From positions 66,156,001 to 66,220,000 of the forward strand of contig NW_024704742.1 in assembly GCF_018977255.1 (NCBI RefSeq): a stretch of DNA of 64,000 bases, given 5' to 3'. The position numbers were made by a program, and so were the translations under genes. Below, one piece after another: positions 1-64,000 of this stretch (position 1 is its first letter; each line of letters opens with the position of its first letter). The stretch comes from Callorhinchus milii (taxonomy: Eukaryota). Below the pieces are notes generated by a model. The model saw nothing but the letters and a program-made list of their open reading frames with translations, was not told where the DNA came from and ran no database searches.

Positions 1-59
1 CTCCTGCCTCAAAGCCTGTGCCTTGCCTCCTCATTATGTATCTATAAACTTGCATTTGT

Positions 60-180
60 GGAGTCCCGTAGTGTAGTGGTTAGCATGCTCGCTTTGCAAG
101 TGAGAGGATCTGGGTTCAGTACAGGGTGAACGTTAGACAAGTTTCCTTACTCCATATGTCTCTGTTTACCTAGCAGTAAG
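60..180 (+). mobile_element. SINE family A, 5' part
   Basis: GGAGTCCCGTAG..TAGTGGTTAG (A box), GGTTCA (B-box-like), then the family-A body. Confidence 0.85.
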
Positions 181-1022
181 GGGTATGTGTGTGTGTGTGG
201 GTGCGTGTGTATGTGTTGGGGGAAGGTTTGTCTGTGCAGGGTGCCTAACCATTCATACAAAGAATCCAATGTGCATGTGTGTGTCACACTAAAACATGGA
301 GCTGTGGGCAGTGTAAGCATGGCGTGACATGTTACATTTTCTGACAGCCAGGCCATCATTTATCCCCTATGTACGGAGAGTGGGTTAGCAGTGGGGGGGT
401 GACATGTCAAACACACTGAGAGCATGTCATTCCCTGGCAGGTATTTTTGCCAACCTGGCAGCTCCCTGTTGAAAACAAAAATTCAGAAGAGCAGGAATCA
501 GACAACACTGGGGTTGGGAGGGTGGGGAGTGGAGGAAGGGAGGAGTGGGGGGCATCAGTCGGATCTCACTCTTCCCCCACTATCCACCACCCCCCACTCC
601 CCACTGCTCTATTCTCCCCGCCCTCATTATTACATACAGAACTCTTCAGCAAATTCCTCAAGCAAAAGTCGAGCAGGCTTTCATTCACCAGGAATTCATC
701 TAGTTCCATTCACTGCCACGTTCCCATAAATCTTTTTTACGGCTTTTTCCCCCGACCTGGGAAAAGTCCATCAGTGATGAATGTGCACACCATTGCAGCC
801 CCTGATCAGAGGCTGACAACGCAACAACAACAACTTGCATTTATATAGCGGCCTTCACGTGGGGCAGGGTCTCGAAGCAGTGTCCTCTGCTACGCTTGGC
901 AAGCTCCCCTGTTTATATGCAGTCTGATATGTTTTCATGTGCGTCCGACAGCAGCAAAACATTAAACGTTTTTCTTAAAAAGGAAAAGAAGAATACCTTG
1001 CACGTTTCCCTCAGCTCTCAAT

Positions 1023-1463
1023 GTGTCCATCACGGGCTGTCATCGCCTCTGAGTCAGAAGGTTGTGGGTTCAAGCCCCACGTCAGGACTTGGAATCTCAT
1101 TGTCGAAGCTGATACTCGAATACAGTGCTGGGGGTGGGGGATGAGCGGGGTTGTCTTGTCAGAGGTGATGTCCTTCAGATGAGACATTAAACCGAGGTCT
1201 CATCTGCCTGTTCAGGTGGACGTTAAAGATCTCATGGCACTACTCAAAAAGAGAAAGGAGTTTCTCCTGTTGTTCTGGTCAACAATCTCACCCCAAAAAA
1301 TCGGTCACTCACTCCATGGCTCTTTGTGGATCATCTGCTGTGCACAAAACTGGCTGCCACATTACTCCCACAACGTAAACAGTCACTGCACTTTGCAATA
1401 CATCCTGTGAAGTGCTCGATGAACGTAATAAAGTACAATATCAATGTAAGGATTAGGTTATTA
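1023..1463 (+). mobile_element. SINE family B (DeuSINE-like)
   Basis: CCTCTGAGTCAGAAGGTTGTGGGTTCAAG head, GTTAAACCGAGGTC..CTGCCTGTTCAGGTGGACGTTAAAGATC core, shared tail. Confidence 0.85.
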
Positions 1464-1622
1464 TGCTTTAGGCACGCTTTATTTCCCTTTGGAACTGATG
1501 GGCTAGAGATACAAATGCAGCTCATCCCTCCAGTGCATAAACTCTTCCATCCACTGCATCCAATACTATTGTATTTTGAAGGATACTAGCGTTTTTGCCT
1601 GTATAACCCCTCTACATATCAG

Positions 1623-2053
1623 GTGTCAGCATGGCTCAGTGGTAGCACTCACATTTCTGAGTCAGAAGGTTGTGATTTCAAGCCAGGCTACAGGACTTTG
1701 AATGCACAGCCCAAGTTGACACCCCATTTCAGTGGTGGGAGTGTATTGTTGGAGGTGCAGTCCTTCGGATGAACTGATATCACGTGAACTGCCTGTTCAA
1801 CTGAACTTTAAAGATCCTGTGGCACTATTCAAAAAGAGAAGGGAGTTTCTCCCAGTGTCCTGGTCAACAATATTTCATATAAAATCAGTTATTTACTTCA
1901 TGGCTGTTTGTGGGACATTGCTGTGCACAAAGTGCAAGCTGTGCTCACCTCCAAAATACCAAATCTCTACACTTCACAGGTAAAATCCTGTGAAGTGTTT
2001 TGAGCTGTCTCAATGACATGATAAGAATCTATCACAAATGCAAGTATTATTAT
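1623..2053 (+). mobile_element. SINE family B, full length
   Basis: TGTCAGCATGGCTCAGTGGTAGCAC head through (ATT)n tail. Confidence 0.9.
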
Positions 2054-2248
2054 CCTTCTTATTAATAACAACAATCTTTGCATTTAATAACGTATTCATG
2101 TCAAGAGGATTCCTCAAAGCACTTCACGTGATTTACTGTTAAGAGTAGCAGTTTTTGTTTATTTTTGGTGAACTACAATCTGATCTAGTTGTGCATTTCA
2201 CTTATTCCCATTTCTCTTCTCTGGTCCCTGCTTTGATCACTTAATTTC

Positions 2249-2624
2249 AAATAATCCTTGCATTTGGTATAGCACCTTATCATGTCTTTGAGACGTCTCA
2301 AAGCGCTTCATAGCATATACTGTAAAGTAAACTGACTGTATAATTTTTGGGCGAAACACGGCAATCAATTGCGCAAAGCAGTGTCTCACAAACAGTCGTG
2401 GACTAAGTGACCAATTTATTATTATTTTTAAAAACAATTTTTGATGGAATTATTACTCCTGGAAAAGTGATCTGCCAATCGACTAACAACAAGGTTCCTA
2501 CTTACTTCTGGGTAAACAGAGGCGTGTGGAGTAAGGAAACTTGCCCAACATTTCTCCCTGCCGGGAATCGAATCCAGGTCTCACGCTTGAGGCAAGTGCT
2601 CTAACCACTGAGCTACAGGACTCC
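2249..2624 (-). mobile_element. SINE family A, full length
   Basis: Reverse-complement head GCTACAGGACTCC, B box GGGAATCGAATCC, tail AATAATCCTTGCATTTG. Confidence 0.92.
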
Positions 2625-3154
2625 ACTTTATCAAAGTAATAAAGTAATGCAGTAAAGTAACAGTCGTGGATTGAATGATTTATCTTAATTTTTGAGTGGA
2701 TTATCTGTCAATCGACTAACAACCGAGTTTCTACTTAATGCTAGGTGAACAGAGGCATGTGGAGTAAGGAAACTTGCCCAGTGTTTACCACACCAAATGT
2801 GACAAAACAGGACCACCATCCCCACCTTCTCCTTCTCCTCCTTACCAGGCCATTCGTAATGGTGAAACCTGTGAAAACAATCATAATAATAATAAAACTA
2901 TTCCTTATTTATAGAGCCTTGTCATGTCGTCAAGGTACTTCACAGAATATATTAATAATAATAATCCATGCATTTGATAGAGCGCCATAGTTGAGACATC
3001 TCAAATGCTTCACAGAATATACTGTAAAGTGGGCTGTGTATTTTATAGGCAAAATGCCAACTGCGCACAGCAGAGTCCCACAAACAATCGTGAATTGAGT
3101 GACCTCATCTTTTTTGAGGGATTATTACCCCAGAAAGCCAATCCACCAATTGCA

Positions 3155-3290
3155 GAAGCCATTTTATTTTGCAGTTCTCATCAGAAAAAAAATCAGACTG
3201 AAGTGAGAGATTTGCCTCAATGACCCCGGAGATAGAGTGGGGTTATAAGAACTGGCGGAGAGGAAGAATGTTTCCTGTGAGATATGATAA
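3155..3290. repeat. Internal fragment of MITE-like family Y
   Basis: Matches 29035-29110 plus 29237-29292 (GCAGTTCTCATC..GATTTGCCTCAATGACCCC..GATAGAGTGGGGTT). Confidence 0.75.
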
Positions 3291-3509
3291 ACAATTATAT
3301 CTCTTACTGAAATGTTGCCGATTACAAAAGTCACACTAAATTTCTCTCCCTTAATAAAATGGAAACCTTAAAAGTGTTATTCCAAGACAATTCCCCATTT
3401 TCTTTAAGTGTTTGCTCTGGGAGAGGTGTGAATTATCCCCTGGGGGAGGGGAGGCTGCTTTCATTTTATTTCACGTATATAATATTGTTATGAGAAATGG
3501 TTATTTTCC

Positions 3510-3829
3510 ATTTTGTGGGCAAATGTGGCAGAAAATGTGCATACAGCAATGTTCCACAGCCATGGAGTGAGTGACCAATTTTATTTGGAGGATTGCTGGC
3601 CAGGAGAGAGAAACTCCCTTCTCTTTTCATATAGAGTGCTGCCATGGTATCTTTAATGTCTACCCTAGACAGTCAGCTGGATCCTCATCCGAAGGCAGCA
3701 CCTCTGACCCCTAATATTTAATTCTCGTGTCAGCCTAAACTACATTAGTTCAAAGACCCTACGTAGGGCTTGAACCTACAACCTTTTATCTTAGAGGCAA
3801 GAGTGCTACTGACTGAACCGGGCTGACAC
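3510..3829 (-). mobile_element. SINE family B
   Basis: Reverse-complement head GGCTGACAC, GGCTTGAACC, family-B core. Confidence 0.85.
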
Positions 3830-4979
3830 CCGAAACACAAAATGAGTAAAATGGCTTTGTCCTGGGCAGAGGGAAGTGTTGGGGTCAAATCCTGCAGCAC
3901 ATCCCACCACTGCCATAACCTGACCAGCGATTGCAATGGCCACAATGTGATTTACACCCCGAAGTCTTGTCAGACGAACAGAAGTTTCCTAAACCCCAAC
4001 AGGAGGCAGTGCAAGCACGCCAAGTTCCCACGCTCAGCCAAAACACTGGGGTAACTAATGTTCAGGGCAAACTCGCGTCTCACTGCGTTGGCTTTTGAAA
4101 TAATGGCCAGAAAGCAGTTGCTGAGGCAGCGAAGGCTTTGAACAAATTGCAGGTTTCCCCAAATTGCAGGTTGGGAACTGGCTGTTCCCACGCAGCTCTT
4201 AACAGGAGCAACGGAATCCATTTCCAGAAACACGCTGGCAATTTATAACTGGATTAGAGCAGAAAGAACTTGTACTTTCACAAGCGTCAATCATTAACAA
4301 CAACAACAACAACAACTTGCAACCGCAACAATCATATCGAAACATCATGGTAATTACTGTCACAAGACTGTTTGTGGGATGCTGCTGTGGGCAATTGGCT
4401 GCTGTGTTTTCACCCACAAAATATACAGTCAATTCACATATTCTGTGAAGCGCTTTGACACGAGTCACCGACATGATAAGGCACTATATCAAATGCAAGG
4501 ATTCTTCTTATTATTATTTGTGGAGCTCTGACGTGCGCAATTTGGCTACTGCATTTCCCCACACAGTCACTAATACTTTACAATAAAATGCTGTGAAGTG
4601 CTTTGAGGCATCTCGACAACGTGGTGCATCATTAGGTCAAATGCAAGGATTATTACCTGCATTCACAAGCTATCATTCACTGACAGGAACACACAGATGT
4701 TGCAATGCCAGTGGCTAGAGCGCCTTGGGATGTCCTCCCGATGTGAAAGGCGCTCTATAAATGGAATCTTGTTGTTGTTGTTGTTGTAGAGGGTGGCAGC
4801 TTGCGATTTATCACTTGCTTTTCCTTCTCATGCCATTAAGAAACATATATCCTGCCTTAGTTCAGAAGTTTCTTTTCGTATGCCATCTACACTTCCTGCC
4901 CATTACCGGTCTCCATCCACACTGGCTCGGTATAATTACTATTCTCTAACATACAGTCTAACTCACATTTTTTTGTATA

Positions 4980-5318
4980 GTGTCTGGCTGGCTTGGGTGG
5001 CTCAATAGCACTCTCGCCTCAGAGTCAGGAGGTTGTGGCTTCAAGTGCCATATCAGGACATGGAACTCACATAGTCTAGGTTGACACTCCATCGGATCCA
5101 TTGACACTACTGTATTCGCAAAAACAAAGGGAGTTTCTCCCCCCAGTGTCCTGGCCAACGATCATTCACTTCAAGGCTATTTGTGGGACATTGCCAACTG
5201 GCTGCCAAATTTGTCCATAAAGTACACAGTCAATACACGTTTCAGTAAATTCCATAAAAAACTTTGAGACGTCCTCCTGACGTAAAAGGGGCTATATCAA
5301 ATGTGAGTATTAGTATTA
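4980..5318 (+). mobile_element. SINE family B, internally deleted
   Basis: Head TAGCACTCTCGCCTCAGAGTCAGG, shared tail. Confidence 0.8.
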
Positions 5319-5889
5319 GACACAGAGCACAAACAAGCAATGTCGCCAATGTAATTTGTATGGTGTGATGAGGCATCATTAAGCCTATATGTGCAAAATT
5401 GTCCTGACAGCTAACATTGTGTTCTCAGTTTATAGGTAGACTTAAAACTGGTACAAGTGTGATTTATAACTGAGGTAATGTAAAGGCTGTAAATCCAACA
5501 TTACTTCAAGTCGACCGTATCTGCCCCTTAATAATTAGTGGCTTTTTTCCAAGGTTGGTAAGCAGTTATTGCTGCACTAAATCCATATTGGAAAATATGA
5601 CTTAGTTTTAACCGTATGTAACAAGGGCTCGCTGCCAAATCTGCTATTTCACAATTGGTGCTAAGACACCGTGAAAATTACCGTCAGTCAGAAAACAGTC
5701 GCCTTTTATCCCCGATGTCAGCTGTTGTGTTTATGTTCTTCATGGGAGGATTTCCAAGAAAATCACCACTGTCCCTCAAGTTTGATTGACAATAAGATGC
5801 CTGTGGACGCTGCTGTTACTTTATGTTGATTTTTTAATGCTTATATGAAGATGGTGTTTGTTTTACATACAAATACATAGAACTCGTGC

Positions 5890-6110
5890 ACAGCAATCCT
5901 GCACTCACTGCCTCTGCTCAGTTGGCTCTGGCATCATGCTTGTCCCTCGTCCCCTCCGCTCTACCATCAGTGGCCGTGCTTTCAGCCTCTATACCCCAAA
6001 ACTTTGGAATTCTCTTCCTCAATCTCATTCTTCCCCGCTCCATCCCCTTTTTCAGATCACCCCTGAAAACTTTCCTCTTTGACCGTGCTTACAGTCACCT
6101 CCTCCCTCCC
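5890..6110 (+). mobile_element. L2 LINE 3' fragment
   Basis: Translates like the L2 ORF2 C-terminus (STISGRAFSLYTPKLWNSLP..LKTFLF). Confidence 0.8.
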
Positions 6111-6134
6111 CCAACTCGACATCAGGGCACCCCC

Positions 6135-6580
6135 ACACACCTCTGTTTATCTAGCAGTAAGTAGGAACCCGGTTGTTAGTCAATTGGCAGATCTCTTTCC
6201 GGGGAAATAATCGCTAACAGAAAATGTTTGGTCACTCAATCCATAATTGTCTGTGGGTTATTGCTGTACGGAATTGGCTGCTGTTTTGCCCACAAATATA
6301 CAGTCAATTCACTTTACAGTGTGTTCTGTGAAGCGCTTTGGGACGTCCTCCCGACGTGAAAAGCGCTATATCAAATGCAAGGATTATTATTATTATTATT
6401 ATTAATGTTTGGTCACTCAATCCATAACTGTCTGTGGGTTATTACTGTACGGAATTGGCTGCTGTTTTGCCCCCAAAAATACACAGACAATCCACTTTAC
6501 AATACTTTCTGTAAAGCACTTTGAGATGTCTCAACGACATGATATGGCTTTATATCAAATGCAAGGATTATCATTATTAA
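6135..6580 (+). mobile_element. SINE family A, 5'-truncated, with internal duplication and two tails
   Basis: Body CTCTGTTTATCTAGCAGTAAGTAGGAACCCGG; 69-bp duplication; two (ATT)n tails. Confidence 0.88.
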
Positions 6581-6639
6581 TATTTATCTTTCTCTCATTG
6601 GTCTCCACATATAGTCTGGGGTCTCCTTGGAGCTGAACT

Positions 6640-7011
6640 GGTGGGTCTCCAGGACCCCAGGGCACTGTTGATGATAGCCCAGCCAGCCTGGCTCATTGGC
6701 AGGACTTGAAAAGGCAGACCAGTCACTGGGGGCTGGAAATCATCCCACTCAGCTCCTGTTAACCCTGCAAACCAGAGCCCAAAGGTTTAGGGTGGTCCTA
6801 AGCAGCTCTTACCAACCTGTGCCTAATACTTACCGGAATTAGGTAAACAGGATGTGTCCCTCCAGGGAGAGAGTCACATTCCATCCCAACAATCTATCTC
6901 TGGATTTCCATGTGTAGGTGGGAGGGAGGCATGGAAATCTCAGTTTGGTTTGGACACTCTTAAGCATGAGGATGGGTTTCCGCATGTGTCAGACACCCGG
7001 CTGACCAAAAA
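6640..7011 (+). repeat. Unclassified family X, internally deleted, with 3' A-tail
   Basis: Aligns by eye with 9817-10112 (rc), 50290-50965 and 62445-62795; ends GTCAGACACCCGGCTGACCAAAAA. Confidence 0.85.
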
Positions 7012-7134
7012 TATTCCCCCAGTGCTGCAGTGGAGTGAACTCCAAGTCCCTAACATTGGAGCCTGAACTGGCAATCTTCTGACCTTCTGATTCAGAGGCC
7101 AGAGTGCTATGAACTGAGCCAGGCTGACACAAAA

Positions 7135-7186
7135 TTAAGCATGGTGATGGGTTTCTGCATGTGTCAGAAACCTGGCTGACTAAAAA
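7135..7186 (+). repeat. Family X, 3' end only
   Basis: TTAAGCATGGTGATGGGTTTCTGCATGTGTCAGAAACCTGGCTGACTAAAAA. Confidence 0.8.
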
Positions 7187-7217
7187 GGGTGGGGGAGCGA
7201 CCGAGAGCGTAATACGG

Positions 7218-7308
7218 TTTCCAAATTAAGTGTGACTTTAAGAAGTTTCCAAAAAGTCTGCACAATCTTTAATCTTAAGGCAATGGTCTTAAGACATTTT
7301 TCGGCCTC
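7218..7308. repeat. MITE-like family Y terminus
   Basis: Reverse complement of 15827-15925; similar to 10848-10957, 20880-20965 and 31060-31127. Confidence 0.65.
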
Positions 7309-7564
7309 TAAGCACGTGAAAATGTGGAGAATGCTGCGTGAACATAATTAGTAGTTTCGGGAGCAGAGAATATTCCCTAAAGACCAAAACTAGGGGGATT
7401 AGCACCACCGCACCAAAGGAAAGTCGAGCCTATTGACTGGTATTTCTGACAATGCTCACACGCATGTTTGGAAACCTCAGTAATCTCTCTGTTATTGTTA
7501 CTGAGACCAGCAGACTGCAGTCTGGGGCTGTGCTCATAGCAAGGGGACATCAGCTGTTCAGGGT

Positions 7565-7750
7565 TAGAATCATAAACATTTACAGTGCAGAAGGAGGCTA
7601 TTCAGCCCATCGAGTCTGCTGCACTGGCTCTCAGAGCAAGCTGTGTATTCAATCCCACTGTCCTGTCTCCATACTCCTTCAAGTCTCTATCCTTCATATA
7701 CCTGTCTATTCCCACTTGTAACTCCAATGGGCTCTGCCTCCATCACCTTA
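7565..7750 (-). mobile_element. CR1 LINE 3' end
   Basis: TAGAATCATA..GAAGGAGGCTATTCAGCCCATCGAG is a reverse-complement CR1-type 3' tail. Confidence 0.7.
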
Positions 7751-7754
7751 CTTA

Positions 7755-8131
7755 ATAATAAATAATAATCCTTGTATACAATATAGAGCCTTATCATATC
7801 TTTGAGATGTCTCAAAGCGCTTCACAGAATATACTGTAAAGTGATTTGACTCTATATTTTGTGGTGAAACGCGGCAGCCAATTGCACACAGCAGTGTCCC
7901 ACAAACAGTCATGGATTGAGTGACCAAGCTATTATTTATTTATTCATTCATTTACTTATTTTGAAGGGTTTATTACCCCCGGAAAGCAATCCACCATTCG
8001 CCTAACAACTGGGTAACCAGAGGTGTGTGGAGTAAGAAAACTTGGCTCAGGTTTCGCCCTGCCTAGCAATCAAACCCAGGTCCTCTTACTTGCGAGACGA
8101 GTGCTCGCACCAATATGCTGCAGAACGCCAC
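7755..8131 (-). mobile_element. SINE family A, full length
   Basis: Complete reverse-complement head, body and tail. Confidence 0.9.
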
Positions 8132-8567
8132 ATGTTCAGCATGGTATTCCACATGCCAACAGCTCTCTGGGTTTATAAAATTTCTTTTAAAGTCTCATTT
8201 CAGTCACCTTAAGAAATTAATTCTTCCTTCACTGTCCAGCGCCTTGGGATATCCTCCTGACTTGAAAGCCGCTCTCTAAATGCAATTTATTGCTGTTGTT
8301 CTTGTGACTATCTTATGTTGCTGGAAGCACAGCCTAGCTCCACCACCCCCAACCACACTCTCCCCCCCCCCCCCCCCATCCTGTCCGTCCTACTCTACCT
8401 TCTCCTCCCAGTTTGCACTCAATCCACATCAATGATGGATTGGTTTGATTGCCAGCCTTTCTCATGCTTCCCTGCCCCTTAGCCAACCCTGGCCAACACT
8501 GCAGTGAGTCTGCTCCATCGGTCCAAATTGCTGTGTTAACTTGTACTTGACCCAACAACAGCGCTTG

Positions 8568-9040
8568 GTGTCATCTTGGCTCAGTTGATAGAACTCTCGC
8601 CTCTGAGTCAGAAGGTTTTGGGGTCAAACCCCACGTTGGAAGTTGGAACTCACTTGTGTCTCGGCTGACATTCCAGTGCAGTGCTGGGGGTGGGGGGGGA
8701 GGGGGTAGGGAGGGGGTGCTGCAATGATGGAGGTGCCATCCTACAGATAAGATGTTAAACCCAGCACCCGTCTGTCTGTTCAGGTGGACCTTTCAGTTCC
8801 TGTGGCACTATGTAAAAGGAAAGGATTTTCTCCCGGTGTCCTGGCCAACAATCCTCAAAATAAAATTGATCATTCACTTCATAGCTATTTCTAGGACATC
8901 GCTGTGTACAAATTGGCTACCGAGTTTGCCTATAAATACACAGTCACTACACATCACAGGAAAATCCTATGAAGCACTTTGAAATGGCTCGACAATGTGT
9001 TAAGGCACTGCATCAAATGTGAAGATTATTAGTATTATTA
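8568..9040 (+). mobile_element. SINE family B, full length
   Basis: TGTCATCTTGGCTCAGTTGATAG head, G-rich linker, core, tail. Confidence 0.9.
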
Positions 9041-9087
9041 CTGAGACCGGACCCAGATGGGGGCTGTCAGTTTCCCTCATGGTAGAA

Positions 9088-9104
9088 CAGCGCCATCTTC
9101 AGGC
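9088..9104 (-). promoter_or_regulatory. Candidate CTCF site
   Basis: Minus strand GCCTGAAGATGGCGCTG resembles the CTCF core; motif evidence only. Confidence 0.4.
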
Positions 9105-9816
9105 TCAGCTGTGAAACAAGTCTATCAGCTTGACACTGTAATTTTGAACGAGGCTCGTGTGAAAAAGTTTGGGGAAGTCCTCCCCAACTGACTATCCTGT
9201 TAGAACAAAACCCGATCTCTGGAACAGTATTTGCATTTATGTAGCACCCGGAGCACTTAACAATGGCGTAGTTTGATGCCGAGCCAGGGAGAGGGGGATA
9301 GTGACCATGAGGACGGTCAAAGAGGAAAGTCTTCAGGTGAGATCAGAAGACAGGTAAAGAGGGAGCAAAAAGGAAGGATCGAGCCAGGGAGTTCCAGATG
9401 TTCGGAGCATTAGTAAAAGGTGCTGCATAAATGAAAATTGTATTGTATTATAACTCTCCCAAACTCTCTAACCTCTGCAGCCCTTCTCTCCTTGCCCTCA
9501 AAACCCTATTAAAAATCTATCTCTTTGTTTGTGGCCTTATTCAACTCCTCAAATCTCCTTCCTACCTCACCTCCTCCTAACTTTGAAACAGTTTTTCTGT
9601 TATTAAAATGACTCGTACAATATCAAGAATTTGCCAAATCCTGGACGTTGTGAAAGGCTAAGAAACTAACAATAATAATTATTGGTTATTACTGTAAGAG
9701 TGTAGGGTTTTCTTTTTTACCCAAAGGAAAATTAATGACTGGAAAAGGTTGCCAGGGAGAGTGGTTGAGGCCAGCACACTGGGACACATTTAAAGAGTAG
9801 CTTGATGGATTGAATG

Positions 9817-10402
9817 TTTTTTGGTCAGCCGGGTGTCTGACACATAAGGTAACCCATCTCTATGCTTAAGATTATCCAAACCAATCTGAGAATTCCATGC
9901 ATCCCACCTACATGGAAATCCCAGAGATAGTCTGTTGGATTGGAATGCACACTCTCTCCCTGGAGAGATGCATCCTGGTTACCTAATTCCAGAAAGTATT
10001 AGGCGTAGGTTGGCAAGAGCCAAGGCTTGGGGACCCCAGAGTGTGTGTTGGGGTAACTGCTGGAGTCTAACTAGCTAAATCCACATAGCTTGCCATTGAG
10101 AGCGCTGTTTGGAGGGAAGAGATCAGATGAATTGAAGGGCCTTCTTCATTCAAACTAAACTTTCGCGAGGTAACAAGAGATGCAACTCAGTCAGGTCTGA
10201 GTAGATCCGGAGCTATGAAAAACAGTCACTGTACAGTAATTCCTAGTTACGTCCTGAGGCAGGACTCTAGTGAATAAGGGGCTCAATATAAATAGACGTA
10301 AATTCATGCAGAAACTTAAACACATGTTAATTCTTATTTTGTAAATATCCCCTAATTGATCTTGTGAAATTGAAGCTCTGCAACTCCATCAACACCACCA
10401 AG
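9817..10402 (-). repeat. Family X with ~216-bp cassette and an embedded CR1-tail piece
   Basis: Begins TTTTTTGGTCAGCCGGGTGTCTGAC; 10183-10398 matches 50476-50717. Confidence 0.85.
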
Positions 10403-10444
10403 TGGCTTCTATTTTTCACAACTTTAACCTCTTCTCTTCCCTGA

Positions 10445-10842
10445 ATGCATTTGTGTGTGTATATGTACATATGCATCTGTGTATGTGTAAATGTGTGAAT
10501 ATGAGCGCACATGTGTACAATAATATATAATAATTCTTGCATTTGATATAGTGCCTTATCACATCATTGAATATACTGTAAAGTGAATTGACTGTATTTT
10601 GTAGACAATACGCGGCAGCCAATTGCGCACAGCAACAAACAGTCGTGGATTGAGTAATCAAATTTTTATGTATGCATACGTATGTATTTGTGCACATAGG
10701 TGTGAAAGGTGTATGTGTCTGAATGTATGTGCACGCGTGTGTATATGTATGTCTGTGTGTGTATCTGCGTGTGTGTATGTTTGTGTGTATCTATGTGTGT
10801 GTGTTTGTGTGCATGAATGTGCATGCGTGTATGTATGTATGA
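10445..10842. repeat. Degenerate (TG/TA)n microsatellite interrupted by a SINE tail
   Basis: TGTGTA-rich; family-A tail (rc) at ~10529-10665. Confidence 0.85.
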
Positions 10843-11323
10843 AAACCAGCTTCCAAATTAAGATTGAATTTAAGCAATTGCCACAATTCCAGATGATCTT
10901 TAAGACTTTAAGACAGTGCGCTCCTACAGGCTAAGACTAGGCAGGATTTGAGCCTTTCTGGAATGAAATGATTCTCATCTGGGCTTTGAACTGATAATCA
11001 CTGGGAATTTTTGGATAAAACGCTTCTTTTTTTTGGCAAAACAAGAGATGAAAAGCATCAGTTACAGCAAAGAATCCTTCTTCACACAAAGTAATCAGAC
11101 CACAGTGTATCCAGTCATTTTGAGTAAATATTTCTCTTAATCCGGATAGGAAATTAGCCTTGAAACAGCACAATACTTTCACTGGAGCTGTTGTCCTTTT
11201 GCAAAACATGGGATTAGTTCAGCACAATGCACACAGCCCCTTACTCCATCCTTTCCATCCTATTCAAAAAGAGAAAGGAGTTTCTCCCAGTGTCCTGGCC
11301 AACAAACCTCCAAATAAACATGT

Positions 11324-11701
11324 GGAGTCCTAGAATGTATTGGTTAGTGCGTTCTCCTCACAAGCGAAAGGACTCGGGCTCAATTCCTGGGCAGGGCAAA
11401 ACCTTTGATAAGTTTCCTAACTTCACAAACCTCTATTTACCTAGCAGTAAGTAGGAACCCAGTTATTAGTCAATTGACAGATCACTTTCCAGAGGTAATA
11501 ATCCCTTTTAAAAATTATAATAATAATTTGGTTATTCAATCCTTGACTGTTTGTGGGACACTGCTGTGCGTAATTGGCTGCCGTGTTTCACCCACAAAAT
11601 ACACAGTCGCTCCACTTTACAGTATATTCTGTGAAGCACTTTGAGACATCTCGATGACATGATAAAGCACTATATCAAATGTAAGGATTATTATTATTAT
11701 A
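11324..11701 (+). mobile_element. SINE family A, full length
   Basis: GGAGTCCTAG head to (ATT)n. Confidence 0.92.
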
Positions 11702-12215
11702 GCAGTGACCCACAAACAACCATGACGTGAACAACTAATTTTATTTGGAGGATTGCTGGCAGGTCACGAGGAGTAACTCCCTTCTCTTTATGAATCGTGA
11801 AGGAGATCTTTCAATCCACAAGGACCTTAGTTAACTTCTCATCTGAAGGACAGCACCTCTAATAATGCAGCAATCCTCCCCCCAACACTGCATTGGAATG
11901 TCAGCCCAGACCAGGGGTCTCCAAACACCGCCCGGTGGTGTCTCGCATATTCTCAATAAAAACAAGAGGCAGGAGCGATATTTACCACAGTTTTAACATG
12001 AAAGTTTATATTTTCATTTCAAGATGCATGAAATACTTTGTTTTTAATTTGACTTAACGATGCAGTTGTATCGCTCCTTCCTCTTCTCTTTTTGATCATG
12101 CCTGACATCTCCACCTAGTGGTGATCAACGGTTGGCCTAGACCTGATGAGGGGCTTGAACCCACAACCTTCTGATTCAGAGGTGAGATTGTTACCAGTGG
12201 AGCCAGGCTGATACA
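11702..12215 (-). mobile_element. SINE family B interrupted by a hAT MITE
   Basis: Family-B sequence runs up to 11911 and resumes at 12135. Confidence 0.85.
11912..12134. mobile_element. Non-autonomous hAT (Charlie-like) DNA transposon
   Basis: Left TIR CAGGGGTCTCCAAAC; 8-bp TSD GCCCAGAC/GCCTAGAC; internal inverted repeat; right TIR eroded. Confidence 0.7.
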
Positions 12216-13167
12216 TGGTGTTGTCGGCCCGTTGCAATGGCAGTAGTGCCATCCCGCAAAAAGGCATTAACCCAAGGCCGTGGCCTGCTGGCTCAGGTGA
12301 ACATTAAATGTCCTTGGGCATTATTTGAAATGAGAAACAATAACAACGTCATTCGTGCAGGCAGCATCTTTGAGCAGAGAAAGCAGCTTTTGCAGAAAAT
12401 AAATAATCCTTGCATTGATATAGCTCCTTTCACATCAATAGGACACGTCAAAGCCCCTCACTGGACATAATAATAATAATAACCGTTGCATTTGTTATAG
12501 CACCTTATCACGCCGTTGAGATGTCTCAAAGTGCAAGCTATAGACTTGCTGTAGAGTATAGTGACTGTGTATCGTCTGGGCGAATCGGCCACTTGCCACG
12601 TGAATGTTTGTGGGATTGTTGTCTTTGTCTACACAAACACACAGTAATTCCCTGCCAGCCAATTTGAGACGTTTCAACATTACAGGCACTGCATCAAATG
12701 CAAGGATTATTCTTCTTATTATTAACATCAAAGTGTACGTGCTGCCAAGCAGGGTTGGCACCCATGAGTGAGTTTACTGGCAGTTTGTGAAAAGAACCTG
12801 GGGATATTTTTCCCACAAGAAACTTTCTGTACCTTAGTAAACATAATGAGCGAGAGGGAAATAGCTCATGTGGAGTATAAACACCAGCCTGGACTGGTTG
12901 GGTCATATGGTTTATTTCCGTGCTGTATCACTCTGAGGAACTCTATCTAACTCTATGTGGCGATGTTGCTGGGATCCCATTCCCACAACACTCCATGTTC
13001 ACCTGAGCCATTTTCCCATTGTTTCGCCTTAGATCTCGGAAATAATATTCTTGGAGAGAGAAAAGGTGACTGAAAGCACAGTCAAAAAGGTAGGTCTTGA
13101 GACAGTGTATCCTGTAAAGCTTCTTTAGATATCCGCTGACATGATAGCCGCTATACCAAATATAAGA

Positions 13168-13551
13168 ATTATTATTATTATGCACTGTAAAGTGCAGTGA
13201 ATGTGTATTTGTAGGCAAACATGGCAGCCAATTTTGCAAACATCAATGCTCAACAAACAGCCATGAAGTCAATTTTATCTGGGTATTGTTGGCCAGGACA
13301 CCAGGAGAAACTCCCTTCTCATTTTAAATAGTGCCACGGGAACTTTAACATCCACCTGGACAGGCAGACAGGACCTTGGTTTAAGGTTCCATCCAAAGGA
13401 GGATGGCACCTCCAACAATGTAGCTCACCCTCAATACTGGGTTGAAGTGTCAACCTAGACAACATGAGTTCAAAGACCTGATCCAGGGCTTGAATCCACA
13501 ACCTTGTCACTCAGAAAGGAGAGAGCGCTACCAACTGAGCTAGGCTGACAC
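13168..13551 (-). mobile_element. SINE family B, near full length
   Basis: Reverse-complement head CCAACTGAGCTAGGCTGACAC and core. Confidence 0.88.
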
Positions 13552-13956
13552 AAAATAACACTGCACAAGAGTGTATTTTTTTAAGTAAGAGAGCTTCAGA
13601 ACATTTTACATTCGCAAACTACTTGCAAAGACTTAAAATTCCTGCACAAAATGGTGGGGAAACATCAATAAACAAAATTAGGCAAAACATGTGCCAGAGT
13701 AAATCTAACAGAATTTATATTGCACTCTCGTCACCCATTAAAGGAGACCTCTGGAAGATTTTTAAATGCACACGCCAGTCCTTTTCACTCCTCTTTTCCA
13801 AGATTTATAAAGTACAGCCAGGATTCTATGTACTTAAATATCAGGAATGTTGTTTGCGTTCTAGACTCCATCTTAACAACTACTGAAGCCTTACACTTTC
13901 ATCTCTTAAAGGGACCATGCCATCATTTGTTTTTCTAAAACAGCAAGAAGACTGAA

Positions 13957-14242
13957 CTTCGGATGAGACGTTAAACCAAGGTCCCATCTGCCTGTTCAGA
14001 TGGATGTTAAAAATCCCATGGCACTATATGAATAGAGAAAGGAGTTTCTCTCACCCGGTGTCCGGGCCAACAATCCCCCCAAAATAAAATTGGTCACTCA
14101 CTCCATGGCTGTTTGTGGGGCATTGCTGCGAGCAACTGGATGCCACGTTTCACCTTCAAAATACATAGTGAATCCACTTTACAGTATTTCCTGTGAAGTG
14201 CTGTAAGACGTTTCAACAATCCGATAAGGCGCTATATACAAT
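13957..14242 (+). mobile_element. SINE family B, core and tail
   Basis: GGATGAGACGTTAAACCAAGGTCCCATCTGCCTGTTCAG core. Confidence 0.85.
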
Positions 14243-15771
14243 ACAATATTACATTCGTATAGCGTTTTTCATGTCGGGAGGACATCCCAACGTGCTGGAC
14301 ATTTAGGAATTTGGACCCGAGCTAGGAATTGGGATCGGAGAGGGTGGAGGGCAGAGAGGGCGGCCAAAGTTCGGTCGAAGAGGAGGGTTTTGAGAAAGGG
14401 AGCGAGCCAAAGGGACTGTGGGATGGAGTTCCATAGAATGGAGGCAGAGAGGCTGAAGGCCCAACTGCCGATAGTGGAGAGGGCTGGATGGGGGGACATG
14501 AAGCCCTGAGCAGATGGAGCGGACAGGTTGCTATGGGGTCAACAGGTTGCAGAGGTAGAAAGGAGCAAGACCGTGGAGGGCCTTGAAGGTGAGGACAAGG
14601 ATTTTTAACTATCCTCTGGGGATGGGGAGCCAGTGGAGCCGGGCGAGAGTGGGTGTGATGGGGTCACGGAGCCAGGTGTGGGAGAGGATGCGAGCTGCAG
14701 AGTTCTGGATGATCAGTAGCTTGTGGAGGGAAGAGTTCGAAAAGGCTGACAAGCAATGAGTTGGTGTAGTCGAGCCTAGATATAATGACTGCGTGGATGA
14801 GGGTTTCGGAGGCCTGAGGCAGTGGCGAAGCCGGCCAATGTTGCGGAGGTGGGGAAAGACAGAGAAGGTCATAGCACGGTTGTGGGGTAGAAAGAATAGT
14901 TGAAGGTCAAACAAGACCCCAAGGTTCCGGACTAGCTCAGTGTGGTGGAGTGTGCAACCATGGACGGTGATGCTGTCAGTGCCTGAGGTGAGGAGGCCCT
15001 GATGGGAGCCAATCAGGAGAGCCTCAGTCTTGTTAATGTTCAGCTGTAGAAAGTTCGCTTTCATCCAGGACTTGATGTCTGACAGACATTCTGTCAGGAC
15101 AGCAGTGGTCCGAGGGTTGAGGGTGGAGGTAGAGAGACAAGAGTTGGGTGTCATCCACATACATGTGGAAGTTGACCCCATGTCTATGGATGATGTCATC
15201 AAGAGGAAGCATATGGAAGAGGGGACCAAGGATAGAGCCTTGAGGAACACCGTATGAGACAGTGGGGGGACTAGAGGAGAAGCTGTTTGTGGAGATGAAG
15301 TGGAGACGGTGGGAGAGGTACAATCAGTCAAGGACAGAACCATAAAAGTTGAGATAAGAGGAGAAGCGGTAGAGGAGGATAGAGTGGTCAAGATAGAGTA
15401 CACTAGGGGTCATAGTCTCAAGATTAAGGGTCAGCCTTTTCAAACTGAGTTGAGGAAACATTTCTTCACTCAGAGGGTAGTGAATTTCTGTAATTCTCTA
15501 CCCCAGAAGGCTGTGGGTGCTCAGTTCTTGAACATATTCAAGACTGAGGTTGATAGATTTCTAAAGGATAGGAGGATTAAGAGATATGGGGATAGGGTGG
15601 GTAAATGGAATTAGGTTAGAAGATCAGCCATGACCTTATTAAATGGAGAGGCAGGCTCGAGGGGCCGAATGGCCTACTCCTGCTCCTACGTCTTATGGTC
15701 TTATGATCAATAGTATCGAAGGCAGCAGAGAGGTCAAGGAGGACGAGGAGACAGAAGGAGCCCTGGTCACA
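14243..15771 (-). pseudogene. 5'-truncated L2 LINE with frameshifted RT/ORF2 C-terminus and 3' UTR
   Basis: LLVLLDLSAAFDTID, GVPQGSILGP, FHMYVDDTQL, IKSWMKANFLQLNINKTE, VRNLGVLFD, IQNSAARIL..DPITPTLARLHWLP in shifting frames. Confidence 0.93.
15400..15705 (+). mobile_element. CR1 LINE 3' end inserted in the L2
   Basis: TRGHSLKI..RKHFFTQRVVNFCNSLP; tail GGCCGAATGGCCTACTCCTGCTCCT..TCTTATG. Confidence 0.92.
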
Positions 15772-15826
15772 TCTTTATATCAAATGTAACGATTATTATT
15801 CTCATTATTATTATTAAGAGACTCCT

Positions 15827-15925
15827 GGGCCTGAAATTCGCCTTAGACTTGACCTTAAGGATCAGAAATTTAAGATTGTGCAGAATTTTGAAAAATTCTT
15901 AAATTCAGTCTTAATTTGGAAGTTT
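15827..15925. repeat. MITE-like family Y terminus
   Basis: GGGCCTGAAATTCGCCTTAG..AAATTCTTAAATTCAGTCTTAATTTGGAAG; rc copies at 7218 and 10848. Confidence 0.65.
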
Positions 15926-15928
15926 TAT

Positions 15929-16323
15929 TAATAATAATAATTCTTGTATTTGATATAGCATCTTTTATATCTCAAAGCGCTTCAAAGGATTTACTGTAGA
16001 GCTAGTAACTATGTATTTTGTAGGTAATCAAGACAATCAATCACACACAGCAATGTCCCCCAAATAGCCATGAAGTGTACGATCAGTTTTATTTGGGGGA
16101 TTTTTGGCCAGGACACCGGGAGAAAGTCATTTTTGGGTAGGGATCTTTAATGTCCATCTGAACAGATGGGCCCTCAATTTAACGTCTCATCGAAAGGCAC
16201 TACTGATGATGCAGAGCTAGACAATCAGCCTAGCCCATGTAAGATCAAATTTCCAACGTGGCAACTTGAACCCACCGCCTTCTGGCTCAGAGGCAAGAAT
16301 TCTACCAACTGAGCAAGGCTGAC
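15929..16323 (-). mobile_element. SINE family B
   Basis: Reverse-complement tail, core and head. Confidence 0.88.
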
Positions 16324-17338
16324 CCTAACCCTAACCCTGTTCTCTTAAGCCCTGCAGAAATAGGGAGGGGACAGGGAGCCAATGGAGCCTGGCAAGAATG
16401 GGGGTGATGGACTTGCAGAGCCTTGTGTGTGATAGGGAATGTGGGCTAACCCAGAGCTTGTGAAGGCTGGAGCTGGGAAGGCAATGCAGGAGCCAAGTCT
16501 GGGGTTGACAAAGGCGTGGATAGGGGTTTTGGCTGCGTTGAGTGTGAGGTGAAAACAAGATGCATGTTAAAGCAAGTCAACACTTTACAGTGAATCCTGT
16601 GAAGCGCTTTGAGACATTTTGAATCAAATGCAATAAAAGGATTATTATTGTTACTACTAACAATAAAGTGCTAGTTTTTTTTATTCTTTAATAACATCTA
16701 TGGCGTTGGAAAGATTTATCCAGTAGGAAGTAAATCTTTTACGACATAGAGAATGAAATAACAATCATAAGATCTAAAGCGAGTTGAAACTTTCTTCCAA
16801 TAGTATTGTGCAATCATCTCGTGCTGGGCCATGGTTCACACAGGGGTTTGAATTGAAGCCAACTGACTCACATTATTCATTCCTATGCAAGAAATTGGGA
16901 ATGGCATTCCTGCCGCCAACATGGTTTAGGTCCTTGGTTAGAAATTGTTAGCCTGCTTGATTGTCTGTCTCATTGTAAATACCTTGCATTGTTTTGTATC
17001 TAAACATTAGGCATTTTCACACCAATCTTTTACCTTCCTACTTTACTTCCCTTCTCCTGGTAGCCTTCTTGCCTCCAAATCAGAAGATCGTGGACTCATT
17101 GAGACTTTGATCTCATATTCTAGGCCAATGCTCCAGTGCAGTGTTGGGAGGAGTAAATCGTGTGAAGCACTTGGAGTTGTCTCGACAACCTATACCAAAG
17201 ACAAGATTATTATTATTATAAATTCGAATGTGGGGTGCATAAACCTTTTGAACCCAGAGACAAGAGCACTACCAATTGAGCCAAACTGGCATCTTGTTTG
17301 TTTGCAATTTGAAAAAAATGACCAAAGTAAAGATTTGT

Positions 17339-17710
17339 GTAGTTCTGTAGCATATTGGTTAGAGCACTTATCTCGCAAGCATGAGCACCTGGGCTTGATT
17401 CCCGGCAGGGCGAAACATTAGGCAGGTTTCCTTATTCCACATGCCTCTGTTTACCTAGCAATAAGTAGGAACCCAGTTGTTAGTTGATTGACAGATAACT
17501 TTTCTGGGGGTAATAATCGCTTCAAAAAAAATTAATAATTTGGTTACTCATTCATTACTGTTTGTGGGACACTGCTGTGCATAATTAGCTGCTGCATTTC
17601 ACCAACAAAGTATAGTCAATTTACTTTACAGTGTATTCTGTGAAGCAGTTTGAGACGTCTCGAAGATGTGATAAGGCGCTATACCAAGTGCAAGGATTAT
17701 TATTATTATT
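17339..17710 (+). mobile_element. SINE family A, full length
   Basis: TGTAGCATATTGGTTAGAGCAC head to (ATT)n. Confidence 0.9.
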
Positions 17711-18029
17711 GTGCCTTACTTCTGCTACTTTTCCATGCAGTGGTCAGAAATTTTCCCTCAACCAATAAATTGTGGCATTGGCTGCAATCCTGTCAAAGCA
17801 GCTCCACTGAACAAATTGCCTCTTAAACCTGGATGGTAACTTTTATGCAAAATCTAAGGATTGCTCTTCCTGTTTTATTACCTTTCCCGGGAGGGTTGCT
17901 TCATTCCTCATTTTTTAACAAGAAATAATGCAAGAATCATCACATCAAAGCAATATGAGCCAGCAATAAACAAGGCAAATGGGATATTGCCAAATCAGTT
18001 GAGGTCAGATCTCCAGAAGACATTTACAA

Positions 18030-18431
18030 AGAATAGAAAGCACGGAGACAGGCCACTTGGCCCAACTAGTCTATGGCGGTGTTTGTATTCCTTACTCCCT
18101 CCCATTCCCTTCTCTTCCTCTATCCCTCATGTGAAGGTCTAGCTTCCTTTTGAATGCATCTACACTGTCTGATTTAACCACCATTTCAGGCAGCGAGTTC
18201 CACAATTTCACTCCCCTTTCCGTGAAATAGTTCCTTCAAATTCTTATAGTAGTGTTCCTTGGTTATGGACTCCCCAACCAATGGAAACGGCCTATTTATG
18301 CTAACCTTATCAAATCCTTTTATAATTGTAATCACTTCTATTAGGCCCCACTTAAATGTTTTTCTCTAGTGAAATGTTTTTCTTATAGTGTGAAGACCAG
18401 AATTGGACACAATATTCAAATGTGGTCTAAT
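18030..18431 (-). mobile_element. Old CR1 LINE 3' fragment
   Basis: rc tail GGCCACTTGGCCC; GAGTTCCACAATTTCACT; ACCAGAATTGGACACAATATTCAAATGTGGTCTAA (rc of the RPHLEYCVQFW motif). Confidence 0.75.
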
Positions 18432-19346
18432 ATAACATAACATAACGTAACATAACATGTAGGAGCAGGAGTAGGCCATTCAGCCCTTCGAGCCTGTCCC
18501 GCCATTCAGTCATGGCTGATCTTCTAATCTAACTCCAGCTAATAACCTGACCCTGCCTTATCCCCATATCCCTTAATCCCTTTTGCAATAAGAAAGCTAT
18601 CTATCTCAGTCTTGAATATGTTCAAGGACTGAGCATCAACAGCCCTTTGGGGTAGTGAGTTCCATACATTCACCACCCTTTGAGTGAAGAAGTTCTTCCT
18701 CAACTCAGTGCGAAAGGGCTGCCTCTGATTTTAAGGTTGTGACCCCTGGTTTTAGTTCCTCCAACCAGGGGAAACAATCTCCCACTATCTACTCTATCAT
18801 GCCCTTTGATGATCTTATAGGTTTCTATAAGATCCCCTCTAATTCTTCTATATTCTAGAGAATATAGGCCCAAATTGGTCAACCTATCCTCGTAACTCAT
18901 CCCCTTCATCCCTGGTACTAACCTAGTAAATCTACGCTGCACCCCCTCCAAGGCAAGTACATCCTTCCTTAAATAAGGAGACCAAAACTGCACACAGTAA
19001 CCAAGGTTTTGTATGAATTCAAGTTCACTTTTATATTCTATCCCTCTGGGTATCAAGCCCAATATCTCCTTGGCCTTTATCATAGCCTTATCTATCTGTA
19101 TAGCTACTTTTAGAGATTTGTGAATCTCCAGATCTCTTTGCTCCTCCACTCCTCTTAGGTTCCTACCATCTAGACTATACACGGCTTCTTTATTTTTCAT
19201 ATCGAAGTGAATTACTTTGCAATTTTCTACATTAAACTTCATTTGGCATCTATCTGTCCATTCTGCTAGTCTGTTTATATCTTCCTGGATTCTTTTGTCC
19301 TTCACTATAACTCTCCCCCCAAAATTATGATCTGTTTGCAGATGAC
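18432..19346 (-). pseudogene. 5'-truncated CR1 LINE (RT C-terminus and 3' UTR)
   Basis: ORF 18700-19377: IQEDINRLAEW..MKFNVENCKVIH..YCVQFWSPYLRKD..LEGVQRRFTRLVPG..RRIRGDLIETYKI..TRGHNLKI. Confidence 0.95.
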
Positions 19347-19504
19347 AGATGACTGTTTGTGGGACACTGCTGTGCACTCTGAGAAGCTCTATATGAGCAA
19401 CATTTAGATAAGCCAGGGCTTTTCTGCCTTCAAAAGAGGCATCTCAAAGCACATCACACGATATACTGTAAAGTGGATTGACTGTGTATTTTGTGGACAA
19501 AATG

Positions 19505-19700
19505 CGGGCGAAATAATTAACAACTGAAACAGGTTACCAGGAAGGATGGTTGAGATTAGGACACTGGACTAAAAATAGAACGATACTGTGATGGCGGGCA
19601 GGGGAGAGATTCAATAGCACCATGGATTATCAGGGGAGAATGAGATCAAGCGGGCTGAAGGCCCTTCTTCATTTGAACCAATCATGCGATCTTATGATTC
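19505..19700 (+). mobile_element. CR1 LINE 3' end
   Basis: GGGCTGAAGGCCCTTCTTCAT..GATCTTATGA tail. Confidence 0.65.
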
Positions 19701-20254
19701 GATCACGTCAGAATCAAAGGCAAGAATCTTTTGCAATTGCACCCACTACACAGTCTTAGAGGAAAGTCTTCAGGTGTGATCTAACGGTGGACAAAGAGGG
19801 GGTAAGGCAGAAGGATTGAGACAGGGAGTTCCAGAGGATATTGGCTGGAAGCCCGGCTGCCAATGGTGGAGCAGAGGAGTTGAGGGTGGTGCAAAAAGCC
19901 TAAGGGTGAGACACCGTTACCCAAGTGGAAGCTGAAGCTATAGTCTCTGCCAGAGCAACAGAGCCACCTGGAGTCCAGGGACTGGCAATGGAGCAGGATA
20001 AGCAGTTGGAGAGACTGGGTGTTTTCTTCTTGCCACAAGAGTTGCAATGCTTTTAGCAGCATGTTGTGAACTTACAGAGATTGCCAATAGTGCAGAAGGA
20101 AATTCAAAATGTAAGGGTTTGTTTAACCATTGGCTGCTCACACTATACTCTAAATGCATTTTTTGTGCAAATGGATTTAGCCAATTTTCTGTGTAAGCTC
20201 CTGCTGGAAAGAAAGCACTTACATTTTTAGTGCACCTGATCTGATCACGATAAT

Positions 20255-20468
20255 ATAATAATAAAATAATTCTTGCATTAGATAGAGCACCTTATCACGT
20301 TGTTGATATGTCTCAAAGCGTGTCACAGAATATATTGTAAAGTGGAGACTGTATATTTTGTGGGCGAAGCAAGACAGCCAATTGTGCACAGCAGTATCCC
20401 ACAAACAGTCGAGGATTGAGTGACCAACTACTTTTTCTTGGCGGGATTATTAACCTTAGAAAGTGATG
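20255..20468 (-). mobile_element. SINE family A, 3' half
   Basis: Reverse-complement tail and body. Confidence 0.85.
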
Positions 20469-20504
20469 GTTATGTTGCATGAACTCTCAATAGTAACAAG
20501 GTTT

Positions 20505-20800
20505 TGAAATTTAAAGTGAAACTTTCTTTGATTTGCCTCACTTCTTCACTTCCCTCTCTCCCCACCTTTCTGGATAACTTACACCCTACTTCTCTATTCA
20601 TGTCCTTTGCTCAACTGGCTCTAGCCTCCTGCACATCCCTCGTCCTCTCCGCTCCACCATTAGCTGTCGTGGTTTCAGCTATTATGCCCTGAACCTTTGG
20701 AACTCTCTGCCTCAATCCCTCCATATTGCTTCCTCCTTGTTCACCTTCAGATCACATCTGAAGACCTTCCCCTTAGAATGTCCCCACTCTCCCTGGCTTT
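20505..20800 (+). mobile_element. L2 LINE 3' fragment
   Basis: CGCTCCACCATT..TGGAACTCTCTGCCTCAATCCCTCC..CTGAAGACCTTCC. Confidence 0.75.
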
Positions 20801-21074
20801 GCGTCAAACTACACCAGTTAGATGATCTGAGACATCAGTTAAATGATCCGAGAATCCGAGAAGGGAGAAGGGAGAACGTAAGAAGTTTCCAAGTGTTCAC
20901 GCAATCTTAAATTCTGAGACAAAAATTGTCTTACAACTAAGACTGGGAGGATATATTTTAGCCTTGTGTCTCTAACCAGGGAGGTGAAACGTATTGATGT
21001 TTGACCCTGTTGGAAAATGTAAGGGGATGTCTGCTTGCCCCTGGGATTCCTGAATTTTCAAAGTATTCTAGTGT

Positions 21075-21445
21075 AGAGTCCCCTAGCTAGTGGTTAGTGC
21101 GCTCGCCTCACAAACGAGAGGATCGGGGGTCAATTCCCAGGCAGAGCGAAACCTTGGACAAGTTTCCTTACTCCACACGTCTCTGTTTTCCTAGCAGTAA
21201 TTAGAAAGCTGGTTGTTAGTCGATGGTGGATCGCTTTCTGGGGGTAATAATTCCCCCCCCCATATAATAATTTGGTAATTCATTCACGACTGTTTGTGGG
21301 ACACTGCTGTATGCAATTGACTGCCGCGTTTCGACCACAAAATATACAGGTTTACAATATCGTTTTACAATATAGTCTGTGAAGTTCTTTGAGATGTCTC
21401 AATGACATGATAAGGTGCTATATCAAATGCAAGGATTATTATTAT
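21075..21445 (+). mobile_element. SINE family A, full length
   Basis: GAGTCCCCTAGCTAGTGGTTAG head to (ATT)n. Confidence 0.9.
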
Positions 21446-22434
21446 CACAAAGTGGACTTAGATTCACAGACTAGACGGTGAAAGAATCGTCTAGCCAGTG
21501 GTACAAGACCACTGACATTTATGCACATATTGACTGTTAGCATCGTTGCTTGAGTTATCGCTGTAAGAAATGGTTAAAGCTGATTTAACAAAGCAATGTG
21601 TCAGAAGAGAAAGGCATTTCCTGCTCTGTGAAAGAGCCCATGGAATGCATTCCCGCCTGATAGAGCCTAGAAATAGGACTGCGAGTAAAAGGCAATATTA
21701 CACTTTTGCATATTATTGGGTTTGGGGAATCTGTCGGGGCTTGTAGTTGAAACAGATGTGGTTGTTTAATGATAAGTAATTCAAAATGTATTTCTCCAAA
21801 AGAAACACATCTGTCCTTTAGTGGTGGTCCTTAGAAGCCAATTTCATATCAACATGAATTCACGCAGGAACATTATGCAAAAAGTTACACACAAATGTTG
21901 GCATCTGAGGTAGCTACTTACATATAATATTACTTTTTTTTAACTGCTGCTATAAATAGCCTGAGATCTGAAAGTGTCTCATTCAGATATCGGGTTTACT
22001 GTTAATCCTACAAAAAAACCCCAAGGGTTATATTGCTGCCTACAAATACACAGTCATTACCTACGGTGTTTAACTGCAACTCTATGATGATAAAATTGGT
22101 TATTCGCTTCATGGCTGTATGCGGGATATTGCTGTGTGAAAATTAACTGCCATCTTTGCCTACAAATACACAGTCACTACACTTCATACAGTAGAGTTGG
22201 TAGCGGTGATGGACTGGCAGATAGGGCACTGGTTCAACATCTCATCCAAAGTTTGGGGAATTTTCTGATGACCCTGTAGTGAGCTCTGCAATTGGACAGT
22301 GGTGTGGGGGGAGAGGCAGAGGACAAATCACAATCCAGGTTTAGCTATGAATTTCCACAGAATCTATACGATACTTAGCTCCTCCTCCCCTACCCTCTGA
22401 AACTCTCATTCTCTACCGTTTATTTCTAAGCTGA

Positions 22435-22762
22435 TGTTTCGGTACAGTGTTGGGGTTATGCTGCAGTTTTGAAGGATCCGTCCTTCAAATGAAACGTTCA
22501 GATGGATGTTAAAGATCCCATGGGGCTTTTCGAAAAAAAAAGGAAATTTCTCCCGGTGTCCTGGCCAACAAAGCCCCCAAATAAAAGTGATCATTCATTC
22601 CATCACTATTTGTGGGACAATGCTGTGTGCAAATTGGCTGCCGCAATTGCCCACAAAACACACAGTCAATTCACTTTACAATATATTCTGTGAAGCACTT
22701 TGAGACATCCCGACAACGTGATAGGCACAATATCAAACGTAAGGATTCTTATTATTATTACT
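22435..22762 (+). mobile_element. SINE family B, 5'-truncated
   Basis: Core and tail. Confidence 0.85.
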
Positions 22763-24404
22763 ATTATAGTACTCCTGAGATATTTGTCTAGTTCCCTTCT
22801 GAAGGCTAATATGGATTCTACCTCAACCATCGCTTCAGACAGGGCATTCTATACCCAAACCACTTTGTGTGTTTGAAAACAAATCCTCCTAACCTCCTGA
22901 TTCACTTGTTTGCTGGCTTACGTGTAACCGTGGACTTGGGTCCAATTCCTGACTCATGCTAACGGCTTCCACTGCAGCTATTTTGTTAGTCACAAGTGAA
23001 GGGAGGGAGTTATAAAAGCAGCAAGCGAGCAAAAACACCTGCAAAGCGAGTACATCTGCGCTGTGGGGTCAAACCCAAAGCCCCCGGCGACCAGCTGCAA
23101 GCTACGTCGTAGTTTTGAGTTGATTCACTCTTGAAGCCAATGCTCCCGGACCAGCGACGTCCATTATACTCATTGGATAGAGGCAACATAATGGGGAAAC
23201 TGTCCCAAAGCCATTATCGCTTCAGGAGGGGTAAGGGGCTGCCAAGAAAGTGTTTAGATCTTCCTCTGTGCTTTGCCACAATGCTGGGCAGCCCTCACAG
23301 ACAGCAGTGTGTGGATGCGGAACAAATGCCTTTGTGAACCATGCTTGCCAGCATCTCCTTATTCACTCAAAGCCTTTTGAAATGCCCTCCAAAAGAAAGA
23401 AAAAGGACCAGTTGCAGTTAGTCCTTGTGAGAGGAGCAGTATTGGAGAGCAACTGAGACGCTATCATAGCAAACACTGCGGCCTCTTAATTGGTGCAAGG
23501 TTTTCAAAATGACTGGCTATGAATCTCTCCCTATTCCGAGGACACAGGTGTCTGCGGATCCATGGCAATTACAGAGGGTCTGAAAGAATGATAGAACAGG
23601 CATCACTAGGCTTCTGTGGACATAGCTTTTCATCCCTCGTATAATGTTCCTGCATCAATGCAGCCTGCTCATTGTGCCGAGCGAGCATGGTTACACAGGC
23701 CAGCGTTACAAATAGAGAGAAGGGGCTTCTGAATGGTCGGCATTTAAAGCTGTTTTCTTACAGCGTGGCCAAATTCCACCCTAAAGAATGCTCCAGCTAT
23801 TCCCGCCTTTCATTAAAGCGATTGTTTTTCATTCGGTTGAGGGTTTTTTTTTGCTTTCTTTCTCCACACACACCCCCTATCCCCATCACCCCCCACCCGC
23901 CACCCCGCCCCCCCACTCCACACACACACACACACACACACATACACCCTCCGTGTCTTTTGGACAAATTTTTGCAAATTTATTTGCTTGTTAACCCGTG
24001 CCCAACAAAGAAAAAGGAAAACAGGGGGGTTTTGTTGCTCTCACGCCACGGCTGTTTCTGAAACATTGCTGTGCGTAATTGGCTGATGGGTTTAGCCTAT
24101 AAAGTACACAGTCAATTTACTTTACAATGTAACCTGTGAAGCGCTTTGAGATGTTTCAAAGATGTGATAAGGCGCTATATCAAATGCAAAGATTATTATT
24201 ATCTCCCCATCCCTCTTTTGACTCCAGGTAATGATTCAAATTACCTTGGGACATGGATTTACATCCAAATGCTTTGTCAAGGCCTGACTCTAGTCACCTC
24301 TGACAACGCAGCATTTCTCTGCTGCACTGGCATTTCACCCAGAAGAACGAGATCAAACTCCGACGTAGAACTTGAACTAATAATAAAGCCATCGCTCTGT
24401 TAGC

Positions 24405-24688
24405 ATCACCATCATCTCTGAGCCTGAAGGGATCAAAACTCTCATTAGGATTTACGCTGACACTCCAGTGAAGCTCCCACTGCTTGTTCCAGCTAAAACT
24501 ACCCTGCTAGTTAAGACTTTCACTCGCAGGGGTAACGGGAGCCAAGCAGGAAGACTGCTCCGAATGACTGGTCTGCCCTCAAAGTTTATCCAATGAATCA
24601 AGCTGGTTGGTCTGTCATGGAGCACCACAGACCCAGTCAGTGCTTGACCAAGACCGCCTCAGAGGGTTAACTCAGTTCTGACATTCCA
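24405..24688 (-). repeat. Family X, diverged 5' portion
   Basis: rc reads GGAATGTCAG..TGACAGACCAACCAG..GGGCAGACCAGTCA..GCAGTGGGAGCTT, as in 62445-62700. Confidence 0.7.
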
Positions 24689-24694
24689 CTACTG

Positions 24695-25375
24695 CACAAC
24701 AACAATGTACATTAATGCAGTACTCTTCACATAGGGTAACCTCTCAGAACACTCTACAAGGATGGGATCAGACCCCAAACAGGGGAGAGGAAGAGGCAGT
24801 AGGACAAGGTTTGACGAGGCAGCTTTTAAGATGTGTTGGGAGGTGGGAGCGATGAGAAGGAAGGGTAGAGGGAGGGAGTTCCAGAATCTGAACACTAAGC
24901 CAACGATAGTGGCGCAGGGAAGGCGAGGGGATGTACAGAAAGCCCGAGCTAGCAGGGTGTCACGTCTCCATGCTGCCAGCTCAACCCCACGAAGACAACA
25001 ACAATTTACGTTTGTACAGCATCTTTCATGTTGGGAGGACGTCCCAAGGTGTGCTAGTAGACAGTTAAGGGGTTTGTGATCAGGAGGAGTGGAGGCCAAG
25101 GAGGGTGGGAGTAGGAGGGTGACTGAAACCACGGTTGAAGAGGAGGATCTTGAGCCTGGTATTCAAGGAGGCAAGAGAGGGGGTCAAGGTTAAGGGACTG
25201 TGGGAACAAGTTCCTAAAGGTGGGGGCAGAAAGGCTGAAGGCTCAACCGCCAATGGTGGGGTGAGCAGGTCAGAGTTTGCTGAGTGGAGGAAGCAGACAG
25301 GTTGGTACGGGGTTAGCAGGTCACAGAAGTTGGGAAGGAAGGCTTTGAAAGCAAAGACGAGGATTTTGAACTCTA
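24695..25375 (-). mobile_element. Two adjacent L2 3' fragments
   Basis: Two (CAA)n rc tails at ~24697 and ~24995; L2 ORF2 C-terminal similarity. Confidence 0.8.
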
Positions 25376-25830
25376 GTTAAAATAGAGAGGAAGTAAGCAG
25401 GGTGCTTTCCACCCACCTACTCTCCCCTGAACCCCCACCCTACCCACCACCATCAAAAAAGGACAAGGGAATGATTCTGACTGACCCTGGCACGTTTCCA
25501 ATGTTGCTGTTTCCATCTGCTGTTCTGTCCTTTTCAGTTTATTTCTCCTCCCAACATGAAAGGTGCTATATAAATGCAATTTATGCTTGTGTTGTTGTTT
25601 TAACTTTTCCAAATAACTCTGTAATTCATTTTTTTAAAAAAAGATAAAGGAAACAAGTCAATTATTCAGGATGAAGGGAGGAAAACATAACTAATATTTA
25701 CTGATTATCTAAACGCTGTGAGATCACATACAATGGCATCATCTGTGATCTGTGATACAGCGTCTATCACGTGAAGAGGAAGCCTCGAGGATGTGCTGTA
25801 AAGTAAAGTGACTGTACGTTTTTGTGGGTG

Positions 25831-26143
25831 AATAATAATCCTTGCATTTGATATAGCGCTTTTCAGGTCGGGAGGACGTCCCAAAGCGCTTCACAGAACA
25901 CACTGTAAAGTGAATTGACTGTATATTTGTGGGCGAACGCGGCAGCCAATTGCGCACAGCAATGTCCCACAAACAGTCGTAGATTGAAAATGACCAATTT
26001 ATTATTGTTTTGGGTTTTGGAGGGATTATTATTAGGCTCTGTGTGGAGTAAGGAAACTTGCCCAAGGTTTCGCCCTGACTGGAATTGAACTCAGGTCTCT
26101 CGCTTGCAAAGCGAGTGCTCTAACCACTGAGCTACAGGACTCC
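25831..26143 (-). mobile_element. SINE family A, subfamily with L2-like tail loop
   Basis: Tail rc TCGGGAGGACGTCCCAAAGCGC; head GCTACAGGACTCC. Confidence 0.92.
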
Positions 26144-26171
26144 ACTGGAATATATGCCAGTGGATACATGC

Positions 26172-26625
26172 TGTGCATCACCTGGCTCAGTTGGTAGTAC
26201 TCTCGTCTCAGAGACAGAAAGTTGTACGTTCAAGCTCTATGTTGGAGTCTGAGATGAAACTCCAATGCTAGTGCCCGGGGGAAGAGGGAAGGGGGGAGCA
26301 AAGATACTGCATTTTTGGAGGTGCTATTCTTTGGGTGAGATGTTAAACTGAAGTCTGCCTACCCAGATGGACGTTAAAGATCTCTTGGCACTATTCAAAA
26401 AGAGAAGGGAGATTTACCCCAGCCAAAAGTGCCCCCCCACCCCCCCTCACTCCAAATAAAATTGGTCACTCACTCCATGGCTGTTGTGAGACATTGCTGT
26501 GTGTAGACTGGCTATTGCATTTCACCCACAAAATACACAGTTACTCTACTTTATGGTCTATCCTGTGCTTTGAGATGTCTCGCCAAAGAGATAACGCGTT
26601 ACACCAAATGCAAGGATTGTTATTA
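26172..26625 (+). mobile_element. SINE family B, full length
   Basis: CCTGGCTCAGTTGGTAG head, core, tail. Confidence 0.88.
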
Positions 26626-27649
26626 ATATTGTGCTGCACTTTTTCTGTAGCTCATGCCTCCATTGAATGGCCAAATAGTACTTAAAACACTGCCCTTGAT
26701 ATGAGATGAGCCGTATAATATCTCTTTATTTATTGCCTTGTGGTAGCTGGATAAGTAGCATAGAGTGTTCAGCCACCAGCCAACTGCAATAATTGTGCAT
26801 TTTCACTGCTTTCAGAGATCTGTTTATTTGAATCAGTGGCAAGTGTTTATTTTTATTATTAACAGAAGATTTTTGGTGGTAGCTACACATTTATTTGCTA
26901 AAATGCTTGAGGTTTGTGCGGTGTTGGCCCATCTGTTTGCCAATCCCATGTGCAGATGTGCCCCAGCTGTGCCAGCCCGGCTCACTGGGTAACACTCTGG
27001 GCTCCAGGTCAGAAGGTTCATGTCTGAGCTGACACTCCCATGCGGGAGGAGTTTTACACCGACAGAGGGGCCTTGGCCGGCCAATCTTTCCTGCTAAATT
27101 CGCCATTCAATACATAGCTGCCAACATGAAGTACTTTGAGACATTTTGCTACGTGAAAGGCTTTGAAGTACAATAATAATCGTTACATTTCATATGGCAA
27201 CATTCACGTCAGCTGAAGTTCCAAAGCACTTCACACTATATATTGTAAAGTTGCTGTGTCTGGGTGTTGTGTGGGCCAACATAGGCAAATTGGTTGCCGC
27301 ACTTGTCCACACAACACACAGTCACAGCACTTTATAGCCATGGAGTGAGTTACCAATTTTATTTAGGGAATTGTTGGCCAGGACACCGGGAGAAATTCCC
27401 TTTTCTTTTTGTGTAGTACTGTGGGATTTTTAACGTCCACCTAAACAGGCAGATGTGTTCAAAAATCTTCCTGGCCATTCTTAAAATAATTTAAGAAGCA
27501 AAAGTTAAAAACCTGTTTCCAGCAGCGATGGAAAGACTGAAACAATCATCGTCACCATACTAGAAACCTTTGGCCAGATATGATTAGAAATAATGATAAT
27601 CCTTGTGTTTGATACAGCGCCTTTGACATCGGGAGGATGCCGACAGAAA

Positions 27650-28140
27650 CAACAACAATATAACAATATAACAATATAGTGCCCCTCACCCAGGGTAGCC
27701 TACCAGAGCGTCTGAAAGTGGCAGAGCACGACGCCAAGCCAGGGGGAGATGACTGTAGGCACGGTCGAATAGGAAGGTCTTCAGGCACAACCTGAAGATG
27801 GGGATGGAAGTGGCAAGGCAGAGGGATAGAAGAAGAGTGTTCCAGAGTTTCTGGGCGTAGTGGCTGAAAGCACGGCCACTGATAGAGGAACGGAGGGCAC
27901 GAGGGACATGCAGGAGGCCAGAGCAATCAAGTGGAGGTAGCAGGTTGTGGGCTGGAGGATAAGCAGGTCAGAGAGGTAGGGAGATGCCAAGGCGTGAAGG
28001 AATTTGAAACTGGTGTGAGGTTCTTGAAATCGATCCATTTGGCGATAGGGACCCAGTGGAGCCTGGCTAGAACTGGTGAGATGGGGGAGCGGAGTTTAGT
28101 GCGGGTGAATATGCGGGAGGCAGACTTATGGTTCAGCTGC
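27650..28140 (-). mobile_element. L2 LINE 3' fragment
   Basis: SPISPVLARLHWVPIAKWIDFK / FKFLHALASPYLSDLL. Confidence 0.88.
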
Positions 28141-28225
28141 ACATCACAGAGCACGTCACAAGATTTTACTGTAAAGTGTAGTGAGAAATGTTGACCAGGA
28201 TACCAGCCTTATAACGTCGTTGAGA

Positions 28226-28850
28226 CTTCTCAAAGCCCTTTAGAATCTTAAAGATTGCAATCATATCGCCCCTCAACCTTCTCTTCTCCAGCGTGAACAT
28301 ACCTAGTTTACCTATTTGCTCCTCGTAGCCCAGACCCTCCATCCCCTCAATCATTTTGGTTGCCCTCCTCTGTATCCTCTCAATTGCTGCAATATCCTTC
28401 TTATATTGCACACAGAATTCCAAGTGTGGTCATACCAGTGATTTATAAAGTGGTAGGATTACCCCACTATTTGGGCTCAATATTGCCCTTTTAATACAAC
28501 CCAGCATTTGGTTTGCTTTACTCACTGCGACCGAGCACTGTTGCGATAGCCTCAATTTATTGTCAATCAGGATCCCCAGGTCCTTTTCATTTTCTGTACA
28601 GATTATTTTTTACCATTTAAATAATAGTTCCTTCCTTGATTTTTTGTCCCTATTTGAAGCACTTTGTATTTCTCTACATTAAATTAAATCTGCCATCGAT
28701 CTGCCCGATTCTCAAGAATGTTCAAGTGCTGCTGTAACCTATCCTGTTCATCTTTCCAGTCTACCACCTTCATTAGCTTTATGTTATCTGAAAATTTAAC
28801 TACTGTGCTTGTGACTCCACAATTGTTAGCAACTCCACCACCCAGATCAA
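28226..28850 (-). pseudogene. CR1 LINE RT fragment (internal)
   Basis: [67 protein letters not shown], with stop codons. Confidence 0.92.
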
Positions 28851-28997
28851 TTCCTGGAAATAAAAAGTAAGAACATACAACACATTATAAAACTTAGTGC
28901 CTGAAACAGGCATAGTTTCTGCAGCTTAAGTAGTTGAGTGGCCTAATTTTATTTTGAGGGATTATTGCCCTGGAAAACAATCCTTGCATTTAATACA

Positions 28998-29292
28998 GCT
29001 GATTTGTGGAAAATTCTTAAATTCAGTTAACTTGGAAGCCTTTTTCTTGCAGTTCTCATCTGAAAAAAAGACTGAACTGAAAGATTTGCCTCAATGACCC
29101 CAGAGATAGATAAGAATAATAATGATCCTTGCATTTCATATAGCGCTTTTCATGTCTTCTGGAAGTCTCAAAGCGCTTCACAGAATAGACTGTAAAGTGA
29201 ATTGACTGTATATTTGTGGGCGAAACACGGCAAAAGGATAGAGTGGGGTTAACAGGACTGGCAGAGAGGAAGAATTTTTCCTGTGAGATATA
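28998..29292. repeat. MITE-like family Y fragment interrupted by a SINE tail
   Basis: Joins the family-Y terminus motif AAATTCTTAAATTCAG to the 3155-3290 sequence; SINE tail at 29112-29231. Confidence 0.75.
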
Positions 29293-30113
29293 AGTGAGTA
29301 TCTAACGTCAGCATGGCTAAATGGTCCTCTTAAAGCTGCTTTCACAGTTCTCCATTGTAATTACGGAACCCCATTAAATTACATTCCTACCCTTGGGGGA
29401 GATCATTTTTTTGTTCTTAAGTTTATAACTACGATAACAACTATTTACAGTGGATCAAGATTGAGGATGATATCAACATGTACCTTCACAGCAATTTCAC
29501 ACAACAACAACAAACAACAATGAATTACAATTGTATAACGGCTTAACGCACATCTTAAAATTCTTAACAGATGGACGAGAACCAAATTTGGATGAGAATT
29601 GGAGGGGAGAGGGAGGGAGGGATGGTGGGAGAGAGGGAGGGAGGGAGGGATGAAGGGAGTAGATGGAGTGGATGGGGGGTGGGATAAGGACCATAGAAGA
29701 TCACAGTGTGGAGGGGTGGGGGGTGGCATGTAGTCATTTGAAAGTGACGATGAGGGTTTCAAAGGCGATTGGCTGGGGGGAATAAGGAGCCACTAAAGCT
29801 GGGTGAGGACCAGGGTGATGGGGACGCGGAGCCAGGTGCGGGAGAGGTTATGAGCTACAGATTTTCCAATTTGAGACCTGTTCTGGGGATTGTTGCCCTT
29901 TTCACTAACTCCCACTTTTTCCTTCAACCCAATTCACTCAACATCCGGTTAGGCCTTTTGCAGTCACTACACTTTATAGTAAATCCTGTGAAGCTCTGAG
30001 ACATTCAACATGAAAGGCACTATATCAAATGCAAAGATTATTATCACTATTATTACTTTATTACTATTACTACTTGCTCTTACTACTATTACTATTAATA
30101 CTATCACATTAAA

Positions 30114-30427
30114 ATAATAATACTAATCCTTGCATTTGATATAATGCCTTATCAAGTTGTTGAGACGTCTCAAAGCACTTCACAGAGTATACTGTGAAGT
30201 GTAGTGACTGTGTATCTTGTGGGCAAAATGCGTCAGCCAATTGCCAACAGCAGTGTCTGACAAACAGTCATGGATTGAGTGACCAATTTATTATTATTAT
30301 TATTTGAAGGAATTATTACCCTCAGAAAAGTGATCCGCCAATTGACTAACAACCGGGTTCCTACTTACTGCTAGATAAACAGAGGTGCTTGCAGGGTGAG
30401 TGCTTTAACCACTGAGCGCAGGACTCC
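30114..30427 (-). mobile_element. SINE family A, head partly deleted
   Basis: Reverse-complement tail, body, CAGGACTCC. Confidence 0.88.
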
Positions 30428-31714
30428 ATGTATCTTTCTGCGCACTGCGAGCAATGGGAATAATTTCTGCATAATTCCATCCAGAACAAAAAGTGTAAAA
30501 GTTCAGATAGTGGGAGTACAAGACCCCCTCTCTCCCTCTTCCCCCCTCCCTCCCTGTCCACCTCCCCACCTCCACAAGCTCACATGTCGCTGGCATTACA
30601 GTAGAAAGACTGTGACACTTCATGGCTGAGCACACAGTAGTTCCAATTGGGACCGGATGAACTTTATGGTCAGTGTTTATGTAGACAAGCCATAATGAAT
30701 GAAGTATTTTTTGTCCACTGCCTTCTGAAAATTCCTCATAAAAATACTCCTTTAAGCTCTTTTCCTGTAAGCATTGCTCACTAATAAAACCTAGACTGTT
30801 AAAGTTGCATTCCCCACATGTAGTGCTGTGAAAACTCTCCAGCCACCACAAAATGATTTGACCCATGCAAGAAGTTACAAATTCCAATTTCAATGTGTGT
30901 GCAAATCTGTCTCTCCCTCACTCGGCTGTGCACAAGTGGCTGTGCGTTTCACCCACAAAATATAGTCGTTACACTTTACAGTATATTCTATGAAGTGATT
31001 TGTGACATCTAGACAACGTGCAGGTGCTACATCAAATGCAATGATTATTATTATTTATTATAAGACTGAATTGACGAATATCTTAAAGACAATTTCTGGG
31101 CTAAGACTGGAGGGAATTCCGGGCCTCTGGAGCCTATTTGAGGCGCTGAATGCGGCCAGAGTAAAAAAGGAGACAGCTTTGGTTTTAAGGTGAAAGGACT
31201 TGTTTGCAAAGGGTTATATTACAGTCATCATATTAGAGCATTCGCAATCTAAACAACAGCCTCTGCCTTATCCCAGGGCTTCCTGTTCCCACCATCCGTC
31301 CCCAAGCCCAGCGAAGCAGCTCCTGTTAGAAACGTTTCCCAGACTGATGTGTTTTTGTTGTTTAGTCTCTATTAAGCAGCGCTCGCTCGCAGTTCAGTCT
31401 GGGTTCAGCCATATTGTTTAAATTAACTGTGGTCAGGTTTGGGGTCTGGTTCACATCATGTCCGGTGTTGCCACCATCGCAGGACCCTCAGCTCACACAG
31501 CGAACAGGCTGGCGAGAGATTACATACTGATTCCTCTATTAACTCATAGCCCAGTAAATGCCATATTTGCTTTGACTTTAGTCTGCAGCCTTTGGGCAGC
31601 GAAGTGCAACATTCCTGTCCTCTTGGCAGTAAGTTGGAACACATTGTGTGGTGTAACCAGATTCCATTAACACTATAAAGCCAGAGGAAATAAAGGGATG
31701 GGCAATGTGTTTAG

Positions 31715-32130
31715 CCCTCTCCCCTTGCCCCATCCTCGCTGGACTCCATTGATTCCCCATCCCCCAGCAGATCAAATTCAAACTCTTCGTTCTCACCTTT
31801 GAATTCCTCCACGCTGTCTCTGCCATCTCTAAAACCCCACTTACCCGGCCACTCTCTTAACACAGTGAGCACCTGCCTACTTCATGTCCCCTGTTTTCAG
31901 CCATTCAGCCCCTGCTCTCTGGAACTTTATCCTGGAGTGCCTCTGATTCGCCCTCCTCTCTTTCAAGGCTCAAACTTTCTATCACACTTTCTGTCATCTT
32001 TCCCCTCCCCATGCCCTCAGCTCCCACCCTCAGCTTGGGTGCCCATCGAGCACAGTATAAAACATTTGTATAACATTGTATAAAACATATTTGGGATGTC
32101 CTCCCAATGCAAAAGCCACTGGATAAACTG
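31715..32130 (+). mobile_element. L2 LINE 3' fragment
   Basis: CCCCATCCTCGCTGGACTCCATTGATTCCCC (PILAxLHWLP-like); tail GGGATGTCCTCCCAATG. Confidence 0.75.
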
Positions 32131-32324
32131 TGTTTTTTTTTACCTTTACTCTGCCGAATTGGCTGCCTCACTTGCCTACAAAATACACAATCACTACACT
32201 TGACAGCATTTCCCAGTGAAGTACTATGAAGCGTTTTAGCATCATAAGCGCCATGTCAAAACAAATGCAAGGATTATTATTTATTAATATGCTAATCGTG
32301 AATTAATTGCTGTCTGGGTACTAT

Positions 32325-32745
32325 TAATAATAATAATTGTTGCGTTTGATATAGTGCTTTATCATGCTGTCAAGACATCTAAAAGCACTTCACAGTATAT
32401 ACTGTAAAGTGCATTTTGTGAGTGAAACATGGCAGCCAATATGCATAGCAATGTCCCACAAACAGTCATGGAGTGAATGACCAATTTTATTTGGAGAATT
32501 CTTGGCCAGGCCATAGGGAGAAACTGCCTTCTCTTTTTGAATAGTGCCATGGGATCTATAATGTCTACTTGAACAGTTTAACGTCTCATCCATAGGATGG
32601 CATCTACGACAATGCAACACCCCACCCAGCATTGCAATGGAATGTCAGGTTAGACAACGTGATTCCAAGCCCGATGTGGGGCTCGAACCCACAACCTGCT
32701 GATTCAGAAGCAAGAGTGTTACTTACCATTTGCGCCAGGCTGATA
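32325..32745 (-). mobile_element. SINE family B, full length
   Basis: Reverse-complement tail, core, head. Confidence 0.9.
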
Positions 32746-32994
32746 CGAATAGCCCTGAGTTGCAATTTTCACCCTTGTTCTTTTTTCCCAGGTCAAGACA
32801 AACCCATTTGCCTTCACCTATGCTGATAACCCAAGCCTCAGTCCGCCGCTGCTCAACACACAATCCTTCCCCTTGGCACATCTGCTTCTCCTCTCTTGAC
32901 ACTGATAGGAGGCACTATTATTACAGTGTTATCTCTACTGAAACATGAACTGCTCCACCTAAACTAAAGATAAACAACACTTACCTTATACTAA

Positions 32995-33156
32995 GACAGT
33001 CCAGCCAGCCTGGCTCATCGGCAGGACTTCAAAGGGCAGACTAGTCACTGGGGCAGGTGACTGGGGCAGGTCCTGTTAACCCTAACTGGTAGGGTGGTCC
33101 TAGGTGGACAAGCAGCAGGAAAGCTTGCCAGACAGTGCTCTCAATGCGAGCTCAAC
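32995..33156 (+). repeat. Family X, 5' portion
   Basis: CCAGCCAGCCTGGCTCATCGGCAGGAC..GGAAAGCTTGCCAGACAGTGCTCTCAATG. Confidence 0.8.
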
Positions 33157-33230
33157 GGAGTCCTGTAGCATATTGGTTAAAGCACTCTGGGAGGATGTGA
33201 TCAGATGGGCCTTGTTTATCTAAACCATGT

Positions 33231-33584
33231 GGAGTCCTGTAGCGTATTTGTTAGCACGCTTGCCTCGCAAACAAGAGGACCCAGTAGGGCGAGACCTTGG
33301 GCAAGTTTCTTTACTCCAAAGTCCTCTGCTTACCTAGTAGTAAGTAGGAACCCAGTTGTTAGTTGATTGGCGGAACAGTTTCCGGGGTAATAATCCCTTC
33401 AAAAACAAAATTGGTCACTCAATCCATGACTGCTTGTGGGACGCTGCTGTGCGCAATTGACTGTTGTGTTTCACCCACAAAATACACAGTCAATCCACTT
33501 TACATTATATTCTGTGAAGTGCTTTGAGACGTCTCATCGAATGACAAGGCGCTATATCAAATACAAGGATTATTACTATTATTA
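33231..33584 (+). mobile_element. SINE family A, full length
   Basis: GGAGTCCTGTAGC head to (ATT)n. Confidence 0.9.
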
Positions 33585-34208
33585 TAAAGCACTTCACAGG
33601 ATATTCTATAAAGTGTATTAACTGTGTGTTTTGCAGGTGCAGCCATTTTCCTGCTGGATTAATTATAAGATTGTGTTGTGTGTGGCTCTGCACCCTGACC
33701 ATCATTTCTCTGGCTCCATTGCAAAGCGCATGGCGCATCCCTACTGATCGTCCTCCTGACGGTTATGCCAAATTATTTTTTGGCGGCTCCACAGCGAACT
33801 GCCAAGCCCACATTCCTCACCGCCTCCAGCATCACTGAGGCTGGGGTGTTCTGCTTTAGAACAAACTAAGGTGTGTTAAAGAGCAAACACACTGTGCCAC
33901 TTTCCCCAAGGCAAACTCCCCAACGCTTTTGAACTGTTAAACCATACAGGTATTCAGAAGTTACAAATTAAGGTTGATGTAGGCGGTTTGCTTATTTGGT
34001 CTGTGACTGCAGGAATGAAGAACGTACAAGCAATATTCACAAACAGATTGGAGGTTAGTTTCAAAACCCTCCCCCACCCCCTCGCCTCTCTGCTCCACTC
34101 CCCTCCCTTCTCCTTCCCACATAGAGCGGTGGATACATTGAAAAGGCTGAGTAATAAGGTGGAGTTCTCTGGGCTAATTGATACCTTTAAAATGGCAGCT
34201 AACTTCTA

Positions 34209-34505
34209 ATGTAAGCCTGGCTCAGTTGGTAGCACTCTCGCCTCTGAGTTAGAAAGTTGTGAGTTCAAACTCCACATTGGGACTATAAACTCATATAGTC
34301 CAGGCTGACACTCCAGTGGAGTGCAGGGGGTGCACTGCATTGTCGGAGGTGCCAAACTTCACATGAGATGTTAAACTGAGGTCTCATTGGCCTCTTGATG
34401 ACCTGGCCAACAATCCCTCAAATAAAATCAGTCATTGGCTCCATCACTGTTTGTGAGACATGGCTATGTGCAATTTGTCTGCCGTGTCCACCTACAAAAT
34501 ACACA
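34209..34505 (+). mobile_element. SINE family B, 3'-truncated
   Basis: GCCTGGCTCAGTTGGTAGCACTCTCGCCTCTGAG head. Confidence 0.88.
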
Positions 34506-34780
34506 TCCACCTGAACAGGCAGATGGGACCTCAGTTTAATGTCTTATTTCCAGGATGGCCTGTTCAGCAATGCAGCCTTCCCCCAACACTCCACTGGAGG
34601 GTCATTCTAGTTCCCAACAAAGACTAGAACAAGGACCTTGGACTCTGACCCAGAGCGCAACTAGTTGAACTGGACTAAGTCTTTCCCACACACTAAACTA
34701 CAGAGGAAACAAAGGTCCTTTGACTTACCAAGTCTGATTCTTCTACAGATCCTTAAGGTCCACTTGAACAGGCAGACAGG

Positions 34781-35058
34781 ACATAGGAACATAAGAACAT
34801 TGGAACAGGAGAAGGCCTTTCAGCCCGTCGAGCCTGTTCCGCCATTTAATTAGATCATGGCTGATCTATATCTTTACTAGAATTTCAAATCCAATTTCCT
34901 GCTTTCCCCCCCTATCGCTTAATACCCTGACCTATCAAAAATCTGTCAATCTCTTTCTTAAAGGTGTGGATGGATCCAGCATTTACGACCTTTTGGGGAG
35001 AGAGTTCCAGATTTCTACCACCCTTTGAGTGAAAAAATGCTTCCTAATTTCACTCTTA
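34781..35058 (-). mobile_element. CR1 LINE 3' end inserted in a family-B SINE
   Basis: ACATAAGAACAT..GGCCTTTCAGCCCGTCGAGCCTG tail; SINE core resumes at GGACCTTGGTTTAATG (35059-35222). Confidence 0.88.
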
Positions 35059-35661
35059 AGGACCTTGGTTTAATGTCTGAACTGAAGGACAACAATGCAA
35101 CACTCCCCAGCACTGGAGTGTCAGCCTAGATTAGGGTAAGCTCAAAGTCCCCATGTGAGGTTTGAACCCACAATCTTCTGACTCTAAGGCGAGAGTGCTA
35201 CTAACTGAGCCAAACTGACACCTGTAGCACACACTAGATTGGGATTGGGTAGAAGGCACATGGATGATGGTTCTGGGAGCGAGGAAGTTAAACGTGCCGA
35301 CAAACTACTCGACAGCCAGTAAAGTCAGGTGCACTTTCATCATCAAACACGTTTGGATCAGATAAATCGCACTGAGTGCTTGTATTGGATGAATGTCAGA
35401 TAAGCTGTGATTTATCTGATGCAAACATGTAACCTGATAATTGTGAGAATCAGCTACTGGAGTGAGTAGAAATAAGAACATGAAATCATTTTTATTTGAA
35501 ACTTAATTTTATATGTCCCGACTATTTACTACATTACTGTGCACATACAGGGTCCTGCACAGGCTTTAGAAATCAGTTACAATGGCCGGGTTAAGTCTCA
35601 AACTGCATTGTTTGTGGGTTTTTTATGCAGAGGGTAATCAATGGCTGGAACAGGATTGCAT

Positions 35662-36443
35662 ACACCTACAAGGCCATTCACGGCCTCGCTCCCCTCACCT
35701 ACAATGCCATTCACGGCCTCGCTCCCCTCACCTACAAGGCCATTCACGGCCTCGCTCCCCTCACCTACAATGCCATTCACGGCCTCGCTCCCCTCACCTA
35801 CAAGGCCATTCACGGCCTCGCTCCCCTCACCTACAATGCCATTCACGGCCTCGCTCCCCTCACCTACAAGGCCATTCACGGCCTCGCTCCCCTCACCTAC
35901 AAGGCCATTCACGGCCTCGCTCCCCTCACCTACAAGGCCATTCACGGCCTCGCTCCCCTCACCTACAAGGCCATTCACGGCCTCGCTCCCCTCACCTACA
36001 AGGCCATTCACGGCCTCGCTCCCCTCACCTACATGGCCATTTACAGCTTCGCTCCCTCCTCCTCTCCGACCTACTATCCCCCTATCTACCTGCCCGTACC
36101 CTCCGTTCCTCTGGCTCCGGTCTGTTCCACATCCCCCACCCCAAGCACCCTATCATCGGTGGCCGGGCCTTCAGCCTCTCAGCCCCGAGGCTCTGGAACT
36201 CTATCCCCCAGTGCCTTTGCCGCTTCCTCCCTTTCCTCCTTCAAGGCCGGTCTCAAGACCTTTCTCTTTGACTGTGCCTTCAGCTCCCCTCTCAACTCTC
36301 AACCCCCTCCTCGCCCCCTCCCTTCCCTCCCCTCACCCTGACCATTTCCCCCCTTCTCGGGTCCTGACCCAACTGTCCAGTGCTTTGGGACGTCCTCCCG
36401 ACGTGAAAGGCGCTCTATAAATGAAATCTTGTTGTTGTTATTG
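35662..36443 (+). mobile_element. Young 5'-truncated L2 with TSD TTGCAT
   Basis: LSDLLSPYLPARTLRSS..IGGRAFSLSAPRLWNSIP; tail GGGACGTCCTCCCGACGTGAAAGGCGCT, (TTG)n. Confidence 0.92.
35664..36059 (+). repeat. 33-bp minisatellite, 11 near-perfect copies plus 1 diverged
   Basis: Unit ACCTACAA(G/T)GCCATTCACGGCCTCGCTCCCCTC. Confidence 0.98.
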
Positions 36444-37735
36444 TTGCATGGAAAGGCGATCGACACTCATTTCAAAAGCAGCTTGATGCTGTGATAGGAG
36501 GACTGTAGAGTAAGTGTTCTCGAGGGATGAGATCACATCAGCCGAAGGGCCTTCTTCATCCAGACCCATCTTGTGATCTTTTCTCACGACACGTTTTGCA
36601 AAATCATTCTTTTAACAGGATTCATAATTAGGGTTGACTAACAGTGGATGCTGCACCCCAATGTACTGAGATGAACCTCCAACACACCCCTCAAATCAAT
36701 GAACCAACCAGATGAAATTTATGACGTTTTCTAACACATTTTCTAACACCTATCAACCCCCATCCACCTATCAAGCCCCTCCCACACACGTAAGTGCCCC
36801 ATTGCTGCTCTTGTACCTGAAATAGCAAACGTTTGGTGAGCAGCACTGCAGAGGCCAACTGGTGTTTACTTTGTTGTTGTTTTGCAGAAATAATGGAGCT
36901 CATACAGATATGATCAGTTCTTCTCCACCCCCCCATCCCCCCCTCTCCCTCCCTCCTCCCTCTCAGATGTTGGAATGACAGCACGGGAGCTGCAGCTGTC
37001 AGTCTTGGCAAAGCATCTCGCCAGCTTTCTCCTCTGACATCCAGCAGGGCCTGTTAGATCCAGCCAGTAACAGCTTTGGACCGAGCTCAATGCCTGCATT
37101 TCTTGGCTTGGCCTTGCAGTAGCTTAAAGCAAGATACATCTCTTCAGAGCACATGTCTAAATAACAATCAAGCAGATCATTGTGCAGTGAAACCGACAAC
37201 CAGCCTTTTAACTAACAGCCCGAATTGCGATCGCCTCCGGGCTAACAATTCTTTTTTTAAAAAAAAGACCAAAAGAAAAATAAATAAAACAAAATAAAAT
37301 AAAATTGTTTTACTGTGCTTCGGTGTTGTATTGACAAGTAGGGGCAGGCTGAACTCTGGGCTCAACAGCCCCATGAGCACCGAAAGGTAATATGCTCCCA
37401 CAATCGCAACCGGGAAGCTCACAAATTAATAATAATAATACGTCCTGCTTTTCAAAATACTAATAATAATCCTTGCATTTGATATAGCGCCTTATTGAGA
37501 CGTCTCAAAGGGCTTCGCGGAATATACTGTAAAGTGAATTTACTGTGTATTTTGTGGGAGAAACGCGGCAGCCAATCGCACACAGCAGTGTCCCACAAAC
37601 AGGTAGGGAAAATGACAGCTGTCCGCACTCTTACAGGTATTTTTTTTCTCTTTGCTGTACATTTGTGTTGTCTAGCTGGCTTTTCAATTTCTCAAGGAGC
37701 AGAAAGGTCAGCTGGTTTTAGGCAGGGCGAATTGA

Positions 37736-38103
37736 GGAGCCTTGTAGCATATGGTTAGAGCACTCACCTAAGCAAGTGAGAGGACCTGGGTTCGATTCCC
37801 AGGCAGGGCGAAACGTTAGGCAAGTTTCTTTACTCCACACACCTCTGTTTACCTAGCAGTAAGTAGGAAACCGATTGGCAAATCGCTTTTCCAGGGGTAA
37901 TAATTCCTTCAAAAAATAATAATAATATTAATAAATTGGTTACTTAATCCACGACTATTTACGGGATATTCCTGTGTGCAATTAGCCATATCGCCCATAA
38001 AATATATACAGTCAATCCACTTTACACTATATTCTGTGAAGTGCTTTGAGACATCTCGAAGACGTGATATAAGACACTTTTTCAAATGCAAGGATTATTA
38101 TAT
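37736..38103 (+). mobile_element. SINE family A, full length
   Basis: Intact B box GGTTCGATTCC; (ATT)n tail. Confidence 0.9.
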
Positions 38104-38922
38104 ATTTTTATTAACCTTTGAAACTATTTTGCCCCAAGCATTATGATGGCTTGGAATTGAGACAAAGTCTTAAATTTGGTCTGAATTGTTTTTTTAAGAG
38201 AAAAACAAGTAAGGATGGAGAAAGGGAGGAATAATAATAATAATAATAATTCTTGTCTAATAATATAATCAACGCAGTTGATGCAGTGCCTTATCACATC
38301 GTCAAATTGTCTCAAAGTACTTCACAGGAGTTGCTGTAAAGCTTAGTAACTGTATATAGGAGGAAGAGAGTGAGGGAGGAGGGAAGGAGAGAGGGAACGA
38401 GAGAGAGAGAGAGGGAGCTAGTATTACACGCAGTAGAAAGATGATGAACAAAATAAGGTCAGATGAACAAAGACTACTGAAATAATGTATGTGATGTTTA
38501 TTAACATCACACAAAGGTCAAATTGGACCCCTGGCTTGTCTCCATCTACCCCCACCAGATGGGGAGAAAGAGGGTGGGCGATGATAGTGGAACAGCAGAT
38601 GTTACAGCACAGCTAAGGAATGCACAGTCTGAGTCAGATATGGATGTGAAATGACAGCTGTGATTGTGGTTTAAAAAAAACGCTGCTATCATAAAAGTGC
38701 TTACAACAAGGAGTTGATTATAGGAGTTCTGGCTCCTCACTGCTGAACCTCCCCAGGGCCCTCACTGGGTAGCGTGAGCCAAACACAGGCAACAAACTGG
38801 GAGCAGTTGCACTTCAGACTTGGGAACGAGGAAAAAAGAGCAGAGACACTGCAAGGGAGCGCTCATTCTGTCATTACATTTGACATTGTGAAATATTCCG
38901 TATTTGTACCGCGCCTTAATAG

Positions 38923-39283
38923 TAATAATAATCCTTGCATTTGATATAGCACTTTATCACGGCGTTGAAATATTTCAAAGTGCTTCACAGAATATATTGT
39001 AAATCAGGTTGACTGTGTATTTTGTGGGAGAAACATGGCAGCCAACTGCGCACAGCAGCGTCCCACAAACAGTCGTGAAATGAGTCACCAATTTTTTCTG
39101 AGGAATTATTACCCTCAGAAAGCGATCTGTCAATCTACTAACAACCGGGTTTCTACTTATTGTTAGGTTAACAGAGGCGTGTGGAGTAAGGAAACTTGCC
39201 TAAGGTTTCGTCCTACCTGGGAAATGAACCTGAGTCCTCTCACTTGCGAGGCGAGTGCCCTAACCAATACACTATGGGACTCC
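38923..39283 (-). mobile_element. SINE family A, full length
   Basis: Reverse-complement head CTATGGGACTCC and tail. Confidence 0.92.
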
Positions 39284-39674
39284 TTATCACGTTGCAATGT
39301 CTCAAAGTGTTTCACGGAGCAATTGCCGTCCAATATAGTGACTGTTTTTTCACAATAATAATAATAATCCTTATATTTGGTATATCGTCTATCATATCAG
39401 GAGAACATCCCAAAACAGAATATTACTGTAAAGTGAATTGACTGTGTGTTTGTGGGCAAACACAGCAGCAAATTTGCATACAGCCATGACCTACATTCAC
39501 CCATGAAGTGAATGCCCAATTTTATTTGGGGGATTGGTTGGCCAAGACACAGGAAGAAATTTCCTTCTCTTTTCAAATAAAGTCATGGGATCTTAAAGAG
39601 GATGTAGGACTTTAAAATAAATAAATAATAATAAAACTAATAATTTGGTCAGTCAATCCATGACTGATTGCAGA

Positions 39675-39915
39675 AACACTATTTCAGTGACCGAGTAATA
39701 AACTTATGGAACAGGCTCCCTAGGGAGATGATGAAAGCAGAAAGTATTGTTTGTTTCAAGAATAAATTAGCTAGATTTCTGCTAGAAAATAATATCTCAG
39801 GATACAGTGTATAGTTTGGGACATGACATGTGAAGTGATAGCCAAGATGGTGGAAGGCGAATTAGATGGACTTTGGTCTCCTTTCGCTTAGCAAATTCTT
39901 ATGTTCTTTACTATG
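39675..39915 (+). mobile_element. CR1 LINE 3' end
   Basis: RKHYFSDRVINLWNRLP-like; tail TTCTTATGTTCTT. Confidence 0.8.
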
Positions 39916-40466
39916 TCAAATGCAAGGATTATTATTATTATTAACATCCACCTAAAGGACTTTATGTGCCCCCACCTCGCTCCTTCCCTCGCCTCCTTGA
40001 AGAACTGTCTCACGACCTTCCTCTTTGGTGGTCCCTTCGGTCATCTTTCCCCCACCATCCCCACTGCCCTTGGACCTCACCCTACCCGAATCCAAACCTT
40101 TGACTGTCCAGCTCCTTGGGACATCCTCCCAATGTGAAAGATGCTAAATAAGTGTTGTTGTTGTTGTTGAATAAGCAGGCAGGGTTTTGGGTTTAACGTC
40201 TCATCCAAAGGATGGTACCTCCAACAATGCAACACACCCCCAGCACTACATTTGAGTGTCATCTCAGACTATATGAGTTCCACGTCCCAGAGATAGGGCT
40301 TGAATTCACAACATTGTAGGTAAGCGTGGCAGTTGTTTCTAGCAAGGAACCATGAGGAACTGACTGATTTATCCTGTGGGCTGTTGACCAGGATAGGGAG
40401 AAACTCCCTTCTCCTTTTTACTGCAATTCTGATCATCAATGTCCTCCTGAGAAACTGGCAGGCAAT

Positions 40467-40760
40467 TTAACGTCTCAAATGAAACGTTAAACTGAGGTCC
40501 TGTCTGTGCCTGTTCAGGTGAATGTGAAAGATTCCCCATGGCACTATTGGAAAAAAGAAGGGAGTTTCTCCTGGTGTCCTGGCCAATAATCACACAGATA
40601 AACAGGTCATTCAATTATGACCGTTTGTGGAATATTGCTGTGCGCATAACTGCTGCCAAGTTCGCCTACAAAATACACATTCACTCCATTTTACAATATA
40701 TGCATGAAGCACTTTAAGATATCTTCTTAAAGTAATGAGCGCTAAACCAAATGCAACGAT
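40467..40760 (+). mobile_element. SINE family B, core and tail
   Basis: GTTAAACTGAGGTCCTGTCTG..GTTCAGGTG core. Confidence 0.8.
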
Positions 40761-40980
40761 AACAGACATTTCCTCCAACAATACAACGGAACCTCAAACT
40801 GACCCATAATCTCAATAAATATGTTTGTGTTTGTTTGGGCTGTTTTTCTTTGGCATCGAATTATCCTATTATTTATGCAGATATATCCTACTATAGTCTT
40901 CCTGATCAACTCTTTCTTTCATGGTTGAATGTTTGGCTCGAACACAGAATTGACGAGCTGAGCATGGTGATCATAGCAGA

Positions 40981-41313
40981 TAATAATAATAATCCTTGCA
41001 TTTGATATAGCGCTTTATCACGTCTTCTAGAAGTCTCAAAGTGCTTCACAGAATTTACTATAAAGTGAATTGACTATAATTGTGGGCGAAACACAGCAGC
41101 CAATTGTGAAAAGCAGTGTCCCACAAACAGTCATGGATTGAATGACCCAATTTTTTTTGAGCGATTATTATCCCTGAAAAAGCGATCCACCAATTGACTA
41201 ACAACTGCAAGGTAAACAGAGGCATGTAGAGTAAGGAAAGTTGCCCAATATTTCACCTTGTCTGGATTCAAACCCAGCTCTCTCGCTGTCGATGCGAGTG
41301 CTCCAAGAACTCC
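40981..41313 (-). mobile_element. SINE family A
   Basis: Reverse-complement tail, body, eroded head. Confidence 0.88.
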
Positions 41314-42188
41314 AAGATAGTACAGGATAGTATCAATGCATTTAAGAGGAATCTAGATATACACACGAAAAGAGAGAATAGGTGTGAGTGAAAGAGCAGG
41401 TGGAGACTCATGTGGAGTGTAAACATTGGCACAGACTAGTTTGGCCAAATGGCCTGATTCAGTGCTATACAGTCTATACAGTTTTTAATATCCATCTGAA
41501 CAGGCAAATGGGACCTCTGTTTAATGTCTCATCCAAAGGATGGCACCTCTAACAATGCAATACACTCCAGTGCTGCATTACAGTGTCAGCTAGACAATGC
41601 GATTCAAGTCTTGACATGGGGCTTCAGCCGACAACCCTCTGACTCAGAGGTGAGTGTGCAACCACTGAGCCAAGCTGACACACATTTAAAGATAGATACA
41701 GAGAAACATGGTGGAGGGACAGAGGCAGGCAGTTTCATAAGTGAGGGAGTTGGCAGTGGAATGACTGAAGGCAAAGATGATGGCACAGAGATTTGTGGGG
41801 TGGGTGGGGTCAGATTTATACAAGCATGTGTCTGCTGAGCGAAGGGCAGTGAAGTGTGGTATGAGCTGGTCTGAGAGGTAGGGATGATGACATATCATAG
41901 CAATATTTGTACATTTGGTTATCTTCCAAGTAACTCAACCTAACTCCAAACCCAATGGACATGTCAATAAAGGTTCATGTTATTACACTGCAGTGTTTCA
42001 TAATTAGCATCAGATGTTTTCTCTGTAAGGCAAACACTTTGCACATAGCAATTCCTACTGTATAAACAGTCGTGACCGATTAACCTGGAGGATTGTTGGG
42101 AAGAACCCAGGGAGAAACTCCTTCCTATTTCCAAATAACGTTTTGGGTATCTTTTAACTCTCACCTGAACAAACAGATGTAAAGCCTT

Positions 42189-42522
42189 GTGTCAGCTTGG
42201 CTCAGTAGGTAGCACTCTGACCTCTGAGTCAGAAGGTTGTGGGTTCAAATCCCAAGTCAGGACTTGAACTCACATAGTCTAAGATGACACTCCAATGCAG
42301 CGCTGGGTGGGTGTTGCATGATCTTTTGAATGAGATGTTAAATCAGGGTTCCGTATGCCTGTTCAGATGGATGTTAAAAACCCCACGACACTATTCAGAA
42401 AGAGAAGAGATTTTCTACTGGTTTCTTGGCCAACAATCCTCAAATAAAATTGTTCACTCACTTCATGGCTGTTTGTGGGACATTGCTGTGCACAATTGTG
42501 CTGCCGCATTTGCCCACATAAC
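42189..42522 (+). mobile_element. SINE family B
   Basis: TGTCAGCTTGGCTCAGTAGGTAGCAC head, core. Confidence 0.88.
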
Positions 42523-42781
42523 ATACCTGGAGACCACCTACTGCTCCGGCTGATGAATCTGCTCAGCAAATGCCAGCCTGCTTCATATCCCTCTGCCTGT
42601 TCCATTCCACCATCGGTGGGTGAGCCTTCACCCTCCAATGTCCACAAACAGTTGTGGATCGAGTGACCAAGTTAATTATTTAAATAACTTACTTAATTAA
42701 TTCATTCATTTATTGAAGGGATTATAACCCCCGGAAAATAATCCACCAATTGACTAACAGGGTTCATATATATTGCTAAGT

Positions 42782-43032
42782 AATAATACTAGTAATCCTT
42801 GCATTTGATATAATGCTTTATCACATCTTTGATTGGTCTCAAAGTGCTTCACAGAATATACTGTAAAGTGAATTAACTGTATATTTTGTGGGAGAAACAT
42901 GGTAGCCAATTCCACAGCAGTGTCCCACAAACAGTCTTGGATTGAGTGACCAATTTCTTAATTTTTTTGAAGGAATTATTACCCCCGGAAAAGTGATCTA
43001 CAAGTGCTCTAACCACTGTGCTACGAGACTTC
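42782..43032 (-). mobile_element. SINE family A, internally deleted
   Basis: Reverse-complement tail, body, head remnant. Confidence 0.85.
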
Positions 43033-43833
43033 ATTGTAGTTACAATCCCAACATGAACCTTGATCCAACATCACTTCTGATCCCAAAGGAAGACGCTACC
43101 AACTGAGCTGAGCTGACTGCTGGAATTAACTTCAACTTTATGTTTGCTAACTGTGGTTACATTTATTTGGGTGAACATATCCTGTCGTTCTGAACAGATA
43201 GTTCCCATTGAATCTCCAAGGTCAAGGCCCCCTCATGGGCCTGTTCACAGGGTTTTGTTGACCCTGTACTGTGTTGACTGCCAATGTAACATATCCACAC
43301 AAGGCTGTGACAAGAAACAGGGGTAAAGGGAACAAAACATCAAAGAACCTGACCAGAAGTCCTCCACCCAAACCCAACACAGGTGGCATAAACCCCAGTA
43401 AGGACAATTATGCTCCAGCTTTAAACTCTTTACAAACACCTAATAACATGCATAAAAAAAACCTTACATTTGATATTGCCCCTTTCACTTTGAGCAGATG
43501 TCTCAAAATATTTCTTCCATAGGATTTTCATTAGCATCTTGGGATGTCCTTCCAATGTGAAAGGCATTATATAAATGTAATTTGTTGTTGGATTTTACTA
43601 AAAAGTTTAGTGACTGTATTTTGAAGGCAAACACGGCAGCTAATTTGTGCACAGAAATATCCCACAAACAGCCATGAAGTGAATGGCCAATTATTTTTTA
43701 ATCTGGGGGATTATTCGCCAGGACACCTGGAGAAACACCTTTCTTTTTAATAGTGTCACGCTATTTAACATCCACTTGAACTAGCAGAGGAGACCTCGTT
43801 AATGTCTCACCCAAAGTACAGCACTTGTGATGC

Positions 43834-44184
43834 GGAGTCCCATAGTATAGTGGTTAGAGTACTTGCCTCGCAAGCGAGAGGACATGAGTTTGATTCACAG
43901 GTGGGGCAAAACCTTAGGCAACTTTCCTTACTTCACACGTCTCAGTTTACCTAACAGTAAGTAGAAACCCAGTTGTTAGTCGATTGGCAAATTGCTCTCC
44001 GAGGGTAATAATCTGTCCAAAAAAAAATGCGGTCACTCAATTAACGACTGTTTGCTGCGTGCAATTGGCTGCTGCATTTCGCTCACAAAATACAGTCAAT
44101 CCACTTTATAGTATACTCTGTACAGTGCTTTGAGACATCTCAATAACATGATATGGTGTTATATCAAATGCAGGGATTATTATT
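43834..44184 (+). mobile_element. SINE family A nested in a minus-strand family-B copy (43590-44278)
   Basis: GGAGTCCCATAG head; family-B sequence on both flanks. Confidence 0.9.
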
Positions 44185-44296
44185 AATGTAGTGCTCCCCT
44201 GAAAACATCATGCTAGAGTCAAAGGATAGCCTGGACCAGATGAGATCAAAGTCCCGAAACGGGGCTTGAACCCACAACTATATCCCCGTTGCCTCT

Positions 44297-44755
44297 CACA
44301 TTGACCAGAGTTTAATGTGACATCAAGGTCTCCTGAGGCAAAAAGACCTGATATTGATTTTTGTTTTGCTCGCCTGAACTTTAGACACCTCACCAGTTAT
44401 TTATATTACCTCACGATCCGCTAATACTGGGCTCCATCTTTGAGTTTTTATACCAACGTATTTTGGATCCAACACAGTAGAATGAGAAACTCCTTTGTGG
44501 AACTCCATTGCCGATGACAGTAAAAAAAAATCCCTCCAAGGTAAACCCAGCAAAAGGCATTTTTTCCCACGCCTCTGCTTAAAAAAAAATTGATTCAAGA
44601 TGAAGCCCAGTATTAGCGGATAGTGAGGTAATAAATAGCATCTTGCACTAATTTTAACTGATGAAGTGTCTGAAGTTCAGGCCAACAAAACAGAAATCTA
44701 AATCAGATCTCTGTGCCTCAGGAGACCGCAGGTCAGGTTAAACTCTGTTCAGGTG
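44297..44755. repeat. Long imperfect palindrome (arms ~150 bp, spacer ~145 bp)
   Basis: ATTACCTCACGATCCGCTAATACTGGGCT / AGCCCAGTATTAGCGGATAGTGAGGTAAT; GGTCTCCTGAGGCA / TGCCTCAGGAGACC. Confidence 0.95.
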
Positions 44756-45237
44756 GCTCAGCACTGAGAGCTGTTGAGGTTCTCAAACAAACCCGAGTGT
44801 CAGCAGTTGGAATCTGATTTGCTTACACGCGAGGTAACAGTGCGGAAAATGACTGCTTACTCACCGGGCAGATGGTCCAGGGATGAGAGATGATTGAGTG
44901 CAAGTGTCACAGCTCTAAGAAATAAGCAAGGGATTCCTGACTCCAAGCATGCACTCTGTTTGTGGAGAAATAAATAATTTTATTTATAATACTAATCACA
45001 CATTGGGGTTGGGGGGTATGGTTAACAATCACCTGTTTGTAACAATTTGTGTCTGCCCATGTAATTCTGCCACATTTTTACTATTATTAATAATAAGACT
45101 TGCGTTTCATAATAATAATAATCCTTGTATTTGATATGGCGTCTTATCACATCGTTGAGCCGTCTCAAAGCGCTTCACAACATAAAGTGAATTGACTGTA
45201 TATTTTGTGGGCAAAACCTTGTTACGACTTTGAACTT

Positions 45238-45548
45238 TTCAAAGCGCTTCATAGGATTTTACTGTCAGAGCAACTGCGTAATTGTAGGCAAACGCAGCAG
45301 CCAATTTGTGCATGGCAATGCCCCACTAACAACCATGAAGCGAGTGACCATTTAGTTTTTATCTGGGGTAATTGTTGGTCAGGACACTGAGAGAAACTCG
45401 CTTCTCTTTCAAATAGCACTATGGGATTCTTAATTTCCACCTGAACAGGCAGATTGGACCGCAGTTTAACGTCTCACCCAAATGATTCATGGGGCTTGAA
45501 TCCACAGCCCTCTGACTCTGAGTGCTACTAGCTGAGATAGGCTGACAC
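45238..45548 (-). mobile_element. SINE family B, internally deleted
   Basis: Reverse-complement core and head. Confidence 0.82.
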
Positions 45549-47454
45549 CACATTTGAGCTGCAAGGGTGTAATTTGAGATATTTCCTGAAGGATAGATGC
45601 AATATTTCTTAAGAATGAACCCGAGATATCTATATTTGAGACTCGTTTGTTAACCAGGGGCAATATCTGTCCGGAGTGGAGTTACAGTGTGTCACCAGGA
45701 ATTCTAACAGGATTCCTCAACAAGGAATCGGAATTCCTGCAAATGAGGAAGCCTACTGCTGAGTGGAAGTGAATCACACCAGCTCAGCTCATGGATCTAA
45801 CTTGCAAAGATCAATCACGATCTAAATTCCAGAGCGGGATTCCCACGAGGGTTGGGAATTATAATAAAAATAATAATCCTTGCATTTGATATAGCGCCCT
45901 ATCACATCTTCAAGATGTCTCAAAGTGCTTCACAGAATATACTGTAAAGCAAATTGACTGTATATTTTGTGGGCGAAACGCGCCAGCTAATTGCACACAG
46001 CAGTGTCCCACAACTTATTAATTTATTGCCATTATTTAATGCATCTCCATCCGACTGGGAAATTATGTGTCTGACCTCAGAGCTTTTGAGCCCGTGGCTG
46101 ACAACCCAACGCAGTGAAAGTTTTGCTGGGAAAAAAGGCAAAGGGGGTAAATACAAGTCATACGAAATGTCATTGACTCCCAAGGCCAGCGCGAAACAAC
46201 ATGAATAGTCTTTTTATGCGGCTGGTGTAGATTATATATCCAGCAGCATAAGGAAGGCATTTGGGAAGTGCACAAAGGGTTCTAGGCAAATTATACAATG
46301 AATGTTGCCCGAGTGTTAACAGTCCGATAATCTGCGGCAGCTGTGTTCAATAGAGTGTACAGCTGAAACCCGGCACAATTTTACACGCTCCAACATTTAC
46401 AAACATCCGAGCACAAAAGGGAGGTTTGTAATCCTTCTGGAATTGATTGAATACTTCCTGTTTTTCCATACATTCCCTCCCCCCTCCCCTCCACTCCACT
46501 CTGCACAACGCCAGACCCTGTAACTAAGACAGATGGATCTGGGCGGAATGGTAAAGTAACTGATAAGTTTAACCCAGAAAAGATGTAAGGACATCTGTCA
46601 TGTTCTGGGTGTAAAATGAAGAGCCTTCAATGGGGTCAGTATTGCAGCTCCAACAATTGGAGGTGTGGAGCTTAAGCAGCAGCTGCTGACATCTCTGCAG
46701 GCCGATCAAGGTGGATTCCAGGCCCTGGACATAAGAATGTGGGTTCGCAAACTCGGACTCCAGGTAACACCTATCATCAGCTGTCATCCCAAACCTCAGA
46801 ATTTCCTCATCAGCTATCTGACGGACATCTGCTTACATCGTGGTGCGACGAATTTTACAGTTCAGCGTGTGATGTGCCAGGCACCCTGACGTTCTCGAGG
46901 TTCAAGTCCAATGCAGTGTATCATCCTTACTCAGCATCAGCTGCTCAATCCACATCCTCATGTGAGGGGCCTTGGAAAATACATGTGCTCGCTGTGAAGC
47001 CACCCCCGCATCCAGGGTACCCAATTTTATTTGGGGGATTGTTGGCCAGGATACTGGGAGAAACTCTTTTCACTTTTTGAACAGTGCTGTGAGATCTTTA
47101 ACATCCTCCTGAACAGGCAGACTGGGCCTCGGTTTAACGTCTCATACAAAGTACGGGAAACTTTTTTCTCTTTTAAGATAGTGCCAAGAGATCTTTAACA
47201 CCCGCTTGAACAGGCTGACTGGACTTTTGTTAAACGTGAAATTCTAAGGATGGCGCCTCCATTAACACAGCGCTTCCCCAAGCACTGCCCTGGGGTGGCA
47301 GCCTTGATGATGTACGTTCACAATTTGCAAAGTTACCGTCCTTGGCAATGTGTGCACATAATGGAATTATCAGACAACCTCATCAACAACAACAACTTGC
47401 ATTTATATAGAGCCCTTCGTGCGGGGCAGCGTCCCAGAGCGCTTGAAAGTGGAG

Positions 47455-47937
47455 TATGACCCGTGATCCTGTCACCCCCATCCTTGCACAACTCCACTGG
47501 CTTCCCATCACACAGAGGATACAGTTCAAGATCCTGGTCCTCACCTTCAAAGCCCTCCATGATCTTGCTCCCCGTACCTCTGCGACCTCCTAATCCCCTA
47601 CCAACCTGCCCTTTCCCTCCGCTCAGCGGGCTCCAGCCTGTTTCACGACCCCACCTCGCCCGCCTCACCATTGGTGGTTGGACCTTCATCCACTCTGTCC
47701 CCAACCTCTGGAACTCCATCCCACAGTCCCTCCATCTCACCCCTCCCTTGCCCCCTTCAAGAACCATCTCAAGACCCTCTTCTTCAACCATGCCTGTGAT
47801 CAGCCTCCTTATCTCCCTGCTCTCCACCCTCCCCGATCCCGACCTCCAGCTCAGGTGTGAAATATTGACTGTCCAGTGCCTTGGGACGTCCTCCCGGCAT
47901 GAAAGGCACCATACAAATGTAATTTTGTTGTTGTTGT
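47455..47937 (+). mobile_element. L2 LINE 3' fragment
   Basis: DPVTPILAQLHWLPI..FKILVLTFKALHDLAP; TIGGWTFIHSVPNLWNSIP; (TTG)n tail. Confidence 0.92.
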
Positions 47938-48489
47938 AGGGGTGGGAGATAGATAGGAAACTGGATCAAACAACAGGAATGTAAGGGTAGCAATAATGGG
48001 GAATGTTTTTCAATGGATTCACAAACACTTAATTCCAGGAAATAGATTTGGCACCTTTCACCATTTTCAATAATTGGACCATAAACCCACAACCTTCTGA
48101 CCGAAACCATGAGAGTGTTACCAACTGAGCTAGGTTAGAGCAATGAGCTGTGAGGAACAATTAAACAAGCTAGGGTTCTTCAGTCTTGAAAAGAGACACC
48201 TCGGTAGGGATCGTATAACCATACTCCTTACATTTGATGTAGCATTCTATCATCTTGTCAAGCCACCTCAAAGCACTTCATGTGATTTACTGTGAACATA
48301 GCAGCCAACTTGTGCACAGCAATGTCCCATTATATGCCAGGCAGTGGAAGAGGGCACAGATTCAGGGTTGCGAATTGAACTTTTGGGATAGGGGTCCATA
48401 GAACTAAACTTCGGGAAAACACACCCCAGCAAAAGGTAAACACAGTCAGATTCTATCTGGACTGCCAAGTGAGGAAAACTGTTCTTTGT

Positions 48490-48795
48490 GGAGTCCCATA
48501 TTGCAGTGGTTAGTGAGCTCCCTCACAAGCAACTGGACCCCAGGTTTGAGTGGCAGTAAGTAGGAACCCAGTTGTTGGTTGATTGAGAGATCGCTTTCTG
48601 GGAGTAATAAACTCTACAAAAAAAAATATTTGGTCACTCAATCCACGACTGTTTGTGGGACTCTGCTGTGTGCAACAGGCTGCCACGTTTTGCCCACAAA
48701 ATATACAGTCAATCCACTTTACAATATATTTTGTGAAGCGATTTGAAAGGTCTTAACGACGTGATAAGACGCTATAAATGCAAAGATATTATTAT
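48490..48795 (+). mobile_element. SINE family A, internally deleted
   Basis: GGAGTCCCATA head and tail. Confidence 0.85.
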
Positions 48796-49214
48796 CATAT
48801 TAAAACATAAGAATCTCAGTAGAAAGCAAAGGGCCATCCATCTGGTTCCCTTAAAAGTGGAGCAGGTTGCGATCAGTCCTGGTTGGTGTTGTTCCTGCTG
48901 CATCATAATGCGTAGGTTACGAATTTTCTTGGTGTAGGGTAAGCCTTGACAGTTCCTCATCTGTTATTCCCTAGGCCTCTGGTCTGACTTATTTGGTTTC
49001 CTTTGATGTGACCATTAAATATTTTTATTTACTTCGATCAGATTTCCCTTAATGATGACTTTAACTGGCTCGCACACACTGATAATTAGGTCCAGATGGC
49101 AGGTGCACTAGTCAAATGGTGGGTAGGGGGAGGAGGAAGAGAGGGGTGGCAAAGCAGATTTAAAGGGTCACAACTTCCTGCTTCAATTATAATTGTACAT
49201 ATGTGGAAGGAATC

Positions 49215-49323
49215 TACCTCTGTAATTTCCACGTGTAGGTGCGATGCATGGAAATCTCAGCTTGGTTTGGATACATTGATGGATTTCCACGTGTATCAAA
49301 CACCCGGCTGACCCGCCAAAAAA
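49215..49323 (+). repeat. Family X, 3' end
   Basis: GCATGGAAATCTCAGCTTGGTTTGGATAC..CACCCGGCTGACC..AAAAAAA. Confidence 0.8.
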
Positions 49324-49339
49324 ACAGCCAATTTGCAGA

Positions 49340-49484
49340 CTGTGACCACCCTACCTGTTAGGGCTTTGATTTACACTGATAACAGGAGCCGAGCGGGAAG
49401 AATCCTTGTCCCCAGTGAGCGGCTTGCACCTCCAAGCCCTGTTAATGAGCCAAACTGGGTTGGTCATGTCATCATCAATGCCCT
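49340..49484 (-). repeat. Family X, 5' portion
   Basis: rc CCAGGGCATTGATGATGAC..CAGTTTGGCTCAT..TCACTGGGGACAAGG..GGTAGGGTGGTC. Confidence 0.8.
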
Positions 49485-49770
49485 GGAGTCATGTAGCTCA
49501 GTGGTTAGAGCACTCACCTCATAAGCGAGAGACCTGGGTTTGATTCCCGGCAGGGCGAAATGTTGGGCAAGTTTCCTTACTCCACTCGACTCTGTTTACC
49601 GGAACCCGGTTGTTAGTCAGTTGGCGGATTGCTTTTCTGGGATAATAATCCCTAAAATAACACAATAATAATTTGGTCACTCAATCTACGACTGTTTGTA
49701 GGACAGCAATTGGCTGCCGCGTTTCACCCGCAAAATATACGGTCAATTCACTTTACAGTATCTTCTGTGA
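49485..49770 (+). mobile_element. SINE family A, 3'-truncated
   Basis: GGAGTCATGTAGCTCAGTGGTTAGAGC head. Confidence 0.88.
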
Positions 49771-50289
49771 ATGGCAGTCACACTGAAAAACATTTACTTA
49801 GTGGAGGGATTAAATAAACATGATCGGAGATAACACCCAGAGCACAAAGAACTGAATCTATGCTGTAAAGGTTTATATCTCTAAGTGTTTTAGGTGTCAG
49901 TGCAGCTCATTTAGTAGCACTCTCGCTCTCAGGCTGAGAAGTTCACAGTCTAGGCTGATGCTCCAGTGCAGTGCTGGAGGGGGGACTGCTTTGTTGGAGG
50001 CACTGTCCTTAGAATAATAATAAAAATAATAATAATAATAATCCTTGCATTTGATATCGCGCTTTTCACGTCTTCTAGACGTCCCAAAGCACTTCACAGA
50101 ATATACTGTAAAGAGAATTGACTATATTTTTGAGATGTTAAATTGTCTGCTTGTTCAGAGAAGGTGAAGTTGCTGACAAGAGTATGCTAGCCTGCCTGCA
50201 GTGCCAGCTCATTCTCATTGTTGTAATTTATTACCTCTAGAAACATCAACTGGAGATGGAATACCGCCTGTATTTCGATTCCTGAGCCA

Positions 50290-50965
50290 GGTGGGTCCGC
50301 AGTATTCCAGGGCACTGCTGAAAGCAGCACCAGCAGGATTTGGAAGGGCAGACCAGTCACTGCAGGCAAAAGGTCATCCCACTCAGCTCCTGTTAACCCT
50401 GCAAGCCAAAGCCCTAACGGGTAGGGTGGTCCTACCTGGACAAGCAGCGGGAAAGCTTGTCAGACAGTGATATCAGTGGTGTTGATGGAGTTGCAGAGCC
50501 TGGTGTTCAGTTTGACAGTGAGAGTTTCAATTTCACAAGATCAATTAGGGGATGTTTACAAAATAAGAATTAACATGTGTTTAAGTTTCTGCATGAATTT
50601 ACGTCTATTTATATTGAGCCCCTTATACACTAGAGTCCTGCCTCAGGACATAACTAGGAATTACTGTACAGTGACTGTTTTTCATAGCTCTAGATCTTCT
50701 CAGACCTGACTGAGTTGGATTCTATGTTAGCTGGTTAGACTCCAGCAGTTACCCCAACATACACTCTGGGGTCACCAAGCCTTGGCTCTTGCCAACCTGC
50801 GCCTAATACTTTCCGCAATTAGGTAAACAGGATATGTCCCTCCAGTGGGAAAGTACGCATTCCACTCCATTACACAGGAATTTCCATATGTAGGACAGAA
50901 TTTGCAGCTTGGTTTGGATACTCTTAATCATGGTGATGGGTTTCTCCAACTGCTCCCCAAAAAAT
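50290..50965 (+). repeat. Family X, longest copy, with 242-bp cassette
   Basis: Contains the 5' block, cassette 50476-50717 and the 3' block in order. Confidence 0.88.
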
Positions 50966-51131
50966 CGACCCTAGCTTTTTGAATTGAAATACAACCCATT
51001 ATGGAGAAGGGAGGTGGGGTTTTCCAAATGATATCTGTGAAACGTTTTCCCAACATTAAAGAGACTGTTTCAAACCCAAGGATTGTTATTATTTTATGCC
51101 TCTATGAAACGCCTCCATTCAAGGCTGAATT

Positions 51132-51509
51132 GGAGTCCCATAGCATAGTGGTTAGAGCACTCGCCTTGCAATCGAGAGGACCAGTGTACAATTCCCTGAC
51201 AGGGCGAAAACTTAGGCAAGTTTCCTTACTCCACACGGTTCTGTTTATCTAGCAGTAAGTATGAATGCAGTTGTTAGTCAATTGACGGATCGTTTTTCCG
51301 GGGATAATAATTTCTTCCAAAAAAATAAACAAATAATAATTTGATCACTCAAATGATGACTTTTTGTGGGACACTGCTTTGCACAATTGGCTGCCACGTT
51401 TCACCCACAAAATATAGAGTCAATCCACTTTACAGTATATTCTGTGAAGTGCTTTGTGACATCTCGACGAAGTGATAAGATGCTAAATCAAATACAAAGA
51501 TTATTATTA
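51132..51509 (+). mobile_element. SINE family A, full length
   Basis: GGAGTCCCATAGCATAGTGGTTAGAGC head to tail. Confidence 0.92.
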
Positions 51510-52084
51510 AGAGCCCTAGCCTGTCTAATCGCTGCTCACAGCTCACTTCTCTAACACTGGGGATCATCCTTGTTGCTCTCCTCTATGCTGCCTCTAAGAC
51601 CCCCCCCCCCACCCAAGGTAACTCCCTTATGTCACAGTGACCAGAACTGCATGCAATACTCCGAGGACAGCCTGACTGGGACACACACATAACAGGCTGG
51701 CTTGCTTCTCAACTGGTTCGCCACGTGTTGCAATAAAATACTGGGTGTTAGGAGCAGAACAACACATATTGCCTCTGTGCTCACGGGGGATTTAAAGGTA
51801 TGTTACTGGGGGAATGTTGATGTACTCTATATTTCCGGGTCGAAGACCTGATAACTCTCTACAGATGTGCAGCACTATATTCTGCCACATCTGGGACTCA
51901 TAAGCAAATGCCTGGAGTGCTGGAGCTGATCTTACGTCTCACACGAAGTGATGGCACAACGGAGGCTTGTAGAACGAGAGGCTCATAACACTGCCTCAAC
52001 GGAAAAAATACCCAGACTAGTGATCTGAACTGGCGTTTGATGTGTACTTTATTTAAAGTGCTTTATTACGTAATTCACTCTCTC

Positions 52085-52495
52085 CGAGCCATTGACTTGA
52101 AGACCCTCACCCTCACATACAAATCCTTTCATACCCCATAAACTCCCTGCTTCTGTGACTTGCTCGTACCCCACTCCTCTGCCCACCTACTCTGCTCAGC
52201 TGACACAGGCCTGCTGCGCAGCCCCAACTCATCCGCACCACCATTGAAGGCTGTGCCTTCAGTCACGATTCCCCAAAACTCCAGAACTATCTGCTTTATT
52301 CTGTCTCTTTATCTATCTATCTGTCTGTCTGTCTGTCTGATTGTCTGTCACCTGAAAACCCTCCTCTTCAACCGTGCCTATGGTCACCTCCTCCTCTCAC
52401 TTCTCCCTTAGTCAGTATCCAACACCACCTCTGTACAGTGTTCTGAGATACTATCCTGTGTGAAGGGTGCTGTACAAATGCAAGGTTTTGTTGTA
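52085..52495 (+). mobile_element. L2 LINE 3' fragment
   Basis: LKTLLFNRAY; GTGAAGGGTGCTGTACAAATGCAAG tail. Confidence 0.75.
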
Positions 52496-53544
52496 TTTCA
52501 CTTTTGCGTGTAGAATACCAAATTTCTGCTGGATTTGGGAATTTAACTCACAGTTTCAAGTGACCCATTTCCGGCAGTGAGTACCACATCCTCACCACCT
52601 TCTGTGTAAATGTGTTCCTCCTAAACTCCAGGTATGCTATTATATCTGGCCTCACCAACAAGTGGAAATACTGTATTTATGTCCACTAATAATAAGAAGA
52701 ATCCTTGCATTTGAAATAGCGCCATGTCGGTGAGGTGTTTCAAAGTACTTCGATTTTTACAGTATAATATTAATTATACACTAATTGTATAACACAATTA
52801 TACCCTAACATAATCTTAAACGCTTCTATTAAGTCCCTTGGGACGTCCCCCGATGGGAAAAGCACTATATAATGCAATTTGTTGTTGTTATTATTGTTGT
52901 GATCCCCTCTCAATCATCTCATCTCCAGAGAAAAATGTTCCAACCTGTACAATCTTTTTTGACAGCTAATAAATCTATCCTGCTACAAATCTACTCTCCC
53001 AAAACTTCTTGTAATAGAGTGAACAGAACTGCACAGAGTGCTTTAAATGTTCCAGTGCAGTATTGGGGAGAATCATTGTATTGTCAGAGGTGCACAAGCT
53101 ATTAAATGCGAAACACACTGGCCCAGAAACCTGCAGGCAGAATCAATTGGGGGATGTTTAAAAGGGATACAGAGACACTTGGGAATTAAGGCTATTAAGA
53201 GATATAATAATAACAATAATCCTTGGACTTGGTATAGCGCCTTTCATGTTGGGAGGATGTCTCAAAGGGCTTCACAGGATATGCTGTAAAGTGGAGTGAT
53301 GTGTATTTATAGCTGAATGTGGCAGTCCAATCAAACACAGCAACATCACAAAAAGGCCATGAAACAAATGTTAGGTCAGGGTATTAAGGGATACGGGGCA
53401 AGGGTAGATAATTGGATTTGAGGTAAAGATCTTATAGAATGGTGGAACAGGCTCGAGGGGCTGAATGGCTTACTCCTGTTTCTGTGTTTCTATGTTTCTA
53501 GGACACCGAGAGAAACTCCTTTGTCTTTTTGAATAGTGCCACGG

Positions 53545-54220
53545 GCTCCTCAGCTTTCCTTTCTGCCTCACATCCATTCGTTGACCAGGATCGCTTTTTC
53601 CCACCTCTGTCACATTGCCCACCTCCGTCCATACCTCACAACAACACAGCCCAAACCCTCATCCACGTCTTCGTCACTTCCCAGCTGGACTATTCCAATG
53701 CCCTCTCCCCAGATCCACCATACACACAATTCAGCTAATTGAAAACTCCGCCCCCCCCCGGATACTCACCTGCATAAAACTTTGTACTCCCATCACACCA
53801 ATCCCACCAGTCCATCACATCAGTCCTTGCCAGGCTCCATTGGCTCCCAATTACCTAATGAATCGATTTCAAGATCCTCTCACTTGTTTTCAAATCTCTT
53901 CATGCCCTGACACCTTCCTACCTATTCAATTTGCTTATCCCCCAATTCCACCACCTGGTGCCTCTGCTCCACCATTGGTGGCCGTGCTTTCAGCCACTAC
54001 GCACTGAAACTCTGGAACTCTCTCCATCAATCCCTCCACTCTGCCCCCTCACTCCCCACCTTCAAATCCCACCTAAAGACCTTCCTTTTTGATGGTACTT
54101 ATGGTCACCTCCTCCCTCCTTTTCCCCCTGGCTCGGGGTCAGACTCCACCATTGTCAAGCGCTCTGGGACGTTACCCCGTGTGTAGGCCGTTATATAGAT
54201 GCAAGTTGTTGTTGTTGTTT
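53545..54220 (+). mobile_element. L2 LINE 3' fragment
   Basis: AQTLIHVFVTSQLDYSNAL; QLIENSA..RILT; (TTG)n tail. Confidence 0.9.
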
Positions 54221-54764
54221 AAGCCTGGGTTTAACATCTCACCCGAACGACGGCACCTCTTACAATGTAACCGTTGGAGTGACAGCCTGGAGTGTGTGAC
54301 ATGGGGAGGAAGTAAAAGGCTCCGGCATGATCTAATAAATTGGCACAACAGACTGGACAGACTGAAAGGACTCCTCCTGTTTCTGTGTTGCTTTGAGCAC
54401 AAGAGGCTGAATCAATAACACAGTTGTCTACAGATAACTTGTATCCAACAGGGAGTTTCAGCACCAGCCGGTGGTGAGGTCCAGTGTACAATTGCAGCGG
54501 ACTTCCACAGACATTTTGTTCAGCCATCTCCACCCTTTTAGTTTTGCATGACTTGAAGCAATCTGTTTTTAATCCAAACGCATTATTACACATTTTCTCG
54601 TATACAAGGCGACGAAAGAATGACTGGATTCCCAGAAAGGTCGAAGGGGTCAGCTCCCAGCCCTTCAGCCTCACCTGCTCCATGAAAGCCTCTGTCAGTC
54701 CACTAGGCGGAGTGCCGAGTAACAACAATAACGACAACAACAGCTTGCATTTGTACAGCGCCCC

Positions 54765-54985
54765 TCACAAGCAGTCATGGATTGAGTGACCAAATTCTTT
54801 TTGAGGGATTGTTACCCCCGGAAAGGGAACCGCCAATCAAATAACAACTGGGCTCCTACTTACTGCTAGGTAAACAGAGGCGTGTGGACTAAGGAAACTT
54901 GCCTAAGGTTTCGCTCCACTCGGGAATCAAACCCGGGTCCTTTAGCTTGTGATGCGAGTGATTTAACCACTACACTACAGAACTA
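54765..54985 (-). mobile_element. SINE family A, 5' two-thirds
   Basis: Reverse-complement body and head. Confidence 0.85.
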
Positions 54986-56404
54986 TAAATGAATTATAGA
55001 ATTCCAGGCACTTTCTCACAAATACCTTCCAGCTCCTATGAATGTAAACTGGGCTTTACACCCTCAGCTGAAAATAAGTCTACATGATCCTGCACCTTGT
55101 AGCTCAGTGTCGTCACAGTCTCTTTTACCGTTGCTGTATACATCGGAACAGCTGTGCTAAAGGGCACTGTAAGGTTGTAATCCACTCACAGGGGTCACAA
55201 AATGTCATGGACCCAAAACGGCAGAGCTTGAGCTGTGACATAATCGTCTGGACTGTGTTACAGACTTGAAAATGCACTAGTTGAGGAAAGCTTTCCTGTT
55301 TTCCAATACCAATCTCTATGCTGCATGCACTGACTTACTGTTTTGGTACAGTCTGAGGTGGCCTAAGCCATGTGAGTTTCCCCAGCAGCTTTTCTCCTGG
55401 GATAGAATGGGAAGGTGGACGTGATGGCTGCAGGATTCTGTGTGTTAGCTAGGCCTCACTAAACAAGTAAAAAGGATGTTCACTGTATACTAGCCATCCT
55501 GGCCAACAATTCCTCCAGCCCCTGGCTCAGTTGGTAGCAGTCATGCCTCCAAATCAAAAGACTGTGGGAAAAGGGTGACTGAAAGCGCAGTCAAAAAGTT
55601 AGGTCTTCAGGCGTGCTTTAAAGGTGGGGAGGGAGAGAGAGGGCATGGTGGAGGGACTCCAGGATGGAGCTCCAGAGAGTAAGGTGGGGGGTGGAGGGGG
55701 GGTGGCAGAGTGGCTGAAAGCTCACACACCAATCATGAATGGATCAGAGAGAGGACGTGAAACTGAGCAGAAGGAGTGGCTGGGTGATAGGAATTGCTGG
55801 AGGTTAAAAGACCCAGTCCATCTAGTTCGCCTTCTACCATCCTGGTAGTCGCATGGTACAATAATGGAGAAGTTGATAGTGATTCAAGGGGTGAGGCAAA
55901 AAGGGATTGAGGAAATAAATAAACAGAACAAAATAATACAGATTTATTTTTTTCTTCTAGTTTGGACTTTGCTATATAAATCCAAGTTTCTGTTGATATT
56001 GTTACCTGATTGTTTTTCAGTGTGAATGGGTGGAATGTGCACTCCCATTAGAGTGCAATAAGCTAATAATAATAACCCTTGTTCGATATAGCGCCTTATC
56101 AAGTCATCGAGACGTCTCAAAGCGCTTCACAGAATATACTGTAAAGTTTTACTTCTGTTTTTGTTTCAGATTGCCAGCATCTGCAGTATTTAGTGCTTTG
56201 TTTATACTGTAAAGTGGTGTGACTAGCTTGTGGTTGAACTCCAATTTGCACTCACAAAATCTTATGCACCTCAAACTGTTTCAGGAGATTTACTGTACAG
56301 TGCAGTGACTGCATTTTTATAGGCAATCACTTTGTACCACATAGAAGCTGTTTGTGTCCCCTGCATCTACCAATAAAATAATTCTATACATGTCCTCCAT
56401 CTTA

Positions 56405-56729
56405 ATCAATGTCCCACAAACAGCCCTGTAGTGAGTGACTATTTTTTCTTTATTTGGGGAGGATTGTTGGCCAGAGCAGAGGGATAAACTGCCTTCTCTT
56501 TCGAAGAGTGCCATGGAATCTTTAACCTCCGTCCGGATGGGATGGGCAGACAGGACCTCAATTTAACATCTCATCCAAAGTACAACACCTCTGACAATAC
56601 ATTATAACCCCAGCAATGCACTGGAGTGTCAGCTTAGACTCTATGCGATCCAAGTCTCGTTGTGGGGCTTGAGCCCACAACCTTCTGACTCAGAGGTAAG
56701 ATTACTACCAACTGAGCCAGGTTGATACA
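56405..56729 (-). mobile_element. SINE family B
   Basis: Reverse-complement core and head. Confidence 0.88.
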
Positions 56730-56879
56730 CAAGATTAAGCTGGAGAACATTTATAGAATTAGTTCATTGGCAGATGCAGGAGACACGAATTTGAAAACTA
56801 CAGTCATTGCACTGTACAGTAAATCCCATGTATTTTGAGATACATAATATTTTAAATGGGATTGAAAATGGAAAATCCA

Positions 56880-57176
56880 GAGCAACACTCTAAGATTCAC
56901 TAAGACAGTAGAACAAGAGGACATAGATTTAGAGTTGCAAAGGACAATTTCAGGAACAGATGCCAGGAAGTTTTTCTTTTTTAGTTTTTTTACGATGTGT
57001 CTCCTGCAACAACCACAGAGAGTAATAACAGTTGCAACGAGTTGCCAAGAAATATGGTTGAAGCCAAGATTCTGGATTCATTTAAAAAGTGTGTTTGATA
57101 GGAGGACGGTAGGGTGAGTACTCTCGGAGGATGTAACCAGATGGCCCAAAGGGCCTTTTTTATGTAAACCATTTGT
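56880..57176 (+). mobile_element. CR1 LINE 3' end
   Basis: RTRGHRFR..RTDARKFFF..QRVI; GATGGCCCAAAGGGCCTT tail. Confidence 0.8.
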
Positions 57177-57511
57177 GGAGTCCCGTAGCATAGTGGTTAG
57201 CATGCCTGCCTCGCAAGCGAGAGGACTTGGGTTTGATTCCCAGGCAGAGCGAAACCTTAGGCAAGCTTCCTTACTCCATATGCCTGTTTACCTAGCGGTA
57301 AGTAGGAACCCAATTCTTAGTTGATTGACAGATCGCTTTCCGGGGGTAATAATTCCTTCAAAAAAAATAACACTGCTGTGCGCAATCGGCTGCCGAGTTT
57401 CACCCACAAGTTACATAGTAAATACACTTTACAGTATATCCTGTTAAGTGCTTTGAAACTTCTCAATGACATGATAAGGCTCTATATCAAACGCAAGGAT
57501 AATTATTATTA
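57177..57511 (+). mobile_element. SINE family A
   Basis: GGAGTCCCGTAGCATAGTGGTTAGC head to tail. Confidence 0.9.
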
Positions 57512-58492
57512 TATTGTAAAACAATCTTGTGATCTGGTGACATCTTCCCAATGTGAAAGGCACGATAATCAAACCCAAGTGTTATTAGTATCTCAGCCTC
57601 TGGGCCTCCACTGGCCATTTCTGTCACAGCCTCTCCTCAATCCAAAAACAACATTGAGGAGACTTGATACAAACGACTGGGCTGCATTGTATTCTCATGG
57701 CTCACAGAGGCTTGGCTTGAACACACTACACATACTTTAGACCGAAAAACTCTCAAGTAGAGTTATTTCTTCCCACAGAGGATAATTAGTAGTCGTGCTG
57801 AGTTTCAGAGACAGAAACTTTCTTAAGAACAAATTCAAACTGTCCAGTTCCAGAACTTACAAATAAGCTCACTATTCCTCTGACAAACGTGTAGCTCACA
57901 GCTGGCCCATGTTTCCGTAACTGGGATCTAATTTGCAGCGTTTCTTTACACAGTTCCTTCAAAATTACTCGGTGGTTGGGCTTTCAGTCTATCTCTTCCC
58001 AGTCTCTGGAATTCCATCCCAGAGTCCCTCTGACTCACTCTCTCCTTAACTTCTTTCAAGGTCTGTCTCAAGACTTTCATCACTGACCACTCCTTCAGTC
58101 ATCGTTTCCCTCCCCATCCCCTTCGGCTCCCTTATTATAACAATAATAATCCTTGCATTTGATATAGCGCTTTTCACGTCTTTTCGGCGTCTCAAAGCGC
58201 TTCACAGAATAGACTGTAAAGTGAATTGACTGTATATTTGTGGGCGAAATGCGGCAGCCAATTCCCCAGTTTGGGTGCCCGGTCAAGACTGTCAAGCTCC
58301 TTGGGAAGTCCTTTAACATCAAAGGCACTATATGAATGCAAATTTAAATATCTGAATCCAAGTATAGATGGCATTGGGATGGAGTTCCCTCAAATCAGAG
58401 AGGCACATTTATGGTCAGTAGGAGTAGCCCCTATTTGCAACACACAGATTACATTTTTTTCGGTTAAAAAAGTCTCATGATTGATGTAGGAA

Positions 58493-58862
58493 GACATCTC
58501 AAAGAGCTTCACAAAATTTACCGTAAAGTGTAATGACTGAGCATTTTCTGGGCAAAAATGACAGCCAATTTGCACACAGCAACGTCCCACAAGCAGCCCA
58601 TGAAGTGAATGAGCATTTTTAATTGAGGCCAGGACACCCTTCTCTTTTCAAAGTGTTATGAGATTTTTAATATCCACCTGAACAGGCAGACGGGATCTCG
58701 GTTTAATGTCTCCTCTGAACGAAGGAAACTCTGAGAATGAAAACCACCCCCAGTGCTACATTAAATCTCAGTTTAGATTCTGTGAGTTCCAAATTCTTAC
58801 ATGGGGCTTGAACTCAAACCTTCTGAGAGGCGAGAGTGCTACTAACTGAGCCAGGCTGACAC
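58493..58862 (-). mobile_element. SINE family B
   Basis: Reverse-complement tail, core, head CCAGGCTGACAC. Confidence 0.88.
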
Positions 58863-59127
58863 ACAATGTATTACTGTATTACATCTTGGCTCGATACTGC
58901 TGTTATCTTAATTTACAAAAAGCCCTGAGCAGAAAGAGTTTCTAAGAAAGTGTAATTTGACACGTCCAATGCCTCTGCACAATAGCCTGATACGTCCAAT
59001 GTCTCTGATCAATGGGAATCCCATCAAACGAAGACTCCCGGGATGTATGAAGTACTCTGTTCCCTCATTCGGCATTCAACGGGCAATTTCAGATTTCAGG
59101 AAGAACCAGTATGTTGACAGGAAGGAC

Positions 59128-59478
59128 AGACTGGCTCAACTAGTAGCATTCTCACCTCTGAGTCAAGAAGATTGTTAGTTCAAGCCCCACGTTAGAGGGA
59201 GTCCTGCCTTGTTGGAGGTTCTGTCCTTCAGATGAAACGTTAAACCAAGATCCATCTGCCTGTTTAGGTGGACATTAAAGATACCATGTACTCTTCGAAA
59301 AAAGAAGAATGTTTCACCTGGTGTCCTGGGCAACAATCCTGCAGATTAAAACATGGCTATTCACTTCATGACTGCTTGTGGGACATTGATATGCCACGCT
59401 CGCTTAAATATACACATTTTACAGTAAATCTTGGGAAGTATTTTGAAACATGTTAAATTAAAATGCAAAGATTAATAT
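59128..59478 (+). mobile_element. SINE family B
   Basis: Head CACCTCTGAGTCAAGAAG, core, tail. Confidence 0.8.
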
Positions 59479-59556
59479 TAACCTAGAAACCAAATATGAC
59501 TTCAATGCAGTTCCTATTAACTTCATGTTCTGTGAAGCAGTGACATTCTGCCGAGA

Positions 59557-60052
59557 AATACATACACAGACAGACATACACACAGAGAGGTAAACACACA
59601 CACACATAGATAGACACACACACAGATAAACACACATAGATAGACACACACACAAACAGATAAACACACATAGATAGAGACACACACACACAGATAAACA
59701 CACATAGATAGACACACACACAAACAGATAAACACACATAGATAGAGACACACATACAGACACAGAGATAAACACACGCAGATTCACACACAAATACAGA
59801 TGAATACATACATAGACACACATAGACATACACACACAGAGATAGACACACATAGAGATACATACACATACACACATAGAGATAGACACACACAGTGGTA
59901 GATACACATACACACAAAAATGAACACACACAGATAGATATACATGTACAGACATACACATACACACAGACACATACAGATGGACACACATATACACACA
60001 AACACACACTCAATTAAACACAAAAAGGAACATACACAGATATCACCCCCCC

Positions 60053-60083
<31 letters not shown>

Positions 60084-60090
60084 ACATAGA
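59557..60090. repeat. Compound (CA/GA/TA)n microsatellite with a poly-C run
   Basis: Direct inspection; 34-bp periodicity at 59623-59758. Confidence 0.95.
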
Positions 60091-60394
60091 AATACAATCA
60101 GCCATATATATAAACTGTCTTTTTCTCCCTCACTCTCACACCCACATGAGCTGAGTTCTAGCATTGTAGCATTAGCTCAGTGTTTGGGGGTGCGTACAGC
60201 GGTAGCCTTCTGCTGTAACTAAACAGTGGCACTAAGTGGTTTGCTGGGGGACTGCAACTCATGGATGTACAATGTACTATTATCCTGGGACTCAGTGTCT
60301 TAATTAACAGAAAATGTGCCTATTTTTGCGAGCGCTTTTTAGGGGGAAATTGCATTGACTAAGTATGTGCACACTGCCAGTCATTAAATTTGTG

Positions 60395-60745
60395 GAGGTG
60401 AGTGCTCTAACCACTAAGCTACAGTGGGTAGAGCGCTCGCCTCGCAGGCGAGAGGACCTGGGTTTGATTCCCAGGCAGGGCAAAACGATAGGCAAGCTTC
60501 CTTATTTCACACGCCTCTGTTTACCTAGTAGTAAGTAGGAACCCGGTTGTTAGTCGATTGGCAGATCGCTTTTCCAGGGGTAATAATCCCTTAAAAAAAA
60601 TTGGTCACTTAATTCACGACTGTATATGGGCGAAATTGGCTTCCGCGTTTCAACTGCAAAATCTAACACTTTACAGTATATATTCTGTGAAGCGCTTCGA
60701 GTTCTATCTCAAAGACGTGATAAGACACTATATCAAATACAAAGA
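60395..60745 (+). mobile_element. SINE family A with fold-back head
   Basis: Inverted copy of the head precedes the normal body and tail. Confidence 0.88.
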
Positions 60746-61639
60746 GTGTTTAAGGGGGAAATCACATTAAGTAAGGGTGCATTGCTGGAGTCAGTGAGTT
60801 TACCAACAAGTGGAGAGAGGAGAGAGTCCATTTATACACAATTGTTACCCATATTCATCTGAAAATGCAACACTCCTCTTATCAATATAAAAGGAACTGA
60901 AACTTATAGAATCTGATGTTTTTCTACCACGTTGAAACGATGACTCAAAGCGCTGCACAGGATTTCCTGTAAAGCGTAGTAACTGTGTATTTTGTAAGCC
61001 AATGCGGTGGCCAATTTGCGCTAAATGCAACACACTTCCTAGCACCACACAAGAGTGTAGTAGTCCTACACAATGAGTTCAAAATCTCAATGTGCGGTTT
61101 GACTCAGAGGCGAGAATGCTACCAGCTGAACCAGGCTGACACATACTGTACTGTGCTGTGTGTGTCAGTCACTGGTGAAATATTTAGACTCTGCTGTTGG
61201 AAGCTTGAAGATAATAACAGATTAATAGAAGTTGCACCGTATGACTGGACCTTATTCATATCTGTAGGCTTAATCCCACTGTTCCGGGTGGACGTATTAC
61301 AGACAAGCAGCCACATCTGCTGAACTATGAGCTGTTTGCCATTGATTCTCCCTCAGTTACTTCACGCACAGCCTGGGGGTTACTTCAGGAGCAGCTGTGA
61401 TTGTTTCTCATGCTGGCACTCACATGTCAGAGCATGTAGGGCCAAACCATTCGCAATATGGTAACCATCACCGCATTTTACAGCAACACTTCTGTGATCC
61501 AAAGCAGTGGAATGTATTAAATCTCACTCAGCGCGAGAGGCCAATAGATGACTGATTCCAGTGCAGCGATGGGGGCAGCACTGTATTGTCAGAGGTGCCA
61601 ATCTTCAGATGAGATGCTAAGCGCAGGTCCCGTCTGCTT

Positions 61640-62015
61640 GTATGGCCTTACCTCTGTGATCTGCTAACTCCAAATAGACCTGTCCGCTCCCTCTGCTCAG
61701 CAGGCTCCATCCTGCTCAATGTCCCCCACCCGGCACGGCCCACCAGTGGCGGTCAGGTTTTCATCCTCTCTGCCCCACCCTTTGGAACTCCATCTCACAT
61801 TCCCTTTGCCTCACCCCCTCCCTTGCCTCCTTCAAGGCCAGTCTCAAGATCCTCCTCTGCAATCGCGCCATCAGCCACCCTCCTACTCCTACCCTCCCTG
61901 CGCTCCACCTCTCCTGATCCCAACCTTCAGCTCAGGTCCAAATCCCTGATTGTCCAGCGCCTTGGGACGTCCTCTTGACATGAAAGGCGCTACACACATG
62001 TCATTTGCTGTTGAC
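61640..62015 (+). mobile_element. L2 3' fragment nested in a family-B SINE (~61510-62290)
   Basis: SINE core breaks after CCCGTCTGCTTG and resumes at TGGATGTTAAAGATCCC; L2 tail GGGACGTCCTC..TGAAAGGCGCT. Confidence 0.85.
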
Positions 62016-62444
62016 GTTGGATGTTAAAGATCCCATGGAACTATTCAAAAAGAGAAAGGAAGTTTCTCTCGATGTCCTAGCCAATAATTCCCGCAGATAA
62101 AATTAGTCACTCACTCCATTACTCTTTGTGGACCATTGCTGTGTGAAAATTGGCTGCCACATTCTCCTACAAATACAAAAATGCCCACAAAATATAGAGT
62201 CAATTCATTCTACAGTATATTCTGTGAAGCGCTTTGAGACATCTCGAAGATGTGATAAGGCGCTGTTATCAAATGCAAGGATTATTATTACTATGATTAT
62301 TACTACACTAACAATGATAACTGTAGAGTATTTCAACATTATAGGCATGATATCAAATACAAGCATTATTAATATTATCACTATTATGTTCATCAAGAGT
62401 AGACCTTTGGAGCGGAGCTGGTTTCAAGTTGACGTACTTGGCAA

Positions 62445-62795
62445 CGGAATGTCAGTTTAGTCAACTCTGTGGCGATCTCAGTAGTTTGGATCCTGAAGAG
62501 GATGGTACACAGTACTACAAGGCACTGCTGATGACAGACCAGCCAGTTTGGCTCATCATCAGGACTTAGAGGGGCAGGCCGGTCACTGGGGACAAGCATT
62601 CTTCCCACTTGGCTCTTGTTAACCCTACAAATCAAAGCCCCAATGGATAGGGTGGTACTAGCTGAAGAAATAGTTGGGAGCTTACCAGACAGTGCTCTCA
62701 ATGGCAAGTTTTATAGTTTTAGCTGGTTGGACTCCAGCATTTACTCCAACACACTGGGTCCTTAAGCCTTCGCTCTTGCCAAACAGTGCCTCATA
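62445..62795 (+). repeat. Family X, 5' and middle blocks, no cassette
   Basis: CAGACAGTGCTCTCAATGGCAAG runs directly into TAGCTGGTTGGACTCCAGC. Confidence 0.82.
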
Positions 62796-63469
62796 CAGCC
62801 CACGGTGCTTCTCCACACCATGAGCAGTTATTAAGGGAAAGTATCACAGAGATGGAGTTGTCAGAGGAGGTCTTGATGGAGCTGAAGGTTTCCCATTGAT
62901 TTATCATCCACACGTTTGCCTAGTTTTAATGGCCACGTGTTGGAGTCCAATTGACATCTGCCTTTCTCCATCTCTAACTTTGTATCCAGTGAATGGATTC
63001 AACAGTACAAACCCAACACTATACTCACAATTACAGCACAACCCTCCCTCTAGCATAACAACCCACATCCCCAGAGAAACTTTACAACTCCAACACACCT
63101 CTTCCCCCGGCACAACCCGCCCTCCAGCACAATCCTACCCCATCCCCACACCCCCTCATTTTAAAGAGAACCCAACGTTGTTGAAATACAATTGGCTGCA
63201 GTGTTGGAAAAGATAGTACGGGGAAGGGTGGGGGCGAGTTTAAGCCACGCCAGCCAAGAAGAAGCAACAACAACTATTACTACTTGGTTTATATGGAACG
63301 CTTCACGAGGGGGATAGCATCTCGGGGAGTCTAAAACAATTGCAATTGACCCAATTTACACCTGTCTAAGGAAGCATTTTGTGGTGACTGGCTATGAAGG
63401 GACAGAAAGGTTTCAGTCCACAGTCACCAGCACCTGAATCACTGCAAGATCAACCATCAACCCACCATC

Positions 63470-63923
63470 GTGGCTCAGTCTGGCTGAGTGTTCGCACTCT
63501 CACCTCGGACTCAGATGGGTGTTCGCACTCTCACCTCGGACTCAGATGGGTGTCCCACATTGGCACTTAGTTTCACATAAGCTAAGAAGATATTCCAATG
63601 TGGTGCTGGGGGGAAGTGCCATTATTTGGATGAGGTGTTAAACCGAGGTCCCATCTGTCTGCTCAGGTGGAGGTCAAAGATCCCATGGCACTATTCGAAA
63701 AAGTGAAAGGAGTTTCTTCCGCATCCTGGCCAACAATCCCCCAAATAAAATTGGTCACTCAATTCATGGCTGTTTGTGGGACATTGCTGTGCGCAACTGG
63801 CTGCTGCGTTTCATCCACAACATACACAGTCATTGCACTTTACAGTATATCCTGTGAAACGACTTGAGACGTCTCGCCGATGTGATGAGGCGCTGTAACA
63901 AATGTAAGGATTATTATTATTAT
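63470..63923 (+). mobile_element. SINE family B with a 31-bp tandem duplication in its head
   Basis: Core GTTAAACCGAGGTCCCATCTG and tail. Confidence 0.88.
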
Positions 63924-64000
63924 TTGTTGCAGCCTCTTATCACATCATCAGGATGTCTCAAAACGCTTCACAGAAATTTACTGGAAAGTGTTGTGATTTT

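Follow-up and report, generated by a model that had tools for sequence, protein, structure and literature searches.

An abundant, old A-tailed retroposon sequence in Callorhinchus milii, probably the 3' tail of a LINE

Introduction

A hairpin-rich, A-tailed repeat recurs in pieces along a 64,000-nucleotide stretch of Callorhinchus milii contig NW_024704742.1 (hereafter the window), which raises the question of what kind of element gave rise to it. An initial annotation of this stretch had proposed a non-autonomous retroelement copied from a structured RNA, perhaps of an undescribed family. The observations assembled below indicate, taken together, a real, abundant and old retroposon sequence of a known kind.

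Copies of the family in the window

The window has a G+C content of 43.8%, and self-matching repeats cover 51-63% of it, mostly two SINE-like families plus L2- and CR1-like fragments; these labels denote resemblance to descriptions in part of PMC5499810 and to generally known features of such elements, not matches to a repeat library. Other repetitive structures include a 66-bp tandem array at 35663-36063, with units 95-98% alike, that lies within an apparent L2 fragment, and two inverted-repeat (fold-back) pairs at 44302-44751 and 56256-56853, of 120-155 bases and 67-75% identity.

The family itself is represented by nine collinear fragments on both strands, and their recognition in the initial annotation as copies of one repeat is borne out: BLASTN within the window recovers matches to the copy at 6640 with E-values of 1e-9 to 1e-51. 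These decayed copies are 59-88% identical to one another (measured on the 25 pairs in which 50 or more bases align) and total ~2,150 bases, or 3.4% of the window, in which a search with profiles made from the nine pieces found no further copies.

On the forward strand, the 6640 copy extends from 6612 to 7011; the start first given for it, at 6640, lies within a genuine copy, but family sequence reaches further 5'. It begins ~25 nt into the known unit, lacks ~120 internal bases at a gap at 6800/6805, and ends with a stem-loop and A-run (6988..7011, A5) that match the consensus loose end of four public sequencing runs. It is followed on the same strand by a 52-nt 3'-terminal stub, also ending in A5 (7135..7186). 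The 9817 copy (9817..10110, reverse strand) is 5'-truncated, carries A6 and sits inside a CR1-like 3' end. The most diverged copy, the 24405 copy (24471..24697, reverse strand), comprises the 5' part only and is among the two that reach furthest 5'; its upstream flank is an L2-like tail, with the boundary placed within ~10 nt. An internal 5'-half fragment, the 32995 copy (32995..33150, forward strand), stops at a tRNA-headed SINE that begins at 33157. Two further pieces are a forward-strand 3'-terminal fragment with the terminal hairpin and A8 (the 49215 copy, 49211..49324) and a reverse-strand 5'-half fragment (the 49340 copy, 49344..49484) whose 5' side is cut by a tRNA-headed SINE from 49487 onward. 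One forward-strand copy is split by a stretch that is not family sequence, here called segment Y, into a 5' half (50279..50479) and a 3' half (50727..50945), the latter ending without the terminal hairpin and tail. Finally, the 62445 copy (62443..62790, forward strand) reaches furthest 5' and has no 3' end; up to 55 extra family bases may precede it at 62390-62442, in sequence that is unmatched in the window. The extents initially assigned at 9817-10402 and 50290-50965 do contain family sequence, but they also took in segment Y and, at 10106-10162, CR1-like sequence.

Within 49211-49484 the tailed 3' fragment and the antisense 5' fragment lie tail to tail, ~20 bases apart. Twin priming was rejected as an explanation of this pair, as the order of the fragments does not fit, and two events or a local rearrangement are likely.

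Abundance in public contigs

Public contigs were placed on positions 50140-51100 at 80% likeness for four of the 24 listed runs (X1, X7, X16 and X17). The copy region at 50279-50945 attracts 35,739 contigs in X1 and 8,944 in X16 (both organism A), 20,640 in X7 (organism B) and 15,729 in X17 (organism D); contig counts and depth are not equal to copy number, so these values are taken only to indicate that copies number in the thousands or more. The family is very abundant and is common to the three organisms. Exact family motifs gave no match in the metagenome contigs and viral contigs scanned.

A further trace of the repeat comes from an annotated protein. In the UniRef entry for a C. milii carboxylesterase gene model, the final 50 residues correspond to a translation of the family repeat (82% identity, E 1.2e-10), which reflects either a mis-prediction or exonisation.

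Ends and coding capacity of the unit

Counted from the most 5' position at which the 62445 and 24405 copies match each other, and as far as the terminal hairpin, the unit is ~530-540 nt long, to which a short A-run is added. The claim that a GTCAG/CTGAC stem stands just before an oligo-A end applies to part of the family: this hairpin with an A-run of 5-8 ends four of the nine copies (6640, 7135, 9817 and 49215) and forms the consensus loose end after 50944 in all four public runs (in X1, the loose-end contigs at 50944/50945 number 839 and 539), whereas the other five copies have no tailed 3' end.

The 5' ends are informative in eight copies, the 49340 copy being excluded because it is cut by a SINE. 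They range from about -8 to +485 relative to the known start, five falling within the first 100 nt and the remaining three much further in. Three tailed copies begin deep in the unit, ~245, 430 and 485 nt from that start, and the 5' ends of the two longest copies are at most ~60 nt apart. This pile-up is compatible with a fixed 5' end and with a truncation hotspot alike. Upstream of 50279 the public contigs continue with common sequence (673 contigs in X1, 30 letters visible), and in all four runs the loose ends before 50279 match, over 30 visible letters, the sequence upstream in the 62445 and 24405 copies.

Neither AATAAA nor ATTAAA, the familiar forms of the polyadenylation signal, occurs in any copy. 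The sense frame is open for ~70 codons across the 5' part, with the C. milii gene model as its sole match, and no Pfam family was detected in 10 of the 43 long open reading frames of the window or in four family frames. Likewise, no LINE protein was recognized in the three sense frames over 62381-62569, a weak test that covers at most 18 upstream codons; protein searches with the upstream frames gave one unscored candidate and four repetitive chance matches, and otherwise no candidate. The 24405 copy has at its 5' end codons for W-N-V-R, which we take to resemble the start of an APE domain. This resemblance was set down to chance, as no coding sequence follows and SINE copies contain this 10-mer at three further places.

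Retroposition and relative age

The A-run, the 5' truncations, the insertion within a CR1-like tail and the sense-strand folding bias together support retroposition via an RNA read in the direction of the A-tail. The 9817 copy, cut ~245 nt into the unit and keeping its A6, divides a CR1-like 3' end into two pieces (9735-9816 and 10106-10162) that follow one another in the same order as in three other copies of the CR1-like tail, and its junction shows at most four duplicated bases. No target-site duplication of at least 6 bases was found at any of the four tailed copies, all of which are old. The part of the initial proposal that stands is retroposition; its description of the element as non-autonomous and derived from a structured RNA drew no support from the searches for a head, an Rfam match or covariation, and folding per length is ordinary.

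Since SINEs adjoin the 32995 and 49340 copies, the arrangement of repeats makes the family likely to be older than some tRNA-headed SINEs, and it is likely to be younger than some CR1-like copies. The majority sequence contains 6 CpG dinucleotides where 34 are expected, a depletion as seen in old methylated repeats. In the region 7115-7186, the 52-nt stub directly follows a SINE-head sequence that resembles the family 3' end and is succeeded by four A's; it is possible that the stub was inserted through pairing with its target at this SINE-head sequence.

Segment Y is not family sequence

Segment Y (50480..50726, forward strand) is a low-copy sequence that replaces ~14 family bases. Its inclusion in the family was rejected: summed depth, itself no measure of copy number, is 8-108 there but peaks at 115,000-432,000 over family sequence, and in each of the four runs contigs leave the segment out, joining 50479 to 50727 with ~13-14 other letters between. 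The low-copy depth and the contigs bypassing it indicate a local duplication within one copy. Its likely source lies at 10168..10399 on the reverse strand, ~60 bases 5' of the 9817 family copy, and the two copies are 95% alike.

The stretch 50476-50726 looks like a 247-bp templated insertion, inverted with respect to a source 40 kb away. This likely source adjoins a family copy at nearly the same family position as the recipient, and a short sequence is shared at the junctions. The matching position and the short common sequence at both junctions suggest that pairing between two family copies guided a repair event from which the insertion arose. Relative to the duplicate and to a contig of organism B, 26 bases are missing from the source. 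Single contigs of organisms B and D cover segment Y (50480-50720) at ~92-94% identity, with 19 of 241 and 9 of 146 letters differing, respectively, and segment Y may be a conserved non-coding element.

Folding and covariation

All four stems that the initial annotation had located are found where it placed them. The ACCCT/AGGGT stem is present in the consensus fold, but one of its pairs is broken in two of six rows. The epithet "hairpin-rich" suits the majority sequence of the window copies (524 nt, with an imperfect 5' end), which folds with a z of -4.6 in the sense and -0.7 in the antisense direction and with -2.8 and -2.5 for its halves; single copies give z values of 0.06, -2.51 and -1.44, and covariation does not back the epithet. 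Three control retroposons from the window (majority sequences of the two SINE-like families and the CR1-like tail, 298-370 nt) gave sense z values of -2.3, -3.2 and -2.8 and show the same sense-strand bias as the family. Setting the majority z against these control values, the source RNA is predicted to have folded on the A-tail strand, per length no more than its ordinary neighbors.

The initial annotation had staked its stems on covariation, which is absent: compensatory changes were seen at 2 of 29 pairs in one comparison, at 0 of 5 in a second and at 1 of 19 when the named pairs were scored (236 of 500 shuffles scored as high). Each stem is represented by 3-6 rows. Covariation is not expected from copies in neutral decay either, so with this number of rows the result is no evidence for selection on the copies, and it does not speak against a structured source.

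Comparison with catalogued elements

No Rfam family overlaps any copy at the gathering threshold or at E up to 10, and no tRNA gene does so; both searches match the neighboring SINE head at 49487. The reported lack of a tRNA head in the copies is thereby upheld, as is the statement that the 3' end is unlike the L2 and CR1 tails of the window, to which no copy has a BLASTN match. The generally known patterns for paired Pol III A and B boxes are absent from the 5' end seen. A SINE headed by tRNA, 5S, 7SL or snRNA was rejected, with no head and no Pol III box pair within the 5' extent seen, and so was an L2- or CR1-tailed SINE or LINE, given no BLASTN match to the window tails. A hammerhead retrozyme or Penelope-like element was rejected as well, the well-known CUGANGA...GAAA core being absent from both strands of the nine copy pieces and the majority sequence; the CTGATGA that does occur in the family is base-paired in a stem. 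For an HDV-like motif, the R2 motif quoted in part of PMC5035012 is unmatched within 2 substitutions and Rfam gives no match at E up to 10; a looser HDV-like resemblance near 62465 was seen by eye only.

The literature covered on chimaera repeats and related elements yielded no description of the family, and repeat terms had no match in the supplement of PMC3964593. The main repeats of C. milii are reported in parts of PMC5381603 and PMC4350176 as L2, CR1 and SINEs, alongside many old elements, and repeat libraries have been built for this genome (PMC4350176, PMC12952989, each in part). In view of its abundance and these libraries, the family is likely to be listed already under some label, and the qualifier "undescribed" is doubtful.

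Origin of the family

We propose, with moderate confidence, that this abundant A-tailed repeat, of which the window contains decayed copies, represents the 3' UTR of an old LINE of the poly(A) type and that its copies show a pile-up of truncations. In sequence the family is unlike the adjacent L2- and CR1-like tails, and it is likely to be ordinary genomic debris. We prefer this origin to a copy of a structured RNA because it accounts for the same facts with fewer assumptions. In such a scheme, the LINE protein would nick an A-rich target and reverse transcription would be primed on the A-tail, presumably as target-primed reverse transcription. It would usually stop early, so that the tail alone is inserted, and many stops might cluster around one point ~450-540 nt from the tail, where a strong stem may be the obstacle. 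The terminal stem-loop and the hairpins in series could then be protein-recognition and folding elements of the source RNA, inherited by the copies and subsequently decaying neutrally. Among LINEs whose 3' end is stringently recognized, 3' stem-loops are frequent, and poly(A) forms the terminus of some such elements (PMC3747384, in part). Two traits of a LINE tail are present, namely the A-run at a fixed end (four of nine copies, four of four runs) and variable 5' truncation. Against it stand several observations: no copy in the window continues into a recognizable ORF2; the first 100 nt contain five of the eight informative 5' ends, and the starts of the two longest copies are within ~60 nt of each other; the five untailed copies require later deletion or insertion, with a SINE at the break in two; and the four tailed copies have no target-site duplication of at least 6 bases and the copies no AATAAA or ATTAAA.

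The clustered 5' ends would be explained by a fixed 5' end without any hotspot, and this is the basis of the leading alternative, to which we give perhaps one chance among a few: a non-autonomous, Pol II-transcribed retroposon of ~540-600 nt that lacks a tRNA head, starts at a fixed 5' end of its own and is moved by machinery supplied in trans; an RTE/Ingi/Vingi-type LINE that has lost its interior (a bipartite derivative) would be an example. It gains from the five informative 5' ends in the first 100 nt, of which none is demonstrably more than ~55 nt further up, and from the upstream sense frames, where no coding link was found; bipartite non-autonomous LINEs have been described for RTE, Ingi, Vingi and R2 (part of PMC5786205). 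However, the known 5' limit may fall short of the true 5' end, and four family motifs are absent from the supplement of PMC5786205. A bolder conjecture, which we hold to be improbable, is that the family is a headless, non-autonomous retroposon of ~550 nt, distinct from both Pol III SINEs and LINE tails. It would have spread to very high copy number in the chimaeras from an RNA that is structured throughout and begins at a fixed 5' end, and a diverged HDV-like self-cleaving motif close to the start might set that end.

We regard as distinctly unlikely a derivation by retrocopying of a structured host ncRNA, or from a SINE whose small-RNA head lies just 5' of the part seen. Sense-strand folding, the A-run and a 5' end that may lie beyond the part seen would fit it, but Rfam has no match at E up to 10, covariation is absent, the 5' end bears no A/B-box pair and folding per length is like that of ordinary retroposons in the window. 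Chances are slimmer still for a non-autonomous DNA element of the rolling-circle (Helentron-like) type, which would be read from the opposite strand and begin with a T-run and hairpin. Helentron anatomy matches the T-run and hairpin at one end and the want of a clear target duplication; however, the opposite end in the two longest copies has no matching sub-terminal repeat, hairpin or T-run, and the folding bias under RNA energies is on the A-tail strand. The C. milii genome is moreover reported to consist almost only of retroelements (part of PMC4350176). Least probable of all is a solo LTR of an LTR retroelement, which its size and a 5' boundary common to two copies might recall, but which should have TG..CA ends, a 4-6 bp duplication and random 3' flanks, and was rejected on account of the constant A-run past the 3' end across organisms, the 5'-truncated tailed copies and the absence of a 4-6 bp duplication around intact ends.

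Significance and relation to known systems

If the favored LINE-tail origin is correct, the family adds one more old LINE tail to the chimaera repeat library and would be useful for masking, and the repeat already contaminates a C. milii gene model. Should the 5' pile-up mark a structure-linked stop of reverse transcription, it would offer a natural test of the cause of LINE 5' truncation; should the 5' end instead be fixed, this would be a major headless non-autonomous family in holocephalans.

Among known systems, CmiSINE (SINE2-1_CM, SINE2B-1_CM) and SacSINE1-CM of C. milii (part of PMC5499810) are likewise high-copy and retroposed in the same kind of genome. They combine a tRNA head with a CORE or Deu domain and a tail derived from L2, and SINEs of this sort adjoin three family copies; the family aligns with none of the SINE or L2-like sequences of the window. 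The bipartite non-autonomous LINEs (Bov-A, RTESINE, RIME and NARTc, in part of PMC5786205) share with it a short, non-coding, headless body and a retroposon 3' end, whereas homology to a LINE 5' UTR or a ribozyme may set them apart from the family. Compared with the poly(A)-tailed APE-type LINEs (L1/Tx1-like and other clades), the window copies differ in that they run into no recognizable ORF2 and have no clear target-site duplication and no poly(A) signal, and in the 5' pile-up; yet, like these 5'-truncated elements, the family has an A-run and internal 5' ends, inserts at A-rich sites into older repeats, and possesses a structured 3' region with a terminal stem-loop.
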